Shown here: positions 1 through 45,441 of the stretch, piece by piece
How the letters are laid out: each line of letters opens with the position of its first letter
Numbering within the stretch: position 1 is the first letter of the stretch
Notes under the pieces: model-generated
Seen by the model: only the letters and a program-made list of their open reading frames with translations
Databases searched by the model: none
Told to the model about the DNA's origin: nothing
DNA from: a virus
Reading direction: 5' to 3' (one strand)
Length of the DNA: 45,441 bases
Virus record (IMG/VR): IMGVR_UViG_3300045988_038629
Span: 1-45,441 of that record
Program-made: the position numbers and the translations under genes

Positions 1-119
1 AAGGCAACGAGATTGGTTTTCAGCTAGACATTTTCCCAAAAATTCAAAAGAATAATTAATGATATCTTCTATGTGCCAACGAACTGGCTCATTGATGTTG
101 TCGGTAATTAAAAAAAAGA
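1..119. repeat. Terminal direct repeat, identical to 45323..45441
   Basis: Base-by-base identity read from the sequence. Contains the 3' end of the integrase gene. Confidence 0.95.
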
Positions 120-121
120 AA

Positions 122-152
122 GTCCCGGGGAATTAACCCCGGGATATTTTTT
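122..152. terminator. Bidirectional intrinsic terminator between integrase (+) and endolysin (-)
   Basis: Stem TCCCGGGG (123-130) / CCCCGGGA (137-144) with loop AATTAA. Flanked by an A-run upstream and a T-run downstream. Confidence 0.8.
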
Positions 153-1155
153 ACTGTTTCTTAATATATTTTGCAGATACAAAGCCATAATACTTTCCTG
201 CAATACGAATATAATACCATTTGCTGCCGTTTTTATCTTTCTGTGTATAATTCATAACTTCCACTTCATTTCCCTGGTTGAGCTTTGGGTATTTTTTGAT
301 GTTCGGGTACTCAGTTCCAGCCCAAGTACGCACATTAAGCACAGTGGCAGTTACATTTCCATTGAAAAGCACCTGTGTCTTATCCTGTTTTCCTGTAATG
401 GTAGCGGATGCGGGGCCACCCTCCTTTGCTAGATATCCAGTCCAGATCCAGCCAATACCGATACCGGAAACTTTTACATGCGTCCACTTTCCACTTGTTT
501 TTCCATCAATATCAACAACAGTATCTTTATCAATGGAACCCATTACATATCCATTCGGTGTCTCGCGGACGTATAAATCGTTCACAGTCGCTATTCTAAT
601 TCCTGCCTTTTTCCATGTGACAGTATCTTCATAGGATTCCCAATCAATCCAAACATATCCGTCGATTGCTGGATCGTTGATGGAGTAGGATTTATTGCGA
701 ACCGCTCCGCCATTTGCCACCACTCCTGGAGCACTGGAAGTATTTCCCTCATTAGTATAAATTCTAGCTCCATCAAAATTCTGTACATCTCCAATATGGG
801 AGCCATTTCGGAAAATCAGAAGTGCACCAAGTTTCGGAACGGTATGCCATGTGCCCTGTTTTTTCGACCAGTTTTTTACACTCTGACAGTTATAAAAACC
901 ACCACCCATGATTTTGAGGGCATTTGTGATTCCAAGAACTTTTGCCAGCTTCCAGAACTGATACTCTGCACACCACGGCTGCCCCTGGCATCCTGGCTGT
1001 CCCCAGCTATTTACATCTCTTGCGAATTTGGTGTAATTGTTGTATCCTGCATTCTTTTTAAAATCATCCAGATAGGCATTACTTTTCTTTTCAAGGTACC
1101 CGCCGTTGGATGCGTAATAATAACCAAGGCTTAAAAATTCCTGTAATTTGCTCAT
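151..1155 (-). CDS. Endolysin: N-terminal CHAP peptidase/amidase domain plus two SH3b-like wall-binding domains
   Basis: Motifs QPWCAEY (Cys), GSHIGDV (His) and TNEGNTS. Two C-terminal SH3_3-like repeats. Start moved to MSKLQEF (ATG 1153-1155), which has an AAAGGA RBS. Confidence 0.85.
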   Translation of the reverse strand: MSKLQEFLSLGYYYASNGGYLEKKSNAYLDDFKKNAGYNNYTKFARDVNSWGQPGCQGQPWCAEYQFWKLAKVLGITNALKIMGGGFYNCQSVKNWSKKQGTWHTVPKLGALLIFRNGSHIGDVQNFDGARIYTNEGNTSSAPGVVANGGAVRNKSYSINDPAIDGYVWIDWESYEDTVTWKKAGIRIATVNDLYVRETPNGYVMGSIDKDTVVDIDGKTSGKWTHVKVSGIGIGWIWTGYLAKEGGPASATITGKQDKTQVLFNGNVTATVLNVRTWAGTEYPNIKKYPKLNQGNEVEVMNYTQKDKNGSKWYYIRIAGKYYGFVSAKYIKKQ

Positions 1156-1184
1156 TATATCATTCCTTTCATGTTGATAAGTAC

Positions 1185-1228
1185 ATGATACAGCGAGCAA
1201 TTGTGAATTTCAGCCCCACATTTTTATA
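1185..1228 (-). promoter_or_regulatory. Candidate late promoter upstream of endolysin (motif AAAATGTGGGGCTGAA + TATCAT)
   Basis: Core CCCCACATTTT at 1214-1224, shared with 16542-16552 and 26284-26294. Confidence 0.4.
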
Positions 1229-1354
1229 TAATATAGCTGTACCCTTTGTGGTGCTTGGAGTTGGACTTTTTGATTGGTCGTCGGGAGTCCAACTCTCTTT
1301 TTGTTGTTGTGATATACTGATTATATCATGTATTATCTTTTGTGAATAGAGTTT

Positions 1355-1672
1355 TTGCAATTTTATTTGTTTTTCGCTAACTATTTATATGGCAAGACAT
1401 TAATAAATGCTTACATGGGAACTTGTTTACAGAGAGACTATGTTTTAAATGGAATGTCTACATATATTTTTTTTATGTCGTTTGTTGGCGATGGTTCAAT
1501 TGTGAGTACTTTTTTTGCCGTAATAACAACCGGTGACAATGCCAGTAAAACTGGAAAAATATTGTGGGTTGGAAATTCTGCTGAAAATTATGTAAGCCTA
1601 ACAGATGGTGTTACATTGCATTTACATATTACATCAAGTATTTGGATGCAATGCGCTCTTGCAAAAGTATAA
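1355..1672 (+). CDS. Hypothetical small protein with a hydrophobic N-terminus; possible plus-strand moron; start uncertain (1355/1415/1454)
   Basis: It is the only ORF in the 520-bp gap between fibre and endolysin genes. Plus-strand hairpin+T-runs flank it at 1258-1305 and 1702-1733. The RBS is weak. Confidence 0.25.
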   Translation: MQFYLFFANYLYGKTLINAYMGTCLQRDYVLNGMSTYIFFMSFVGDGSIVSTFFAVITTGDNASKTGKILWVGNSAENYVSLTDGVTLHLHITSSIWMQCALAKV

Positions 1673-1701
1673 TTTTTAAGATTTATTTATTCTGCCACTT
1701 T

Positions 1702-1733
1702 CGGATAAGATGATCATCTTATCCGATTCTTTT
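1702..1733 (+). terminator. Perfect 24-bp palindrome CGGATAAGATGA/TCATCTTATCCG followed by ATTCTTTT
   Basis: Read directly from the sequence. Overlaps the stop codon of the minus-strand fibre gene. Confidence 0.4.
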
Positions 1734-2174
1734 ACAAGAAATCCAAACACCACTTGATTTGTATGCTAAGGTAATCTGTGTTGAATTAGCACAAAGTAAA
1801 CAAGCATCAGACCCTCCACTACTTGGTAAAAATATTCCAAAAGACCATGATGGAATTTTTTCACCTGTACTACCAACATCAATTCCGGAACCACCTATCG
1901 ATATTAATTTAACTTTATTTCCATCAGGCAATTGCGCAATGTTTTCTGTCTTTTGTGATAATGAGTTGCCATTTAAATAGTTAAGTGCCCCGATAACTGT
2001 CTTGTTTTCTGTTTCCAGTTTACCTATAACAGCCGTTGACATTTTATCAACTACATAATCCCAAAACTTGCTCATTAGTCCACGTTTATTCGCTCTCGCA
2101 GTTGCGTCATACAGCATTACTTCGTCATTATCCGCTAACGTATCTTTTGATGTGTATTCTGTCCATTTTGGCAT
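1719..2174 (-). CDS. Small tail-fibre-like protein (151 aa)
   Basis: N-terminal LADNDEVMLYD...KRGLMSKF adaptor-like motif and LETENKTVIGALNYLN (fibre 'IVGAINEL'-type motif). GGAGGG RBS. Confidence 0.55.
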   Translation of the reverse strand: MPKWTEYTSKDTLADNDEVMLYDATARANKRGLMSKFWDYVVDKMSTAVIGKLETENKTVIGALNYLNGNSLSQKTENIAQLPDGNKVKLISIGGSGIDVGSTGEKIPSWSFGIFLPSSGGSDACLLCANSTQITLAYKSSGVWISCKRIG

Positions 2175-2474
2175 GTTGTTGCCCTCCTTTAATTATAGGT
2201 TTGTTTTAATATATAGCTGGTTGCGTTGTTGCAAGAGACGTAAATATTACTGGGAGAATAAAAGTATATAGTCCAATTCAACAAGATGTCCAAGTATTGC
2301 TTATTATGCTCAATTAAGCTTTCCAGAATTTGCAATTTCATCTTGAACATATACAGTTAGATGGCAATACAGTAGTGATTGGGCAACATTTGTTGATACT
2401 TGTAGATTATATACAAAGAAACGTAAATGCAGCTGATTGTCAACAGCATTAAAAACATAGAGTGTAACGTGGTT

Positions 2475-2912
2475 TTAGTATGATTTCCAAGGTCTATAGT
2501 TATCTCCATTATGCGCTGTAAAGTGGCGAACGTTATTATCAATATCCCACACTTCTATAGTAGAATAACCTGAATATGATCTGCAAACAGTTATTAATTG
2601 CCTACTACCTGTGCATGGATTTGATAAATTAGGATAGTCTGATTTCCATGCAGCAAATTTTATTCCAGTACCATCAGTTAATTTAATAAGTATCTGATCC
2701 CATGTTGCAGCTGTTGTTAATCCAATTTGAAATAAGGAACTGTAGAATTTAAAATTCGTGTTTAGTGCATTAATCCCTAGCGCCTCTTTCAACTGCGCTA
2801 TAGTAATCTTCTGGGTTGTAGAGCCGTTCTCCAATACCACAATATCCGTATCAGATACTTTGGTAGCTGCTGGGAGAGCTGATATTAGTGTACTTGGTAT
2901 AGATTCAGACAT
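2475..2912 (-). CDS. Small tail-fibre-like protein (145 aa), N-terminal paralog of 1719..2174
   Basis: The motif VSDTDIVVLENGSTTQKITIAQLKEAL parallels the neighbouring fibre's N-terminus. Lies 7 nt downstream of Tal. Confidence 0.5.
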   Translation of the reverse strand: MSESIPSTLISALPAATKVSDTDIVVLENGSTTQKITIAQLKEALGINALNTNFKFYSSLFQIGLTTAATWDQILIKLTDGTGIKFAAWKSDYPNLSNPCTGSRQLITVCRSYSGYSTIEVWDIDNNVRHFTAHNGDNYRPWKSY

Positions 2913-2919
2913 TTTTTTA

Positions 2920-5900
2920 TCAATCCTTTCGTGAAATATTGTTGATAAGTTCTTTTAACTGCTCTACCTCTGCTGATAAAGCATCAATTTTAGAAAGTAA
3001 TATCTGGTTATCTGACTGCAATGCCAGAACCTTCTCATGGTCGTTTTTCAGCATGGCAAACATGCATGGGATCATAATGCGATAATTCCAGTTTTCAGCT
3101 TTACCTTTTTCATTATGGTCAACAGCTAATGGAAATCTTCGGTCAATGTCCTCGGCTATAAACATCGGCATTTCTTTACCGTATCGTTCATCTTGCTCAG
3201 ATAAATATCCGTCTTTGTATTTCGCCCAGATTACTTTGATTCTGTATAGGTCTTCCAGCTCGTCTTCTTTGATGGATTTCCCAAGCACTTTGTAGTGCAT
3301 GGAGGATGATGAGGAATATCCAACATAAAGATATGTTGGACTAAAAACCATCGGATTTCCAGCAGTAAGTGCTTTCATTCCTTCTATCATTAAATTTTGA
3401 GCTACCTTAAATATCAAATCACCAGTTACAGATTGGAGAACAACATTTCTCTTGTTTTCATATTGCGCTGATAAGTCAAGAAGTCCATCTGTTATGCTGC
3501 CATATCCAGCACTAAATATAGATTCTTTTATTTGCGCCCACTCATTCCCTTTTATATTTTTGAATCCATCTGTATTGTTTATTTTGCAAATAACATTTCC
3601 GCTAGCATCATACACCTCAAAAGTGCCATATCCATTATTTGGACCGCCGAGCTTCAATGTGCCGCCCTTGGCGTAAGTGAACGAAATATATAGCTGATTT
3701 CCCTCTTTATAAATTCCTTTAATTGCGCCATCATTGGTTAAGAGGTTAAATATTTCTTCATGTGTAAGTGCATCTACATCAATTACAACCGCCATACTTT
3801 GGGAATCTAATGGTTGTGAAAATCCACCCGCCGCGTATAAGGTACATTTTATGGCACTTACATCTCTTGGAATTCCAATTGACCTTCCAGAAGCCGTTGT
3901 TATAATTCCTCCCGCTTTAGTTGATAATACCGTATATAAATTATGTGAAACGCTTGTTTCGTCTTTCGCAGAAGAATATACCGTTTTCCAATTTTCCCCA
4001 TCTACGGATTCTTCGATTTTAAAACGACCTTTATATGCTGTTCGTGTTTCCGCGTTTCCATCGCGATACCAAGCACTCAAAGTAATATAGCTCGGGGCTA
4101 CACTGCCATTCGCGCGTTGCTTAATAACATATGATGGGCTTTCAAGAAAATATGTCCTACCAGGTACACCTTGTTCTCCTTTTGGCCCCTGGAGGCCGTC
4201 AACGCCATCTTTGCCAGCGTAAATTTTAGCCAGCGAAAATCTCTTAACTACTGATAGAACACTGATATATGTTGCTTTAATATCTACCCATCCATCGTCA
4301 GCGGATAATGCTGTTACCGTGTATGTCTTGGTTGCATTATTCCAGGATCCTGTTACACTATCTGATTTGATAATTGTAAATTTGCAATCAGATGTAATAT
4401 CCTGTGTTCCGTACATTACGACCGCCTGTGTACTCACGTTACTCGGAAACGTTCCATAATTTCCATCAGAATCAACAGAAACGCCCTGGTATTCGTTACT
4501 CAGCTGCAAGGTCATATTCTTGGCAAGAGCCGCCGCTTCCTGTGCCTGTTTAGCTGCTGCCAATGCGTCTTCAGAGTCTTTCAGTGCCTTTGTAACGTCC
4601 GTATCTTTCAACTGTTTCCAATAATACCCATTGCCCTCATTTACAAATCGGTAAGCATGGCTATTACCATCATAATAAATATCTCCGACATGCTTGCTCA
4701 TTTCGGTATCATCCAGCCACTCATTAGCTGGATAATTACTCAATGTAGGCACTGAGGTTCCTGTCCAGGTGTTTATATTCCCATCAATCTGCCCCTGCAT
4801 GCTGCTTAACAATCCGTCCAAAGGTGATGCGCCGATTCTGACAGAAGCACCATCAATAACGATCTGGTTGTTATCAATATCTGCTGAAAAAATAATCTTC
4901 CCGTTTGCGTCACGCACGATCAGCGCGCCGGCATTGATGTAGCTTGCATTGATTCCCTCGGCGTATAGCAGTCTTGTAATCATTTCTCCTGTAACAGTAA
5001 ATCCATAAGGATAGGTTTTTCCACCATCTGTAGAAATTCCAATGGCTTCCGCCGTGAGTTTCCATACAATATCTGATTCTTCCAGAGTCGGCTTATTGTG
5101 CATATAATAGATTACACTACCGTCGTCCTGTGGATCTTCTGTCATATAAAGCCCGCCAGACTCCTTAAGCGTATTTGCTAGCCTTTCAACGGCTTTTTCG
5201 CGCTCTGTGCGTTCATCCTTAACAAGTTGTCTAGCTTCTACCAGTGCTTTTGTAGCTTCCGACATATATGTGCTGCTATTTCGGATGGGATCATCTGCCT
5301 GCGTTTTTACAGTGGTAATGCCATTTAACGGAGATGATACATCAGTAATCGGTGTAAGATATTTATTTCCGTTCCGATCAAAGCTATATGCCATGTCTCC
5401 AAACTCTAACAGAGGATTATAAATCAGATCTCCTTGCAGATTTCGGAATTTAGCCCCGACCAGATCGCCACCGATCCATGCCGCTACAGTTCCGAGGTCA
5501 CTGTCAGACAGAAGATTATTTTCCAACTCCAGAACATATCCAGCAGTTCCAAACAGGGATTCCGATTCTTTGTTTTTTACTCTGATACCAGTAATTACAA
5601 TATCATCACTGGAAAGTGTAGGACTACTCACGTAATCCTCTAATTTAAACGGAACTAAGGAGCCGTTTTCGACAGCTCCAAAATTCCATTTTATAAACTG
5701 CAAATAACCTCTGTTGTCAATTCTGGCGTTTGCTGTCTCTAGCATTGCCGCCCATCCGATCAATTGACGGAATGTCATATTATCTGGGAGCGCTGTGACA
5801 ATTACATTTCCATGCGCCATAGAGGAAAATCCAATAGGGATATTCAAACTCTCACAAGCGTCTCTTACCAGCGCTATAACTGTCTGTGGAAGTGTCAGAG

Positions 5901-6405
5901 CACTATAATATTTAGCATTGGTTTTATACATGCCATCCAGCGCCGTAAAGCTCAATATTTCGCCGTATTGCTCTGGCGTGGTAATTGTATAGATACCCTT
6001 GTCAATCGTCTCGTATCGGTCTTCCGAGGCGGCTCTGGAAAGGACTATGCTGTTTCCATCAGTGTCTAAAATCGGTTCATAAAAAACATCCATCCAAATT
6101 GATTCACTGGCTGGTTCTGCAACGGAAGTCTGGAGTTTCAAATAGGCATGAACCTTTGCCTGGTAGAAATTATAATCTTTCCACTGATCCTCTGTATTAT
6201 CCAATTCAAGCTTCATCGTTTTGCATACTGTAGCGCCGACCGGGAAGCTGCCACTCTCCGCACAATCGGAAAAGTCATTGTTGCCGATCATAATCTCGTT
6301 TTCAAGTGTCTTTGTTGTTCCGTCAGCAAAGGTGATCTCCACGATTTCAATTACTTGCTCACCATCCTGCAACTTTTCTTTAAAAGTATTTGATACATTA
6401 ATCAA
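2920..6405 (-). CDS. Tail-associated/receptor-binding protein (Tal; Prophage_tail-type N-terminus, short collagen-like triplets, C-terminal S74 intramolecular-chaperone domain)
   Basis: N-terminus MINVSNTFKEKLQDGEQVIEIVEITFADGT. Collagen-like run GKDGVDGLQGPKGEQGVPG. The C-terminal ...NWNYRIMIPCMFAMLKN...coiled coil is typical of Peptidase_S74. Lies immediately after the TMP and Dit genes. Confidence 0.85.
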   Translation of the reverse strand: MINVSNTFKEKLQDGEQVIEIVEITFADGTTKTLENEIMIGNNDFSDCAESGSFPVGATVCKTMKLELDNTEDQWKDYNFYQAKVHAYLKLQTSVAEPASESIWMDVFYEPILDTDGNSIVLSRAASEDRYETIDKGIYTITTPEQYGEILSFTALDGMYKTNAKYYSALTLPQTVIALVRDACESLNIPIGFSSMAHGNVIVTALPDNMTFRQLIGWAAMLETANARIDNRGYLQFIKWNFGAVENGSLVPFKLEDYVSSPTLSSDDIVITGIRVKNKESESLFGTAGYVLELENNLLSDSDLGTVAAWIGGDLVGAKFRNLQGDLIYNPLLEFGDMAYSFDRNGNKYLTPITDVSSPLNGITTVKTQADDPIRNSSTYMSEATKALVEARQLVKDERTEREKAVERLANTLKESGGLYMTEDPQDDGSVIYYMHNKPTLEESDIVWKLTAEAIGISTDGGKTYPYGFTVTGEMITRLLYAEGINASYINAGALIVRDANGKIIFSADIDNNQIVIDGASVRIGASPLDGLLSSMQGQIDGNINTWTGTSVPTLSNYPANEWLDDTEMSKHVGDIYYDGNSHAYRFVNEGNGYYWKQLKDTDVTKALKDSEDALAAAKQAQEAAALAKNMTLQLSNEYQGVSVDSDGNYGTFPSNVSTQAVVMYGTQDITSDCKFTIIKSDSVTGSWNNATKTYTVTALSADDGWVDIKATYISVLSVVKRFSLAKIYAGKDGVDGLQGPKGEQGVPGRTYFLESPSYVIKQRANGSVAPSYITLSAWYRDGNAETRTAYKGRFKIEESVDGENWKTVYSSAKDETSVSHNLYTVLSTKAGGIITTASGRSIGIPRDVSAIKCTLYAAGGFSQPLDSQSMAVVIDVDALTHEEIFNLLTNDGAIKGIYKEGNQLYISFTYAKGGTLKLGGPNNGYGTFEVYDASGNVICKINNTDGFKNIKGNEWAQIKESIFSAGYGSITDGLLDLSAQYENKRNVVLQSVTGDLIFKVAQNLMIEGMKALTAGNPMVFSPTYLYVGYSSSSSMHYKVLGKSIKEDELEDLYRIKVIWAKYKDGYLSEQDERYGKEMPMFIAEDIDRRFPLAVDHNEKGKAENWNYRIMIPCMFAMLKNDHEKVLALQSDNQILLSKIDALSAEVEQLKELINNISRKD

Positions 6406-6793
6406 GTGGATTCACCCCCTGCATATTAAACGATATCTCAGAGTAATACTCTCCAACATGCCTTATATTGTAGTGCATTTTTCCAACATAAAATTTTTCT
6501 GATCGCCATTCGTTTTTATGCGCCAGCCAATGATATAAAATAAATGGTTTTCCTTTTATGATTGCATTTACCAGATTAGTTGATTTCTCATCAACCGGCA
6601 CATTGGTGGCTTTATAGCTATATTGCATAACTGTAAAAAGCGGAGTTATTAGCGCAACTCCTTTTTGAGTTCGATTACTTCCCTCCGAATAGGTGGTCTC
6701 AAAGTTACACTGCATATCCTCATCTGGTTGAGGGATGAGAAGCCCATTTATTTTATATCTATCAGTTATTGATTTACTTATTGAAAATGCCAC
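6398..6793 (-). CDS. Distal tail protein (Dit)-like, unusually short (131 aa)
   Basis: Called on position only (between the tape measure and Tal genes). Confidence 0.4.
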   Translation of the reverse strand: MAFSISKSITDRYKINGLLIPQPDEDMQCNFETTYSEGSNRTQKGVALITPLFTVMQYSYKATNVPVDEKSTNLVNAIIKGKPFILYHWLAHKNEWRSEKFYVGKMHYNIRHVGEYYSEISFNMQGVNPLD

Positions 6794-6804
6794 ATTCTCA
6801 CCCC

Positions 6805-9800
6805 CTATGCCAATTCAAACGGATTTGTACCGCTTGCATCACGTCTTAACTTTGCTTCGTCAATCATCTCATCAAATATGGTTCGTCTGTTGAGCTGTGC
6901 GGTAAATCTATAGCTTCCGCCAGACTGCTGTCCTCCAGTTTCTTCCCTTACAATCTGCCTTAACAATTCTTCTGGTGCTTCCAGGTTGCGACCATTCTTC
7001 TGATCTCCAAGCACTGCAAGGAACTCTGATCTTGGCGGGATAACGGCACCTTTTGCAAGATATGGAATTGTAGGAACTCTTGGGAAATTAGCTGTAAATC
7101 CAATTGTCCTTGAGCCAAACGGAGTTGGAACCTTCCACGGTCCAAATGTAAATGCTGATTCAATGCCGCCGATTGCACTGTTTACAGTTCCAATAGCGCT
7201 GTTTGCAATTCCGATCACTTTGTTTAATATATCTTTGATAGTATCGCGTATACCTTCAAAAACTCTTACAACTGTATCTCTGGCACTTGTAAATTTATCA
7301 ACGATTGCATCATGAATAGCATTTACTTTTCTGTCAACAAATGTTGTTATACTTTCCCATATAGATGACGTTTTTTCTGATACAGAATCCCAAATTCTTG
7401 TAATTTTAGACTTTATTCCATCAAATACTGTCGAGACTGTAGTTTTTATTGCTTCCCACGTATTAGACAGCCATGTTTTTATAGCATTCCATATTGTAAC
7501 AGTAACTGTTTTTATTGCGTTCCAAGAAAGAGAAATGATACTTTTTATTATTGTTAATGCGGTTTCCACTATTCCATTAATAGCTTCCCAGGCTCCAGAT
7601 ATAATATCTTTTATAAGGTTCCATACACCTCTTGCAATTTCTTTGATTCCGTTCCATGCCAGTTCCCAATCTCCTGTAAAAACTCCTTTCAGAAAATCAA
7701 TAACTCCGCTCAGAACATCTAATACATCTCCAATAATTTTAATAACGGATTTTATTGCTTCTATAACAGTGCTACCAATTACATTTGCCACGTCTGCTAT
7801 TACTGGAATCACATTCGATATAATCCAGCTAATTATTGGGACTAAAATATTTTCCCAAAGTTCTTTTAAGATATCTATTAATTTGCCAAGAAACGTTTGG
7901 ACCTTTACAAACATTTCTCCCAATTCCCCATCCATAAGCTCTTTTATTTTAGAAGCCAAACCTTGCAGAACCGGTAGAATATATGTGTTATATCCATCTA
8001 TTAAAGTTCCAAAAATGGTTGAAAGTCCATTAGCTATTGAATCGAAAAAAGGTTTTAAATGCTCATCGTATAATGCGGTCACCAAATCAGAAAGATTTTG
8101 AATAACTGTCGATAATCCATCGGTTATTGTTTCGATAACCCCAAGTGTTCCTTCGACTGCGCTTTTTAATATATCCTTATTATCAATGAACGGCTGTGCG
8201 ATCATATTCAGCATATCTCTTCCAAGTCTTGCACATAATCCCATAGCAGTCATTGAGATATTCGAGAATATCCCTATGATATTGGCTGTTATCTGCTGCG
8301 CAATTTCTCCACCAAATGCAGAAAATACCTCTGCTAGAGCGGATGAAAAATTTCCTTCAATTTGAGCAACCTCAGATCCAATATCAAACATATCAATTAA
8401 ATATGTTTTTATTCTACTGGTGTTTTGCTTTATAAATTTTTCTATTCCTCCAATAAGATTTTGAGCAATTGTTATTCCAATCCTCGAAAAAGATCCAGAT
8501 ACTCTTCCAATGGAATAGGCAAATGTATCTAAAAAATCACTTGCCGCTCCAATTACTTCTGGATCAGTAAATATATTCTGCAAGGATTTCCCGATAGAGT
8601 TAATATTTTCCTTAATATCATCAAAAATCGGTTTGTAATCGCCTAGTCCATCCCAGAATCCTTTTGATAGCAATTTGGCTAATTTTTTAAACTTCTTTAT
8701 TATGGAATCAAGCGGCTTGGACATTTTTTTAATAGTCGTTTCGCCTTCTGCAAGTTTACCGTAATCCACATTATTTACTGCACCGGATAATCCTCCAGAA
8801 GCTCCACCACCTCCGCCAGATGAAGATGGTGTGGACGATGAGTTGCTACCTGTAGATGTGGCTTTGTGAACTTCATCAAGTGACGAAAGATAGTTTTTTG
8901 TTTCTTTATTTGCTTTTTTCGTAGCTGTTGCATTATCTTTATTGGCATCTGCCAATTTCTCTGCATTATCCGCTGCCTGTCCATACTGATCTGCTGTATC
9001 CGCAATCGCTCCTGTTCCAGCAAGCCCTGCTCCGCTTCCACTTGTCTGACCTGATGATTTCTTGCCAGTAATCAGTTCTGTGAAGCTTTTAAATGCATTT
9101 GCCAGAGTTGCCAGTTTACCGAGTAGAATATTGATTACTTTCAGAACAGGTGTGAAAATATTAATCAATCCCTGCCCAACTGTTGCTTTGAGAGACTGCA
9201 TCTGTAACTGCATTACTCGCACCTGGTTCGCCCAGCTGTCTGAAGTGCGGATGAAATCTCCAGATGCAGCTGATAACTGCTTCTGCACAAAAGCCAATCG
9301 GAGAGCTACTTTCTCCTGTTCGGTCATTTCAGACGTGGTTTTGCCATAGCCATTGGCAAGTGCGTACTGGTCGAGTGCGCTTTGTGTAAGGACCACGCCC
9401 AAATCTTTCAATGTTTCCGTTTCGCCTGTAAACACTGATTTCAGCTTAATATAAGCCAAGTCCTGACTGATGTTATAAAATGATGCCACGTCACCGGTCA
9501 GCTGCGTCAGAGCTGTTGACATGTCATAAGCCTGCTGTTCTGAGAATCCGAACGACTTGGACATTGCGCCGAACGTGCCGACATACCTTTTTGCCATAGT
9601 TTCAGATAGGCCAGCAGAAGTCATGGCATTCTTTGCAAATTCATTGACTTTATCCGACATGGTGGTAAATGTAACATCGACCACGTTCTGTACTTCTGTC
9701 AGATCAGAGCCAAGCTCCACGCACTCTTTTCCGAACTGCACTAACTTGCCAACTGCAAACGCCCCACCAATCAGCAGACCGATTTTTTTTACAGCACTCC

Positions 9801-9897
9801 CAAGGCCGTTAAATGACTGTTTGATTGCTGACACGCCGTTCTGTACACCAGACGTGTCCATTCTGGTATCAATAATGACTGAGCCATCAGCAGCCAT
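6805..9897 (-). CDS. Tail tape measure protein
   Basis: 1030 aa, helical, with Gly/Ser-rich stretches. N-terminal TP901-type core. Position is as expected. Confidence 0.9.
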   Translation of the reverse strand: MAADGSVIIDTRMDTSGVQNGVSAIKQSFNGLGSAVKKIGLLIGGAFAVGKLVQFGKECVELGSDLTEVQNVVDVTFTTMSDKVNEFAKNAMTSAGLSETMAKRYVGTFGAMSKSFGFSEQQAYDMSTALTQLTGDVASFYNISQDLAYIKLKSVFTGETETLKDLGVVLTQSALDQYALANGYGKTTSEMTEQEKVALRLAFVQKQLSAASGDFIRTSDSWANQVRVMQLQMQSLKATVGQGLINIFTPVLKVINILLGKLATLANAFKSFTELITGKKSSGQTSGSGAGLAGTGAIADTADQYGQAADNAEKLADANKDNATATKKANKETKNYLSSLDEVHKATSTGSNSSSTPSSSGGGGGASGGLSGAVNNVDYGKLAEGETTIKKMSKPLDSIIKKFKKLAKLLSKGFWDGLGDYKPIFDDIKENINSIGKSLQNIFTDPEVIGAASDFLDTFAYSIGRVSGSFSRIGITIAQNLIGGIEKFIKQNTSRIKTYLIDMFDIGSEVAQIEGNFSSALAEVFSAFGGEIAQQITANIIGIFSNISMTAMGLCARLGRDMLNMIAQPFIDNKDILKSAVEGTLGVIETITDGLSTVIQNLSDLVTALYDEHLKPFFDSIANGLSTIFGTLIDGYNTYILPVLQGLASKIKELMDGELGEMFVKVQTFLGKLIDILKELWENILVPIISWIISNVIPVIADVANVIGSTVIEAIKSVIKIIGDVLDVLSGVIDFLKGVFTGDWELAWNGIKEIARGVWNLIKDIISGAWEAINGIVETALTIIKSIISLSWNAIKTVTVTIWNAIKTWLSNTWEAIKTTVSTVFDGIKSKITRIWDSVSEKTSSIWESITTFVDRKVNAIHDAIVDKFTSARDTVVRVFEGIRDTIKDILNKVIGIANSAIGTVNSAIGGIESAFTFGPWKVPTPFGSRTIGFTANFPRVPTIPYLAKGAVIPPRSEFLAVLGDQKNGRNLEAPEELLRQIVREETGGQQSGGSYRFTAQLNRRTIFDEMIDEAKLRRDASGTNPFELA

Positions 9898-9912
9898 ACG
9901 TCCACCTCCTAA

Positions 9913-10485
9913 TTATTTGAGGTTCAACATCTCATTCAGCTTATCTTTATAAGCTTGCTCTTCTTCACTGAGACGTGTTTTTATGTCAATTGTGTTTTTA
10001 TTTTCTTGATAGAATTTCTTTTCCCATTTATCCAGGCGTTCGCCCTTCGCCTTTTTAGAGCGGATTCCAACAACTGTGTTAAACAGGCATTCACCGGATT
10101 CCATGAAATATCCGAAGAATGTCCACCAGTGCATATACGGCACGGCTCTGATTTCTTTACCAGCAACCTTGTTCACCGCCGGAACGATCATATCTCCGTC
10201 TTGTTCCCAGTCCATTAACCGGGGTTTAGGGTGGTTCGGATTATTGTCAGATTGTCCGCAGTCGATGAACTCCGATGCTTTTTGACAAGCTTCATCCAGA
10301 CACTCAACCGGTATGCTTTGCCAATCCTCGAATAGAATCTGTAACATAACAACTGCTTTCGCCTGTTCATCCAGCTCTGGGTCATTCATGGCAATGAGAA
10401 TGTCAATAATTACTCGAAAATCGGTTCTAATAGAAAAATCCACCCCACTTATATTGAGTGAGGTGGGAAGCTCATAGGCGGTCAT
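9913..10485 (-). CDS. Tail assembly protein (Phage_Gp15-like)
   Basis: ELPTSLNISGVDFSIRTDFRVIIDIL... pattern. Sits immediately upstream of the TMP gene and overlaps the previous gene by ATGA. Confidence 0.55.
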   Translation of the reverse strand: MTAYELPTSLNISGVDFSIRTDFRVIIDILIAMNDPELDEQAKAVVMLQILFEDWQSIPVECLDEACQKASEFIDCGQSDNNPNHPKPRLMDWEQDGDMIVPAVNKVAGKEIRAVPYMHWWTFFGYFMESGECLFNTVVGIRSKKAKGERLDKWEKKFYQENKNTIDIKTRLSEEEQAYKDKLNEMLNLK

Positions 10486-10907
10486 TTTGCATACTTCTCC
10501 GTATACTTATTGACTGCTGCCTGCATTTTCTTTTTTCTCTTTTCGATTTCCGGTGTGATTGCATCTGCGATTTTGTCAAGTACGATATAGGCGAATACCT
10601 GTCCGTTTCCAAACACGGTGGTTGCTGTGATCGGCTCTTTGAACAGGTCTTTTGATGCTTCATATCCGAGCAGATAGTTGATTTTGTCTTCGATCTGTTT
10701 ATTCAGTTCAGCCATTTCTTTACCAGACGTGACTTTCTGGATAGGCTCTTTAAGCTGTTCAAAGTATTCTGCCGTTTCTTCTGCACGTGCTGCTACATTG
10801 ATATCGGTCGGATTCAGTCTGAAAAAAGAAAAAACTTCGTCTTCGTTGTTGGTAAATGTGAATATAAAAATTCCATCATCAATTTTGGTATTAATTACTT
10901 TTGCCAT
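10482..10907 (-). CDS. Tail assembly chaperone
   Basis: Acidic 141-aa protein between the major tail and Gp15-like genes. Confidence 0.5.
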   Translation of the reverse strand: MAKVINTKIDDGIFIFTFTNNEDEVFSFFRLNPTDINVAARAEETAEYFEQLKEPIQKVTSGKEMAELNKQIEDKINYLLGYEASKDLFKEPITATTVFGNGQVFAYIVLDKIADAITPEIEKRKKKMQAAVNKYTEKYAK

Positions 10908-10933
10908 TTAACGCATCCTCCTTGTATATGTGC

Positions 10934-11434
10934 TTATTCGCTGTCAGCTGTGAATGTACCGGAACTGATATCAAATTTTCCTTTTACACGCTCGCCAACA
11001 TAGTTAACGGTAAACGGAATCTGATAGCCGGATGTATCGCCGCCGTAGGAGGTCGGCACAACGTAGCACTCCTGCTGATATGCTTCGTACTTGCCTGCTG
11101 TGGCTTCTGTCCAGAGATGAACCTCAACTGCTTTTGTTTTGAGGTTATCGTCTTTGAGACGTCCATCTACGATCTTCTGTAATGCTGTGAACAGATCAGA
11201 AGTGGTATCTGCATAGAACGGATCAGCATCAGAAGAAACTTCGTAGCCGTTATGTTTGAATGTGGATTCTCCAAGAATGTTTTTAGATGTTTCAGTATCT
11301 GGATTGAGTTCTACGTTATACTCTTCCAGATCTTTTCCAAGACGTTCATACTTCGGTGTCAGTCCTCCACAGAGAGAACCTGCATCGATATAATGAGCCA
11401 TATATTTACGGTCAATCTTGCCTGTAACTGCCAT
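10934..11434 (-). CDS. Major tail protein
   Basis: 166-aa beta-rich protein in the canonical position with a strong RBS. A conserved palindromic element lies upstream. Confidence 0.75.
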   Translation of the reverse strand: MAVTGKIDRKYMAHYIDAGSLCGGLTPKYERLGKDLEEYNVELNPDTETSKNILGESTFKHNGYEVSSDADPFYADTTSDLFTALQKIVDGRLKDDNLKTKAVEVHLWTEATAGKYEAYQQECYVVPTSYGGDTSGYQIPFTVNYVGERVKGKFDISSGTFTADSE

Positions 11435-11475
11435 AGAAATGTCCTTTCTGCCTATAACTTTTAAAAGGCTGTGTA

Positions 11476-11508
11476 GGTTAGCGACTATCTCTAATTGATA
11501 GCCGGTTG
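11476..11508. promoter_or_regulatory. 33-bp imperfect palindrome GGTTAGCGACTATCTCTAATTGATAGCCGGTTG upstream of the major tail gene
   Basis: Paralogous to 15243..15275, which lies upstream of the capsid gene. Confidence 0.5.
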
Positions 11509-11515
11509 TTACTTG

Positions 11516-12025
11516 TTATATTACTTCATAAGTATTTTCATAGCGTACTGACAATGGCAATAACCAGTCCTGTACGCCACTCTCCTGTGGCTCTAAACCA
11601 TAGGAATTATCATGGGTTATACGTTTTATCACTCGCCCCTGTGAAAGCTCTGGAAAAGCATTTAAGCGCGTCTCAGAGCCGTTTATGATAACTGGTTCCC
11701 GGCATATCCATTTACCGAGATTGTCCAGGAACTTCTGAACAGATAACTTCTGCCGTTCTTTGTCTGATGCCGTGCGGTAAACCACATAAAATGGGTACTG
11801 GCATACCTGATGCATCACTCCGCATACATCTTCCTTTTCCGAATAGATTAAAGCTCCGTTGTCTGCCGAGAAAGCGATTCCGGAATCTTTGCCGAGTTCT
11901 TCAAATTTGATTGTTTCATTTTCGTATAGCCCTGGATACTGATTCAGAAGTGCTTTCATGGCATCTGTCAAAATCTCATATCCGGTTGCATCTTTTCCGA
12001 TAGGTTTATCCGCCATGTCTGCCAC
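11516..12025 (-). CDS. Head-tail connector/tail terminator (Minor_capsid_3-like)
   Basis: Position and size. Overlaps the upstream gene. Confidence 0.5.
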   Translation of the reverse strand: MADMADKPIGKDATGYEILTDAMKALLNQYPGLYENETIKFEELGKDSGIAFSADNGALIYSEKEDVCGVMHQVCQYPFYVVYRTASDKERQKLSVQKFLDNLGKWICREPVIINGSETRLNAFPELSQGRVIKRITHDNSYGLEPQESGVQDWLLPLSVRYENTYEVI

Positions 12026-12497
12026 CTCCTGCCTGTGCTTTTACCTTGCGAAGCCATGTGTCACCGTATTGTCGCTTAGCAGCATCGAACCACTTTGCCT
12101 GTGCTCGTGGATGAGCCTGTTTGGTGTATTCAAGATTTTCCTTTGCGGCTGTCTGACCAGAAAACTGACTAACAAGAACTTTCTTTGCTCCACGTCTTGC
12201 GTAGGGACTTCCAGTTGCTTCATCAACCATTCCTTTCCCCTCGTACAGAAAACGCCCATAAGGAGCCGCCGCCGCGCATACTTTCCCAGTTCCTTGCAAA
12301 GATGTACTCTCAACTCTTGTCCGATTGATAAAATTTCCGGTAATCATTGGCATAAATGGAACCATGCTGTCCATAACCATTCCGTCAAGGAGATACTGGG
12401 CTTCTTGATACTGTCTGGAAAACCTGTCCATATTCAGCTTGATTTTCATATCTCCATCGACTATGGAGAATCCTTTGAAATGATGAATCTTACTCAT
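12006..12497 (-). CDS. Head-tail connector (Minor_capsid_1/HK97 gp10-like)
   Basis: Start set at MSKIHHF (ATG 12495-12497), 1 nt after the upstream stop. Basic C-terminus. Confidence 0.55.
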   Translation of the reverse strand: MSKIHHFKGFSIVDGDMKIKLNMDRFSRQYQEAQYLLDGMVMDSMVPFMPMITGNFINRTRVESTSLQGTGKVCAAAAPYGRFLYEGKGMVDEATGSPYARRGAKKVLVSQFSGQTAAKENLEYTKQAHPRAQAKWFDAAKRQYGDTWLRKVKAQAGGGRHGG

Positions 12498-12498
12498 A

Positions 12499-12960
12499 TT
12501 ACTTACCCAGAATCTCAAAATGTGGAATCAGCGTATACGGACCGCCTACACTGGTAATCTTAAACACGTTGTCCTTGTTCTCATTCATGTACTGGTAGAA
12601 TCCATTCCGATAATCACCATCAGATACCGTTCCACCAGTCCACTCACCCTCCCAGAAGAATGATTCATCTGAGAATGTAATAGTGTCTTCCAGAGCGTTG
12701 TTAATCTGCCTTTTCCACTCTTTAACTGGCACCCATGGGAGAACCTTACCATTCTTGTCAGTAATGGTTATATCGCCATTCTGAACAGTATAACGAATGT
12801 GTAACTGTGCGTTGTCAGTTGCGTCTGGTCCGTACTTTTTAAGAATTGCCCCCTTGTCCGTAATGAGGTCAACACCGGATAAAACATGAGGATACCAGTA
12901 CGCGTCTCCTGTCGTGGCTGATTCGTAATAGTCAAAAATCGTCACCGTTTTTTCGTACAT
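12499..12960 (-). CDS. Head closure/head-tail adaptor protein
   Basis: Position within the connector block. Confidence 0.45.
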   Translation of the reverse strand: MYEKTVTIFDYYESATTGDAYWYPHVLSGVDLITDKGAILKKYGPDATDNAQLHIRYTVQNGDITITDKNGKVLPWVPVKEWKRQINNALEDTITFSDESFFWEGEWTGGTVSDGDYRNGFYQYMNENKDNVFKITSVGGPYTLIPHFEILGK

Positions 12961-12976
12961 GATACCCTCTCCTTAA

Positions 12977-13246
12977 TTATTCTTTCTGCACTGTCTGCTT
13001 AATAACCTGATTCACGCCAGTTGCCGACAATCCGTTAAACATACCGACTGCGACTGCTGTGATATAATCTGTTGCCGGGAAATCTGGGATAACTCTCATC
13101 CCGACAGCTCCGAGAATTCCGCCAATAACCGCCATGATTACCGGAATCCATTCATCGGAGATTCTTTTTGATGCTTTACAGCCCATTCCTACGATGTAGC
13201 AAATCATAACGATTGCAATACATGAGCCTAATGTTGAAATGTCCAT
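12977..13246 (-). CDS. Holin, Listeria A118 Hol118-like (Phage_holin_5 type)
   Basis: 89 aa with 3 hydrophobic segments. The pattern K..ISDEWIPVIMAVIGGILGA...GMFNGLSATGVNQVIKQT parallels Hol118's KWLPTVSILIGAILGA...GAGGTGLFEQF. Confidence 0.65.
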   Translation of the reverse strand: MDISTLGSCIAIVMICYIVGMGCKASKRISDEWIPVIMAVIGGILGAVGMRVIPDFPATDYITAVAVGMFNGLSATGVNQVIKQTVQKE

Positions 13247-13258
13247 ATAGTCACTCCT

Positions 13259-13519
13259 TTATGCTCCAAAATTCAGAGAAAAAGGCTCTCGTAAAGCCTT
13301 ATATATTTCTCTTTCAATATCATCTTTATATACCGTTGTGAGTACACCACCGACATTTATAGCCTTTGTTTCTCTCATAAGTGGCTGTGATGCTTCTTCT
13401 ATAATGTCTGCATCCAAATAGGCTACTCCAACATTTTTACCGCTCCAACACTGTTGTTTGTCTGGACAGCTTTCACAGTCTTTTCGCATATCTAAATAAG
13501 CTTTTTTATTGCAAATCAT
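13259..13519 (-). CDS. Hypothetical protein (CxxC...C motif)
   Basis: ATG at 13517-13519 is preceded by GGGGTG. No family recognised. Confidence 0.5.
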   Translation of the reverse strand: MICNKKAYLDMRKDCESCPDKQQCWSGKNVGVAYLDADIIEEASQPLMRETKAINVGGVLTTVYKDDIEREIYKALREPFSLNFGA

Positions 13520-13521
13520 AC

Positions 13522-14016
13522 TCACACCCCCGCATATAAAATCGGTATCCCATCATCCGTCCTTACTCCCATCAGAAGCGGCAAAGCCGTCTTTAAGAGT
13601 AAGTCGTTCGTTTTCTGCGCATCTCCGGCGGCGGCATATACCGCGCTCCATTCTTTTGCACTCGCCCCAATCTGTTGAGGTGTTGCGTAAGAGATGGATT
13701 CACTGCCAGAAGATACAGATGTTACAATGCCTGTCGAGATGTTCCCGACATTTATGTCGGTTACATTTGCCGATGCCTGATTAATTGCATTCTTTTCGGC
13801 AAGCTCAATCTGATACATTAATTCAGCCAATGAACAGACTGCCTTTTTGATACGCTTCTGTGAGCGTTCGTTTGTTGGTAGTCCGTCCACCAACCTGTCG
13901 GATGTCATTAAATCCACAAAATCACTGGCTTTTTCTGCCAGTCGGGGAAAGTCGGCTTCTGGCACGACTGAGCCGAAGTATGAAGTTGTGTAAAATTCAT
14001 AATCTGCATAAGCCAT
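13522..14016 (-). CDS. Head-tail connector (gp6/YqbG-like, Phage_connect_1-type)
   Basis: N-terminus AYADYEFYTTSYFG...ADFPRLAEKASDFVD, typical of this family. Directly follows the capsid gene. Confidence 0.6.
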   Translation of the reverse strand: MAYADYEFYTTSYFGSVVPEADFPRLAEKASDFVDLMTSDRLVDGLPTNERSQKRIKKAVCSLAELMYQIELAEKNAINQASANVTDINVGNISTGIVTSVSSGSESISYATPQQIGASAKEWSAVYAAAGDAQKTNDLLLKTALPLLMGVRTDDGIPILYAGV

Positions 14017-14037
14017 GCCAGTTACCTCCCACGATCA

Positions 14038-15204
14038 TCATTTTGCTGTTACAGTCGCATGTCCGGCGCTCAGTGCTTTATAGGTACTGTCGCACTCAAC
14101 CACTGTGATTACCTGTCCTGTTGTTGCTGTAATGTCGGATTCTCCATCCCATGCGCTCCAGTTCTTCACGTTCTGTCCATAGTCTACGGTAGTCTCAGAA
14201 GATGCGACTTTGTACTTGTACACATTTCCTGCGCTTGCTTTTGTCGGAGTGACAGTCACTTTTGTATCTCCGCTTTTACTTCCTGCTGCGGAGTTTACAG
14301 TGAGAGTTCCAAGTGTCTGAGTTGTGTTGATAGTTCCGACAGCAACAGCGTCAATATATTCTGCAAAGAGGGTAAGTCCCATGATCGCGAATGATTCAGA
14401 CACTGCTGTGTGGTAGTTGCCCTGTGTATGGAATCCGATCAGATTTGTTTCACCGGATACAGTATATACAAGACCCGCTCTTGCAAAATCAGATTCGTTC
14501 GGGTCAACATAGTACAGAACGATATTTTCAACAGGTGTAGCGATTACTGTTCCTCGCGGAATTTCACTGTCAGACAGTAAGAAAATCGTATTGAATCCCA
14601 GGAAGTCTTTCACATACTGGAAGCCGAACTGGTTCTGAATAGAAATCTCAGCTGCTCCGATATACTCGTACACGTCCAGAATATTTACAAACCCAACAAC
14701 GCCAGTTACATTTCTGTGCATTTGTTTGAATTTGTTTTCTACACGACCTTTAGCCATTGCCAGAGCCATCTGGAAAGTGGTTTCCGTGAATGAGAGAGTA
14801 CCTGTTTTCAGATAGTTGTAAAATCTTTCAGTAACATTGGTCTGAAGTTGAAAGAGGAATTCATCATCGGTCATCTGAACAGCGTTCTCGTAACCGTGAT
14901 CCTTGATTGCTTCGATAGATACAGCCTTTGCGTATTTCTCAATAGTCATTTCTGCATAAGGCTTTTCTTTTACAGTGAATTTGCTGTAAGGGATTTCTTC
15001 ACCCTCTTTAACATTTCCATCCTGCAATGTGCCTTCTGCGTATTTAGATTTCAGTACAGCACCCGGCTGTTTTTTGATTGGACGCATGATACCAAGAATC
15101 TCACGCAAGTGTTCCCAGTTTCTTTCAAATCTGGTGACGAAGTCAATCTCACGTGCTGTGACCCGAATATCATTACTCATAATAAGATTAGCTTTTGCTG
15201 CCAT
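14038..15204 (-). CDS. Major capsid protein (HK97 fold) with a C-terminal Ig-like domain
   Basis: 388 aa, following the scaffold gene. The C-terminal ~90 aa, TLTVNSAAGSKSGDTKVTVTP...ATVTAK, is Big_2-like. Confidence 0.85.
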   Translation of the reverse strand: MAAKANLIMSNDIRVTAREIDFVTRFERNWEHLREILGIMRPIKKQPGAVLKSKYAEGTLQDGNVKEGEEIPYSKFTVKEKPYAEMTIEKYAKAVSIEAIKDHGYENAVQMTDDEFLFQLQTNVTERFYNYLKTGTLSFTETTFQMALAMAKGRVENKFKQMHRNVTGVVGFVNILDVYEYIGAAEISIQNQFGFQYVKDFLGFNTIFLLSDSEIPRGTVIATPVENIVLYYVDPNESDFARAGLVYTVSGETNLIGFHTQGNYHTAVSESFAIMGLTLFAEYIDAVAVGTINTTQTLGTLTVNSAAGSKSGDTKVTVTPTKASAGNVYKYKVASSETTVDYGQNVKNWSAWDGESDITATTGQVITVVECDSTYKALSAGHATVTAK

Positions 15205-15242
15205 ATAAAAAATCCTTTCTACCCATAATTGTTAAGGTATTG

Positions 15243-15275
15243 GGTTAGCGGCTATACTCTGGCGTATAGTCGGTG
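15243..15275. promoter_or_regulatory. 33-bp imperfect palindrome GGTTAGCGGCTATACTCTGGCGTATAGTCGGTG upstream of the capsid gene
   Basis: Same length and same flanks as 11476..11508. Confidence 0.5.
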
Positions 15276-15283
15276 CAAAAAAA

Positions 15284-15919
15284 TCACTGGAATAACTGGA
15301 TACTCTGTGCAATTGCAGCCTGTCTCTCAGACGGGTCTTTAATTGCTTCGATATCTTTCTTTGTCATACTTCCCGGTGTCTGCTGATGTCCAATCCGCGC
15401 TGTTGCAAATCTCGCTTGTCGCTGCTGGGCCTGCTGCTGACTTTCATCTACAAATGTATCAGGTTCATCCTGTTTCATCTGTTCAAGCAGATCATTAAGT
15501 CCAAGAATCTTTCCGTCCTTAAGCTTAAGACCAGCTGATTTGATATCAGCAATAACAGATCTTTTAGCTGCTGGAGATGAAAAATTAACATTTTCCAATG
15601 CAGTTTTAAGAGCATCGTCAAAATCTCTTTCGTAGATTTTCGCATTGAATTCTTTCTCTGCGTCCTCAGCTTTCTTCTTCCATCCAGCAAGCTCTGTCTG
15701 AATGTTCGCCGGGTCGATACCGTCAAACCCTTTCAAGGTTTCCTCTGCTGTCTCGGCACGTTCTTTCCAGTTATCTCGTTCTCCCTCAACTTTTAACAGA
15801 GTTTTTGCAACTTCCTTGGCGTTCTTATAATGCTCAGAAAGCGCCTTTTTCACATCTGCTTGTTTATCCTCCGGGATTTCAATTCCAAATGATTTTAATG
15901 TGTCAATAAGTTTCTGCAT
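15284..15919 (-). CDS. Scaffolding protein (Phage_GP20-like)
   Basis: Charged coiled-coil protein. Start set at MQKLIDTL (ATG 15917-15919, GGAGGA RBS), because the upstream ORF extension runs into a tRNA. Confidence 0.7.
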   Translation of the reverse strand: MQKLIDTLKSFGIEIPEDKQADVKKALSEHYKNAKEVAKTLLKVEGERDNWKERAETAEETLKGFDGIDPANIQTELAGWKKKAEDAEKEFNAKIYERDFDDALKTALENVNFSSPAAKRSVIADIKSAGLKLKDGKILGLNDLLEQMKQDEPDTFVDESQQQAQQRQARFATARIGHQQTPGSMTKKDIEAIKDPSERQAAIAQSIQLFQ

Positions 15920-15996
15920 ATATATCCTCCTGGTCGTGTTTATTGACCTGCCGCCGCAGGTAAATGGATTAAGCCAGTTAGACCACTGGCAAGGTA

Positions 15997-16069
15997 ATGA
16001 AATAGGCGGAATCGAACCGCCGACACGCACCCTATGCGGATGTTGCTCTACCAACTGCGCTATATTTCA
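15997..16069 (-). tRNA. tRNA-like gene with anticodon CAU (Met/Ile2-type), atypical
   Basis: Hand-folded cloverleaf: acceptor TGAAATA/TATTTCA, D arm GCGC-AGTTGGTA-GAGC, T arm GGCGG-TTCGATT-CCGCC. The anticodon loop CGCATAG has G33 instead of U33, and the first pair is U1-A72. Confidence 0.5.
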
Positions 16070-16134
16070 CTGCGCTTTTCGAACTGCCCAGCAGTTAACA
16101 GGATAAGCGTTAACCTTTTCAACATGTTGAATCA

Positions 16135-16224
16135 TGGGAAAGATAGGAATTGAACCTATAATGTTTACCACGAGGGGACGGATTTACAGTCCGCCGTAAC
16201 ACCGCCAATCGTTACCGCTTTCCC
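16135..16224 (-). tRNA. tRNA-Tyr (GUA), class II with long variable arm
   Basis: Acceptor GGGAAAG/CTTTCCC, anticodon arm GCGGA-CTGTAAA-TCCGT, T arm ATAGG-TTCAATT-CCTAT, discriminator A. Confidence 0.8.
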
Positions 16225-16509
16225 ATAACCCGGATTCCCGGGTTAGCAAGGTATTTATCGTGTTATGCCTGCCACTATCCGACTTTCACGGAGATGTTGT
16301 TTCATTTACAAGGAGGTGTTACCAGTCAGTCAAACTGGCTAATGAATATGCCGGAAATTGCACCCGCTTTTCAACCTCCAGATTCCGCTCAAATCTGCTT
16401 CATCTGTTTCTCTTAAGGGCATATTCGCAAAGAAAGGAGGACATGAAACGAAAAAGAAAGCAAAAACTTCTAATCAGCAAGCCCTACAAGGTTCACCACG
16501 CCTTGCAAG

Positions 16510-16553
16510 ATTATAGTATCACATTCTTTTAAAAAAGTTGTCCCCACATTTTG
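16510..16553 (-). promoter_or_regulatory. Candidate late promoter (AAAATGTGGGGACAA + 22 nt + TATAAT) upstream of the tRNAs/scaffold/capsid
   Basis: The 15-mer TTGTCCCCACATTTT is identical to 26280-26294. TATAAT (minus strand) lies at 16510-16515. Confidence 0.5.
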
Positions 16554-16558
16554 TCAAA

Positions 16559-17122
16559 TCAAAGCATATTTCTTAATTTCTCAACGTATCTCTTAACAAG
16601 ATCACGTTCTTCCCGGCACTCTGCGTCCTTGGACATATCGCTCATTTCTGTTGTAAGTTCATCCAGATGTTCTTCCAATGCGGCAAGCATCTTTCTCTTG
16701 CAGTCCTCAGATTTGCCGGAACGATAGCTCTGTTTCTGTGTCATATAGTCACTGTAAGTATCTCGCCCATCAGATCGACTGTAATTTTCTCTTCCAGTTC
16801 CGTAGTTGCGACTTTCATCGCCGTAAGAGCTTCCACGATCATAATCCGGGTACATCATTCTTCCATCGCTGCGGCTGTATCTCCCCATGCCGCCACGTTT
16901 TCTTCCGCGCTCGCTGTAATCGTCATTGTATCCGCTACGCATTTCATCAAGGACGGCGTTGTAATACTCCGCTTTCTTATCCCAGTACTGCGTGTTCTTT
17001 ATATCTTTGTACATATCAATCAGCTTGTATGTCATTTCCAGGTTTCCAGTGGTCAGTCCACTGTCAGCAATTTTGGACAGTTCGTCTTCAATTCTTGCAC
17101 ATAAATCTTTAATGTCTCTCAT
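16559..17122 (-). CDS. Hypothetical protein: helical ends flanking an R/S/Y/D/G-rich low-complexity core
   Basis: GGAGGT RBS 6 nt before the ATG at 17120-17122. Core sequence YSERGRKRGGMGRYSRSDGRMMYPDYDRGSSYGDESRNYGTGRENYSRSDGRDTYSDY. Confidence 0.65.
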   Translation of the reverse strand: MRDIKDLCARIEDELSKIADSGLTTGNLEMTYKLIDMYKDIKNTQYWDKKAEYYNAVLDEMRSGYNDDYSERGRKRGGMGRYSRSDGRMMYPDYDRGSSYGDESRNYGTGRENYSRSDGRDTYSDYMTQKQSYRSGKSEDCKRKMLAALEEHLDELTTEMSDMSKDAECREERDLVKRYVEKLRNML

Positions 17123-17133
17123 AATCACACCTC

Positions 17134-17553
17134 CTACGCTTCTCTGGTCACAACAATGTTCGCATTTGCAACAGAAATAGCCTGATCGCTTGTGTTCTCT
17201 ACTGCAATATTAACGCAACATCCACGAGGTACATCAATATAGATGCCAGAGGACACATTGTTATACTGGTCTACTGCTGCCGGTGTGGAAATCATCTGAG
17301 AAGAAAGAACCGGTTCGCCAGAGATTGCAATAGCCAGAGAAATAGCTCCGACAGTGCCTCCTGTTGGAATTGCGATATTTCCAGAAAAATCCACGAAGAA
17401 TCTCGCTTTGCACTGATTAGTCAGTCCTCTCAGCGTAATAATTCCGCTTCCCTCTCTGTGCTGAATGCAGTTACCTTTAACTGCTGTGTTTGAAAATACT
17501 ACATTCCCTTTTGCTGCTACAGTCTGAGCAGCTACATTTGTAAATTCTGCCAT
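17134..17553 (-). CDS. Hypothetical all-beta protein, possible BclA-C/C1q-TNF-like jelly roll
   Basis: AAAGGAG RBS. The pattern VVFSNTAVKGN.IQH..GSG.ITL...ISLAIAISGEPV...IAVENTSDQAISV.NANIVVTR recalls the BclA C-terminal domain; this is recollection only. Confidence 0.6.
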   Translation of the reverse strand: MAEFTNVAAQTVAAKGNVVFSNTAVKGNCIQHREGSGIITLRGLTNQCKARFFVDFSGNIAIPTGGTVGAISLAIAISGEPVLSSQMISTPAAVDQYNNVSSGIYIDVPRGCCVNIAVENTSDQAISVANANIVVTREA

Positions 17554-17575
17554 AAAAATACTCCTTTCATATCAC

Positions 17576-17600
17576 AAAAGGACAGGTCTCAGCCTGCCCC
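17576..17600 (-). terminator. Possible weak attenuator/terminator inside the cassette
   Basis: Minus strand: GGGGCAGG-CTGAGA-CCTGTCCT followed by TTTGTG. Confidence 0.3.
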
Positions 17601-17664
17601 TCTGTGTAATACGGCATAAGCCGACATCCGAAATCAATCGAAAGATACTCTCGATATGAAGTTA

Positions 17665-18444
17665 TCAGCAATTACATCCAGTGTTGCATCCACATCCGTA
17701 ATATGTGTTTGGGTTAGGAACCTGATATGCCGGAATCGGTGCCGGATTGATTGCATTAATGAGCTGCTGTGTCTGAGATGCCATTGCAGTTGTAAGAAGT
17801 GCGCTCTGGCGATCCTGAGAAGCGGCGCGTCTGAGGTCGTTGTTTTCAGCCTGCAGGTTAGAAATCTTTTCATTGCAAAGATAATCAAGAATTGCTCTTG
17901 TTCCTGCGTTCTGGCTGTCAATAATGTCTCTTGTGTTGCTGTTCATGGTGTTCTGGATTGTACAAGCATTGGTGGCCATATCGTATCTGATCTGCGCCTG
18001 TCCCGCTCTGTTGTCGCAGCAACACTGAGCTAACTGAGACTGCAATGCGTTTGTATTCTGCATATTCGCTACAGTATCGGCATTGATTGCCTGCTGGATT
18101 CCAAAGCCGGTCTGCATAATATTCGTATTGATGCCGTTGAATCCGGTAAGCATACCGTTGTTCACTGCATAGAATCCATCACAGAGGCCGTTATTGATTC
18201 CGTCAAGCTTGCTGATTACTGCGGAGTTATCAAATCCTCTCTGAATGTCTGCCTGAGTAGCTGCTGTGGCTGCATATCCACCGCCGTTGCCATTATTGCC
18301 CCAGCCGTTGTTTCCCCATCCGAAGAAAGCAAAAATGAATAAAACAATAATCCACCAGCTGCCATCTCCACCAAACATGCCGTCATTATTTCTACCGTTT
18401 CCAGTAGCGGCGGCAATGTCTGCTAAACTATAATTTCCATCCAT
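17665..18444 (-). CDS. Hypothetical membrane-anchored Q/N-rich protein with a Cys-rich C-terminus
   Basis: TM WWIIVLFIFAFFGW flanked by G/N runs. Internal QCCCDN. C-terminal YYGCGCNTGCNC. AAAGGAG RBS. Confidence 0.65.
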   Translation of the reverse strand: MDGNYSLADIAAATGNGRNNDGMFGGDGSWWIIVLFIFAFFGWGNNGWGNNGNGGGYAATAATQADIQRGFDNSAVISKLDGINNGLCDGFYAVNNGMLTGFNGINTNIMQTGFGIQQAINADTVANMQNTNALQSQLAQCCCDNRAGQAQIRYDMATNACTIQNTMNSNTRDIIDSQNAGTRAILDYLCNEKISNLQAENNDLRRAASQDRQSALLTTAMASQTQQLINAINPAPIPAYQVPNPNTYYGCGCNTGCNC

Positions 18445-18498
18445 AGTTATAATCTCCTTTATTGTGTATTTACATCAATCTGGCCAGATTGTAATGTA

Positions 18499-18720
18499 CT
18501 ATTTCATTCCTTTCAACATGTGCTGGAATTGCCCTGCCATCTGTTGAACTTGATTGAGCTGCTGTTGAGAAATCTTTCCAGACTGCAACATTTTCTCGAC
18601 TTCTGCTTTCGGATCTCCCTTAAAATTCTGCTTAAACTGCATAAACTGCTGTATCATCTGCATTGGTCCGTTTCCCTGTGTCATCCCACCGCCAAGCGCG
18701 TTAAATAGTGGATTACTCAT
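18499..18720 (-). CDS. Hypothetical Q-rich 73-aa protein
   Basis: GGGAGGAA RBS. Overlaps the upstream gene by 8 nt. Confidence 0.6.
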   Translation of the reverse strand: MSNPLFNALGGGMTQGNGPMQMIQQFMQFKQNFKGDPKAEVEKMLQSGKISQQQLNQVQQMAGQFQHMLKGMK

Positions 18721-19183
18721 CTGCGTTTCCTCCCTTGACTGCTGATTCCTGTGCGGTATTAGCCCTAACAGGCTCAGAAAAAGAATTTAATCTACTTGCT
18801 ATAGCGTCGAATTTGGCTTTTAAATCGTCGTATTCCTTTCTGGTGACGTATTTACTGTCCATACTCTGAACAGGCTGTTTAGGCGGCATCTGAGCGCCCA
18901 CCTCATGGTATTCAAACGTCCGTAATGGTTGCGGCATACCGGAAACGTCTGTGGATTTTATATAGAATTTTTCTGATTCTGAATCCATCAGCAAAACGCT
19001 TGTCCCTGGTGCTACCAGATAGGATTTTGCACCTACTTCGCCAGACACCCACAGGATTCCATTGTTATTCTGCTGTGGTTGCTGCACTGGTTGAGCTGGC
19101 ATCTGGACAGGTTGTTGCTGGAACTGGTTCATTTGCCCAGGGACGCCAAAACTATATTGATAAGGATTGTTATATAATGCCAT
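18713..19183 (-). CDS. Hypothetical protein with a Q/P-rich N-terminus
   Basis: ATG at 19181-19183. QMNQFQQQPVQMPAQPVQQPQQNNN followed by the GILWVSGEVGAKSYLVAPGTSVLLMDSE core. Confidence 0.6.
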   Translation of the reverse strand: MALYNNPYQYSFGVPGQMNQFQQQPVQMPAQPVQQPQQNNNGILWVSGEVGAKSYLVAPGTSVLLMDSESEKFYIKSTDVSGMPQPLRTFEYHEVGAQMPPKQPVQSMDSKYVTRKEYDDLKAKFDAIASRLNSFSEPVRANTAQESAVKGGNADE

Positions 19184-19216
19184 CTTATACACCGCCTTTC
19201 TGATTATATTTTTGCA

Positions 19217-19252
19217 TAAAAAAAGAACCGGAAACAGGTCGTTTCTGGCTCT
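19217..19252 (-). terminator. Intrinsic terminator after the small HTH gene
   Basis: Minus strand: AGAGCCAGAAAC-GACCT-GTTTCCGGTTCT followed by TTTTTTT. Confidence 0.75.
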
Positions 19253-19271
19253 AATTAGTATCTAAAAAGTA

Positions 19272-19472
19272 TCAGCACACTTTGATTATTTTATTATTTA
19301 CCCTCCGGCTTAACCGCTTTGCTGTAGATATGCTCACGTTCATTTGCTCAGCGCAGTATTCGAGCGTATATTCCTTGCATCTCAACCGGAACAGTCTTTC
19401 TTCGTCCGGTGTAAAATTACACTCTATCAAGAATCTGTCTATATCTTTCTTAGTGAACACATATAATTTCAT
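19272..19472 (-). CDS. Small sigma-70 region-4-like HTH protein (putative transcription regulator)
   Basis: TPDEERLFRLRCKEYTLEYCAEQMNVSISTAKRLSRRVNNKI matches the region-4 HTH pattern. Confidence 0.55.
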   Translation of the reverse strand: MKLYVFTKKDIDRFLIECNFTPDEERLFRLRCKEYTLEYCAEQMNVSISTAKRLSRRVNNKIIKVC

Positions 19473-19495
19473 GAGCATACCCCTTATTAATGCAA

Positions 19496-19801
19496 TTAAC
19501 GCTGATTCTGTGCAAGATAATTTGTAAGCTTCTGTTTTGTTTTTTTTAATTCTTCTACATTATTCCCACTAATCTGGCTGTCCAGCATGGTTGATAACAC
19601 TTCCAGAATTAATGAATCTCGCTCTGCAATCCTCTGAAGACTCTCAAAGTCACGCTTGTCGTGTTCTTCCAGTGTTTCTACTCGCTTATTAAGTCGGAAT
19701 GCCGGGGTAATCCATTTAAAGATTACAGCCGCTGCCCCTCCGACAATAGACACCCCTCCGCAGATAGAAAGGAAAATCTGTACAAATTCTGATATGCTCA
19801 T
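19496..19801 (-). CDS. Hypothetical membrane protein (N-terminal TM + coiled coil)
   Basis: FLSICGGVSIVGGAAAVIFKWI followed by a charged helix. Confidence 0.55.
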   Translation of the reverse strand: MSISEFVQIFLSICGGVSIVGGAAAVIFKWITPAFRLNKRVETLEEHDKRDFESLQRIAERDSLILEVLSTMLDSQISGNNVEELKKTKQKLTNYLAQNQR

Positions 19802-19805
19802 TTAG

Positions 19806-20189
19806 CTACTCCTTTTCCCAGTAATATACCGGGACTTCATTTCCGGAATCCCATGTATCATAATATTTACCATCTTGTACTGTCACCACATGACCATCTA
19901 TACAAAGGATATACGTACCTGTCGGATGGTCTGTACAAAAGTCGTTGACTGTATAGATATATCGCTCTGATTGTTCAATCAGTTTGCGTCTGTACCCGCG
20001 TTTATAGAGGTACGCTCCCCAAACATAATTTGCACTCGGCATATCTGACAGAGTGCACGCCTGTATCATTAATCCGACGAATACCGTTTCCCAGTCGAAG
20101 CCAGTTGCTTTGCATATTGCTCGGACAACGCAATCTCCTGTTCTTTTATCCTTAACAGGATTTGGATTATAATATTCCCATCTGTCCAT
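19806..20189 (-). CDS. Hypothetical papain-fold-like Cys/His protein
   Basis: NPNPVKDKRTGDCVVRAI (Cys) ... IDGHVVTVQDGKYYDTWDSG (His). Confidence 0.5.
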   Translation of the reverse strand: MDRWEYYNPNPVKDKRTGDCVVRAICKATGFDWETVFVGLMIQACTLSDMPSANYVWGAYLYKRGYRRKLIEQSERYIYTVNDFCTDHPTGTYILCIDGHVVTVQDGKYYDTWDSGNEVPVYYWEKE

Positions 20190-20662
20190 CAGTCAATCCC
20201 CTTTGCTGTCTTATATCGTTTTGCCGCTCCTCTGGCTTTTGCGGCGTTCTGGCGGTCCCATTTAGCTATCATAAGTCGGTCTTGCAGTTCTCTCAGGTCA
20301 TTCTGCTTGCAGTAGTCCTTATATGCAGCATTTTGTTTCTGTAAAAGATAAGACTTCCGGTCAAGGTCTTGCTGTAATGCGAATTTCGCCTTTTCGTTCG
20401 GTGCATTGTCGACTCCTGCTTGTAATCCAAGAACCTCTCTCTTTGTTTTGCGGATTCTTCGCTCATAAGTACGTTGCCGCTGTTCTTTTTCGTACTGTTT
20501 GCCTTTGTCGGCTTTGTCCTGTGCTGATAATTCTGTATAAGGGTTCGGCATTCCTTCCGCCCAAACTGAAAAATGATGTCTGCAATTTACTCCGCATATT
20601 CCATCGGCTTCGCCATAATGACAATTTTCAATAAAATCAGGATAAGTATGTTTTTTATTCAT
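20189..20662 (-). CDS. C-terminal fragment of the head-morphogenesis/minor capsid protein 2 (SPP1 gp7/Mu F-like)
   Basis: The GICGVNCRHHF motif is typical of the family's C-terminal part. Has its own GGGGTGA RBS and ATG. Confidence 0.65.
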   Translation of the reverse strand: MNKKHTYPDFIENCHYGEADGICGVNCRHHFSVWAEGMPNPYTELSAQDKADKGKQYEKEQRQRTYERRIRKTKREVLGLQAGVDNAPNEKAKFALQQDLDRKSYLLQKQNAAYKDYCKQNDLRELQDRLMIAKWDRQNAAKARGAAKRYKTAKGID

Positions 20663-20679
20663 AAATAGTCACCCCATAA

Positions 20680-21360
20680 TTACTCAATATTTGTATATCC
20701 CCAATATTTTAATTCCATTTGTTTCCTTGCCATTACTGCTTCTTCTTTGGTTTTAAAAACTCGATCTTCTACGCGTTTTCCGCCTACAGAAATATAAGCT
20801 CTCCATTTTGAATGATTATTGTCAAATAAAACTCCCTTTATACCACTTTTATTGTTCTTGTTTAATGTTGTGGGATTTTTTATGTTTTCTACAATTTCGT
20901 CAAAAGTCCATCCATGATTAAGCCTTTTTCTTATATATTCACGATGAACGCCAAAGAAATGTTCCCATTCACCTACGGTTTTTGTATCTCCTTGGTATTT
21001 AATTTTCCAACTGCTTTGTTTGTTGTTGTTTTGCCATTCTAATGGCACCCACCGACAATTATCAGGAGAATACCCTTTATTAACATCTATCCTGTCTATT
21101 GTAAGTTCTTTTTCGTACCCGCTTGTGTAAGCCCATAATAAAAAAGGTTTGAATTCTTTCCATTCATCACATACTGTTATTCCTCTATCAAAATACGCCA
21201 CTTTGTTATGAGGCTGTGCCTTTTCAGATGTTCTTATTTTCATGCCTGCCCATATTTTGTATAATCGAGTTCCTGCCATTCCGTGAGAATATCTGTAGGA
21301 TTTCCCTGAAAGTGGTTTTTCTTTTTTACCATTTTTAATACAAAATTCTTCAAAAGTCAT
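20680..21360 (-). CDS. HNH homing endonuclease with a C-terminal AP2 DNA-binding domain
   Basis: LTIDRIDVNKGYSPDNCRWVPLEWQNNN (HNH_3) and GIKGVLFDNNHSKWRAYISVGGKRV...EEA (AP2). Start at MTFEEF with an AAAGGAGAA RBS. Confidence 0.8.
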   Translation of the reverse strand: MTFEEFCIKNGKKEKPLSGKSYRYSHGMAGTRLYKIWAGMKIRTSEKAQPHNKVAYFDRGITVCDEWKEFKPFLLWAYTSGYEKELTIDRIDVNKGYSPDNCRWVPLEWQNNNKQSSWKIKYQGDTKTVGEWEHFFGVHREYIRKRLNHGWTFDEIVENIKNPTTLNKNNKSGIKGVLFDNNHSKWRAYISVGGKRVEDRVFKTKEEAVMARKQMELKYWGYTNIE

Positions 21361-21473
21361 TGCGTTTTCTCCTTTCAACTACATTTATCTACATTCAATT
21401 ATATCATTATTTTATTTTAATTGCAAGTAGTTGAAAGTTATGATAAGCTTTAGTATGAAAGGAGTTGAATAAA

Positions 21474-21641
21474 ATGTCAAATAACAGAGGTTTAAAAAAC
21501 CGTGTAGCAATATCAAATGCTATTGATCGTGAAATTTACGAAAAATTAAAATCGTATTCTGATGATACTGGAATACCTATCAGTAAATTGCTCGATAAAG
21601 CAATTTCATTGTATCTCGATTCTATCAAAGATAAGGCTTGA
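21474..21641 (+). CDS. Ribbon-helix-helix (CopG/Arc-like) protein, 55 aa
   Basis: Translation MSNNRGLKNRVAISNAIDREIYEKLKSYSDDTGIPISKLLDKAISLYLDSIKDKA. GAAAGGAG RBS. Below the ORF-track size cutoff. Confidence 0.6.
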   Translation: MSNNRGLKNRVAISNAIDREIYEKLKSYSDDTGIPISKLLDKAISLYLDSIKDKA

Positions 21642-22305
21642 TTTCTTTTAATTTTTCCCAGTCTATAGAGAATACCTGCCCTTGCCACACTTCATGGCTT
21701 GGGCGGCTTCCTATATGTGCCGATGTCAGCACTAAGCCATATCCCATTTCTTTCATTCTTGCTAACTGAATATCAGCACACGCCTGAGCCACACCAGTTC
21801 TGACAGAACGCGCAACTGCGGTTTCAATCGTGTCTTTTCTGCCAGATGGATATGTGACGGTGACACCATCTGATACAACATTATTAACCGCCTCTTTGAC
21901 GGCTTGCGTATATCCAACTGCCCCAGTCATCACATGATTATATGCAAGGTCGCATTGCTCAATATAGAGCCTCTGAGCGGCACTTGCGGTTGTTCGTGTA
22001 AAGTTCTTCCACTCGCCCATGGTTGCAAGCATATTCCGCTCCATGAGTCTTATCATTGTCGGTGACTGTTCGAGCGGTACAGGGCTTAGTCCTGCCGCCT
22101 TATAGACCTTGTCGTCATAGTTCATTGCAGTGATTCCGGCATCCTCAAACGCTTCAAGAAGTTCCTGCTGTTCACGTTTGGTATATTTGGATAATTCCGC
22201 TAGAATGTCCTCTAACAGCTCGCCGGACTCTTGTAGCGTTCTGATTCTCCATGCATCAGCATTGGTCAGAATATAATCTTCACCTCTGCCGATTCTTGCC
22301 ATCAT
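21625..22305 (-). CDS. N-terminal fragment of the head-morphogenesis/minor capsid protein 2
   Basis: SAHIGSRPSHEVWQGQVF motif. The frame stays open upstream to 22407 and encodes family-like sequence (LSPEYLRRITEGSEQIAEELHQYIISEIVSR) with no ATG/GTG/TTG codon. A possible ATT/ATA start lies at 22404/22401 after a GAGGTGA RBS. Confidence 0.65.
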   Translation of the reverse strand: MMARIGRGEDYILTNADAWRIRTLQESGELLEDILAELSKYTKREQQELLEAFEDAGITAMNYDDKVYKAAGLSPVPLEQSPTMIRLMERNMLATMGEWKNFTRTTASAAQRLYIEQCDLAYNHVMTGAVGYTQAVKEAVNNVVSDGVTVTYPSGRKDTIETAVARSVRTGVAQACADIQLARMKEMGYGLVLTSAHIGSRPSHEVWQGQVFSIDWEKLKEIKPYL

Positions 22306-22483
22306 CCTCGATACGATCTCAGAGATGATATACTGGTGCAGTTCTTCTGCAATTTGTTCGCTTCCCTCTGTTATCCGGCGTAAATATTCAGGACTAAGTA
22401 TAATGTATCACCTCTTTCGATAAATGTTGTGGTACATGTTTTAAAAATATGCTACAATCAACCTATTAAGGAGGTGTCGCAAA

Positions 22484-22711
22484 ATGTTTTTAAAACTGAA
22501 AATTTATTGCACTTGTAATTGCAACTATTACGTAAACGAGCAAATTAACACGGAAAAGGTAATTTGCCCAAACTGTGGTAAAGAACATCCGTCTTCATCA
22601 CAAATTATATCTATGCTTCACATGGCTAAGTGCATTGATGATGGCAATGTCCCTGGCGTAAATACAGTAAGGACATTTGCTGTATCCAAGCGAGAAGATT
22701 CTGGCTGTTAA
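22484..22711 (+). CDS. Zinc-ribbon protein (75 aa), antisense-embedded moron
   Basis: CTCNC...CPNCG. AAGGAGGTG RBS, upstream TGCTACAAT extended -10, and a terminator directly downstream. Confidence 0.6.
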   Translation: MFLKLKIYCTCNCNYYVNEQINTEKVICPNCGKEHPSSSQIISMLHMAKCIDDGNVPGVNTVRTFAVSKREDSGC

Positions 22712-22726
22712 TAATGTTATTGCAAA

Positions 22727-22760
22727 GTGGAGAGGAGTTTTAATCCTCCCCACTTTTTTT
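22727..22760 (+). terminator. Intrinsic terminator of the zinc-ribbon gene
   Basis: GTGGAGAGGA-GTTTTAA-TCCTCCCCAC followed by TTTTTTT. Confidence 0.75.
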
Positions 22761-22861
22761 ACTTAATTCACTAAAACTCTCTTGTAATTGGCTTTGGAAT
22801 TTCACCTGTCAAATATGCGAGGTATTTTTCTTCCCTTGTTACCGGCTTATCTGCCATCTTT

Positions 22862-24307
22862 TTACTCCTCTCCGAATAGTGTTGGTTCCTTTGGCTCGGC
22901 TTCTTTGACCATTGCTTTCGCTTCTTCCTCAGTCATTCCTTCAAACTTTACAAAATACAACCATGCCGGAACCTTGCCAGTAGTTACATACTGCCACCAC
23001 CTTGCACGGTCGTTTTCTCTAACATAGAGGATGTCTCCGAAATCATAATTGACTTCATAAGCTCCGACAGGTGCAAGTCCGTACAGGTCAGCGTAAACGT
23101 TCAGCGCGTAAATTACTTCGTCCAGACAGGATTCCAGTTTGTCCCTCACGTCTTTGATAAACTGGACTGTCCTCTGCTGTTCTGCTTCTACTCCAGTAGC
23201 CGTCTGAATTCCGCTAGATTCGTTAAAAACAAAGTATCCGTTAGAGAACCCAATCTTGTACCCTAACTGGCTTAAAAGAGCATTTATGCCGCTTATACGG
23301 GTATCAGTGTTTAGAATCGGGTTGATTTCTTGGTAAAACTCTTTCTCATCCTGTCCGAATACATTTTTCACATAATCCGGCAAGCTCATTTCTTTGCATC
23401 TGTGCTCCATGGTCTGCGGTGTCATGGCAGATACTGGTGATCCGCTCGGCATCAGCAGTCGGTCATCTACCAGAGCGGTTCTCTTAGAATCAAGGATTTC
23501 TTTTGCATTACGGCTGTATGCAATGTCCAGATCTTTCAACTCTTCAATTGCTTCTGCAAATATCGGTAAGCCAAATGGTGTACTGATATCTACATTGTTC
23601 GCCTGTGGAGTCCGCAGAACTCCGTACAGAGGTCCGTCCAGCTTCTCGCCATTTGCTTTGAGAATCGGCGGCGTATCTGCCATGAGGTCAGCCCATTTGG
23701 TCTGTTTAAGGTCGATTTTATCGCCGATTGACTGAGGGGATTTCGACACATAAGCTCTGTTAGAAACGTAGTACGGATAGGTTGTCACGCCGTCCACGGT
23801 GGTTTCAACAAATCTATGATATTCAAGCCTTGTATAGTATTTCCGTCCAACAGTGTAAGAATCTTTAAATATGATTCCCTTAATCTCCTGATTGTCGTAG
23901 TCCACTATCATCACATCTGCCGGAGTAAATACGTCAAGGCTCTCGCCGTTTGGCTTAATGAACACCGTTCCGTAAGCGCAGCCGTATTCTACCCAGTGCC
24001 GAATCTGGAAGTATACCTTGTCAATCTGTTCCTGTAACCATGTTGCCCTTGCAGAACCATCTATCTGAATGCCAATCGCCAGTGTTGCAAGTCTGGCAGT
24101 CTCAGAACACACAGATTTAGCAAAATTAATCGTCTTGATGTTATTCTTATCATCTAGCCAGTATGGAACGCCTCGATATATGTTCGCACATTTATTAATC
24201 AACGATTCCATCTCTGGGAATTCTGCCGCCTGGATATTAAAGTCCTCTTCGGCTTGTTTTTTGAATATCATGTTAAACCACCTTTTTAGTGTTGTTATAA
24301 GTCCCAT
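22862..24307 (-). CDS. Portal protein (SPP1 gp6-like)
   Basis: 481 aa, downstream of terL. Family-like N-terminal region. Confidence 0.85.
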   Translation of the reverse strand: MGLITTLKRWFNMIFKKQAEEDFNIQAAEFPEMESLINKCANIYRGVPYWLDDKNNIKTINFAKSVCSETARLATLAIGIQIDGSARATWLQEQIDKVYFQIRHWVEYGCAYGTVFIKPNGESLDVFTPADVMIVDYDNQEIKGIIFKDSYTVGRKYYTRLEYHRFVETTVDGVTTYPYYVSNRAYVSKSPQSIGDKIDLKQTKWADLMADTPPILKANGEKLDGPLYGVLRTPQANNVDISTPFGLPIFAEAIEELKDLDIAYSRNAKEILDSKRTALVDDRLLMPSGSPVSAMTPQTMEHRCKEMSLPDYVKNVFGQDEKEFYQEINPILNTDTRISGINALLSQLGYKIGFSNGYFVFNESSGIQTATGVEAEQQRTVQFIKDVRDKLESCLDEVIYALNVYADLYGLAPVGAYEVNYDFGDILYVRENDRARWWQYVTTGKVPAWLYFVKFEGMTEEEAKAMVKEAEPKEPTLFGEE

Positions 24308-24499
24308 TTAGTCACCTGTCGCAATCTTCTTTCCACACGTCGGACAATAATTAAGATCAAACGGTCTGGAAGTAATGCTTCCTTTTCGGTCTTTCATGTA
24401 CATGTACAACATACAGCCGTATATATATTTGTTCTTCTTACATTCTGGATTATCATAGTATTCTTTGCAGGAAGCTAAATTATCACAAAATTTACACAT
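24308..24499 (-). CDS. Small zinc-ribbon protein
   Basis: CKFC...CPTCG. Tightly packed between the terL and portal genes. Confidence 0.5.
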   Translation of the reverse strand: MCKFCDNLASCKEYYDNPECKKNKYIYGCMLYMYMKDRKGSITSRPFDLNYCPTCGKKIATGD

Positions 24500-25755
24500 T
24501 ATGCACTGTGCCCCCTTCTCATGGACAATGGACTGGTTGCGTATCTGAGAGAATCTATCCAGTGATCGTTTCCATCTGGATAATCTGCAATCACTTCTCC
24601 ATTGCTATCTACTTCATGTTCATAATTGATAATTTCCTTGTATGCTCTAGGCGTTCGTGCCGGATCAATGACTAATGTTCGGCACTGTAACCACTCAAAA
24701 GTATATTTGCGGCTTCCCGGTGTAACAATGGCCCTACGTGCTGGAAGCCCTGCATCTCGGAAGTCAATAATACTTTCTTCTTCATCAACTCCGCAAGATA
24801 TTGAATAATCATCATATCCTTTTTTCTTTATCTGGTTAGCCATTTCCTTGTTTCTTATCTTGGAGCCTCCAAGTTCGTCTAATAAAAAAACTTTTTCCTG
24901 ATTAGGAACATAAGCTACACGGAGAAATGCTTTAGGATCTGGATACCACCCCCAGTCCTGTCCCTGGTAGATACTTTGAAAGCTCTGAATCTCTTCATCT
25001 GTAATTTTTCGAATTTCTAACAGTTCGAAAATATTTGTTCCAAGTCCAACAGGAAGACCGAGATATTCATGGTCGTAAGCTCTCTGATTTGTTTTCTTCA
25101 GATGCTCTGCATCATCAATAAATTGCTGACCAAGCCATTCAACAGGAACTGATCTATAATCGCTCTTGTGTCTGTAGCTGTCAACTCTCGGTTCCTCCAC
25201 ATACACGTTCGCCCAGTTGCTCCGGCTGATCGGTGGATTAAATGTCTTAAATACTTCAAATTTGCTTCCACCACGAAGTACAGACTGTTGAACTGTACGG
25301 ATTTCTTCAATTCCGGCAAACTCATCAAGCTCCTCAAACCAAAGGTACTTGAAATATCCTTTTTTTACTTTTATGGACTTTGTTTTCTTAGCTTTATCCA
25401 GTCCTCTGAATATGATCTTTTGTCCTGTTGGCTTATACACATATTGCATAGGACTTAAACTGTCAGCCCATAAATCACTTGCTCCAAGCGCATCAATTCC
25501 CCATGCGATCTGTTCATACACGGATTCTCTGAGCGTATTACCGACTTTCCGAAAGATTACAGCATTTGACATTAAGCCATTCTCTGCATCCTGCATCATC
25601 TGAAACGGAATCATGCCGCCTACAAAAGATGATTTTGTGGATCCACGTCCACCGTACAGATCATAGTAAGTGTGTTTACCATCTAAAATATCCCAAAACA
25701 CATTGTAAAATGCTGGTGCCACAATCTCATTCAGTTTGATAGCGTTACTTTCCAT
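24499..25755 (-). CDS. terL: Terminase large subunit
   Basis: Walker A YGGRGSTKS. PBSX/Terminase_3-like layout. C-terminal nuclease region. Confidence 0.9.
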   Translation of the reverse strand: MESNAIKLNEIVAPAFYNVFWDILDGKHTYYDLYGGRGSTKSSFVGGMIPFQMMQDAENGLMSNAVIFRKVGNTLRESVYEQIAWGIDALGASDLWADSLSPMQYVYKPTGQKIIFRGLDKAKKTKSIKVKKGYFKYLWFEELDEFAGIEEIRTVQQSVLRGGSKFEVFKTFNPPISRSNWANVYVEEPRVDSYRHKSDYRSVPVEWLGQQFIDDAEHLKKTNQRAYDHEYLGLPVGLGTNIFELLEIRKITDEEIQSFQSIYQGQDWGWYPDPKAFLRVAYVPNQEKVFLLDELGGSKIRNKEMANQIKKKGYDDYSISCGVDEEESIIDFRDAGLPARRAIVTPGSRKYTFEWLQCRTLVIDPARTPRAYKEIINYEHEVDSNGEVIADYPDGNDHWIDSLRYATSPLSMRRGHSA

Positions 25756-26197
25756 CCTGTTTCTCCGGTCTTGGAATATTGTTCACAATCGTAATCTTTC
25801 CGTCTCCGAAATCATCATTTTTCTTGTCAGCGTCCCAACCCTTGAAGTTGTTTCTAAGACTAAACTGAGCACCATTGGAACCATCACGATCAAACAGTCG
25901 TTCTTCTGCATACTGTTCTACTCTGGCTTTCGCGCGCGTAATCGTGTCAACAAACTCTGGTTTTGCTTGATAGTTTAAAAGAGCCTGTCTGCTTGTAAAT
26001 CCAAGGGCCAGAGCAAGTCCTGTAACGGTCGGAGGGTGAACGTCTACAAAAACGGGAGACCCGAATTTATTAAACATTTGTTTGCCTTTGCTATCAGTTA
26101 AAGGATATCCTTTACAATACTCAAAATATTTTTCGATTTTTTTTTCAATTTCATCCACCGTTTTATACATGGGTGGTTTTCCCATTGGCATTCCCAC
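25745..26197 (-). CDS. terS: Terminase small subunit
   Basis: HTH-like PPTVTGLALALGFTSRQALLNY. Start probably the GTG at 26195-26197, 7 nt after GGAGG. Confidence 0.7.
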   Translation of the reverse strand: MGMPMGKPPMYKTVDEIEKKIEKYFEYCKGYPLTDSKGKQMFNKFGSPVFVDVHPPTVTGLALALGFTSRQALLNYQAKPEFVDTITRAKARVEQYAEERLFDRDGSNGAQFSLRNNFKGWDADKKNDDFGDGKITIVNNIPRPEKQDGK

Positions 26198-26251
26198 GTT
26201 CTCACCTCCAAACAAAAAACTGCCACATATGGCATATAGTCATAGATATAT

Positions 26252-26295
26252 ACTATATTACCATACATGGCAGAAAAATTTGTCCCCACATTTTA
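26252..26295 (-). promoter_or_regulatory. Candidate late promoter (AAAATGTGGGGACAA + TATAGT/TAATAT) upstream of terS
   Basis: 15-mer identical to 16538-16552. Confidence 0.5.
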
Positions 26296-26310
26296 ATATT
26301 AATTGTAGTA

Positions 26311-26610
26311 TTATATTTCTCTTAGTTTTCTTAGAGTATCATAAAACATAGCCATTGCCTTGCGCTTGTATGCATAGAAATCGTCTCGCTTTGCCGGTAT
26401 GTACTTTGTCTTCATGATACGATCATAAGATTTGTTTGTTACAATAGATTCATACACCAGAAGTTCAATTCCAGGAGGGCAAGAGCTTATGCAGCAATGT
26501 AAAATATCGTGTCTCTGCTCTGGTGTAGCTTTCTGGCATATATCCTTTAAACGGTTAATGTCTTCTGGATATACGCCAAAATCAACAAGTGACTTTTGCC
26601 TGGTTCGCAT
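26311..26610 (-). CDS. Putative late-gene transcriptional activator (region-4-like HTH; RinA/ArpU-like by position)
   Basis: Last gene before the late motif and terS. The C-terminal LLVYESIVTNKSYDRIMKTKYIPAKRDDFYAYKRKAMAMF is HTH-like. Confidence 0.4.
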   Translation of the reverse strand: MRTRQKSLVDFGVYPEDINRLKDICQKATPEQRHDILHCCISSCPPGIELLVYESIVTNKSYDRIMKTKYIPAKRDDFYAYKRKAMAMFYDTLRKLREI

Positions 26611-26630
26611 ATCATCACTCCTTTTTATTT

Positions 26631-26726
26631 CTATTTACGCTTGCCGCCAAAATGTGCAACCAAGAAAATAGTGCCAAAAGACCCGAATGTTATTCCAAAT
26701 GTAAATGCTATTAAACTATCAATCAT
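26631..26726 (-). CDS. 31-aa hydrophobic peptide
   Basis: MIDSLIAFTFGITFGSFGTIFLVAHFGGKRK. Overlaps the upstream stop codon. Confidence 0.35.
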   Translation of the reverse strand: MIDSLIAFTFGITFGSFGTIFLVAHFGGKRK

Positions 26727-26997
26727 TTATATCACCTCTTTTCCAGTCAAGCCGCTGTCCGCACTTATCACAATAATAATTCGATTTATACAAATTTTTC
26801 TCTCCGCATATCGGACATGTTCCTCTGATACTGTAATATCTACCAGAAAAATCCCTGATAATTTTAGTATCTTTCGGCTTCATCGGAATCTGTTTTTTCA
26901 TTGCCTTAACAGCTACTTTCCTTACCTCGGATGTACATTTACCACCATAAGCCGTGCTATCATAACTTAATTCTTTTAATGCTTCTTCTGGTTTCAT
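26719..26997 (-). CDS. Hypothetical zinc-ribbon protein
   Basis: CPICG...CDKCG. ATG at 26995-26997 follows a GGAGCAGAGGA RBS. Confidence 0.55.
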   Translation of the reverse strand: MKPEEALKELSYDSTAYGGKCTSEVRKVAVKAMKKQIPMKPKDTKIIRDFSGRYYSIRGTCPICGEKNLYKSNYYCDKCGQRLDWKRGDIND

Positions 26998-26998
26998 A

Positions 26999-27172
26999 TT
27001 AATCCTCTGCTCCAAATATTTTCCTTAAATTGTGCTGATAATTTTTCACTGTTCGTTCAAGAGCGTTATAAGTTGGTCTTAATTTACATCTTTCTTTGTA
27101 ACCATCGCATCTTGTTCCGAAAAGAATAGAGTTTCTACATATTCCGTCTTGACTTGCATAACATTTATTCAT
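26999..27172 (-). CDS. Hypothetical Cys-rich 57-aa protein
   Basis: MNKCYASQDGICRNSILFGTRCDGYKERCK... Overlaps the neighbouring genes at both ends. Confidence 0.4.
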   Translation of the reverse strand: MNKCYASQDGICRNSILFGTRCDGYKERCKLRPTYNALERTVKNYQHNLRKIFGAED

Positions 27173-27383
27173 TCTTCATCACCTCCAACTTCTTCTCTAT
27201 TGGATTAATAATCTCTTCCAATACCTGTTGCTCATAATTTTCTTTCCAGATTTTTTCTCTTTTCCAAAATTGGATTTTCATAATCTCATTTATTAAATTA
27301 ATACACGCTATTGCTTCTAGCATTCCCCAACATCCATCACAGGCTTTTTCATTACACCAGTTTACAAATTCTTTAAATTTCAT
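27165..27383 (-). CDS. Hypothetical protein
   Basis: Start at MKFKEF after a GGAGGA RBS. Confidence 0.5.
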   Translation of the reverse strand: MKFKEFVNWCNEKACDGCWGMLEAIACINLINEIMKIQFWKREKIWKENYEQQVLEEIINPIEKKLEVMKNE

Positions 27384-27948
27384 TTTTGAGTTCCTCCAAC
27401 TTATCCTCAGCTTTCTTATGGGTAAGGAATACGGTTTTACCAATTTCGCTTATTGGAAAAGCTCCTGTTATTGAACCGGTATAGTTTTCGTAATAAAATA
27501 TAATTTCATCTTCTGTTCCTATATCTGGTTCTACATAGCTGTCACAATATCCATATGAAAATGCTTTTATTTCATACGATTCCGGATATCCAAAATCGTT
27601 ATCCCATACCATATCTCCGACCTTACAGGGTAATCTCACAAGTAAACCTTGTTCTTCTAAGTCTTTATAAGATTTCAGTTCTTCTAGCAGCTCTGCAACA
27701 TCTTTCAACCAATACAATCCTCCATCTTCAAAACAACATTCATAAGTATCTTGATAATACGGGCATCCAACCGCTTCCTTGTCGCTGATAGGATCTCTTA
27801 AATCCTTGCCAGTTCCACAGACAATGCGTTTATACTCATCATCCATATGTATGAAGTTTTCGTGGTCTGCATAGCAACCACCTCCTGTATCTTGACTGGC
27901 AACACATCTAAGTGCTTTTATCGTATCGTCAAGTGTTAATCTCTCCAT
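27373..27948 (-). CDS. Hypothetical Cys-rich protein (191 aa)
   Basis: Long ORF in an operon context. Confidence 0.6.
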   Translation of the reverse strand: MERLTLDDTIKALRCVASQDTGGGCYADHENFIHMDDEYKRIVCGTGKDLRDPISDKEAVGCPYYQDTYECCFEDGGLYWLKDVAELLEELKSYKDLEEQGLLVRLPCKVGDMVWDNDFGYPESYEIKAFSYGYCDSYVEPDIGTEDEIIFYYENYTGSITGAFPISEIGKTVFLTHKKAEDKLEELKNEI

Positions 27949-28117
27949 CTATTTCACCTCTCCTATATCTTTCTTTACATTCTTGACAAATAAAAATTTC
28001 TTTCGGATGCCTAAAGCAACTGTCATTAAGTATCGGATAATCAGGTTTATATTCTGTAATTACCCACTGTCCGCAAATATTGCACTTTTTCACGGTTTCG
28101 TTTATATTCATTGCCAT
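27929..28117 (-). CDS. Small zinc-ribbon protein
   Basis: CNICG...CQEC. Confidence 0.5.
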   Translation of the reverse strand: MAMNINETVKKCNICGQWVITEYKPDYPILNDSCFRHPKEIFICQECKERYRRGEIDGEINT

Positions 28118-28120
28118 GCA

Positions 28121-28417
28121 TCATTTTCCTCTCGTAATCTCATCAATACAACCATTCCAGCCTGCTTTTATGCTGTTCCAGTGATCTGTTTGAACTACTC
28201 CGGTCATTTTCTCCGGCAATGGCTTCAATGGACACCATTCGGGTCTTGATTTACTTTCAAAGCCGTAGTATTCTTCTGTTAGCAACGTCATGATTTTTCC
28301 TAAATGTTCAGCTAATTCACAATTCCCCTTATAGATATAAATATCGTAATATTCAGTTCCAAATGGACAGTTGTAACAGCTTTTTGGTGTATCAATCACT
28401 AATACTGATTTACTCAT
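28121..28417 (-). CDS. Hypothetical protein
   Basis: ORF tightly packed in the operon. Confidence 0.5.
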   Translation of the reverse strand: MSKSVLVIDTPKSCYNCPFGTEYYDIYIYKGNCELAEHLGKIMTLLTEEYYGFESKSRPEWCPLKPLPEKMTGVVQTDHWNSIKAGWNGCIDEITRGK

Positions 28418-29151
28418 TCCGGCACCTCCATTCCTAAATCAAATAATGTTAATTGTGATTTGAACTCGTTCAACCGTTTTTGAGCTGAATCGTAATAATC
28501 TTCATTAATTTCATACCCGACATATTCAAGCCCACATTCTTCATAGGCAATCAATGAACTTCCGCTCCCCACATGGGTATCAAGAATCTTCATTCCTTTC
28601 TGCAGATATTTCTGACATATCCAACGATATAAATTTACAGGCTTTTGGGTTGGGTGGATTCGCTTTTCGTTCAGCCTTTTGTTGCCCTGCTGTATTGTTC
28701 CTTCAATTATTGATTTTCCTTGAAACATTCCTCTCCACATATAGCGGAAAATGTCAACCCTTCTTGTAAGACTGCAGTAAGCAACTTCTGCGTCTGATTG
28801 ATCTGAACCATCATTGCATTTATCCCAGATTATCAAGCCACCTGCCATTGGGTAATCAAAGTAATTACATCCCCAGATAATCTGATTTTTTGATACTCTG
28901 AATAGCTGTTTAAAATACTCTCGATCTGGCGGTTTATTATCCCAACCATAATTCTTATAGCCGCAATCAGGAACATAAATGGAACTTCCATTTTTCTGCT
29001 TTACATATTTACTGCGATTCTTACCGCCATGTTCTTTGATTCCGTATGGTGGGTCTACAACTGCCACATCGAAGTAATTATCTGGAAAGTCCGGGAGAAA
29101 ATTCATGCAGTCACCGCAAATAAATTCTCTTTGCATCAGTGTTCCTCTCAT
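28414..29151 (-). CDS. Orphan DNA methyltransferase (N6-adenine/N4-cytosine, DPPY type)
   Basis: VVDPPYG motif, followed by HPTQKPVNLY and DTHVGSGSS (AdoMet site). No cognate endonuclease is present. Confidence 0.85.
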   Translation of the reverse strand: MRGTLMQREFICGDCMNFLPDFPDNYFDVAVVDPPYGIKEHGGKNRSKYVKQKNGSSIYVPDCGYKNYGWDNKPPDREYFKQLFRVSKNQIIWGCNYFDYPMAGGLIIWDKCNDGSDQSDAEVAYCSLTRRVDIFRYMWRGMFQGKSIIEGTIQQGNKRLNEKRIHPTQKPVNLYRWICQKYLQKGMKILDTHVGSGSSLIAYEECGLEYVGYEINEDYYDSAQKRLNEFKSQLTLFDLGMEVPE

Positions 29152-29399
29152 TCAACTCCACCGCCCTTCACGATCTCGATTGCATCTTTCAGCATTATAA
29201 TTTCATATGCTTTAGACCATCCTACTGGTCTTGCCAACGCGCTTCTATTTTCCAACTGCTCCACAACCTTGTCCACATCAAAAGCTGTCGGCTGTTCGTC
29301 AATAGCTTCACACATAATTTCCGGGCTAAATGTTTCTCTCCCTGTGTTCAAAGAACTATTAATTGCTTCTTTCAGTTTATCTGCATTAATCAACCTCAT
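29148..29399 (-). CDS. Hypothetical protein
   Basis: Start at MRLINADKL. The upstream part of the track ORF overlaps a better small ORF. Confidence 0.45.
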   Translation of the reverse strand: MRLINADKLKEAINSSLNTGRETFSPEIMCEAIDEQPTAFDVDKVVEQLENRSALARPVGWSKAYEIIMLKDAIEIVKGGGVE

Positions 29400-29529
29400 A
29401 ATCTTCACACTCCTCCGCATATTCATAACCGTCCATATCATCACATCTGCACTGGCAGGAATCCTGCTTAGTACAGCAGATGCAGCACTGTGTTTCACCG
29501 TCCGGGCAGTCTAATTTACAATATCCCAT
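29386..29529 (-). CDS. Cys-rich acidic 47-aa protein
   Basis: MGYCKLDCPDGETQCCICCTKQDSCQCRCDDMDGYEYAEECEDYEVD. AAGGAGGA RBS. Confidence 0.45.
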   Translation of the reverse strand: MGYCKLDCPDGETQCCICCTKQDSCQCRCDDMDGYEYAEECEDYEVD

Positions 29530-29907
29530 TCAGTCCTCCTTATATAGCTCTGGAAGTGGCATCCACGCAACACATTTTAACAACTTTATATATTCTTTCG
29601 CCCCTTCAAAAAAATCTATAATATGCCAGCCATCAGCCGTTGCATGCTCATCATCTGGTCTATTCACGAACTCCGCAACCCTTGGAATTAATTGATATTC
29701 TGTATCTGATTCTCTGAATACTGCAAGGCACCAGTCACGTTTATCCGGCATTTTTTCAGATACCGGAATCCAGTTGGTGGCTCTTAAACGTTCAATAACT
29801 TTCTTCTGCTCCTCTTCTGCCTCACAATGTATTGTAATGTCATAGGTATCATCGTATGCACTAAATGTGCCGTCTTCGTTCTGTGCAAATGTCATTTCGT
29901 CGCTCAT
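29530..29907 (-). CDS. DUF551-like protein
   Basis: WIPVSEKMPDKRDWCLAV motif. Confidence 0.55.
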   Translation of the reverse strand: MSDEMTFAQNEDGTFSAYDDTYDITIHCEAEEEQKKVIERLRATNWIPVSEKMPDKRDWCLAVFRESDTEYQLIPRVAEFVNRPDDEHATADGWHIIDFFEGAKEYIKLLKCVAWMPLPELYKED

Positions 29908-30251
29908 ACTTCCACCTCGCTATCCTCTGGAATCTGAAAGACCATATTCTTTTTAAAACTTTTTACAAGTTCTTCGAAACCATTGACGCGAATATCGTTT
30001 GATTCTACAATTGTTCGCTGTCCTGTAAATCCTGTCAAAAAAGTACAATTAATTTTATATTCTTCATAGGCTTCCTGAATCATATCCAGTACCTTCATGG
30101 CTTTTGTTTCCGTTTCGTAATGTCCAAGAATTATATAGTCGCTATCTTCAATACCAGATATACCAAAGCAGATAACTTCGCTGTCCATTACATAGAAGAT
30201 GATATTGTTAGTGCTTACAAGATACTTTTTGTTCTGACTTCTGATTAACAT
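29904..30251 (-). CDS. Hypothetical protein
   Basis: ORF packed in the operon. Confidence 0.5.
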   Translation of the reverse strand: MLIRSQNKKYLVSTNNIIFYVMDSEVICFGISGIEDSDYIILGHYETETKAMKVLDMIQEAYEEYKINCTFLTGFTGQRTIVESNDIRVNGFEELVKSFKKNMVFQIPEDSEVEV

Positions 30252-30442
30252 TTTGCGTCCTCCTTATCACTTACTCTTCGATTCCACTGTTCTACGGCTT
30301 CTTCCTCTGTTTTTCTCCAACGCTCAACCATTCTATCGCATTCTGTACAAGCTGCAAGATATTCTTTTCTCGAATCCTCATATTCATTAATCAGCATTTC
30401 TGCCTTTCCTCCGCAAAACGGACAAAGTTTTAATTTATCCAT
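30245..30442 (-). CDS. lar: Lar-family restriction-alleviation protein
   Basis: LKLCPFCGGKAE...CTECD...EEAVEQWNRR matches the Lar family pattern. Confidence 0.65.
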   Translation of the reverse strand: MDKLKLCPFCGGKAEMLINEYEDSRKEYLAACTECDRMVERWRKTEEEAVEQWNRRVSDKEDAKC

Positions 30443-30505
30443 TTTTCATCCTCACTTTCGCCCATGTAAGCAACTGGCACGCTATTGTGCGGTTGGTACA
30501 TGATT

Positions 30506-31396
30506 TTAATACTCAATAAAATCAGATAATTCCATCTGACCAACTATATTATTGTCTTGCATCCACCATAGATATACTTCTTCGCCACAACTCCACTTCA
30601 CATCTTTTCCGCGCCGCTTGCGTTCCTCGATCATTCTGTCAAAAGCACGTATATAGGCTTGCTTGTACTTTGGAAAATCGTACATTTCCTTTTCCCTCTG
30701 TTTCTTTGATGCAAGTGGACAACCTAGACAGCCTAACCTGTTATATCCGCATTGATACAGTTCGCATACTTGAATGTTTTTCTCGCCAATGAACTGCCAG
30801 ATATTCTGATCTGTCCAGTCAATTATTGGATTGACTACTGTTTTAGATTTCATCTGGCAATTTTCAAACAACCTTCGAGTATCACAATTATCGGTGATAA
30901 GCATTTTTTCGTCAGAAACGCCAATACTTTTACTTGCTGTCTGCCCTAATACTTCAAATGGGCTTCTATTACTTCTCTTGCTACTTTCAGACCATCTAAC
31001 GCCTGTTGCAATCATTCTGTTAGGATTCCCACCTTCTTTCAATTCTGAACAGCAATACCGAACAATTCTGGTAGGTGGCATTAGTTTTCTTGGAATAAGA
31101 TTCCACATTGTAAGACGGTTTCCGTTTTCCTGCACATGATAATCAATCTCGCATTTGATGCCTTTGTCCGTCAATTCAGAAAACGTATTCTTGATATGCC
31201 TTACTGTCTGCGGTGCATCAACAGTGGTATGTGAGTTATGTACTTCAAACGGGATTCCAGACATTCTGAATAGTTCAAGAAGCACATCTGAATCCTTTCC
31301 GCCGGAATACTCACATACAAGTGGTTTGTTATAATGTTTCAACGAGAGATCAGACGCAAGCTGGATTCTTTCAATTGCTTTTTGTTCTAAATCCAT
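30506..31396 (-). CDS. PAPS reductase/adenine-nucleotide alpha-hydrolase family protein
   Basis: SGGKDS PP-loop. Conserved Cys pairs in the C-terminal half. Confidence 0.75.
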   Translation of the reverse strand: MDLEQKAIERIQLASDLSLKHYNKPLVCEYSGGKDSDVLLELFRMSGIPFEVHNSHTTVDAPQTVRHIKNTFSELTDKGIKCEIDYHVQENGNRLTMWNLIPRKLMPPTRIVRYCCSELKEGGNPNRMIATGVRWSESSKRSNRSPFEVLGQTASKSIGVSDEKMLITDNCDTRRLFENCQMKSKTVVNPIIDWTDQNIWQFIGEKNIQVCELYQCGYNRLGCLGCPLASKKQREKEMYDFPKYKQAYIRAFDRMIEERKRRGKDVKWSCGEEVYLWWMQDNNIVGQMELSDFIEY

Positions 31397-31429
31397 AATA
31401 TTTACACTCCAAATCTTCTGACCAATTCT

Positions 31430-31690
31430 TTATGCATCAGTTTTCACCTTTGAATAACTCAATCTATACGCCCTCTGCTCTGTCGGATCTTCACTAACAA
31501 GCAATCCATTGTCTAAGAGCAAATTAAAGTGTTTTCTGGCAGTAGCCATTGAAATGTCTAATCCATCTGCAATATTTCTTGTAGACGGCATGTAGTGGTG
31601 TTTACGGTAATATTTCAAGATAAAATGATATACTGCTTTATACATCTCCTGTCCCTCTTTGTGTTTGCGCTCTGTATTGTATTTTCCCAT
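31430..31690 (-). CDS. Stand-alone LexA-type winged-helix DNA-binding domain protein
   Basis: VYHFILKYYRKHHYMPSTRNIADGLDISMATARKHFNLLLDNGLL follows the LexA N-terminal domain pattern. No S24 peptidase part. Confidence 0.55.
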   Translation of the reverse strand: MGKYNTERKHKEGQEMYKAVYHFILKYYRKHHYMPSTRNIADGLDISMATARKHFNLLLDNGLLVSEDPTEQRAYRLSYSKVKTDA

Positions 31691-31711
31691 CAATAACACC
31701 TCACGTAATCG

Positions 31712-31933
31712 TTAATGCGGAATCTCAAAGATTGTAAATGTATCAAGTGTCATTTCTTTGATCTTCTGCGCAGCTTTATCCAGGTTTTTACTGGCTAAAG
31801 AGGTATGTACTCCTGTAATGCCCCGGAATTTTATTTCCCTCTCCAGCGCTTCTACGCCACCATCTCTAACAATTCTGAGCGCCAGGTCAAGGCCATCCTC
31901 TCTCCCTCGCTCATACTCCTTCATTTTGTTCAT
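31712..31933 (-). CDS. Hypothetical protein
   Basis: ORF in an operon context. Confidence 0.45.
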   Translation of the reverse strand: MNKMKEYERGREDGLDLALRIVRDGGVEALEREIKFRGITGVHTSLASKNLDKAAQKIKEMTLDTFTIFEIPH

Positions 31934-32180
31934 TGGTTTTCTCCTTGTTCAGATTTTTAGCTTTCTTATGCATCTTGTCCAGATAATCCGCATAGGCTGT
32001 AAGCATGTGATCCACAAAGCCGTTTTTATTATATTTGTCTGATACAACGTGTATCTGCTCAATTACCTGCTGCCAGTATTCATCCTTTGCCTCAATTCCG
32101 GCAGTCTGGAGGACCAGTGCCGGAAAATCAATCTGTAAAAACTTTATGGTGTTCGGTATCTGCTCGTGCGTCACTCTCAT
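31911..32180 (-). CDS. Hypothetical protein
   Basis: ORF in an operon context. Confidence 0.45.
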   Translation of the reverse strand: MRVTHEQIPNTIKFLQIDFPALVLQTAGIEAKDEYWQQVIEQIHVVSDKYNKNGFVDHMLTAYADYLDKMHKKAKNLNKEKTNEQNEGV

Positions 32181-32182
32181 AC

Positions 32183-33583
32183 TTATACACCTTCTTCTAC
32201 CTCAAAACTCTGTTCAAGAAGTCGCTCGTTATCCTTGCTAAACGCCTTTATATAGCTCTGTTTTATCGGTCTGATAAAATGTATGCCGTTAGCTGATTTA
32301 GCCCGGGAAACAGCCACATAGAACTGTCCAGGATCCCAACAGCAAGGGTCAATGTTGATTTTTTCAAATGTCTGTCCCTGTGATTTATGAATACTGATTG
32401 CCCAGGCAAGTTTTACCGGGAACTGAGAGAAAGAGCCTACTTTCTTGCGGACAATCTTCTCTTTTACGATTTTCTGACCGTCTTTTTTCTGTTCAGATTC
32501 TTCAATAACCTGTTTCTCAATGTCTTTACTGTATCTGTATAAGCTAACTGTTTTGCCCTTATCAGTCTTGATAACCAGATAAGATTCTTCAAATTCTCCG
32601 TTTTCCACAATTTTCTGAATGATGCCAATCGTTCCATTAACGTAGTTTCCAGACAGATCATTGACTGTAATCATCACTTTTGCACCGATGTTAAGAATTA
32701 AGTCCTCTTTGGCAAATGCAATGTTCTTAATATCAGCAGATGTTAGTTCGCCGTCAACTGCTGCATGAAACACTTTTTCGGTCTTTTTATCCAGCTTTTC
32801 GAGGAAAGTATTATTAATCCGATCAGCTTCAGCATTTGTTCCAACCAGGAACGGTGCTTCCGGTATAACCTTATCTGATTCGTTGTTCTCCAGATATGCA
32901 ATGGATTTTCTAATATTGTCGCCATATTTAATATCATTCAGCACATACTTAAATCCCTCATCATTCTGCCTGCATACCTCATCAAGTTTGATATATTCAA
33001 ATCCCATTTCTTTCCAGTATTCAGACATGAAAGCATATCCGTGTTCGTACTTTCCGCCCTTTCCATAATCAGATCCATACATCCGGCAGAGGATTTTACG
33101 ATCATCTGTCGTAATTACTGGGGGAAGCTGATAGAAGTCACCAATTACGATAAGTTGTACATCTTCCTTATCGCTGTCTTCTAATAATCTTTCAACGGCT
33201 CTCTCTTCGTTTTCCGTGATAATTGTCTTTGCAATCATGTTGAACAGGTCAAACCGGCACATACTGATTTCATCAATGATGAGAATATCTGCTTCTTTCA
33301 GAAGTTCAGCTCTGGATTTTACTTTTTTCTTATAGTCCTCAAACTTAATTGAGATATTCAGTGCTCGATGTACAGTAGTTGCCCCATATCCGATATTGTC
33401 TGCTGCTATTCCGGTAGTGGCAGATACCAGAATACTTTTGCCGGCTTTCTCTGCTTCGTCGATGAAAGTCTGAATAACAGTAGTCTTGCCCGTTCCGGCA
33501 TCACCTGTCAGAAAAACATTACTGCCAGACAGCATTGTATCTAATGCATATCTTTGCTTTTTATTGAGATCGTCTTTTTTCAT
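32183..33583 (-). CDS. Pif1/RecD-like SF1 DNA helicase
   Basis: Walker A GDAGTGKT, DEISM (Walker B), and a C-terminal SIHKSQG motif. Start at MKKDDL. Confidence 0.8.
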   Translation of the reverse strand: MKKDDLNKKQRYALDTMLSGSNVFLTGDAGTGKTTVIQTFIDEAEKAGKSILVSATTGIAADNIGYGATTVHRALNISIKFEDYKKKVKSRAELLKEADILIIDEISMCRFDLFNMIAKTIITENEERAVERLLEDSDKEDVQLIVIGDFYQLPPVITTDDRKILCRMYGSDYGKGGKYEHGYAFMSEYWKEMGFEYIKLDEVCRQNDEGFKYVLNDIKYGDNIRKSIAYLENNESDKVIPEAPFLVGTNAEADRINNTFLEKLDKKTEKVFHAAVDGELTSADIKNIAFAKEDLILNIGAKVMITVNDLSGNYVNGTIGIIQKIVENGEFEESYLVIKTDKGKTVSLYRYSKDIEKQVIEESEQKKDGQKIVKEKIVRKKVGSFSQFPVKLAWAISIHKSQGQTFEKINIDPCCWDPGQFYVAVSRAKSANGIHFIRPIKQSYIKAFSKDNERLLEQSFEVEEGV

Positions 33584-33682
33584 TTTGTAACCACTCCTTG
33601 TAATAATTATGTCAACTGAATATTTTTGCAATATTCAATTAATTTTGTTATAATAAATCTAATTGTATATACTTTTTAATTT

Positions 33683-33888
33683 TGTAACCCGTGTGTAACC
33701 GGCTTTTTTAATCCACTGGTTACGCCACAAACCCTTATTTTATGCGGGCTTCAGAGGTGTGTAACCGTGTAACCAATGTAACCAAGGTTTTTATATAGGA
33801 GAATCACCAGAGTGTATGGTTTTTATACACTCTCAAACTTTCTCCTATAGGACGTTTTTTTTCGTGTTACAACGGTTACATGGTTACA
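33683..33888. repeat. Iteron cluster (candidate replication origin): TGTAACC x5 direct, GGTTACA x2-3 inverted, plus nested palindromes
   Basis: TGTAACC at 33683, 33694, 33760, 33768 and 33777. GGTTAC at 33718. GGTTACA at 33874 and 33882. Palindromes ATAGGAGAA...TTCTCCTAT and AGAGTGTAT/ATACACTCT lie within 33795-33848. Confidence 0.55.
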
Positions 33889-33890
33889 AA

Positions 33891-35870
33891 TTATGAAAAC
33901 GGAACATTTGTTTTGGCATCAGTTGGCAGAAAGCCAGTTTCAACAACCTCATTTTCTTGCTCGTTTTCGAGATTTTTTATGTCGACAATCTTTACTGCAA
34001 TAAGCCTCATCACACTTCCCCCGTCTCTTTTTAATACCGTATCTCTTTTCCCTGTGTGTTTGACTAATTCTCGATTAATCGCCCAGGCTGAAAAGGCTTT
34101 TCTGGAGAATCCATTATTTTTCAAAAGATTTTCAAAAGGTTTCGGATAAAAATATACATATACATCTCCATACTCATCTGGTGTTTCCTTGAATCCCCAT
34201 TGATCGCAACTGAATTGAGCATCAAAGTGCTGCCCGTACACGGAAAGACTTTCAAGAATGAATTCATAACACCTCTGTCCTTCAGATACGTCTTTTTTGC
34301 GTGTAGGTATGTCTACAACGTCCTCAACCGTCAGCTCACGTCCATCCTTAAATATGAAATCTGTAGCTAATTTGTCAGCCAGCAGAAGTGTAGATATAGC
34401 CATGACCTGTTTTGCCGGAAAGTCATATCCGTCAAAACCTTTCTCAATTTCAACTTTCATTTCTTTCAGATCATCCGATGTGAACTGTTTGAGATTCCCG
34501 ACAAATACTCTTCCAGCAAACCCGTAGTTCTTCACGACAATGCCGTTAATCTCTGCTGGATTCTCGTAAATATCCTCGCAACACTCAATTTCAATAATTC
34601 TATTGATAGCTCCACCGGAATCTGCAAATTCCGAAATAGGGTTCTCGCCGTTACAAATAGTCACATTACTCCATGTATTTTCCTTAGCTGCTCCGAGGTC
34701 CTTATTTGACCTTCCTTTCCCTTTGCCGGAACAGAGATTGTAGATCAATGTTTCGTAGTTATCCCGGATATACTGAGAAACGTTCTTTGAATCATCCAGA
34801 ATCATCGGGAAATTATTGAGCATGTCCGCCCTTGTCTCTAATGATGTATCTGTTGACCGAAAGTTTCCAACGTAAGCTCCCGGCGCAGGATTTCCCCAAA
34901 CTGATGCCGCTATATTGATCGTTACTGTCTTTCCACCACCTGTCTGTCCGTAGAAATCTACGATGAACGGTAGCGCATCAAGCGGCTGTATAAGAACACT
35001 CGCAAAAGATGCTGCCAGTGCTATTCGCGGTTCTAATCGTCCACATGACCGTAGCTGCTTAGCCAGAGTTACCCATTTGAAGTAATCTCCATTTTCCTGT
35101 ATGCTTTGGAATAGTGTTTTAAAGCGGTATTCGCCATCAAAAACAATTGAAAGGTCGTAAGGCACAAATACATTGCCATGCCACCCTAACTTGCTTGTAG
35201 AGTGCTGTATGTCGATCATATCGGCATTGTACATTTCAACATCCGCCAGATACTTTACGAGAAGCCTTGCATTCTCTGAGTTGACCTGCACCCCGAACCT
35301 TGCAAGATTAGTTATTGCTCTGGAAGTCACAATGTCAATTTTTGGAACAGTTATTTCTGTCCAGTAGCCATCTCTCTTAAATGCTACAGTGATCTGTTCT
35401 TCTCCTGTCTCGATGTTTTTTAGCCGACGTATCGGCATGATCGGGTGGTGACATACAAGTTCTCTTGCCTTAGATGTTTCAGAGGAAAATATTCCGTTCT
35501 CTGTAGCTATCCAGCTGCCACAAGCCATATTAGGATATTCCTTATCAACAGAATCAGGATAGAAATTTGTGATGTTTTCAACCAACTGCATAGAACGATT
35601 TGCTTTTTCTTCTTTTTCCTTTTCCTGCTCTGCTTTCTGGAATTCTTTTATGAATTCCTCGGCTATGCTTTTTACTCTTACGTTCTTTGCTCTGTCCATC
35701 AACTTAAATTTAACTTCCGAGCGGTCGATTTTACTTTTTATCGCAAAAAGTTCTTCATATAACTTCTTCTGCATAAAATCATTTGCTTGCAAATTTTCAA
35801 TATTTTCAAGAATGCTTCTCACCTCCTGCCTTAGCTGATAATATTTCATATCTGCTTTTTTCTTTTTCAA
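33891..35870 (-). CDS. DUF927-type (Cch-like) replicative helicase
   Basis: Walker A GQTGGGKT and MILDDS (Walker B). Start uncertain: TTG at 35870 or ATG at 35849. Confidence 0.7.
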   Translation of the reverse strand: MKKKKADMKYYQLRQEVRSILENIENLQANDFMQKKLYEELFAIKSKIDRSEVKFKLMDRAKNVRVKSIAEEFIKEFQKAEQEKEKEEKANRSMQLVENITNFYPDSVDKEYPNMACGSWIATENGIFSSETSKARELVCHHPIMPIRRLKNIETGEEQITVAFKRDGYWTEITVPKIDIVTSRAITNLARFGVQVNSENARLLVKYLADVEMYNADMIDIQHSTSKLGWHGNVFVPYDLSIVFDGEYRFKTLFQSIQENGDYFKWVTLAKQLRSCGRLEPRIALAASFASVLIQPLDALPFIVDFYGQTGGGKTVTINIAASVWGNPAPGAYVGNFRSTDTSLETRADMLNNFPMILDDSKNVSQYIRDNYETLIYNLCSGKGKGRSNKDLGAAKENTWSNVTICNGENPISEFADSGGAINRIIEIECCEDIYENPAEINGIVVKNYGFAGRVFVGNLKQFTSDDLKEMKVEIEKGFDGYDFPAKQVMAISTLLLADKLATDFIFKDGRELTVEDVVDIPTRKKDVSEGQRCYEFILESLSVYGQHFDAQFSCDQWGFKETPDEYGDVYVYFYPKPFENLLKNNGFSRKAFSAWAINRELVKHTGKRDTVLKRDGGSVMRLIAVKIVDIKNLENEQENEVVETGFLPTDAKTNVPFS

Positions 35871-36303
35871 GGTTGAACTGGCACATATACCACTCTTCTG
35901 AACCAGGAGGGAAAGTTTTTAGTGCTGTTTCGTACATAAACATGTTCTTTTCTACCTGTTCAAGTTCGCTGGGATCCTGAGCGGGATTGCATTTTTTTGA
36001 TTTGATATCTCTCATTTCATGTCTGATCTGGTTGCGGCTTTTACCTTTTTTTGATACATAAGTACCGCCCAGTTCAATAAATGCAGTACTAAAAGGAACG
36101 GATTCGTATTGCATCACGAAATCAAACACATCACCGCCGATTCCACAGCCGAAACAGTAGAAAGAATCATCGTAGATTTTGCAGGATGCTGACTTTTCCT
36201 TGTGAAAAGGGCAACATATAAATCCCGCTCTGTTCGGTTTCAGTCCATATCTGGAAAGAATTTCCGGCATTTTCACTGACTGTTTGATTTCTTCCTTAGT
36301 CAT
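35806..36303 (-). CDS. CHC2 zinc-finger (primase-type) protein
   Basis: CCPFHKEKSASCKIY...FYCFGCG. No TOPRIM domain recognised. Confidence 0.7.
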   Translation of the reverse strand: MTKEEIKQSVKMPEILSRYGLKPNRAGFICCPFHKEKSASCKIYDDSFYCFGCGIGGDVFDFVMQYESVPFSTAFIELGGTYVSKKGKSRNQIRHEMRDIKSKKCNPAQDPSELEQVEKNMFMYETALKTFPPGSEEWYMCQFNLEKEKSRYEILSAKAGGEKHS

Positions 36304-36797
36304 GACAGCAACTCCAAGATTCGCCGTCCAGTCTCTTCTTTTGTACAGAATTCAAATTGGACTCCGTATTTATCTCTGATCGTACATAGAGATTTATATA
36401 GCTGGCAGCCGTCAACAGCCTTGTCAGATATCACAGTCTTTACTCTCTTGCCGTTTACAGTTCTCCAGATAACTTTATGTTTTCGGGGATTCTCCCAAAA
36501 ATACACATCACCAACAGATTTAATATCTGGACCATGCTCGCATAGGATGATTAACTGTATACCTGCTTCACGCGCTCTAATCAGCTCCGCTTTGAATCTT
36601 TCATGCTGCTGGCATACATTTCCGCATAACTCCTGCAAATCCTTTTTGCGGTCAATACAGAGCTTTGCATTGTCCAAAGATTGATAGTCTCCGCAGTATA
36701 ACTTTGATCGGAAATATTGTACTTCAAGGCTGTCAAACTGATTCTGAATCCGTTCCCATTCTGATTTATGTTCCCTTGTGTCTACTTGTATAACCAT
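36300..36797 (-). CDS. ERCC4 (XPF/Mus81)-type nuclease, probable junction resolvase
   Basis: VDTRE...GDY...IDRKKDLQEL motifs. Confidence 0.65.
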   Translation of the reverse strand: MVIQVDTREHKSEWERIQNQFDSLEVQYFRSKLYCGDYQSLDNAKLCIDRKKDLQELCGNVCQQHERFKAELIRAREAGIQLIILCEHGPDIKSVGDVYFWENPRKHKVIWRTVNGKRVKTVISDKAVDGCQLYKSLCTIRDKYGVQFEFCTKEETGRRILELLS

Positions 36798-36812
36798 TAA
36801 AAACACATCCTT

Positions 36813-37421
36813 TTAATTGAATGGAAGTTCTTCCTGTACACTGTCTGGAATATTCATAAAGTCAGTACCTGCCGGATTCGCTCCCATGATAGCTTCTTCC
36901 TTCAGATGATCGTCATAGGCTTTTGTGGTGCGCTCTTCTGGGATGTCCGCATCCTTAATTCCTTCAATACTGCGGAACCATGCAAGTTTGTGACGTTTTA
37001 CTTCTCTGTTGTCGTACCAGTCTTTCTCCAGACGAAAGATGCCTCCAATCAGCTTACCTTTGAACTGCTGTCCGAAGTTATCGCCCCACTTAACAGCAAA
37101 GCCCGGATTTGACTTTTCTACGCATGTAATAAATGTTTTAAGATTACGAACGCCATAGTCTACACTCTCATCAATAACCATATAGTTAGTGCCGGCATTC
37201 GGATATTTCTTGTCCGGACGAATGTCATTTTCAAACTGCTTCATAAAGTAGCCCGCCTGTTCGTCTCCTTCTGCGAAATCAAACAAGATAACAAGCATAT
37301 CAAGTCCACCCTGGGATTTTTTCTCTGATACCTGCTTAATAACCATCTTGTGTCCGCCAAGAGCAATCGGTTCAAATTCTCCTGCTGCCTGTGTTGTGTC
37401 ATAGCTATTTGGTTTCTGCAT
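36813..37421 (-). CDS. DUF669-type single-strand DNA-binding protein
   Basis: Adjacent to the Sak4-like ATPase. Acidic C-terminal tail DSVQEELPFN is like an SSB tip. Confidence 0.6.
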   Translation of the reverse strand: MQKPNSYDTTQAAGEFEPIALGGHKMVIKQVSEKKSQGGLDMLVILFDFAEGDEQAGYFMKQFENDIRPDKKYPNAGTNYMVIDESVDYGVRNLKTFITCVEKSNPGFAVKWGDNFGQQFKGKLIGGIFRLEKDWYDNREVKRHKLAWFRSIEGIKDADIPEERTTKAYDDHLKEEAIMGANPAGTDFMNIPDSVQEELPFN

Positions 37422-38061
37422 TATTGTTTTCTCCTTTTCCTAATTCGTAATAGTCTCTAATGATCTTGTCTACTTCTGCGAGATCATTATCAATAGTTAA
37501 ACTGTCAAACATTCCGATCGGAGACTTACTTACTGCTCCCTGGCTGGACTGAGTGACAAATAAGTGTTTTCCGCTTTCTTCAATACAGCGAAGAACGATG
37601 GTAAAAAGACCTTCCAAACAAATTTTTTCATCAAGTAGCTTTCCTATGGTCTTTGGTTTCACATCTCCAGAATCATCCTTTTCTTCGTGCATCATCATAT
37701 ATACAATTTTGTCCTGCGGTACTTTCGTAACTATAAACTGGATAAGATTCCAGAAATAATCACCAATGTTATTGTAAAGTGAAAATACTGCATTGCCTTT
37801 TCCGGCAGAAGCGTGTCCTCTCATAAAGTGGTTGGTGATAAGATATCCAGCATCATCAATCACAATAGAATCCGCTTTTGATGCAATCAGGCATTTCATT
37901 ACCTGCTGGTAATCATCTGTAAACCATCCGTCAATCTTTCCTTTGAACGGAAGCGGCTTATTTAATACTCTGATAAGGTTCCAATCGGAATTCTGACAGT
38001 TTCTAAGACTAGTACTTTTGCCGGATCCAGATTTTCCAATAATCAATACTGGTGTTGCCAT
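37405..38061 (-). CDS. Sak4-like RecA-fold recombination ATPase (AAA_24)
   Basis: Walker A GKSGSGKST, IVIDD. Confidence 0.7.
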   Translation of the reverse strand: MATPVLIIGKSGSGKSTSLRNCQNSDWNLIRVLNKPLPFKGKIDGWFTDDYQQVMKCLIASKADSIVIDDAGYLITNHFMRGHASAGKGNAVFSLYNNIGDYFWNLIQFIVTKVPQDKIVYMMMHEEKDDSGDVKPKTIGKLLDEKICLEGLFTIVLRCIEESGKHLFVTQSSQGAVSKSPIGMFDSLTIDNDLAEVDKIIRDYYELGKGENNNAETK

Positions 38062-38063
38062 TG

Positions 38064-38264
38064 TTATTCCTCCTTGTCATACACTACATACTTGCTGCCC
38101 TCAACGATCAGCAAACTTGCGATATCTTTCATAGATAAAGTTGATTCGTTATAAATCTCAACCAGTGCGTTGTATGCGTCTGTTGATACTTTCACGACCG
38201 GATTATCCTTATCAGTTGCAGGCTGTTTCTTTCTCGCCGGAATACGGATTTCAAAATCACTCAT
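38064..38264 (-). CDS. Hypothetical protein
   Basis: GGAGGAAAG RBS. Confidence 0.5.
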   Translation of the reverse strand: MSDFEIRIPARKKQPATDKDNPVVKVSTDAYNALVEIYNESTLSMKDIASLLIVEGSKYVVYDKEE

Positions 38265-38430
38265 TGATACTTTCCTCCTTATATGATTTTTGAGCCGTTA
38301 AAAGCCCATTTAAGGCTTGTACGTAGCTTGCCAATGTCCTTGCCTTGTATGATTCCTCTATCGGATTATCTGGCACAATAGCAAGCTGAGTGTCAATCAA
38401 TCTAACAATCTCATTAATGCGCTCTTCCAT
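38257..38430 (-). CDS. Hypothetical 57-aa protein
   Basis: MEERINEIVRLIDTQLAIV... The ATG lies 3 nt after the upstream stop. Confidence 0.4.
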   Translation of the reverse strand: MEERINEIVRLIDTQLAIVPDNPIEESYKARTLASYVQALNGLLTAQKSYKEESINE

Positions 38431-38432
38431 GT

Positions 38433-38669
38433 TTACACCGCCTTAAAAAAGCAATACACATTGTCAGAACCATCCCCTCTCACCGGATTTTTTTTGCCAT
38501 TCGAAAATACTCCGCCGGCACAGTGATACTCGAGGTGATTCAGATACATGTCCGGATTTTCCCAATCAAGAATGTACTCTTTCCGTCTGTTCAGCTCCGT
38601 CAGAAGCTCGTTCGCCGTTGTTATCAGTTCCATTGTCGGCAGGAGCTTCAACTCCATCTGATTCAACAT
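38433..38669 (-). CDS. Hypothetical protein
   Basis: GGGAGGTG RBS 8 nt before the ATG. Overlaps the tail of the upstream ORF by 104 nt. Confidence 0.5.
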   Translation of the reverse strand: MLNQMELKLLPTMELITTANELLTELNRRKEYILDWENPDMYLNHLEYHCAGGVFSNGKKNPVRGDGSDNVYCFFKAV

Positions 38670-38937
38670 TTAGCGGACACCTCCCGTCTATTAAGAGTCT
38701 AAGAAGATGTGCTTTTGCAAGTTTGCACTGCTCAGCTGATTCCTTCTTAAGCAGTTTACTATCAAAGTAGATTGTGTAATTTCCATCCTTTTTCCTGTTC
38801 GGATCCCACTTTGAATTCATAATGTCGATATCGCAAAGATGCACGTGCGAAGTGATGTAAAACGAAACAAAATAATCTGTTTCGTTTGAAACTCTCCATG
38901 CTAATTCAAAAAGCTCTTTGATTTCTTTTTCAAACAT
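38566..38937 (-). CDS. Hypothetical protein
   Basis: AAAGGAGAA RBS. The last ~35 aa may be incidental read-through. Confidence 0.5.
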   Translation of the reverse strand: MFEKEIKELFELAWRVSNETDYFVSFYITSHVHLCDIDIMNSKWDPNRKKDGNYTIYFDSKLLKKESAEQCKLAKAHLLRLLIDGRCPLNVESDGVEAPADNGTDNNGERASDGAEQTERVHS

Positions 38938-38952
38938 TTTCGTTCTCCTTTC

Positions 38953-39108
38953 TTAAAGCAGTGCTAAATACGTAAACAGTGCAAATACAATACCTGCCAG
39001 AACTTGCTGCAAGTTCTTCTCCCACATCCACACCGGAAGAAAAGTAAGCAGAATCCCAATAATCGCACTGACTACGATATCCTTTCTATTTTGTCTAGGT
39101 GATTTCAT
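38953..39108 (-). CDS. 51-aa two-TM membrane peptide
   Basis: MKSPRQNRKDIVVSAIIGILLTFLPVWMWEKNLQQVLAGIVFALFTYLALL. GGAGGGA RBS. Confidence 0.45.
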   Translation of the reverse strand: MKSPRQNRKDIVVSAIIGILLTFLPVWMWEKNLQQVLAGIVFALFTYLALL

Positions 39109-39134
39109 TCTTTTCCCTCCAAAAGGAAAAAAGA

Positions 39135-39320
39135 TTACAGACTGTAAGCAATATACCAGAAGATATTAGTAATGATTAACAGCGCGGCAGTCAAAAGCCA
39201 TGCACTGAACCACTTCTTAGTCTCTCTTTTTGCTTTTTTCACGATTTCGGTAGCTAGCATTGTTTCCAAATCGTTCCATGTAATCTTTTCATTGTTTGTT
39301 TCATTTTTTTTATTTTCCAT
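39135..39320 (-). CDS. 61-aa C-terminally anchored membrane protein
   Basis: WFSAWLLTAALLIITNIFWYIAY. Confidence 0.5.
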   Translation of the reverse strand: MENKKNETNNEKITWNDLETMLATEIVKKAKRETKKWFSAWLLTAALLIITNIFWYIAYSL

Positions 39321-39342
39321 GTTATTTTCCTCTCGCTTAATA

Positions 39343-39372
39343 TTGACTTTTTAGCGGATAGAGGATTATAAT
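39343..39372 (+). promoter_or_regulatory. Near-consensus sigma-A promoter TTGACT-18-TATAAT pointing antisense into the early genes
   Basis: TTGACT at 39343-39348, TATAAT at 39367-39372. Confidence 0.5.
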
Positions 39373-39445
39373 TTACCTGTATCCACTAAGGTTGGTTTAG
39401 TGGCTTACTGCTCCGGGGTGGAGGTTGTGACTCCCTCCGGGGCGC

Positions 39446-39607
39446 TTATGCCAAATTTGCTTCTTTTCTTCTGTAATAGTCCAAGATAATTCTCGAACAT
39501 TCATCGACAATCCTTTGATTGTCCTCAGCCGTGTTGTCTTTGCAGTAATCATCATGTATTCTGATTATCCCGCCAGATTCATTTTTTATTGTTTTAATTA
39601 CTGCCAT
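39446..39607 (-). CDS. Hypothetical 53-aa protein
   Basis: MAVIKTIKNESGGIIRIHDDYCKDN... AAAGGAGAG RBS. Confidence 0.45.
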   Translation of the reverse strand: MAVIKTIKNESGGIIRIHDDYCKDNTAEDNQRIVDECSRIILDYYRRKEANLA

Positions 39608-39646
39608 AAGAATCTCTCCTTTCTACGATAGATTATGATGCTTCTT

Positions 39647-40342
39647 CTATTTTGCTTCTTCTGCAAAATGTTTCTCCATGAGATCGGCAATCATCAAGTA
39701 TTCTTCGGCGATTTTGCCTTTTCTGGTATTTTTAACCTGTTCACGGAACTCTGGAATTGTTCCATAGAAGCAGCCGCAAGATACTTTGACTTGTTTGTCT
39801 TTGCATCTGAAGAATGTAGTTGTGCGGAATTGAGTACCGAATCCACGAATAGTTGTGTAATCTGCATTGCCGGACACCCATGCATCGCCGGACACCTCTG
39901 CATTGCCGGACACCATTGCATTGCCGGACACCCATGCATTGCCGGACACCCATGCATCGCCGGACACCTCTGCATTGCCGAACACTATTGCATTGCCGGA
40001 CACCTCTGCATTGCCGGACACCTCTGCATTGCCGGACACCATTGCATTGCCGGACACCATTGCATTGCCGGACACCCTTGCATTGCCGGACACCCATGCA
40101 TTGCCGGACACTATTGCATTGCCGGACACCTCTGCATTGCCGGACACCCTTGCATTGCCGGACACCTCTGCATTGCCGGACACCCATGCATCGCCGGACT
40201 GATTTACATTTTCTTCTTTTTCTACCCATCCGCCAGTTTCTCCGGCTTCTACGTTTCCAAACGAAATGAGTGCTTTGATTCGGAAAAGTTTCTTTCCGAA
40301 AATGTTAATTTTGGTTTCTGATGTTAATTCAAATTTCTTCAT
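39647..40342 (-). CDS. Hexapeptide-repeat (VSGNAx)18 beta-solenoid protein with conserved N- and C-terminal domains
   Basis: AAGGAGGAAAAC RBS. N-terminal FRIKALISFGNVEAGETGGWVEKEENV. C-terminal CGCFYGTIPEFREQV. Confidence 0.8.
   Translation of the reverse strand: MKKFELTSETKINIFGKKLFRIKALISFGNVEAGETGGWVEKEENVNQSGDAWVSGNAEVSGNARVSGNAEVSGNAIVSGNAWVSGNARVSGNAMVSGNAMVSGNAEVSGNAEVSGNAIVFGNAEVSGDAWVSGNAWVSGNAMVSGNAEVSGDAWVSGNADYTTIRGFGTQFRTTTFFRCKDKQVKVSCGCFYGTIPEFREQVKNTRKGKIAEEYLMIADLMEKHFAEEAK
39863..40200. repeat. 18-bp tandem repeat, 18.7 copies (TGCATTGCCGGACAC + 3 variable nt)
   Basis: Units listed by hand. Variable triplet is CCA, CTC, CAT, TAT or CCT. Confidence 0.95.
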
Positions 40343-40408
40343 GTTTTCCTCCTTAATTACTGTGAAGTTACAGCTTCTTTCTTATCTGATTCTTGCTCCA
40401 GATTATTC

Positions 40409-40636
40409 TCAGAAAAAACTTTCCGTCTTCTTCTCAAATAATGTCTTGCCATTCAGATTAGCTCGAAGCTCATATTTATGATCTTGATATTGACTCTCTT
40501 GAAGAATCTGGGCTAAAATGTCGTTTGGAGTAACCAATTGACATGTAAAAGTAGCTTGCGGACATTGAAGTTGTGACTCAATATCTGATATTCTCTTTTC
40601 AAGAGAACGGATCTTTTTCCTGGTTGATTTTTTCAC
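40409..40636 (-). CDS. Hypothetical protein, 3' paralog of 41199..41351
   Basis: GTG start after AAAGGAGAAAGG. Shares about 30 nt encoding KTESF(S) with the paralog. Confidence 0.5.
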   Translation of the reverse strand: MKKSTRKKIRSLEKRISDIESQLQCPQATFTCQLVTPNDILAQILQESQYQDHKYELRANLNGKTLFEKKTESFF

Positions 40637-40666
40637 GCCTTTCTCCTTTCTGCTGATAAAATTTCG

Positions 40667-40691
40667 TGTTATACTCTCCTTTGGAAAGGAG
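40667..40691 (+). promoter_or_regulatory. Extended -10 promoter TGTTATACT plus inverted repeat CTCCTTT-GG-AAAGGAG
   Basis: Paralogous arrangement to 41370..41395. Confidence 0.5.
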
Positions 40692-40700
40692 GAATTTGCT

Positions 40701-40946
40701 ATGCCCGATAATTTTGGTTTAAGTTACAGTGAACTTTCAGAAATCCGTACTATCAATCCAGAACTGGCAGCACACAATATTGCTTTAGCTTATATCCAAG
40801 CAGCTGCACAAGTTACTAAATTAAACAGCGAAGATGAAGTTGATTCTTCTGATGTACTGTCACTGTCCAACCAGTATGTACAAGCCTATAACTATGCTTA
40901 TAATTTTGTCGTTCATGAAAACAAGATTATAAACGAGGCTGAATAG
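40701..40946 (+). CDS. Hypothetical 81-aa protein, antisense-embedded
   Basis: GGAAAGGAGG RBS. Confidence 0.55.
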   Translation: MPDNFGLSYSELSEIRTINPELAAHNIALAYIQAAAQVTKLNSEDEVDSSDVLSLSNQYVQAYNYAYNFVVHENKIINEAE

Positions 40947-41154
40947 TATTTATTAAGGTGTCTTGACTCCGCTTATACATTTCTTCCATAACGGAGTCCA
41001 GATGCTTACGGGCAACTTTGCTTTCTGCGATTGTCAATTCTCCCATTGCCATTACGCAATTTTCTACTGCCTTGAGAATCTTTTCTTTATCATATCCAAG
41101 CATCTCTAAAGCATAGTCTGTAAGTCCGGCGATTGATTTTCTTTCCATCTTCAT
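40927..41154 (-). CDS. Hypothetical protein
   Basis: AAAGGAGTG RBS before MKMERKS. Confidence 0.5.
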   Translation of the reverse strand: MKMERKSIAGLTDYALEMLGYDKEKILKAVENCVMAMGELTIAESKVARKHLDSVMEEMYKRSQDTLINTIQPRL

Positions 41155-41198
41155 ACACTCCTTTCTACTTAACTTCTGGCAACCTTGGTTCAAGAAAC

Positions 41199-41351
41199 TT
41201 ATGAACTTTCTTTCTGCGCCTTGCCGGAATCATCTGGTTTATTCTCGGAAAAACTTTCCGTCTTACCAAGAATGTATCCTTTGTCAAACTCTGACATATT
41301 AGGAATCGCATCTTTCAGCTTTTCAATGATTCTTTTTTCTTTTTCTGACAT
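41199..41351 (-). CDS. Hypothetical 50-aa protein
   Basis: MSEKEKRIIEKLKDAIPNMSEFDKGYILGKTESFSENKP... AAAGGAGTGA RBS. Confidence 0.5.
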   Translation of the reverse strand: MSEKEKRIIEKLKDAIPNMSEFDKGYILGKTESFSENKPDDSGKAQKESS

Positions 41352-41369
41352 GCGCTCACTCCTTTCTTG

Positions 41370-41395
41370 TGGTATACTCTCCTGTGAAAGGAGAG
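41370..41395 (+). promoter_or_regulatory. Extended -10 promoter TGGTATACT plus inverted repeat CTCTCCT-GTGAA-AGGAGAG
   Basis: See 40667..40691. Confidence 0.5.
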
Positions 41396-41400
41396 ATGTT

Positions 41401-41781
41401 ATGGAAATTTCTGGTTCACAAATCAAATTGTTAAAACGTCTTTATAAAGCTGATATACCGTTGTCTGATTTTTCCAATTCGGAAAAAGGAGAAATAGAAT
41501 ATCTTGGGAAACGCGGGTTCATTAAATACAGTAAAGAAGATACCGATTCAAGAATCACACCAACCATTGTCTGCATTCAGTCAGCTGGAAAAGCTTTTTA
41601 TGATTCTTATGTAAGAGACCGCAGACGGTGGTATATCCCTGTTGCTCTGTCCATTGTTGCCATCGTAATTAGCTTATTTGCGCTGTACAAATCTGGACAG
41701 GTAATCAATGTTTACATTGACGAAAACAAAATGAATACGGTCACAGCTGAGAACCCTCCAGCAAATGCAGATAACAAATAA
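41401..41781 (+). CDS. Membrane-anchored 126-aa protein (possible superinfection-exclusion/abortive-infection function)
   Basis: Start at MEISGSQ. C-terminal TM WYIPVALSIVAIVISLFALY. Confidence 0.55.
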   Translation: MEISGSQIKLLKRLYKADIPLSDFSNSEKGEIEYLGKRGFIKYSKEDTDSRITPTIVCIQSAGKAFYDSYVRDRRRWYIPVALSIVAIVISLFALYKSGQVINVYIDENKMNTVTAENPPANADNK

Positions 41782-41951
41782 GGGAAATTCGGATATCTGT
41801 AAATGATTGGTAATCCGTCACCATACTTGCGCAACGCTCTGTGTGCTTGTCTAGCCATTTTCCCATGTGAATAATGAGGGTCACTGTTTATGGAATCCAG
41901 AATTTCCCATTTTGTCATGTTGTCATATTTTGACGGTGTTCTGTGGAACAT
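41712..41951 (-). CDS. First early-operon gene (Cro/antirepressor position), function unknown
   Basis: AAGGAGGTG RBS directly downstream of the early promoter. Its 3' end overlaps the convergent gene. Confidence 0.5.
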   Translation of the reverse strand: MFHRTPSKYDNMTKWEILDSINSDPHYSHGKMARQAHRALRKYGDGLPIIYRYPNFPYLLSAFAGGFSAVTVFILFSSM

Positions 41952-41970
41952 TTGTTGTCACCTCCTTGCT

Positions 41971-42047
41971 TTGTGAGTTTATAATATCACGATGTGAGTT
42001 ATATGTCAACACTAAATATTGACTTTGTGAGTTTTTTATGATATATT
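41971..42047. promoter_or_regulatory. Lysis-lysogeny switch: divergent promoters and three direct operator repeats (T/A)TGTGAGTT
   Basis: Minus-strand promoter: TTGACA (42004-42009) -17- TATTAT (41981-41986). Plus-strand promoter: TTGACT (42019-42024) -17- TATATT (42042-42047). Operators at 41971, 41992 and 42025. Confidence 0.7.
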
Positions 42048-42067
42048 ATCATTGGAGGTGAGGAAAA

Positions 42068-42433
42068 TTGAAAGACAGAATCAAACAAGTGCGCAAATCC
42101 CAGAAGCTCACTCAGACAGCATTTGGAGACATAATTGGAGTAAAGGGAAATACCATTACTAATTATGAAACTGGTTTAAGAAATCCAACAGATGCTGTTA
42201 TCAAATCTATATGCAGAGAGTTTGGAGTGAGTGAAGAATGGCTCAGAACAGGAAAAGGAAGTATGTTCGTTCCAGAGAACAAAAACGATGAAATTTCTAA
42301 GCTGTTTGGAAATGTTCTAAAGTCTAGTGATGATGATTTTAAATACCGTCTCATCAATGCTCTGGCAAAGCTGGATGATTCCGGATGGGATAACTTAGAA
42401 AAACTCTTAGACACAATTTACGAAAAGAAATAA
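42068..42433 (+). CDS. CI-like XRE-family repressor (no S24 peptidase domain)
   Basis: HTH LTQTAFGDIIGVKGNTITNYETG. TTG start after GGAGGTGAGG. Confidence 0.8.
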   Translation: MKDRIKQVRKSQKLTQTAFGDIIGVKGNTITNYETGLRNPTDAVIKSICREFGVSEEWLRTGKGSMFVPENKNDEISKLFGNVLKSSDDDFKYRLINALAKLDDSGWDNLEKLLDTIYEKK

Positions 42434-42440
42434 GAAAATA

Positions 42441-42477
42441 GCCAAGGGCAATGCGCAAACCCTTGGCTTTTCTTTTT
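42441..42477. terminator. Bidirectional intrinsic terminator
   Basis: GCCAAGGG-11 nt-CCCTTGGC with T-rich flanks on both strands. Confidence 0.75.
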
Positions 42478-42574
42478 AACCGATTAATGTTTTTATGAAA
42501 ATGTATATTGACCTCAGCCAACATCTGTTTTCTATCTTTTGTATCATTTCAATAATTTCTTTCTTGTAATCCAT
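42476..42574 (-). CDS. Hypothetical 32-aa protein
   Basis: MDYKKEIIEMIQKIENRCWLRSIYIFIKTLIG. GGTAGGAGGT RBS. Confidence 0.4.
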   Translation of the reverse strand: MDYKKEIIEMIQKIENRCWLRSIYIFIKTLIG

Positions 42575-43064
42575 ATTATACCTCCTACCGTCCAAAAACA
42601 TTTGTTCTCTTTTACATTATCTTTGGTACGATAAAACGGCATCGGCAGACAAATCCCTCCTTGCTAACTGCCAGTGATAAACCAGAATGTGCGTAATTGC
42701 AAAGAAAATATTCGCACTATCGAATATAAAATGCGTTTTACGTGGAATTATACGGTATAGCAGCACAAAAATAATCTGTATCTGGTTAGGAACGCTCCTT
42801 CTGACTGTAGAATGTCTGCTAGATTGCCGGACAAGGCTGACCGTAGAATTTTTACATGAGAGATTGCGTGTCCGACTCGGAACATGAACTATGTAACTGA
42901 TTATCAATATTATTCCGACAAAAATTATAACTTTTTTGGCTAATTTCAAAATACCGCCTCTTTTTTTAGACAAAAACAACTTTACATGATGTATATAATA
43001 GCACATTTTTACACTGTTTTAAATAAATCCGACAAATTTCGAAACAAAAATTTTAACAAAAATA

Positions 43065-43093
43065 TTCTAAAACTTTACAATATGTGCTAGAAT
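43065..43093 (+). promoter_or_regulatory. Extended -10 promoter TGCTAGAAT
   Basis: TG at 43085-43086, TAGAAT at 43088-43093. The -35 (TTCTAA) is weak. Confidence 0.45.
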
Positions 43094-43123
43094 CAACTCA
43101 AAAGTATAAGGAGGAACTGTAGT

Positions 43124-43669
43124 ATGAGTACAGAGAAAACTAAGAAATGCAAGTATTGCAAAACAGAGATTCCGGCGGACGCTAAAGTATGCCCGCAGTG
43201 CCGAAAGAAATTAAAAGGTGGAAAGCTCAAATGGGTTGTGCTGATAATCCTTGTCGGAGCGATCATCGGAGCTGTAGCGGGTGAAAGTGATTCGGAATCA
43301 GGTAAAAGTGCAACAACGGCTACTTCTTCAGAAAAGAAAGAAGCTGCACCGATCGAGTATACCACTGTTTCCGTTAATGATATGATGGCAGATCTTGATA
43401 ACAATGCCATGGGAGCATCTGATAAATACAAAGATAAATATCTTGAGATTACTGGAAAACTTACAAACATTGACGCTTCTGGAAAGTATATTAACTTGAT
43501 GGCTGATGGAGACTTTGAGATTATCGGAGTTCAATGCTACATAAAAAATGATGAACAAAAAACAAAAGTAGCTTCCATGACCAAAGGAGAGACAGTTACT
43601 TTAAAAGGGAAATGTACAGATGTTGGAGAAGTCTTTGGATATTCTCTTGATATTGATGAAATAGAATAA
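43124..43669 (+). CDS. Zinc-ribbon/TM/extracellular OB-fold (tRNA_anti-like) membrane protein, probable lysogen-expressed surface protein
   Basis: CKYC...CPQC, then TM WVVLIILVGAIIGAVAG, then the MGASDKYKDKYLEITGKL OB-fold-like domain. Confidence 0.7.
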   Translation: MSTEKTKKCKYCKTEIPADAKVCPQCRKKLKGGKLKWVVLIILVGAIIGAVAGESDSESGKSATTATSSEKKEAAPIEYTTVSVNDMMADLDNNAMGASDKYKDKYLEITGKLTNIDASGKYINLMADGDFEIIGVQCYIKNDEQKTKVASMTKGETVTLKGKCTDVGEVFGYSLDIDEIE

Positions 43670-43680
43670 ATAATAAAAAA

Positions 43681-43712
43681 GCCGGCTCCTGCGACCAACA
43701 GGAACCGGTTTA
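43681..43712 (+). terminator. Hairpin terminator (short T-run)
   Basis: CCGGCTCCTG-CGACCAA-CAGGAACCGG followed by TTT. Confidence 0.5.
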
Positions 43713-43806
43713 ATAAATAAGATAATCTCGGAGAAAATCTTACCTACACTATGATTATATCATCTCCTGGATTATCGCACAAGTTAAAAAAAAGGAGAAT
43801 GATAAA

Positions 43807-45381
43807 ATGAATGAATCAGTATGCATCTATCTAAGGAAATCCAGAGCTGATCGGGAAGCTGAAGCGCATGGAGAGGGTGAAACCCTCGCCAGACATGAAC
43901 GGATCCTGTTAGATCTCGCAAAGAAAAAAGAGTACATCGTGGGCGCTATTTACCGCGAAGTGGTATCGGGAGAAACTATCGCCGACCGTCCTGTTATGCA
44001 GCAGCTTCTCCACGAAGTAGAATCCGGTATGTGGGATGGAGTTCTGGTTGTGGAAGTAGAACGTCTCGCCAGAGGTGATACTATAGACCAAGGCGTTGTG
44101 TCCAGGGCTTTCCAATATTCCGATACGAAGATTATTACCCCAACAAAAATATATGACCCAAACAACGAATTTGATGAAGAGTATTTTGAGTTTGGGCTAT
44201 TCATGAGCCGCCGAGAATACAAAACCGTCAAGCGCCGTCTGAATGCCGGAAGGATCTCATCAATAAAAGAAGGGAAATACTGTGGTAACAAACCACCTTA
44301 CGGATACGAAAGAGTTAAGCTCGAAAAAGAAAAAGGCTATACTCTCCGACCTGTTCCGGCTCAGGCTGAGATTGTAAAAATGATCTACACCTGGTATGCC
44401 GGTGATGGCTGCGAACAAATTGGAGTCGCGAAGATTGCACGGAAATTAAATGAAATGGGAATAGAATCTGCACTGGGCGGCGACTGGACTCCTGCCAGTA
44501 TACAGGGAATTCTGACAAATCCGGTATACATCGGGAAAATCCGATGGAATGGGAGAAAAACAGTGAAGACTATACAGAATGGTCAAGTAATTAAGACACG
44601 CCCACGATCAAAAGATACTCTTATTTGTGATGGATTGCATCCGGCTATTATATCGGAGGACCTGTTTAACTCCGTACAGGAAATACGAAAAAAGAACCCA
44701 CCTCGACCAGTTAGTATAGCAAACTCGATTCGTAATCCACTTGCCGGAATTGTCTATTGCAGCAAATGCGGTCGCGCCATGGTTCGCCGTCCTTATCAAA
44801 AGCGCGGACAGGAAGATACCCTCATGTGTCCATATACGTCTTGCCCCACAGTAAGTAGCAAGTTGCCTCTGGTTGAAAAAGCTGTGATTGATGGAATTAG
44901 GGAGATTGTGGAGGAATATAAGTTAAACAATGATATTAATATATCTTCAAAGGATATTGATTGCGGAATAACTTCTAAGCAGAATCTCATACACGAAAAA
45001 GAAAACGAGCTGAAAAACTTAAACTCTCAGAAGGCGAAACAATATGATCTGCTTGAACAGGGTATCTACACCACAGAGGTTTTTCTTGAACGTGCTAAAA
45101 CAATATCCGCATCTATCCAGTCATGCTCCGATACTATAGAAAAATTAAAAGAAGAAATCAAACATGGCGAGAACATTATAAAACAACGGTCGGATTTTAT
45201 CCCGCGTTGCGAAGAGTTGCTTGATAATTATTGGAGCCTTGACACGGAATCGAAGAATAAAATGCTTAAGAGTTTGATTGAAAAGGTTGTCTACTCAAAA
45301 GATACAAAAAACGCTTATGGGAAAGGCAACGAGATTGGTTTTCAGCTAGACATTTTCCCAAAAATTCAAAAGAATAATTAA
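43807..45381 (+). CDS. int: Large serine recombinase (integrase)
   Basis: N-terminal resolvase domain with YLRKSRAD (catalytic Ser), a recombinase domain, the zinc ribbon CSKCG...CPYTSC, and a C-terminal coiled coil. Confidence 0.9.
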   Translation: MNESVCIYLRKSRADREAEAHGEGETLARHERILLDLAKKKEYIVGAIYREVVSGETIADRPVMQQLLHEVESGMWDGVLVVEVERLARGDTIDQGVVSRAFQYSDTKIITPTKIYDPNNEFDEEYFEFGLFMSRREYKTVKRRLNAGRISSIKEGKYCGNKPPYGYERVKLEKEKGYTLRPVPAQAEIVKMIYTWYAGDGCEQIGVAKIARKLNEMGIESALGGDWTPASIQGILTNPVYIGKIRWNGRKTVKTIQNGQVIKTRPRSKDTLICDGLHPAIISEDLFNSVQEIRKKNPPRPVSIANSIRNPLAGIVYCSKCGRAMVRRPYQKRGQEDTLMCPYTSCPTVSSKLPLVEKAVIDGIREIVEEYKLNNDINISSKDIDCGITSKQNLIHEKENELKNLNSQKAKQYDLLEQGIYTTEVFLERAKTISASIQSCSDTIEKLKEEIKHGENIIKQRSDFIPRCEELLDNYWSLDTESKNKMLKSLIEKVVYSKDTKNAYGKGNEIGFQLDIFPKIQKNN

Positions 45382-45441
45382 TGATATCTTCTATGTGCCA
45401 ACGAACTGGCTCATTGATGTTGTCGGTAATTAAAAAAAAGA
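45323..45441. repeat. Terminal direct repeat, identical to 1..119
   Basis: Same as above. Confidence 0.95.

Follow-up and report, generated by a model that had tools for sequence, protein, structure and literature searches.

The question raised by this locus is what five small genes of odd composition are doing among the head genes of a phage. They lie in a window of 45,441 nucleotides (the whole stretch of viral DNA analysed), for which a sequence-only reading had proposed five minus-strand ORFs, here i to v, flanked by the head-morphogenesis gene and the scaffold/capsid pair. All five were found where it had placed them, and the odd compositions it had ascribed to their products are apparent in the translations (Table 1). 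The ORFs do lie in that gap, but they are not alone there, as it also contains p127, an ORF with a transmembrane (TM) segment and coiled coil, a sigma-region-4-like ORF (sig68), a RAGATH-21 RNA and two tRNAs.

Table 1. Coordinates of the five-gene block, its neighbours and its control elements in the window
Feature	Position	Strand	Description
ORF i	18713-19192	-	ATG at 19183 with AAAGGCGG just before it; gene 18713-19183, 156 aa
Gene ii	18499-18720	-	73 aa, Q/M-rich, small, probably helical; 8-nt overlap with i
Gene iii	17665-18444	-	Signature gene of the cassette
Gene iv	17134-17553	-	139 aa; predicted stand-alone C1q/TNF-type jelly roll
ORF v	16559-17128	-	ATG at 17122 with GGAGG before it; gene 16559-17122, 187 aa
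sig68	19272-19478	-	68-aa sigma-70 region-4-like HTH protein
TM/coiled-coil ORF	19496-19801		In the head-morphogenesis/scaffold gap
p127	19806-20189	-	127 aa; phrog_3754; often directly upstream of i
5' boundary element	19203-19252	-	GC hairpin 19224-19252, T7 run, -10-like elements
Spacer hairpin iii-iv	17573-17606	-	Strong, 14 bp
Late-promoter-like site	16510-16554	-	AAAATGTGGGGACAA, T-run, then TGATACTATAAT; second copy at 26240-26310

Profile searches with i to v gave no matches in Pfam, NCBIfam or PADLOC (for the PADLOC defence-system models, none of eight proteins at E <= 1), and each of the five matches a PHROG annotated as 'unknown function'. A hydrophobic N-terminal segment of the signal-peptide kind was found in none of i, ii, iv and v. 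Whether the five genes co-occur elsewhere, a check suggested by the sequence-only reading, was examined in 83 related loci, in nearly all of which they form a block. Among the loci examined, 12 from phages and 69 from genomes repeat the gene order (sig68)(p127)-i-ii-iii-iv-v, with genes labelled as i in 66, iii in 81, iv in 76 and v in 75 of the loci. The carriers include many phages and prophages whose hosts are Bacillota of gut and rumen, and the hosts are mostly Clostridia. The iii family comprises 2,202 clusters of a stand-alone protein at 50% identity, with at least 8,000 candidates at 90% identity, while the iv family exceeds 8,000 clusters at 90% identity, nearly all of them about 140 aa long; a single iv variant has entries in 578 indexed blocks of the assembly collection. 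Only two plasmid records match iii, which marks the cassette as phage-borne. A phage of Bacteroides uniformis encodes a true iii homolog whose neighbours are similarly sized, crAss-like phages give weaker iii matches, and Bacteroides phages carry cassette variants without a detectable iv. The block is real, and as an accessory cassette it is very widespread, ranking with the commoner conserved gene blocks in phages of Bacillota from human and animal guts.

The position of the cassette does not follow any one set of phage genes. It occupies the head cluster in the window, in Dulem 35 and in about ten independent genome loci, follows the lysin in Ceridwen, Dulem 33 and bajarodcaudo 5, comes straight after the lysis genes (holin, LysB-like) in crAss cr125_1, and lies in the early or recombination region of C. 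perfringens HMD-PC1, Bacteroides C3_41T2LP and Dulem 39. In an abundant 60-kb lineage it adjoins the integrase in the free form, and in the integrated form it is the outermost block beside host genes at three different integration sites. Conversely, Chenonceau (MCP 59.5% identical to that of the window) and DO134P1 (53%) have the MCP, scaffold and head-morphogenesis genes in common with the window, yet their slot is nearly empty or filled by other small genes, and neither is among the iii or iv matches listed; a related MCP is also encoded by Ceridwen, Dulem 33 and MT835551, whose cassette lies elsewhere in the genome. These placements, together with the capsid relatives that do without the block and the late-promoter motif that follows it, disfavour capsid decoration or cement, one of the roles first suggested; the linkage to capsid genes that such proteins would show is not kept across phages.

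The transcriptional boundaries of the block are unequal. The hairpin and T-run that had been proposed upstream are present (hairpin at 19224-19252 followed by T7, -12.8 kcal/mol, z = -3.8); a 1x1 mismatch in the stem hid them from a simple consensus terminator scan. They are followed by an extended -10-like element of the form TRTGn + NAAAAT (TATGC-AAAAAT at 19208-19218), which the TATAAT noted earlier beside the terminator overlaps, being located at 19203-19208. Hairpin, T-run and then TRTGYNAAAAT, the motif lying 10-20 nt before the SD, precede the cassette in 19 of 66 loci as well as in the window (20/67 with the strict motif), and the upstream hairpin and T-run without the -10 criterion in 29 of the 66 and the window. 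In 1.79 Mb the motif has 19 copies upstream of i and one elsewhere, and the window has a single copy, at 19221 on the minus strand. By consensus rules only, TRTGYNAAAAT is a candidate promoter, and the conserved 5' element offers a ready marker for locating cassette boundaries.

At the other end, a late-promoter motif had been claimed after the block, and the 17-mer is indeed found at 16538-16554; its one other copy in the window has two mismatches and lies just in front of the small terminase gene, at 26280-26296, and both sites also carry a T-run and a TGnTAnTATAnT box at equal spacing. Judged from its sequence, the late-promoter-like site may restart transcription after the cassette. A 3' terminator after v was looked for in the window and not found, so insulation of the block is one-sided. 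The proposed transcriptional separation is supported by the 5' element, which is conserved in distant relatives.

These results also bear on whether the cassette could be a non-essential accessory of the virion, in which iii and iv would decorate capsid or tail as a trimeric fibre bearing a TNF-like knob, in the manner of collagen or coiled-coil fibres with C1q-like knobs of other viruses, and i, ii and v would assist assembly. The recurrence of the head-cluster slot, flanked by the head-morphogenesis and the scaffold and MCP genes, in the window, Dulem 35 and about ten independent loci would fit such an accessory, the absence of signal peptides is as in virion proteins, and TNF/C1q-like knobs are common in viral fibres, for instance the short tail fibre of cyanophage A-1(L) and the collagen and C1q proteins of giant viruses and phages. 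The reading is nevertheless unlikely, as the cassette is untied from structural genes and missing from capsid relatives, is preceded by a putative terminator and followed by what looks like a late-promoter restart, and encodes an iii with a membrane-anchor-like segment and an iv without an attachment domain.

With regard to the individual proteins, the guess that iv has a C1q/BclA-C-like fold is borne out by both AF2 and Foldseek: the monomer model (pLDDT 86.2, pTM 0.78) has ten strands and fits the C1q/TNF superfamily fold, a ten-strand antiparallel jelly-roll sandwich of about 130-150 residues. Foldseek gave a probability of 1.00 to F-BclA-CTD, BxpB, ExsFA, EDA, 4-1BBL and BclA-CTD, with TM-scores of 0.6-0.76; the best match was F-BclA-CTD (9h38, E 3.6e-7, TM 0.69-0.73), with ExsF/ExsFA/BxpB at TM 0.69-0.76 and 10-12% sequence identity, and the BclA-CTD entries 1wck and 2r6q at about 0.67. 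A BFVD search likewise gave C1q/BclA-like matches, one phage relative being named 'BclA protein'. As modelled, iv is a stand-alone jelly roll of the C1q/TNF type, with ExsF/BxpB and BclA-CTD as its nearest structures. At the sequence level there was no match to Pfam families (BclA_C, C1q and TNF included) at E <= 0.1 or to NCBIfam, and the precomputed Pfam entry is '-' for all 240 iv relatives among the matches listed. The 139 residues contain no GXY repeats or collagen-like stalk; conserved cysteines are C29, C48 and the pair C112-C113.

The exosporium-type fold keeps alive part of a second early suggestion, that of lysogenic conversion, in which the prophage would make exosporium- or coat-like iv and iii, CotG/CotC-like v and GerQ-like i to be built into the host spore or cell surface. 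Besides the fold, with F-BclA, BxpB/ExsFA and BclA as closest structural matches, it would account for the att-adjacent, outermost position of the block in integrated prophages and the mostly clostridial hosts, the missing signal-peptide-like N-termini fit mother-cell assembly, and the composition is one that we take to resemble coat proteins. Ceridwen, however, a phage of Butyrivibrio fibrisolvens for which only a lytic cycle was observed and which is probably virulent, also carries the cassette, which therefore does not serve lysogeny only. This phage and the iii homolog in the Bacteroides uniformis phage weaken a spore-specific role, and the weaker iii matches in crAss-like phages point the same way. 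Moreover, there are no collagen repeats, no cassette protein matched an NCBIfam model (including the exosporium leader TIGR03720), and inspection by eye revealed no sporulation-sigma promoter, only the sigma-A-like extended -10. Spore-surface conversion is accordingly an improbable explanation.

The signature protein iii (phrog_16490) bears out what had been read from its translation, with WWIIVLFIFAFFG as a hydrophobic core enclosed by G/N/W runs, the QCCCDN motif, and YYGCGCNTGCNC at the C-terminus. An acidic 29-aa N-tail is followed by a 13-residue hydrophobic anchor bordered by Trp and Gly, which is short and borderline as such (KD19 1.68), then by a conserved G/N-rich region (residues 57-130), one long helix (about 126-232) with a conserved CCC at its start, and a Pro-rich tail (P.P.PAY.V.NP) with a terminal GCGC motif. 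The AF2 model has helices at 30-41 and 126-232 and is poor overall (pLDDT 50). The spacer between iii and iv is strongly structured (dG -28.9, z -5.7 for a 60-nt stretch), and in relatives it is an insertion site, holding an AntA gene, ORFs of 237-371 aa or an int-alpA RNA (L018, L020).

Weak profile matches link iii 40-123 to influenza HA2 9-88 and iii 131-220 to the ATP synthase b stalk, and crAss annotators have labelled an iii homolog 'spike protein/glycoprotein'. Taken with the four contexts straight after lysis genes (Ceridwen, Dulem 33, bajarodcaudo 5, crAss cr125_1), this could suggest a lysis or egress accessory, with iii a membrane-active trimer, spanin- or fusion-protein-like, that disrupts or remodels the envelope late in infection. 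We consider this very unlikely: the profile matches are not significant (E 0.03-3), the endolysin of the window is about 16 kb from the cassette, many lineages have the cassette far from lysis genes, and known lysis systems have no place for i, ii, iv and v.

The remaining three proteins are dominated by biased composition. Protein i (phrog_21718) has the Q/P-rich N-terminus that had been described (12 Q and 6 P among residues 1-41), a small conserved beta-rich core (V.G...A....V.....V.L.D......Y.KS.D..G.P....F...E) and a C-terminal helix; a PDB or Pfam relative was searched for and not found. Its N-terminus varies among relatives yet stays rich in Q, P, Y and N. Likewise ii (phrog_22984) is as Q-rich as claimed (21% of residues), and its slot holds an ORF of 65-100 aa in nearly every locus examined. 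In v (phrog_28802), conserved helical N- and C-terminal segments flank a low-complexity Y/S/R/D/G core, with the two expected copies of YSRSDGR within a 74-residue R/S/Y/D/G stretch; in 47 relatives the length of this core runs from almost nil to over 100 residues and its sequence cannot be aligned, yet Y, R, S, G and D stay abundant in it. Conservation of composition and not sequence in v, the similar behaviour of the N-terminus of i, and the fact that several lineages have the cassette amid early or replication genes would suit a condensate or matrix scaffold, close to the third early suggestion, with i, ii and v phase-separating on a platform of iii and iv and so concentrating phage replication or assembly at the membrane. 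As the case is a compositional one, and low-complexity regions are also common as plain structural parts or linkers, this scaffold seems quite unlikely.

Two neighbours often accompany the cassette. Sig68, with weak Sigma70_r4 and ECF matches, is labelled in 37/83 loci, in every case upstream of i. P127 has neither a PDB sequence relative nor a consistent Pfam match; in 40 relatives C20 (within GDC), H100 and D111 are invariant, and from the sequence this Cys-His-Asp arrangement looks papain-like. 'Putative peptidase' is a depositor's label only, in Bacillus phages, and Tsamsa-like Bacillus phages, GBK2 and Lak phages encode p127 but not the cassette.

Our preferred reading, held tentatively and at somewhat less than an even chance, is that the five ORFs are a mobile, self-contained, moron-like accessory operon, inserted here in a variable head slot and transcribed separately from the late head operon. 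The varied positions, the absence from capsid relatives and the operon's own 5' element favour a mobile, separately transcribed accessory over a required head component. Most likely the cassette encodes a membrane-anchored coiled-coil stalk (iii) and a TNF-like trimer cap (iv) with Q-rich and low-complexity partners. From its predicted topology iii would sit in the cytoplasmic membrane with the acidic N-tail outside and the stalk, possibly a parallel trimer, in the cytoplasm; by analogy with ExsF, three Pro-rich, Cys-ended tails of iii may dock on an iv trimer, the conserved cysteines may lock this contact via metal or disulfide, and Q-rich i and ii and low-complexity v may join the platform. 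Such an assembly would work at the membrane of the infected or lysogenic cell, with a timing different from that of the virion genes, and candidate uses are excluding other phages, modifying the envelope or egress, and tethering phage processes. In a bolder and rather doubtful version, the cassette would encode a new kind of phage machine: a membrane-embedded, HA2- or spanin-like trimer of iii, stapled by Cys layers (CCC, GCGC) to an ExsF-like iv, would seed a Q/Y/R-rich matrix of i, ii and v on the inner membrane face; if true, infected gut anaerobes would contain an exosporium-style cross-linked scaffold, with possible roles in organising infection, excluding rivals or remodelling the envelope.

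Comparison with known systems sets these proposals in context. Like the class I fusion subunit influenza HA2, iii has an N-terminal hydrophobic G/W-rich segment and a long helix, with local resemblance along G-x-G-Y-A-A...T-Q-x-A-I...N-S-x-I-x-K; unlike HA2, it lacks both an ectodomain partner and a TM segment at the C-terminus, and with E-values of 0.6-3 homology to HA2 is a lead only. The C-terminal domain of BclA/F-BclA is the best structural match of iv, which however has no GXY collagen stalk, exosporium leader or sequence-level BclA_C match; BclA carries its stalk in the same polypeptide, whereas that of the cassette, if any, would be a separate coiled-coil polypeptide, iii. ExsF/ExsFA/BxpB of the Bacillus cereus-group exosporium is, like iv, small and essentially one C1q/TNF jelly roll without a collagen stalk. 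ExsF is an adaptor in which three Pro-rich exosporium leader peptides dock in clefts between the trimer protomers (PMC12357932), and docking of iii on iv through its Pro-rich tail is proposed on this model. Unlike ExsF, iv is phage-borne and not chromosomal, occurs in Butyrivibrio phages too and has a conserved Cys-Cys pair; identity is only 10-12%, Pfam and NCBIfam gave no match, and the trimer and docking of iv are putative. As to organisation, morons are autonomous inserts in late operons flanked by promoter and terminator, defined for HK97 and lambda-like phages. The cassette resembles them in lying between conserved head genes after a putative terminator and its own promoter-like element, in its patchy occurrence among phages that share capsid genes, and in its att-adjacent position in prophages, but it is a conserved operon of 5-7 genes and not a single gene, and no 3' terminator was found for it. 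Finding its role would annotate thousands of phage genomes at once and could reveal a new phage action at the membrane of gut anaerobes. It combines an exosporium-type TNF-like protein, a putative Cys-rich membrane stalk and prion-like or low-complexity partners in a mobile unit with its own control element.

All five minus-strand ORFs of the cassette described by the sequence-only reading, here genes i to v, were present in the ORF listing of the window, with ATG 19183 and ATG 17122 as the probable starts of i and v, each preceded by a Shine-Dalgarno sequence. Their reported compositions were exact on checking: i has 12 Q and 6 P among residues 1-41, ii is 21% Q, iii has a 13-residue hydrophobic core (WWIIVLFIFAFFG) flanked by G/N/W runs, carries QCCCDN and ends in YYGCGCNTGCNC, and v has two YSRSDGR copies inside a 74-residue stretch which is 76% R, S, Y, D or G. 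Relatives of v have conserved helical ends around a core in which neither sequence nor length is retained, only the composition (Y, R, S, G, D). Composition is also the one argument for a role as condensate-forming assembly factors. The placement between the head-morphogenesis and scaffold genes was correct as well, but the gap is not theirs alone, as it additionally holds a 127-aa protein with invariant Cys, His and Asp (p127), a transmembrane/coiled-coil ORF, a 68-aa sigma-70 region-4-like protein (sig68), a RAGATH-21 RNA and two tRNAs. None of i to v matched Pfam, NCBIfam or PADLOC, each matched a PHROG annotated as unknown function, and the same scans with all eight proteins, including sig68 and p127, gave nothing except a weak sigma region 4 for sig68. 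When i, iii, iv, v and p127 were compared with PDB sequences, as single sequences and as profiles, nothing significant matched. Since i, ii, iv and v have no signal-peptide-type hydrophobic N-terminal segment, they should remain in the cytoplasm.

Coordinates of the cassette genes and neighbouring features in the window and in related loci
Feature	Locus	Coordinates	Strand	Remark
Second tRNA	window	16135-16224	-	adjoins tRNA-Met
tRNA-Met	window	15996-16070
RAGATH-21 RNA	window	16343-16427	-	downstream of cassette
29-codon ORF	window	16443-16532	+	MKRKRKQKLLISKPYKVHHALQDYSITFF
Late-promoter-like copy	window	16510-16554	-	before RAGATH-21/tRNA/scaffold/MCP unit
Gene v	window	16559-17122	-
Gene iv	window	17134-17553	-
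Second hairpin	window	17573-17606	-	iii-iv spacer
Gene iii	window	17665-18444	-
Gene ii	window	18499-18720	-
Gene i	window	18713-19183	-
TATAAT	window	19203-19208
Strict 5' motif	window	19221	-	single occurrence
Hairpin + T7	window	19224-19252
sig68	window	19272-19478	-
101-aa protein	window	19496-19801	-	transmembrane/coiled coil
p127	window	19806-20189	-
Head-morphogenesis gene	window	20189-22305	-	split into two ORFs
Split half	window	21625-22305	-	profile positions 32-245
Split half	window	20189-20662	-	profile positions 251-365
HNH/AP2-type ORF	window	20680-21378		between the halves
Late-promoter-like copy	window	26250-26296	-	before terS
RAGATH-21 RNA	L003 (Dulem virus 35)	7008-7084	+	after v
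HExxH protein	L012	9994-10380		after v
HExxH protein	L055	6024-6398		after v
HExxH protein	L085	10173-10493		after v
Type II hammerhead	L016	10504-10572	-	downstream of cassette
Type II hammerhead	L016	11821-11889	-	downstream of cassette
int-alpA RNA motif	L007	5750-5816	-	by inserted ORF
int-alpA RNA motif	L018	7140-7204	+	by inserted ORF
int-alpA RNA motif	L020	6822-6886	+	by inserted ORF

The C1q/BclA-C-like fold suggested for iv was borne out by an AlphaFold2 model from an 83-sequence alignment built from two homolog searches, which was confident and all-beta with ten strands (pLDDT 86.2, pTM 0.78). The top Foldseek matches in the PDB, all with probability 1.00 and TM 0.66-0.76, were the F-BclA C-terminal domain (9h38, E 3.6e-7), BxpB (8d02), ExsFA (7r1m, 9h3d), the TNF ligands EDA and 4-1BBL, and BclA-CTD (1wck, 2r6q), with C1q domains proper matching more weakly. 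Among predicted viral structures the best matches were unannotated gut-phage proteins of 130-143 aa, one of them named 'BclA protein', followed by collagen + C1q proteins from giant viruses and phages. By sequence, iv lies outside all curated BclA_C, C1q and TNF families.

To find related loci we ran tblastn on phage records and scanned one genome for each species with the iv profile, which gave 12 phage and 69 genome loci, the latter mainly in Lachnospiraceae, Acutalibacteraceae, Oscillospiraceae and other Clostridia, with some in Bacilli and Selenomonadales. By iterated local HMMs nearly all of these loci have their genes in the order i - ii - iii - iv - v, so the five genes do co-occur as a block elsewhere, usually with sig68 and/or p127 just upstream. 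The iv and iii families each comprise at least 8,000 clusters at 90% identity; at 50% identity the iii family has 2,202 clusters, essentially all stand-alone proteins of 240-300 aa, and only two plasmid records matched iii. In variant cassettes (C. perfringens phage HMD-PC1, bajarodcaudo virus 5, MT835477) i, ii and iii are kept while iv is swapped for another small Cys-rich family, and Bacteroides phage C3_41T2LP has an unmistakable iii homolog, which shares the anchor, QCCCD and PAPIPAYCVPNPNCC and ends in GCGCGC; the next gene codes for a 180-aa protein carrying a KCCG motif. hhalign detected no homology between this protein and the iv profile, and the Cys-rich proteins that stand in for iv in the variants are therefore either unrelated to it or too distant for a relationship to be detected; Pfam found nothing in the neighbouring genes of these cassettes. 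Many loci, the window not among them, have a HExxH protein of about 106-128 aa (LHELGHC or IHEVCHA) after v. Its gene is a candidate sixth member of the cassette, and the product perhaps a metallopeptidase; the only match, a faint one, was to DUF6782.

The cassette occupies at least three kinds of genome position. In the window, in Dulem virus 35 and in some ten genome loci it lies between the minor-capsid/head-morphogenesis gene and the scaffold and MCP genes. In Butyrivibrio virus Ceridwen, Dulem 33 and bajarodcaudo 5 it comes immediately after the lysin or holin, and in HMD-PC1, C3_41T2LP, Dulem 39 and an abundant 60-kb lineage it is placed among early, recombination or anti-restriction genes. 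In the free genome of this lineage the cassette comes after the integrase, and in its integrated prophages, which occupy three different chromosomal sites, it is outermost and adjoins host genes. crAss cr125_1 has a iii-like gene, a weak match, downstream of the holin and a LysB-like gene. The four contexts beside lysis genes suggest a role in lysis, as do the matches of iii to HA2 and to the b stalk of ATP synthase, which were weak and not significant; this role would leave i, ii, iv and v unexplained, however, and many cassettes are far from lysis genes. Flavonifractor phage Chenonceau and Dorea phage DO134P1 have an MCP 53-60% identical to that of the window and the same portal - morphogenesis - scaffold - MCP order, yet lack the cassette: they are absent from the iii and iv matches, and carry different small genes or next to nothing at the corresponding position. 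Capsids of this type can therefore be assembled without the cassette, and the slot before the scaffold gene is a variable insertion site.

The hairpin with T-run, the TATAAT and the downstream late-promoter motif noted earlier were all found, the hairpin with -12.8 kcal/mol (z = -3.8). The region before the first cassette gene is conserved even between lineages with only 46-81% identity in iv, and is made up of a GC-rich hairpin, T-run, R-T-G-Y-N-A-A-A-A-T, about 10 nt and a Shine-Dalgarno sequence. Nineteen copies of the strict motif TTTT[AG]TG[CT]NAAAAT lie on the coding strand no more than 450 nt upstream of i, and in the 1.79 Mb of fetched sequence, searched on both strands, there is only one elsewhere. 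By promoter rules this element would be a putative terminator followed by a putative extended -10 promoter, predicted as TRTGn plus a hexamer keeping A at -11 and T at -7; readings as a sporulation-sigma or sigma-54 promoter were dropped, as by eye their spacing and invariant bases did not fit, while an extended -10 did. Dulem 35 also has a 14-bp terminator between sig68 and i. One further copy of the 17-mer that follows the block is present in the window, immediately before the small terminase gene. At either site AAAATGTGGGGACAA, a T-run and a TGnTAnTATAnT box are spaced alike, and this favours taking both as late promoters; they look like activator-dependent ones, and the exact 11-mer is absent from every fetched relative locus. 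With the hairpin before the cassette and a late-promoter-like site within 5 nt after the v stop codon, phage late transcription appears to stop before the cassette and to restart after it, which supports its proposed transcriptional separation from the head operon and fits a cassette needing another schedule than the virion genes. This apparent restart and the cassette's own control element, together with the variable position and the cassette-less capsid relatives, argue against capsid decoration or cement fibres, which we disfavour.

The cassette neighbourhood is unusually rich in structured RNAs. The second hairpin has 14 bp and z = -5.7 with its U-run paired within the stem, and its spacer is a hot spot for insertions in relatives, where it contains an AntA gene, ORFs of 237-371 aa and int-alpA RNA motifs (L018, L020). 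The RAGATH-21 RNA scored 78 bits, above the gathering score, just downstream of the late-promoter-like site. The second tRNA (Rfam 40.7 bits, 90 nt) was not reported by ARAGORN; L011, L018, L020 and L029 likewise have tRNA genes downstream of the cassette. Between the late-promoter-like site and RAGATH-21, the 29-codon ORF is oriented antisense to the late transcript and has a strong ribosome-binding site (AAAGGAGG). Both hammerhead ribozymes are in one prophage, and in three others the int-alpA RNA motifs are located within the cassette. The 101-aa protein has an N-terminal transmembrane helix (KD19 2.21) and a coiled-coil tail, an architecture recalling BhlA/UviB holin-like proteins; it had no PHROG or Pfam match, no HMM match in the 83 related loci, and one marginal BLAST match, in Ceridwen (E 0.001-0.004). 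The head-morphogenesis gene (Pfam Phage_min_cap2) is interrupted by a homing-endonuclease ORF, and Rfam gave no group I/II intron match even at E <= 1; the gene either contains an intron that was not recognised or has truly been split, the endonuclease being free-standing. Scanning 40 p127 relatives with Pfam revealed no consistent family. Two candidate roles, double-glycine (C39-type) leader peptidase for the GG motifs in ii and iii and transglutaminase on the Q-rich proteins, were dropped, as p127 is missing from half the cassettes.

The AlphaFold2 model of iii was poor overall (pLDDT 50; shallow alignment, 77-97% identity), but two helices in it were consistent, a short one across the hydrophobic core and a single unbroken one at about 126-232 (pLDDT 70-85), the latter with a conserved CCC at its start and a conserved Pro-rich tail and terminal GCGC after it. 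A heptad-register scan gave shifting registers and no informative pattern, and Pfam scans of 76 iii relatives no consistent family. Because the N-tail is acidic (net -3) and the 25 residues after the anchor carry no positive charge, an N-out/C-in topology is tentatively favoured; the core is short. Compared with MT835739.1, the closest full-length relative, identity is 97.9% for iv, 95.2% for p127 and 88.2% for v but only 75.5% for iii, making the putative stalk protein the fastest-evolving in this pair; among close relatives residues 57-130 are nearly invariant and the long helix is the variable part.

We tentatively propose, with slightly less than even confidence, that the cassette is a separately expressed accessory operon for a membrane-tethered stalk-and-knob assembly with low-complexity partners, acting in the cell and not in the virion; for any particular physiological role our confidence is much lower. 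Protein iii would be the membrane tether and stalk, iv the knob and the low-complexity proteins their partners, expressed apart from the virion genes. A spore-surface role, as part of the cell- or spore-surface module suggested earlier, fits in part: the iv fold, coat-like compositions and att-adjacent position agree with it, but iii homologs are present in Bacteroides phages, and Ceridwen, which infects Butyrivibrio fibrisolvens and was seen only in the lytic cycle (PMC7372960), carries the cassette. Being stand-alone, iv resembles ExsF/BxpB more than it does BclA, and it lacks both a collagen stalk and an exosporium leader. ExsF trimers take three Pro-rich leader peptides into inter-protomer clefts (PMC12357932), and the Pro-rich tail of iii could be arranged with iv on this model. 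The literature searched contained no study treating the cassette proteins, and their combination, conservation, portable control element and abundance are not described there; the kinds of component, i.e. morons, C1q/TNF-like knobs and coiled-coil membrane anchors, are already known.

Follow-up and report, generated by a model that had tools for sequence, protein, structure and literature searches.

A predicted homing cassette with an Arc-type ribbon-helix-helix gene splits a phage minor capsid protein 2 gene

The review PMC2988022 describes functional phage genes that are split by homing endonucleases, namely nrdA/mobE of Aeh1 and gene 43 of phage 25. The closest known arrangements are those in which a free-standing endonuclease gene divides a phage gene, namely mobE in Aeh1 nrdA, mobA in the topoisomerase gene of T4 and a seg-like gene in gene 43 of phage 25 (PMC2988022). 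The T4 examples depend on phage promoters, RNA structure, RNA processing or autorepression by the endonuclease (PMC2988022). A preprint by Moon, Zedaveinyte, Wiegand and Sternberg (September 2026, bioRxiv 10.64898/2026.09.24.754181) reports, from ChIP-seq, reporter assays and mutants, that small Arc proteins homologous to the one described below bind the bidirectional promoter of tnpB in IS605 elements and repress it. That preprint gives arc genes beside homing endonuclease genes a passing remark only.

The locus described here lies in a virus record from IMG/VR, and the window is the whole stretch analysed (45,441 nucleotides). As in Aeh1, T4 and phage 25, an HNH-type gene outside any intron or intein occupies a conserved coding region and leaves two halves, here predicted to be translated separately, with signs of flank co-conversion and with presence or absence of the insert among related phages. 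Unlike those cases, the host gene encodes a virion minor capsid protein rather than an enzyme, and the cassette adds a divergent gene for a putative ribbon-helix-helix (RHH) repressor and its own strong sigma-70-type promoter pair. The locus resembles the IS605-family Arc systems in having a homologous small RHH gene divergent from a selfish nuclease gene, with sites (here candidates) that overlap a bidirectional promoter. It differs from them in that TnpA, TnpB, transposon ends and a guide RNA are absent from the window; no IS605-family transposon with Arc was found there, the neighbour of the RHH gene being a protein-only homing endonuclease that would move by gene conversion within a phage structural gene.

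The feature itself is confirmed as real, and its anatomy, presence/absence polymorphism, mosaic flanks, diversity valley, promoter and repeat architecture and RHH covariation are all observed. We consider it probable that a free-standing 990-bp cassette of endonuclease and RHH repressor splits the minor capsid protein 2 gene, is controlled by its own repressor, spreads by homing and leaves a protein made in two pieces. The features of the locus are as follows.

21625-22407 as ORF, homology from 22401, minus strand: N-terminal fragment of the minor capsid protein 2 gene (PF06152 and PHROG 581)
21635-21775, minus strand: 5' flanking tract moving with the cassette (candidate co-conversion tract), encoding CADIQLARMKEMGYGLVLTSAHIGSRPSHEVWQGQVFSIDWEKLKEIKP (identity mosaic)
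20645-21634, no strand assigned: inserted cassette, 990 bp (uninterrupted and sister alleles)
21474-21641, ORF from 21465, plus strand: Arc-type RHH gene of 55 aa, antisense to the capsid gene (PF12651, PHROG 3180)
21361-21473, no strand assigned: divergent control region, 113 nt (promoter scan and comparison)
21427-21437, plus strand: candidate operator copy GTAGTTGAAAG, abutting the shared -35 and inside the P(RHH) spacer
21372-21382, minus strand: candidate operator copy GTAGTTGAAAG, between the -10 of the endonuclease promoter and the endonuclease RBS
20680-21360, minus strand: predicted homing endonuclease gene of 226 aa, HNH-like core and C-terminal AP2-like domain (PHROG, AF2 model)
20546-20644, minus strand: 3' flanking tract moving with the cassette, encoding YPDFIENCHYGEADGICGVNCRHHFSVWAEGMP (identity mosaic)
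20189-20662, minus strand: C-terminal fragment of the minor capsid protein 2 gene, 157 aa (PF06152 match)

The split capsid gene and the limits of the insert

Profile searches confirm that one Phage_min_cap2 gene is divided between two ORFs on the minus strand. The N-terminal fragment matches positions 1-245 of the 366 in the PF06152 Phage_min_cap2 profile (Pfam, E 4.5e-53, 180.9 bits) and also PHROG 581 'minor head protein' in the PHROG profile search, while the C-terminal fragment matches PF06152 positions 251-365 (E 1.6e-23, 83.7 bits). Both exceed the PF06152 cut-off of 26.3 bits and together they span the profile, the second taking up where the first ends, and the two ORFs are thus consecutive parts of one family. 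The N-terminal fragment is collinear with residues 1 to about 250 of the 409-aa uninterrupted genes of two relatives (L002 and L003), and uninterrupted genes of 409 aa are found in MT835739, MT839401 and MT840013 at ~90% DNA identity. The 157-aa product of the C-terminal fragment belongs to database clusters with 124 and 562 member sequences.

The original prediction, made from the letters of the sequence, had described four ORFs here, all of which are present as described, and had read the two outer ones as one gene split by an endonuclease, which the tiling of PF06152 and the intact 409-aa homologues of close relatives bear out. The motifs it quoted, SAHIGSRPSHEVWQGQVF and GICGVNCRHHF, are both found. 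Its family assignment holds for minor capsid protein 2 (PF06152) and was not borne out for SPP1 gp7: neither fragment matched PF04233 (Phage_Mu_F, SPP1 gp7 / Mu F) at E<0.1 in Pfam, and the sole signal related to that family is a weak match of the C-terminal fragment to PHROG 12049 'head morphogenesis' (E 1e-4). Kinship with SPP1 gp7 / Mu F, if any, would be remote and rests on motif similarity. The N-terminal ORF had been started at the ATG at 22305, the first in the ORF; homology in fact begins at 22401, where the start-position codon is ATA (22399-22401). The window shares this ATA with seven relatives; others have ATG. At the other end of the N-terminal fragment, the tail IDWEKLKEIKP was considered as read-through into the insert and ruled out, since it is present in an uninterrupted allele (L067) and is native gene sequence.

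Alignment to intact homologues, by which the original prediction proposed to define the insertion point, places 990 bp where the closest uninterrupted relative has 66 bp. In this donor-type allele, L067, the match to the window runs as far as 21635 and is taken up again at 20644, setting the junctions at 21635/21634 and 20645/20644, which are based on this one allele in an error-prone contig. In seven loci with another nuclease (L074-L079 and L087), homology to the window likewise restarts exactly at 20644. The site is polymorphic, with the gene whole in L001-L003 and L067, occupied in L008-L031 and carrying the other nuclease in the seven loci just mentioned. GC content is 25-36% in the insert and ~45% in the flanks. 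The insertion falls at a length-variable position between the conserved motifs H..WQG and YPDF...NCRH, where intact alleles tolerate linkers of 5, 7 and 32 residues, and which presumably codes for a loop.

Coding or promoter sequence makes up nearly all of the 990-bp insert, whose non-coding part comes to 113 nt, which form the promoter region, plus another 17 nt. This bears on the possibility of a self-splicing group I or group II intron carrying the endonuclease ORF, whose splicing would restore one capsid mRNA and one polypeptide. Introns often carry the homing endonuclease genes of phages (PMC2988022), and covariance models may miss intron cores interrupted by ORFs. Against this, the Rfam search (cmscan) was empty at E<=10 over 19800-22800, and three sister cassettes (L035, L048 and L041) gave no intron match either. 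Furthermore, the 5' part of the insert is an opposite-strand RHH gene under purifying selection, and in sister cassettes three unrelated endonucleases have the 3' end of the insert within their coding sequence, so a conserved 3' intron core is not possible. Every cassette type also supplies an SD and ATG for the C-terminal fragment; those of the window, GGGGTGA (20675-20669) and ATG (20662-20660) with an N6 spacer, are both cassette-derived and agree with the RBS and start codon ascribed to this fragment in the original prediction, which had likewise argued against splicing. An intron is therefore extremely improbable.

The endonuclease and its RHH neighbour

The cassette consists of two divergent genes, the endonuclease gene co-oriented with the host gene and the RHH gene antisense to it. 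The endonuclease ORF comes with a start, a stop, an SD and a promoter of its own and shows no in-frame fusion to the host gene. Its product matches PHROG 374 (E 1e-49) and 3377 (E 8e-44), both annotated 'HNH endonuclease', and residues 158-223 match the PHROG HNH families 99 and 4578. The earlier label of 'HNH_3+AP2' agrees with the PHROG matches as regards an HNH endonuclease and has to be qualified otherwise: Pfam HNH_3 gave no match at E<0.1, the canonical catalytic His is Arg, and the Pfam AP2 match (PF00847), at E 0.0018 and 19 bits, stays below the cut-off of 33.3. The AF2 model (pLDDT 84) predicts strands at 86-90 and 102-106 and a helix at 107-112, which would make up the HNH-like beta-beta-alpha core. 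Foldseek retrieved the AP2 structures 3igm and 7et4, which the C-terminal domain of the model resembles, with probabilities of 0.8-0.95 but E values of 0.1-0.5, and the whole model gave no significant HNH match in Foldseek, PacI being the best at E 1.2. The sole match of the family profile in the PDB is to I-HmuI (1U3E, E 0.037), aligning TIDRID...N...N with VVDHKD...N...N.

The modelled enzyme would resemble HNH-AP2 endonucleases and I-HmuI in the Asp, Asn and Asn conserved in its beta-beta-alpha core and in an AP2-like domain for DNA binding at the C-terminal end. It differs from I-HmuI in its core motif, IDRID, where R90 takes the position of the general-base His75 and does not vary in 52 aligned homologues; the family lacks this histidine and has Arg in its place. 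Hence the enzyme might be catalytically dead and spread by ordinary homologous recombination or by a nuclease acting in trans. In T4, a defunct endonuclease is reported to be mobilised in trans by MobE (PMC2790892), and extra endonuclease genes lie nearby in some relatives of the present phage. However, D89, R90, N101 and N113 are invariant or nearly so in >3000 homologues, which points to a conserved active site and not to decay, and there is nearly no non-synonymous change in the gene among carriers. A sharp, symmetric low-diversity tract centred on the cassette, described below, is moreover the expected product of nuclease-driven gene conversion. An inactive enzyme is unlikely on these grounds, and family conservation and the tract favour a reading in which the endonuclease would be active.

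The antisense gene noted in the original prediction is an RHH gene well above cut-off, matching PF12651 RHH_3 (E 5e-15, 55.6 bits against a curated cut-off of 21.6) and PHROG 3180 'Arc-like repressor' (E 3e-19). An SD, AAAGGAG, stands 9 nt upstream of its ATG, and its last 7 nt (G GCT TGA) fall in host-gene flank sequence. Between cassette types its dN/dS is 0.13-0.14, indicating purifying selection.

The pairing of RHH and endonuclease had been thought unusual, and turns out to be standard for this RHH clade. A total of 97 RHH homologues was found, and the divergent neighbour is a nuclease or recombinase in all 80 viral loci surveyed: 46 IDRID-type HNH, 17 TnpB, 3 GIY-YIG, 4 serine invertases and 10 other HNH, EndoVII-like or unclassified endonucleases. 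In assembled contigs with RHH or endonuclease homologues the same adjacency is present in 8 of 9, the neighbours in the remaining one (P0076) being unclear. TnpB adjoins the RHH gene in L004 and L007, and the window RHH is 61% identical to the TnpB-adjoining RHH of Bacillus phage IEBH. In L074-L079 and L087, a different 220-aa endonuclease lies behind the same RHH gene and intergenic region (94-99% identical), with homology to the window ending at the endonuclease start. As judged from these comparisons, the RHH gene is the constant part of the cassette, behind which the nucleases swap.

The divergent control region

The control region contains two back-to-back promoters with a common palindromic -35, TTGCAA (21421-21426). 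P(endonuclease), which a promoter scan detects on the minus strand, combines a 17-nt spacer and TGn with the -10 TATAAT (21403-21398); the plus-strand P(RHH) also has a 17-nt spacer and TGn, with the -10 TAAGCT (21444-21449), which is poor (3/6) though extended by TGn. Of 50 distinct upstream regions of RHH genes, 37 have TTGCAA with a -10-like hexamer at 16-18 nt (nearly all 17) on both strands, a layout that arises in 0.05% of shuffles. The exact 11-mer GTAGTTGAAAG has only two copies in the window, which lie in the control region, inverted with respect to each other; the copy at 21372-21382 is preceded, 10 bp upstream, by a further ATGTAG, and the motif is conserved in sister cassettes. The candidate repeats are thus placed as repeated operator sites overlapping the regulated promoter would be.

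Across cassettes, the tetranucleotide beside TTGCAA covaries with the N-terminal arm of the RHH protein, RGLKNR..AIS going with GTAG, KDLK.RTPIS with GGAC and K(D/Q)LKNRI.IG with TGAC. This covariation, the shared palindromic -35 with two 17-nt-spaced -10s and the swapping of nucleases are seen here and do not figure in the available text of the preprint on IS605 Arc. Together with the promoter/operator layout and the published work on homologous Arc proteins, the covariation makes regulation of the endonuclease by the RHH protein, one of the two roles envisaged in the original prediction, the best-supported reading. By analogy with those proteins, the RHH would bind the control region and repress from it.

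The other role, that of an antitoxin-like partner, fits poorly. The RHH protein might act on the endonuclease itself and not on the promoter, either inhibiting the enzyme or serving as its DNA-targeting subunit; many RHH proteins are antitoxins, nucleases are potentially toxic, and Moon et al. cite a proposed interaction of Arc with the complex of TnpB and RNA. However, a type II toxin-antitoxin system has a co-directional operon and an antitoxin with a toxin-binding extension, and here the genes are divergent, as in 80/80 loci, and the protein is a bare 55-aa RHH core with no C-terminal partner-binding extension. The same RHH clade accompanies HNH, GIY-YIG, TnpB and serine invertase enzymes, and a common protein surface is implausible because these partners are structurally unrelated; what the loci share instead is the promoter/operator. 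An operator-like motif was also looked for in the empty homing sites and was not found. We regard action on the protein as very improbable.

Repression at the promoter recalls the transcriptional autorepression of intron-encoded endonucleases of the I-TevI type in T4, in that the endonuclease is predicted to be held down by a repressor on a promoter-overlapping operator. Unlike I-TevI, which represses itself through an operator that mimics the homing site (PMC2988022), the predicted repressor here is a separate RHH protein, and the empty site shows no operator-like motif.

Mobility of the cassette and state of the split gene

The flanks of the cassette are mosaic and foreign in type. The 5' tract is only 40-62% identical to that of relatives sharing the backbone of the window (L003), with which identity outside the tract is 82-100%, and 62-86% identical to that of a distant split lineage (L035). 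Similarly, the 3' tract is 52-57% identical to L003 and 64-73% to L035, and just downstream identity to L003 rises to 89-93%. Among cassette carriers the 5' tract, which lies inside the diversity valley, is 97-100% identical and the 3' tract 95-100%, the valley edge on the 3' side falling at ~20556-20596.

In 20 distinct related phage genomes, pi is 0-0.013 from ~21755 to 20596 (~1.16 kb) and 0.07-0.22 outside. The near-invariant unit is the cassette with roughly 50-120 bp of flank on each side, and the remainder of the gene differs by 7-22% in these genomes. In 24 IMG/VR loci, identity is 98.6-99.1% in the insert, 96-100% in the flanks, 83-92% in the remaining gene and 78-98% in the portal gene. 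Between carriers, the endonuclease gene has a pS of 0.008-0.016 and the fragments of the host gene one of 0.27-0.52. A low-diversity cassette together with its flanks is the signature of homing with co-conversion, as read from sequence comparison; ordinary recombination with hitch-hiking could in principle explain the valley. The lack of an intron or intein host, the polymorphic site and the mosaic flanks all fit a free-standing homing endonuclease cassette.

Whether the split gene is still expressed as functional protein has to be weighed against its being a dead or dispensable pseudogene, the ORFs being recent remnants and the phage managing without the minor capsid protein. The related SPP1 gp7 is not known to be strictly essential. 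Decay may not yet be visible because the cassette spread recently, as the pS of the endonuclease gene suggests, and the N-terminal fragment has ATA at its start position. The dN/dS of the two fragments (0.02-0.14) largely reflects divergence before the arrival of the cassette; it does not tell selection that preceded the split from selection that followed, and is no proof of function since. However, the ATA is shared with the uninterrupted allele L001 and is thus unrelated to the split, and in each complete carrier locus the N-terminal, C-terminal, RHH and endonuclease ORFs are all intact. The gene is interrupted at one and the same site by four cassette types, which occur in two min_cap2 lineages that have diverged deeply, and each type gives the C-terminal half a start codon just upstream of YPDF. 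In L034, which had time for its endonuclease gene to become truncated, the RHH ORF and both capsid ORFs are still intact, and the cassette-linked flank tracts are conserved as protein between the window and L035 types (33/38 and ~26/36 residues). A pseudogene therefore seems rather unlikely, and the gene would be made as two functional polypeptides.

In the mechanism that we propose, the RHH protein would bind repeats that contain GTAG, lie on either side of the -35 and extend over the beginning of the endonuclease transcript, shutting off the strong endonuclease promoter and probably also P(RHH). The nuclease would be made only in a short burst before the repressor builds up, for instance on entering a naive cell, and would be silent in the lysogen; a large serine integrase is encoded in the window. 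The nuclease would cut cassette-free alleles of co-resident phage genomes, and repair from the carrier allele would copy the cassette with roughly 100 bp of flank per side. Since the cassette gives the downstream half of the host gene its SD and ATG, the capsid protein is proposed to be made as two polypeptides, which would have to associate non-covalently. The same repressor and promoter unit stands beside many different selfish nucleases in other phages.

Anatomy of the split minor capsid gene

The split of the minor capsid gene is real. As the original prediction had it, one capsid gene is spread over two minus-strand ORFs, the N-fragment and the C-fragment, with an endonuclease gene and an antisense ribbon-helix-helix (RHH) gene between them. 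Both fragments match Phage_min_cap2 (PF06152).

Features of the split gene and its insert
21625-22407, minus strand: N-fragment; Pfam PF06152 Phage_min_cap2 profile positions 1-245 of 366, E 4.5e-53
21474-21641, plus strand: RHH gene, 55 aa; Pfam RHH_3 E 5e-15, PHROG 3180 'Arc-like repressor'
20680-21360, minus strand: endonuclease gene, 226 aa; PHROGs 374 and 3377 'HNH endonuclease', E 1e-49 and 8e-44
20189-20662, minus strand: C-fragment; Pfam PF06152 profile positions 251-365, E 1.6e-23

Because the matched profile positions follow on from each other, the two fragments represent successive stretches of a single family, and about five positions are absent between the matches; the same two-part picture emerges with PHROG 581 ('minor head protein'). 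The genes of the region lie on the minus strand throughout, with the sole exception of one small plus-strand ORF, and their order is terminase large subunit, portal, split capsid gene and more head genes. The GC content of the insert is 25-36%, compared with about 45% in the flanks, and its non-coding part consists of 113 nt (the divergent promoter region) plus 17 nt, nothing more. The window comes from a temperate phage or prophage, as indicated by a 524-aa large serine recombinase with Resolvase, Recombinase and zinc-ribbon domains (43807-45381, plus strand).

The capsid gene has ATA as the codon at its start (22399-22401, minus strand), 6 nt past GAGGTGA, in the window and in the contigs L001, L013-L016, L029 and L031, and ATG in L010, L011, L018, L019, L023 and L030. 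The ATA is present in split and uninterrupted alleles alike, and may be a non-canonical start that holds the minor capsid protein at a low level. The portal and capsid genes are separated by a 454-bp low-GC segment (22408-22861, 33-39%), in which an opposite-strand 75-aa CxxC...CxxC ORF (22484-22711) has no PHROG match. This segment looks like another mobile insert; only three of about 27 relatives (L001, L013 and L014) carry it, at 98.7% identity, their portal genes being 88.7-98.1% identical to that of the window. Downstream of the head genes, a 68-aa ORF (19272-19478, minus strand) resembles sigma-factor region 4 (PHROG 1190, E 2e-6) and may encode a small late-gene regulator.

Three human-gut phages (MT835739, MT839401 and MT840013) carry a single 409-aa gene at the position of the split gene, with flanks of about 90% DNA identity and about 1 kb missing relative to the window. 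They are unable to fix the junction because the window is diverged from them over about 115 bp on either side of the insert. A junction-peptide search led to P0100, encoded on contig L067, an uninterrupted allele with window-type flanks. L067 matches the window up to ...GAAATCAAGCC (21635) and resumes at TATCC.GATTTT (20644), so the alignment with intact homologues proposed at the outset defines the insertion as 990 bp (20645-21634) in place of 66 nt (22 codons). The 3' junction is confirmed by the loci L074-L079 and L087, in which a sister cassette regains homology exactly at 20644. The census of empty alleles with window-type flanks is thin, since the chimeric junction-peptide search returned only seven proteins. 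Taken together, these junctions indicate that the tail of the N-fragment, IDWEKLKEIKP, is native and only 'YL-stop' is insert-derived, and that the final 7 nt of the RHH ORF belong to the host-gene flank. An alternative, in which this tail (IDWEKLKEIKPYL) arises where the capsid frame runs on into the antisense RHH gene, was discarded, as L067 shows the tail to be native through ...IKP. Intact alleles have a linker of 5, 7 or 32 residues at the insertion position, a variation that points to a permissive loop joining two conserved motifs, H..WQG and YPDF...NCRH.

The 22 extra codons of L067 (3095-3160; EFFRERDTSEYRRMLEQKASQ) at the position of the cassette might be an ancestral loop or the scar of an earlier cassette deletion; the similarity of these 66 nt to the RHH gene is too weak to support a scar. 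The L067 contig contains compensating frameshifts typical of long-read assembly errors.

A spliced intron would account for an interrupted gene with a resident endonuclease. The covariance-model check gave no match at E<=10 in 19800-22800 (cmscan, all 4227 Rfam families, permissive filters), and only an unrelated tRNA in three sister cassettes (L035, L048 and L041; E<=1), in agreement with the original view that the insert is not spliced out. The insert is almost free of non-coding sequence, and the 3' ends of the sister inserts belong to the ORFs of unrelated endonucleases, two of these ORFs extending over the start of the C-fragment; the intron reading was rejected on these grounds. An intein or split intein was also rejected: capsid-protein homology explains both fragments fully, and the endonuclease is its own ORF with no in-frame fusion to the capsid gene. 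Translational bypass was rejected on anatomy alone, as the gap of 990 nt contains two genes and is, to our knowledge, far longer than any translational hop. The original reading proved essentially right. The insert is a free-standing homing-endonuclease cassette, a known kind of element. The splitting of genes into two working polypeptides by homing endonucleases and endonuclease autorepression (I-TevI) are both established in T4-type phages (PMC2988022).

The sequences argue that the capsid protein is probably made as two associating polypeptides. The N, C, RHH and endonuclease ORFs are open in every complete carrier locus, and in four cassette types across two deeply diverged capsid-gene lineages a start codon lies each time just upstream of YPDF. 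In L034, the N, C and RHH ORFs are intact despite a truncated endonuclease gene. The 157-aa C product, which has a cassette-encoded MNKKHT leader, falls in database clusters of 124 and 562 sequences. The dN/dS of both fragments is low (0.02-0.14), mostly reflecting divergence older than the arrival of the cassette. The literature search returned nothing dedicated to a split minor capsid protein 2 gene.

The endonuclease and the spread of its cassette

Homologues of the endonuclease number more than 3000, and most lack a Pfam domain. An alignment of 52 homologues shows D89, R90, N101 and N113 to be invariant. Across the whole family the motif reads IDRID, with an invariant Arg (R90) where the general-base His of HNH enzymes sits. 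A PDB search with the single sequence gave no match. The profile of the 52-homologue alignment matched I-HmuI (1U3E) alone (E 0.037), with TIDRID aligned to VVDHKD and the general-base His75 replaced by Arg. In the AlphaFold model (pLDDT 84), residues 86-112 are predicted to form a beta-beta-alpha element, and the C-terminal three-stranded sheet and helix weakly match AP2 structures; Foldseek, run on the model with both domains, returned no significant match. The protein had been labelled HNH_3+AP2. Pfam HNH_3 gives no match, so the first half of that label is not supported, and AP2 has a sub-threshold Pfam match and the weak structural resemblance. Given these results and the His-to-Arg change, the protein is better described as an HNH-like putative nuclease than as an HNH_3 member.

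A scan of IMG/VR for this endonuclease yielded 24 loci, in all of which it is 99-100% identical at the protein level and lies in the same split gene. Compared with the window, the insert segment (998 bp, 20663-21660) is 98.6-99.1% identical in the carriers and the short flanks 96-100%, while identity is 83-92% in the remainder of the split gene and 78-98% in the portal gene. Synonymous divergence (pS) is 0.008-0.016 in the endonuclease gene and 0.27-0.52 in the host-gene fragments. When 20 distinct genomes are aligned, nucleotide diversity stays at 0-0.013 between about 21755 and 20596, compared with 0.07-0.22 beyond that stretch, and the edges are sharp. In the flank tracts the window is 62-86% identical to L035, a distant split lineage, and 40-62% to its backbone relatives; outside them the backbone relatives are the closer. 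Such a mosaic tract of low diversity is what co-conversion during double-strand-break repair is expected to leave, a process described for the homing endonucleases of T4 (PMC2988022). The contrast between insert and host is repeated within two further cassette types (L034/L035 and L048/L050), in which the RHH genes are identical and the pS of the N and C fragments is 0.27-0.45.

The RHH gene, its promoters and its partner nucleases

Two divergent promoters share a single -35 hexamer, TTGCAA, which is its own reverse complement.

Predicted promoters and candidate operators of the cassette
21426-21398, minus strand: endonuclease promoter, near-consensus; TTGCAA, 17-nt spacer, TGn, TATAAT
Plus strand: RHH promoter; the same TTGCAA, 17-nt spacer, TGn, TAAGCT, followed by the RHH Shine-Dalgarno sequence and ATG
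21427-21437: GTAGTTGAAAG copy, candidate operator abutting the shared -35
21372-21382: GTAGTTGAAAG copy, candidate operator between the endonuclease -10 and the endonuclease RBS

TTGCAA is found upstream of the RHH start codon in 42 of 50 distinct upstream regions, usually about 46-60 nt away. In 37 of the 50 a -10-like hexamer, often TATAAT on both strands, lies 16-18 nt from it on each strand (17 in nearly all); shuffled sequences show this two-sided architecture in 0.05% of cases only. There are exactly two copies of the 11-mer GTAGTTGAAAG in the 45-kb window, inverted relative to each other. Furthermore, the tetranucleotide bracketing TTGCAA with 10-bp phasing covaries across cassettes with the N-terminal arm of the RHH protein: RGLKNR..AIS with GTAG, KDLK.RTPIS with GGAC, and K(D/Q)LKNRI.IG with TGAC. 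In the window GTAG stands at 21379-21382, 21389-21392 and 21427-21430. An operator-like motif at empty homing sites, comparable to the operator/homing-site mimicry of I-TevI, was looked for and none was found.

The RHH -10 is TAAGCT in the window and TAAACT in relatives. A small diversity bump (pi 0.038) within the otherwise invariant cassette, at 21356-21395, covers the left candidate operator copy and the endonuclease 5'-UTR; the window reads CAACTAC there and relatives CAACTGC.

The Arc RHH proteins of IS605-family transposons bind the bidirectional promoter and repress tnpB, as a September 2026 preprint shows with ChIP-seq, reporter assays and mutagenesis (bioRxiv 10.64898/2026.09.24.754181); related arc genes beside homing endonuclease genes are mentioned there in passing only. 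The RHH protein of the window is 61% identical to the one adjoining TnpB in phage IEBH, so these experiments back the repressor reading by homology: they cover homologues, and by that route the RHH protein of the window is a putative repressor of the cassette promoter(s). An Arc-type repressor and promoter of this kind have so far been characterised only in IS605 TnpB elements; the window has such a putative dedicated repressor and shared -35 pair with a homing endonuclease. The literature search found no dedicated study of an RHH/Arc partner of phage homing endonucleases.

The partner of the RHH gene varies widely. Among annotated phages, tblastn places 'Arc-like repressor' homologues divergent to a transposase of the TnpB type (Bacillus phages IEBH and LY4) and to a NUMOD3/GIY-YIG-type homing endonuclease (Clostridium phage BG3P). 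Among metagenomic homologues the same capsid gene is split at the same site by RHH with a 267-aa HNH endonuclease (P0009), with a GIY-YIG/NUMOD endonuclease (P0069) or with an HNH-AP2 endonuclease 79% identical to that of the window (P0111). Elsewhere, RHH and HNH genes lie between terminase and portal (P0062 and P0055), RHH and GIY-YIG genes upstream of a portal-like gene (P0087), and in P0025 RHH has a DNA invertase on one side and an HNH endonuclease on the other. One phage (L069) has two RHH-endonuclease cassettes.

A survey of 80 IMG/VR loci found with the RHH alignment assigned the divergent neighbour as IDRID-type HNH in 46, TnpB in 17, GIY-YIG in three and invertase in three, with 11 unassigned by the small home-made reference set used for the first typing. 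PHROG searches covered ten of these 11: one is a serine recombinase and nine are endonucleases, of the canonical HNH, EndoVII-like HNH or PHROG 4645 'endonuclease' kind. The eleventh, L118, was counted by its layout, the one seen in L116. With this typing, RHH stands beside a nuclease or recombinase in 80 of 80 viral loci. L074-L079 and L087, which belong to the same phage group as the window, show an exchange: they share 94-99% identity with it over the N-fragment, RHH gene and intergenic region, homology ends at 21365, just ahead of the endonuclease start codon, and the slot holds a different endonuclease, a 220-aa zinc-ribbon/HNH/AP2 protein. The nuclease has thus been exchanged behind a constant RHH and promoter unit. 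RHH dN/dS between cassette types is 0.13-0.14, i.e., purifying selection.

The head-gene region is crowded with endonuclease genes. A second cassette, of RHH and a 281-aa HNH endonuclease, lies upstream of the split capsid gene in L069 and L071 (1-1082 in both), giving two repressor-nuclease cassettes inside 3 kb. Four carriers of the window-type cassette (L084, L086, L088 and L096) have a 184-aa GIY-YIG-like ORF (265-819, plus strand) a few hundred bp downstream of the C-fragment, and L096 has another HNH-like ORF (232 aa; 3432-4130, minus strand) just upstream of the N-fragment. In the sister cassette of L034 (2389-2892) a stop codon cuts the HNH endonuclease gene to 167 aa and RHH is intact, which fits nuclease decay after fixation with the repressor retained.

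A proposed portable control unit

The Arc-type repressor and shared -35 pair appear to be a general platform for many phage nuclease families. We tentatively propose, with rather less than even confidence, that many selfish-nuclease cassettes of Firmicutes phages and insertion sequences make up one large family, whose conserved core is the Arc-type RHH protein with the bidirectional promoter built on a single hexamer. Behind this core, unrelated nuclease folds would be swapped in a burst-then-silence circuit. The folds exchanged would include IDRID-HNH, canonical HNH, EndoVII-like, GIY-YIG, TnpB and serine invertase. With a single palindromic -35 serving both promoters, RNA polymerase would engage one direction at a time, and the repressor is predicted to block both. 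The outcome would be a zygotic burst of nuclease on entering a naive cell and silence afterwards.

Most of what is known about how free-standing homing endonucleases are kept harmless to their carriers comes from T4, where autorepression, RNA structure and RNA processing hold them down. The present locus offers a different and apparently widespread solution, in which an Arc-type repressor and a compact promoter pair move with the nuclease gene, and it links phage homing cassettes to the newly described Arc-TnpB regulation of IS605 elements. The GTAG, GGAC and TGAC types would constitute a natural set of orthogonal repressor/operator pairs, as predicted from their covariation. A virion structural protein also joins the short list of genes that seemingly tolerate a two-polypeptide split at a conserved motif region. 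These data suggest that the regulator, rather than the nuclease, is the stable unit; if the proposal is true, the circuit would let homing endonucleases live in temperate phages and in structural genes at little cost.

Follow-up and report, generated by a model that had tools for sequence, protein, structure and literature searches.

The window (the whole 45,441-nucleotide stretch of viral DNA analysed here) contains, at 39647-40342, a genuine protein-coding gene whose product has three parts: a YdcK-like cap, an array of V-S-G-N-A-x hexapeptides and a small alpha/beta C-terminal domain (Table 1). For the array, a left-handed beta-helix is the simplest reading. Its comparison with relatives indicates, at the level of sequence, independent concerted evolution together with selection for mixed residues, rather than hypermutation of a single codon. 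As to function, our best guess is that the protein is a non-enzymatic host-interaction scaffold. Taken as a whole, the explanation that we favour (a real gene, an unstable beta-helix array, a selected residue mix, and a non-enzymatic binding scaffold or decoy used early in infection) is one to which we give moderate confidence.

Table 1. The gene, its signals and the parts of its product
Feature	Position	Strand	Basis
Whole gene, 231-aa YdcK-like (putative) beta-solenoid protein	39647-40342	-	ORF list, PHROG 7964, Pfam PF18836, homologs
Start and stop codons	ATG 40340-40342; stop 39647-39649	-	ORF list
RBS AAGGAGG, 5 nt 5' of the ATG	40348-40354	-	Direct reading, plus strand ...catgttttcctcctt...
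N-terminal cap, residues 1-47 (MKKFELT...GGWVEKEENVN)	40202-40342	-	Homology to the YdcK N-terminus
Tandem array, residues 48-161, length-variable hexapeptide repeat (putative beta-helix)	39860-40201	-	TRF, unit parse, 15-mer scan
C-terminal domain, residues 162-231, invariant CGCF motif	39650-39859	-	AlphaFold2 model, PHROG 20532

The strand and frame of the gene are supported by the comparison of relatives, in which the diversity of the flanks peaks at the third codon position of its frame. An earlier note, made from the letters of the DNA, had described conserved non-repeat parts on either side of the array, and these were recovered in the homolog comparison, the N-terminal cap showing many invariant columns among 47 aligned homologs. 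A scan for promoters and terminators gave no signal exceeding the shuffled expectation.

The protein belongs to a large family that carries many misleading names, with more than 7800 close homologs scored (7853 at E<=1e-10). It matches PHROG 7964, of which Streptococcus phage Sfi19 orf229 is a member, with E=2.6e-76 (residues 1-229 against profile positions 25-267 of 269), and Pfam PF18836 with 1.6e-18 in 7 stretches (65.4 bits versus a cut-off of 30). The relationship to YdcK of E. coli and Salmonella concerns the cap and the first solenoid turns, which are homologous: the sequences of the crystal structures 2f9c and 2pig match at E=4e-19, with the 2f9c alignment starting at query residue 20, and the cap scanned alone matches the NCBIfam YdcK_fam model (residues 18-53, 6.2e-08). 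The cut-off of the YdcK equivalog NF040481 was missed (86.7 bits versus 350; residues 18-126 against profile positions 25-132 of 326). The PDB alignment shows that the repeats of chromosomal YdcK are irregular and degenerate, unlike the uniform array described here, and the C-terminal part of YdcK is unmatched by the C-terminal domain of the phage protein. We know of no function for YdcK itself. Closer in organization are the phage proteins of PHROG 7964, 5070 and 20532, such as Sfi19 orf229 and Ruminococcus phage phiRM10 gp34, which have the same three-part architecture, the same early position and arrays likewise homogenised at the DNA level, while differing in their codon sets and x alphabets and reaching only 53-58% protein identity; they are annotated merely as hypothetical. 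The literature searched on YdcK in phages, Sfi19 orf229, hexapeptide concerted evolution and beta-solenoid repeats describes the family nowhere, and the gene is absent from the text of the SVep1 paper.

The array itself is highly regular. TRF reported a period of 18 bp and 18.7 copies, the values given in the earlier note, at 39863-40199, and parsing of the coding strand from 40201 down to 39860 gave a lead unit, QSGDAW, followed by 18 units of the form GTG TCC GGC AAT GCA NNN. The order of x already proposed (W,E,R,E,I,W,R,M,M,E,E,I,E,W,W,M,E,W) was reproduced unit by unit; the last unit, VSGNAD, with its terminal D, is absent from that list. Of the 18 bases in each unit, 15 are near-invariant, V occupies position 1 and A position 5 in all 18 units, and a single codon varies. 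Outside this codon, the parse and a scan with the unit 15-mer confirmed that there are only four differences among units, none of them synonymous: on the coding strand, three A>G changes (Asn>Asp; T>C on the plus strand) and one C>T change (Ser>Phe; G>A on the plus strand). The scan located the 15-mer at 19 places in the array when up to 1 mismatch was allowed. Raising the limit to 3 mismatches gave 21 occurrences in the window versus 1.0 expected by chance, and no close copy turned up outside the array anywhere in the window. The x codon comes in only five types, one per amino acid (six counting the terminal GAT), which argues for shuffling of unit types rather than hypermutation. The statement that all six frames are open across the array was wrong, since the two Ile units (ATA-G) create two TAG stops in one minus-strand frame, leaving five of the six open.

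The array is real, its exact copy number being assembly-based. We regard as quite improbable the possibility that the array or its 18-unit length was mis-assembled from a shorter or heterogeneous repeat. Such an artefact would be in keeping with a 342-bp array that exceeds typical short reads and is known from assembly alone, and with the contigs L174, L177, L181, L203 and L204, which end inside a homologous array. However, the longest exact internal repeat in the array is 46 bp and every 55-mer of the region is unique, so that the order of the units is resolvable at common assembler k values; arrays that a single read can span (2-8 units) differ in number too; and the isolated, fully sequenced phages Sfi19, phiRM10 and AP1 have 17-24 homogeneous units.

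That the array forms a left-handed beta-helix is supported at the sequence level, in agreement with the earlier proposal, by the matches to PF18836 and 2f9c cited above and by matches to the beta-helix enzymes LpxD and LpxA (5e-6 to 2e-4). The hexapeptide motif [LIV]-[GAED]-X2-[STAV]-X recurs in register, with V at i and A at i+4. The full-length AlphaFold2 model was poor (pLDDT 61), with low-confidence strands recurring every 6 residues, and a PDB fold search with it gave noise and no significant match; it is thus from homology and textbook geometry that both the beta-helix and the exposed state of the variable positions are deduced. By the standard geometry of left-handed beta-helices, the variable positions should be solvent-exposed.

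Many database names of homologs suggest that the protein forms bactofilin-like filaments or is a hexapeptide acyltransferase, either of which we judge very unlikely. Pfam Bactofilin (PF04519) scores 29.3 bits versus a cut-off of 27.9, in a region overlapping the stronger PF18836 match; the LpxA, LpxD and GlmU families match weakly; and the database names include 'polymer-forming cytoskeletal protein' and 'putative acyltransferase'. Nevertheless, the bactofilin structure 6ria matches only weakly, at E=0.59, and every enzyme family score lies far under its cut-off. The array shares its motif with LpxA, LpxD, GlmU and DapD, whereas it consists of uniform hexapeptides, is free to vary in length and is devoid of insertions, catalytic loops and fixed catalytic residues.

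To the perfect repeats without insert loops are added a tolerance for 2-33 units and a random unit order, and it is on these features that the non-enzymatic reading is based. Unit number ranges from 2 to 33 among 92 distinct arrays from relatives, all taken from short-read metagenome assemblies in which some contigs terminate inside the array, so that some of these copy numbers may be wrong. A first set of loci (n=74) is biased, having been picked for an exact match to a pattern of two DNA units; a second set (n=80), selected by protein pattern in a search that reported roughly 530 loci, removes this bias and gives the same picture. The closest relatives have 2, 5 and 9 units, with flanks that are nearly or fully identical: one of them (L045) has 9 units versus 18 here, yet shows 0 differences over 333 flank nucleotides. 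Among 70 pairs of genes with identical non-repeat flanks and different arrays, the unit number differs in 63, and block duplications of units can be seen, for instance in another relative (L024). Short natural variants include alleles of 139 aa (L002) and 153 aa (L001). The lability of copy number suggested by the earlier note is thus supported. Because the 18-bp units are nearly identical in DNA, it is by whole units, or by blocks of them, that the array grows and shrinks, a process that likely involves replication slippage or unequal or single-strand-annealing recombination. This turnover would keep silent sites identical between units, i.e. it would produce concerted evolution, and it would make the length of the repeat highly polymorphic among otherwise near-identical phages.

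Little order could be discerned in how the units are arranged. Over lags 1-9, unit order is indistinguishable from shuffled order; unit number modulo 3 is uniform (33/30/29 for the 92 arrays); and neither a period-3 stacking nor a salt-bridge ladder runs along the helix, with no charge pairing at lag 3. These observations, together with the existence of arrays of just 2-5 units, are what one would expect of neutral repeat instability, in which the helix tolerates any length, slippage drives drift in unit number and the residue mix is without adaptive meaning, comprising only the substitutions that the fold permits. Arrays of 2 units and the lack of period-3 signal and charge pairing are as compatible with relaxed constraint as with adaptive tuning. 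We consider neutral instability unlikely, while granting it real weight, because of the pattern of diversity within the units. Were the replacement sites only tolerated, at least equal variation would be expected at silent sites, yet the diversity of silent sites is 10-100 times lower than that of five specific replacement sites.

Indeed, third-codon diversity is 0.004-0.047 in the units versus 0.15-0.31 in the flanks, and diversity reaches 0.21-0.62 at unit nucleotides 5, 8, 10, 16 and 17, which are first or second codon positions. Across the family, four hexapeptide positions are polymorphic (2, 3, 4 and 6) and the core positions V and A are fixed. The alphabets are small: R/W/E/K/M/Q for x, S/F/Y/C at position 2, G/D at position 3 and N/D at position 4. 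The description of a single hypervariable codon consequently applies to the present array only, positions 2, 3 and 4 varying as well in relatives, and diversification is neither confined to one position nor open-ended; what is seen is a small recurrent alphabet shuffled by duplication and deletion of units. Associations between the variable positions mainly mirror sub-lineage structure.

Sfi19, phiRM10, Vibrio phage 1.034.O and Acidovorax phage AP1 each have their own, internally uniform codon set. Of the earlier suggestion of very recent expansion or concerted evolution, the second part stands, and very recent expansion is by itself insufficient, since distant lineages have been homogenised on different codon sets; the locus behaves as a coding variable-number tandem repeat under concerted evolution. 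These four distant lineages nonetheless contain similar mixtures at position 2 (S/Y/F/C) and position 6 (R/W/E/Q/K); position 4 is N/D in three of them and E/K in the Vibrio phage. The low silent diversity and the recurrence of similar small alphabets in lineages homogenised independently on different codons are hard to explain without selection for heterogeneity. We therefore infer that selection counters homogenisation, keeping four positions of the hexapeptide mixed for a small number of residue types.

Were the variable codon a target of hypermutation, for instance through a DGR as in Mtd of Bordetella phage BPP-1, variation in the phage protein would likewise be concentrated at a small number of codon positions, and the variation observed is concentrated in a few nucleotides per unit. 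This mechanism has next to no probability and is effectively refuted. It is rejected because no reverse transcriptase was found among the scanned ORFs and the 15-mer scan of the window revealed no further copy of the unit able to act as a template repeat. Moreover, five x codon types in 18 units, with a single codon per amino acid, do not fit it, and adenine specificity is lacking: silent adenines are invariant (GCA here, GTA in phiRM10), though adenine-specific mutagenesis would strike them.

A parallel to the instability of the array is the repeat tract of E. coli tolA (PMC3477136), in which in-frame repeats differ in copy number between close relatives and alter a structural spacer. The present array differs from tolA in belonging to a phage early gene, in forming what is probably a folded solenoid rather than a linker, and in keeping similar residue mixtures across independently homogenised lineages.

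In this temperate siphovirus-like gut phage, the gene stands first in the early recombination/replication operon and is followed on the same strand by genes for a Sak4 annealing protein, an SSB-like protein, an ERCC4 nuclease and a primase/helicase, with a serine integrase at 43807-45381; the neighbouring genes hence support the early context put forward previously. The homologs of Sfi19 and phiRM10 occupy equivalent early positions. That of Aeromonas phage Aer_P220 lies upstream of the phage RNA polymerase. Small hypothetical genes surround the homologs of Edwardsiella phage ETP-1, upstream of the primase, and of the N4-like Acidovorax phage AP1, where the gene for the virion RNA polymerase is about 2 kb away. 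In the SPO1-like Bacillus phage Bp8p-C, the homolog is found at the genome end, a location that is less clear and may by analogy be an early region. The gene is thus in the early region in most lineages examined. Liberibacter phage SC1 has a fragmented homolog (gp22-gp24) adjoining an antirepressor and a primase; a link to the 'hypervariable prophage genes' of Liberibacter was considered and dropped, as the SC1 homolog could not be tied to the hyv genes.

Given that the array lies directly upstream of the replication module, the 18-bp units might act as DNA, as origin iterons or operators, with coding being secondary. The iterons of the lambda origin lie inside gene O, and iterons are of a similar size to the 18-bp unit. 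We attach hardly any probability to such a role: the DNA unit varies between lineages whereas the hexapeptide is conserved, copy number spans 2-33, and homologs such as gp209 of Bp8p-C keep the protein repeat despite a degenerate DNA repeat. The family furthermore extends beyond temperate siphoviruses to T7-like, N4-like and SPO1-like phages, whose replication systems are unrelated.

The C-terminal domain appears to be a separate module, as judged from its model, its BFVD matches and its spread among clusters. AlphaFold2 modelled it with a pLDDT of 84 and a pTM of 0.73 as four strands and two helices. The comparison of this model with PDB folds gave no match better than E=0.12, and the isolated domain had no match in Pfam or NCBIfam; it matches PHROG 20532 and is present in 1849 clusters at 50% identity. 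In BFVD, the same fold terminates hexapeptide- and pentapeptide-repeat proteins, the phage pentapeptide-repeat proteins with a matching terminal fold giving TM 0.71-0.72 and E about 3e-3. A four-ligand zinc site within one chain of the domain is unsupported, since only the cysteines of the CGCF motif are invariant and the other Cys and His residues vary.

Regarding the role of the protein, which is the least certain part of our explanation, its most likely task, early during infection, would be that of a scaffold or decoy binding a host or defence component. In this view, the constant handle would be the C-terminal domain, and the repeat array would be free to evolve, its length and surface mosaic being tuned or diversified. 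PADLOC models gave no match at E<=0.01 for the gene and four neighbours. Some resemblance exists to pentapeptide-repeat proteins, of which Qnr and MfpA act as DNA mimics: the array would likewise be a rod-like solenoid, and the arrays here are mostly acidic. Unlike in those proteins, the charge is modest (about -0.35 per hexapeptide), and repeat length and helix geometry are different.

A more specific proposal, which we put forward as rather unlikely, is that the gene is a phage 'contingency locus', i.e. that its product is an early protein of counter-defence or host takeover, in which a recombination-prone array rapidly yields variants of length and surface. Were this so, the array could be a decoy, a sponge or a DNA mimic, and its variants would allow escape from recognition or the tracking of variable host targets. 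The rearrangements might then be assisted by the annealing protein that the phage itself encodes about 1.6 kb downstream in the operon, and the C-terminal domain, also carried by pentapeptide-repeat solenoids, would be a conserved effector or anchor.

Whatever the partner of the putative scaffold, the family offers a tractable candidate for a phage-host arms-race protein and a clean case of concerted evolution in what is predicted to be a folded repeat. It would amount to a natural series of rods of 2 to 33 hexapeptides with defined, selected residue positions. The array also has practical consequences, as it disrupts assemblies and, being open in five frames, gives rise to wrong-strand and overlapping gene calls. 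In deposited genomes, the array is found labelled as CRISPR spacers.

The repeat gene encodes a YdcK-like protein made of an N-terminal cap, a hexapeptide array and a C-terminal domain, and it contains the sole strong array that Tandem Repeats Finder reports in the window. Read in the gene frame, the array opens with a lead unit, QSGDAW, continues with 18 units of the form GTG TCC GGC AAT GCA NNN (V-S-G-N-A-x, x being position 6) and is joined to the C-terminal domain by a terminal unit with x = D. This parse reproduced exactly the order of x given in the earlier note. Across the backbone (15 bases per unit) of the 18 full units, three bases are changed, every one of them non-synonymously: Asn becomes Asp twice and Ser becomes Phe once. 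An Asp is also present in the lead unit, and the three T>C changes previously counted on the plus strand correspond to this residue and the two Asn>Asp. The reported lack of synonymous change likewise stood, neither the unit-by-unit parse nor a 15-mer scan revealing any such difference among the units. A scan of the window allowing up to three mismatches gave 21 occurrences of the 15-mer (1.0 expected by chance), with no credible copy outside the array. The statement that all six frames are open was wrong: five are, and the sixth, on the minus strand, is interrupted by TAG stops that arise at the two Ile units, where ATA precedes G.

Coordinates of the repeat gene, of other features of the window and of annotated features overlapping homologous genes
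Feature	Sequence	Coordinates	Strand	Details
Tandem array	window	39863-40199		period 18, 18.7 copies, score 478 (Tandem Repeats Finder)
Repeat gene ORF	window	39647-40342	minus	231 aa; contains the array
Short tandem repeat	window	7677-7724		21 bp x 2.2, low score; inside tape-measure gene
Short tandem repeat	window	38954-38988		17 bp x 1.9, low score; 3' end of the 51-aa ORF
Small ORF	window	38953-39108	minus	51 aa, two hydrophobic stretches
Small ORF	window	39135-39320	minus	61 aa, one C-terminal hydrophobic stretch
Serine integrase	window	43807-45381	plus
Accessory gene	window	20680-21378	minus
Accessory gene	window	28414-29151	minus
Accessory gene	window	30506-31396	minus
'CRISPR spacer' ncRNA	Vibrio phage 1.034.O (L216)	1655-1975 (MG592418.1 39761-40081)		inside CDS NVP1034O_57
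Deposited CDS	Acidovorax phage AP1 (L220)	1974-2534		opposite strand to homologous gene
orf129	Streptococcus phage Sfi19 (L217)	3089-3478		alternative frame, overlaps homologous gene

The proneness to copy-number change that the earlier note had read from the array was borne out by its relatives. The gene recurs on two gut-virome contigs in GenBank that share about 83-92% identity with this region, where it has 5 and 2 units. A search of IMG/VR with an exact two-unit DNA pattern retrieved 74 loci and, with the window gene and the two GenBank genes included, 38 complete genes of 2-28 units. Because this sample was biased toward the canonical unit, we drew a second one with protein patterns from the non-repeat N-terminus (529 confirmed loci reported, 80 of them kept); 74 of its 78 recovered genes could be parsed into units (9-34 hexapeptides, lead unit counted). 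Pooling and de-duplication left 92 distinct arrays of 2-33 full units, lead unit omitted. Their unit numbers fall 33/30/29 modulo 3, which means that an array need not consist of complete turns of a three-sided helix. Locus L045 is identical to the window gene over 333 nucleotides of the flanks (the non-repeat coding parts bordering the array) and has 9 units versus 18. It opens with W-E-R-E-M-W, sharing its first units with the window array, whose Ile codon (ATA) is therefore a point mutant of Met (ATG) that was duplicated later. Across the data set, 70 gene pairs have identical flanks and different arrays; unit number differs in 63 of them (e.g. 3 vs 17, 8 vs 22 or 12 vs 32), and block duplications of many units were seen, as in locus L024.

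The exact number of 18 units could still reflect an assembly artefact, since some MAG contigs stop inside the homologous array. Against this, exact internal repeats reach 46 bp at most, every 55-mer occurs once, short arrays vary too, and isolated phages have 17-24 homogeneous units. In the MAG contigs concerned (L174, L177, L181, L203 and L204), the match stops near query residue 160, where the contig ends; the repeat thus breaks short-read assemblies, and individual metagenome unit counts need caution. Symbiopectobacterium genomes hold several family copies each (five in strain RP, three in S. purcellii MEX; loci L167, L169, L182, L194, L206, L210, L211 and L214), presumably in multiple prophages.

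We then compared silent and replacement diversity. Among 37 close genes, third-codon-position nucleotide diversity was 0.15 (N flank) and 0.31 (C flank) versus 0.004-0.047 in the pooled units, and unit nucleotides 5, 8, 10, 16 and 17, which are first or second codon positions, reached 0.21-0.62. The residues at the variable sites (position 2, S/F/Y, rarely C; position 3, G/D; position 4, N/D; position 6, E/R/W/K/M) are almost always encoded by a single codon each. When distant homologs were included, each of five arrays was nearly uniform on its own synonymous codon set; the arrays have therefore been homogenised independently in each lineage. Concerted evolution, one of the two histories offered in the earlier note, is supported by both these codon sets and the third-position values. 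By contrast, gp209 of Bacillus phage Bp8p-C has ordinary degenerate repeats with mixed codons.

Backbone codons of the five compared arrays
Array	V	Position 2	G	Position 4	A
Window gene	GTG	TCC	GGC	AAT	GCA
Sfi19 orf229	GTC	TAT/TGT	GGT	AAC/GAC	GCA (13/17; 4 GCT)
phiRM10 gp34 (Ruminococcus phage)	GTA	TCC/TAC	GGT	GAC/AAC	GCT
Vibrio phage 1.034.O	GTG	TCT/TTT	GGT	GAG/AAG	GCT
Acidovorax phage AP1	GTC	TAC	GGC	GAT/AAT	GCG

At position 2, variation of the S/Y/F/C type persists in all compared arrays, as does a mixture of R/W/E/Q/K (NGG/NAG codons) at position 6; position 4 is N/D in the window gene and three of the four distant homologs, and E/K in the Vibrio phage. That these replacement polymorphisms survive homogenisation points to selection for mixed residues. 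It is unlikely that the units act as DNA, i.e. as iterons or operators: the DNA motif itself is not conserved between lineages, only the peptide being kept, and phages whose replication systems are unrelated carry members of the family too. A DGR was excluded: no reverse transcriptase was found among the scanned ORFs of the window, the 15-mer scan gave no template copy of the unit there, and silent adenines are invariant in both the close genes and the distant homologs.

The gene belongs to a known, uncharacterised family (PF18836 repeats, PHROG 7964, Sfi19 orf229 sequenced in 1999), and coding tandem repeats with variable copy number are already known, e.g. the tolA tract (PMC3477136). The interesting part is the evolutionary pattern at the family level: in the literature, we found no description of this phage family's extreme length polymorphism, nor of its independent concerted evolution in several lineages or its shared residue polymorphisms.

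The beta-helix proposed in the earlier note was supported by sequence matches, and modelling gave no usable full-length structure. The repeats are assigned to PF18836, the YdcK beta-solenoid repeat (65.4 bits vs a Pfam cut-off of 30), and the protein matches PHROG 7964 (function unassigned in PHROG) end to end (2.6e-76), the sequences of the YdcK crystal structures 2f9c/2pig (4e-19) and, among left-handed beta-helix enzymes, LpxD and LpxA (5e-6 to 2e-4). Its N-terminal 53 residues alone match the YdcK family at 6e-8, and its hexapeptide follows the classical motif (V at i, A at i+4). The NCBIfam YdcK equivalog was below threshold (86.7 vs 350) and the acyltransferase families were all far under their cut-offs; a marginal bactofilin Pfam match overlaps that of PF18836, a solved bactofilin giving only E=0.59. 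Since the full-length AlphaFold2 model was poor (pLDDT 61, with only a strand every six residues) and its fold search returned noise, our reading of the array as a putative left-handed beta-helix rests on sequence. In this fold, the inward-pointing V has residues i-1 and i+1 on either side, with i+2 and i+3 occupying the corner; by this textbook geometry, the variable positions should be solvent-exposed.

The C-terminal 78 residues were modelled well (pLDDT 84, pTM 0.73), with four strands and two helices predicted. Pfam and NCBIfam scans assigned this domain to no family, and the best match of its model in the PDB had E=0.12; clear matches came from BFVD viral models, in which the same predicted fold terminates both hexapeptide-repeat and pentapeptide-repeat proteins. 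A profile of the domain collected 1849 clusters at 50% identity, in most of which it ends proteins of 80-300 aa. A few proteins are arranged differently: the whole cap-solenoid-domain module is tandemly duplicated in P0333 (522 aa), about 290 residues follow the domain in P0288 (413 aa), and P0260 (161 aa) has a non-solenoid N-terminus.

The early position claimed in the earlier note also held: the gene is among the first of the early operon, lying after the regulatory region and before the recombination/replication genes, with a strong ribosome-binding site (AAGGAGG) 5 nt 5' of its ATG. Homologs lie in the early region in most phage groups examined, less evidently in the Bacillus phage. No signal peptide or membrane segment was recognized in the protein sequence. 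The window array is acidic (net charge -8.2), the family averaging -0.35 per unit with 96% of arrays net negative; tryptophan is unusually frequent at x (419 of 1913 interior units), and unit order is random in the 92 arrays. These features, with the tolerated range of 2-33 units, argue against an enzyme and favour a predicted scaffold for binding, or a decoy, whose C-terminal module is constant. Length and surface variation might be merely tolerated; selection, as in an arms race, is favoured because replacement diversity exceeds silent diversity and does so recurrently across lineages.

All large ORFs of the window have ordinary phage assignments, including, besides the integrase, minus-strand genes for a Sak4-like annealing protein, an SSB-like protein, an ERCC4 nuclease, a primase/helicase, a Dda-like helicase and a DNA methyltransferase, and genes for terminase, portal, head proteins, tape measure, tail proteins and endolysin; these assignments identify the window as an essentially complete genome of a temperate siphovirus-like phage. 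Among cellular sequences, the closest hits were contigs classified as gut Clostridia: Ruminococcus bromii (69%), followed by Blautia and Lachnospiraceae. The three accessory genes listed in the table encode an HNH endonuclease, in the head/packaging cluster and downstream of the genes for the portal and minor head protein, a DNA methyltransferase and, in the replication region, a PAPS-reductase-like protein. The two small ORFs directly downstream of the repeat gene resemble membrane proteins. In phiRM10, a small transmembrane protein (gp33) adjoins the homolog, and Bp8p-C gp209 has a hydrophobic, probably multi-pass transmembrane N-terminal extension fused to the solenoid.

Note that annotations of homologs are often misleading. 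Names such as glycerol kinase, L-fucokinase, MFS-type transporter, acyl-carrier-protein, bactofilin CcmA and carbonic anhydrase/acetyltransferase look like spurious transfer from low-complexity repeat matches, and the protein database often holds truncated gene calls that begin at an internal GTG or ATG (P0121, P0124, P0127). The openness of the array in several frames accounts for the opposite-strand CDS of AP1 and the overlapping orf129 of Sfi19. For several of the Nahant Vibrio phages, the homologous array is annotated in GenBank as a 'CRISPR spacer' ncRNA inside the solenoid gene, almost certainly a false CRISPR call caused by the coding repeat.
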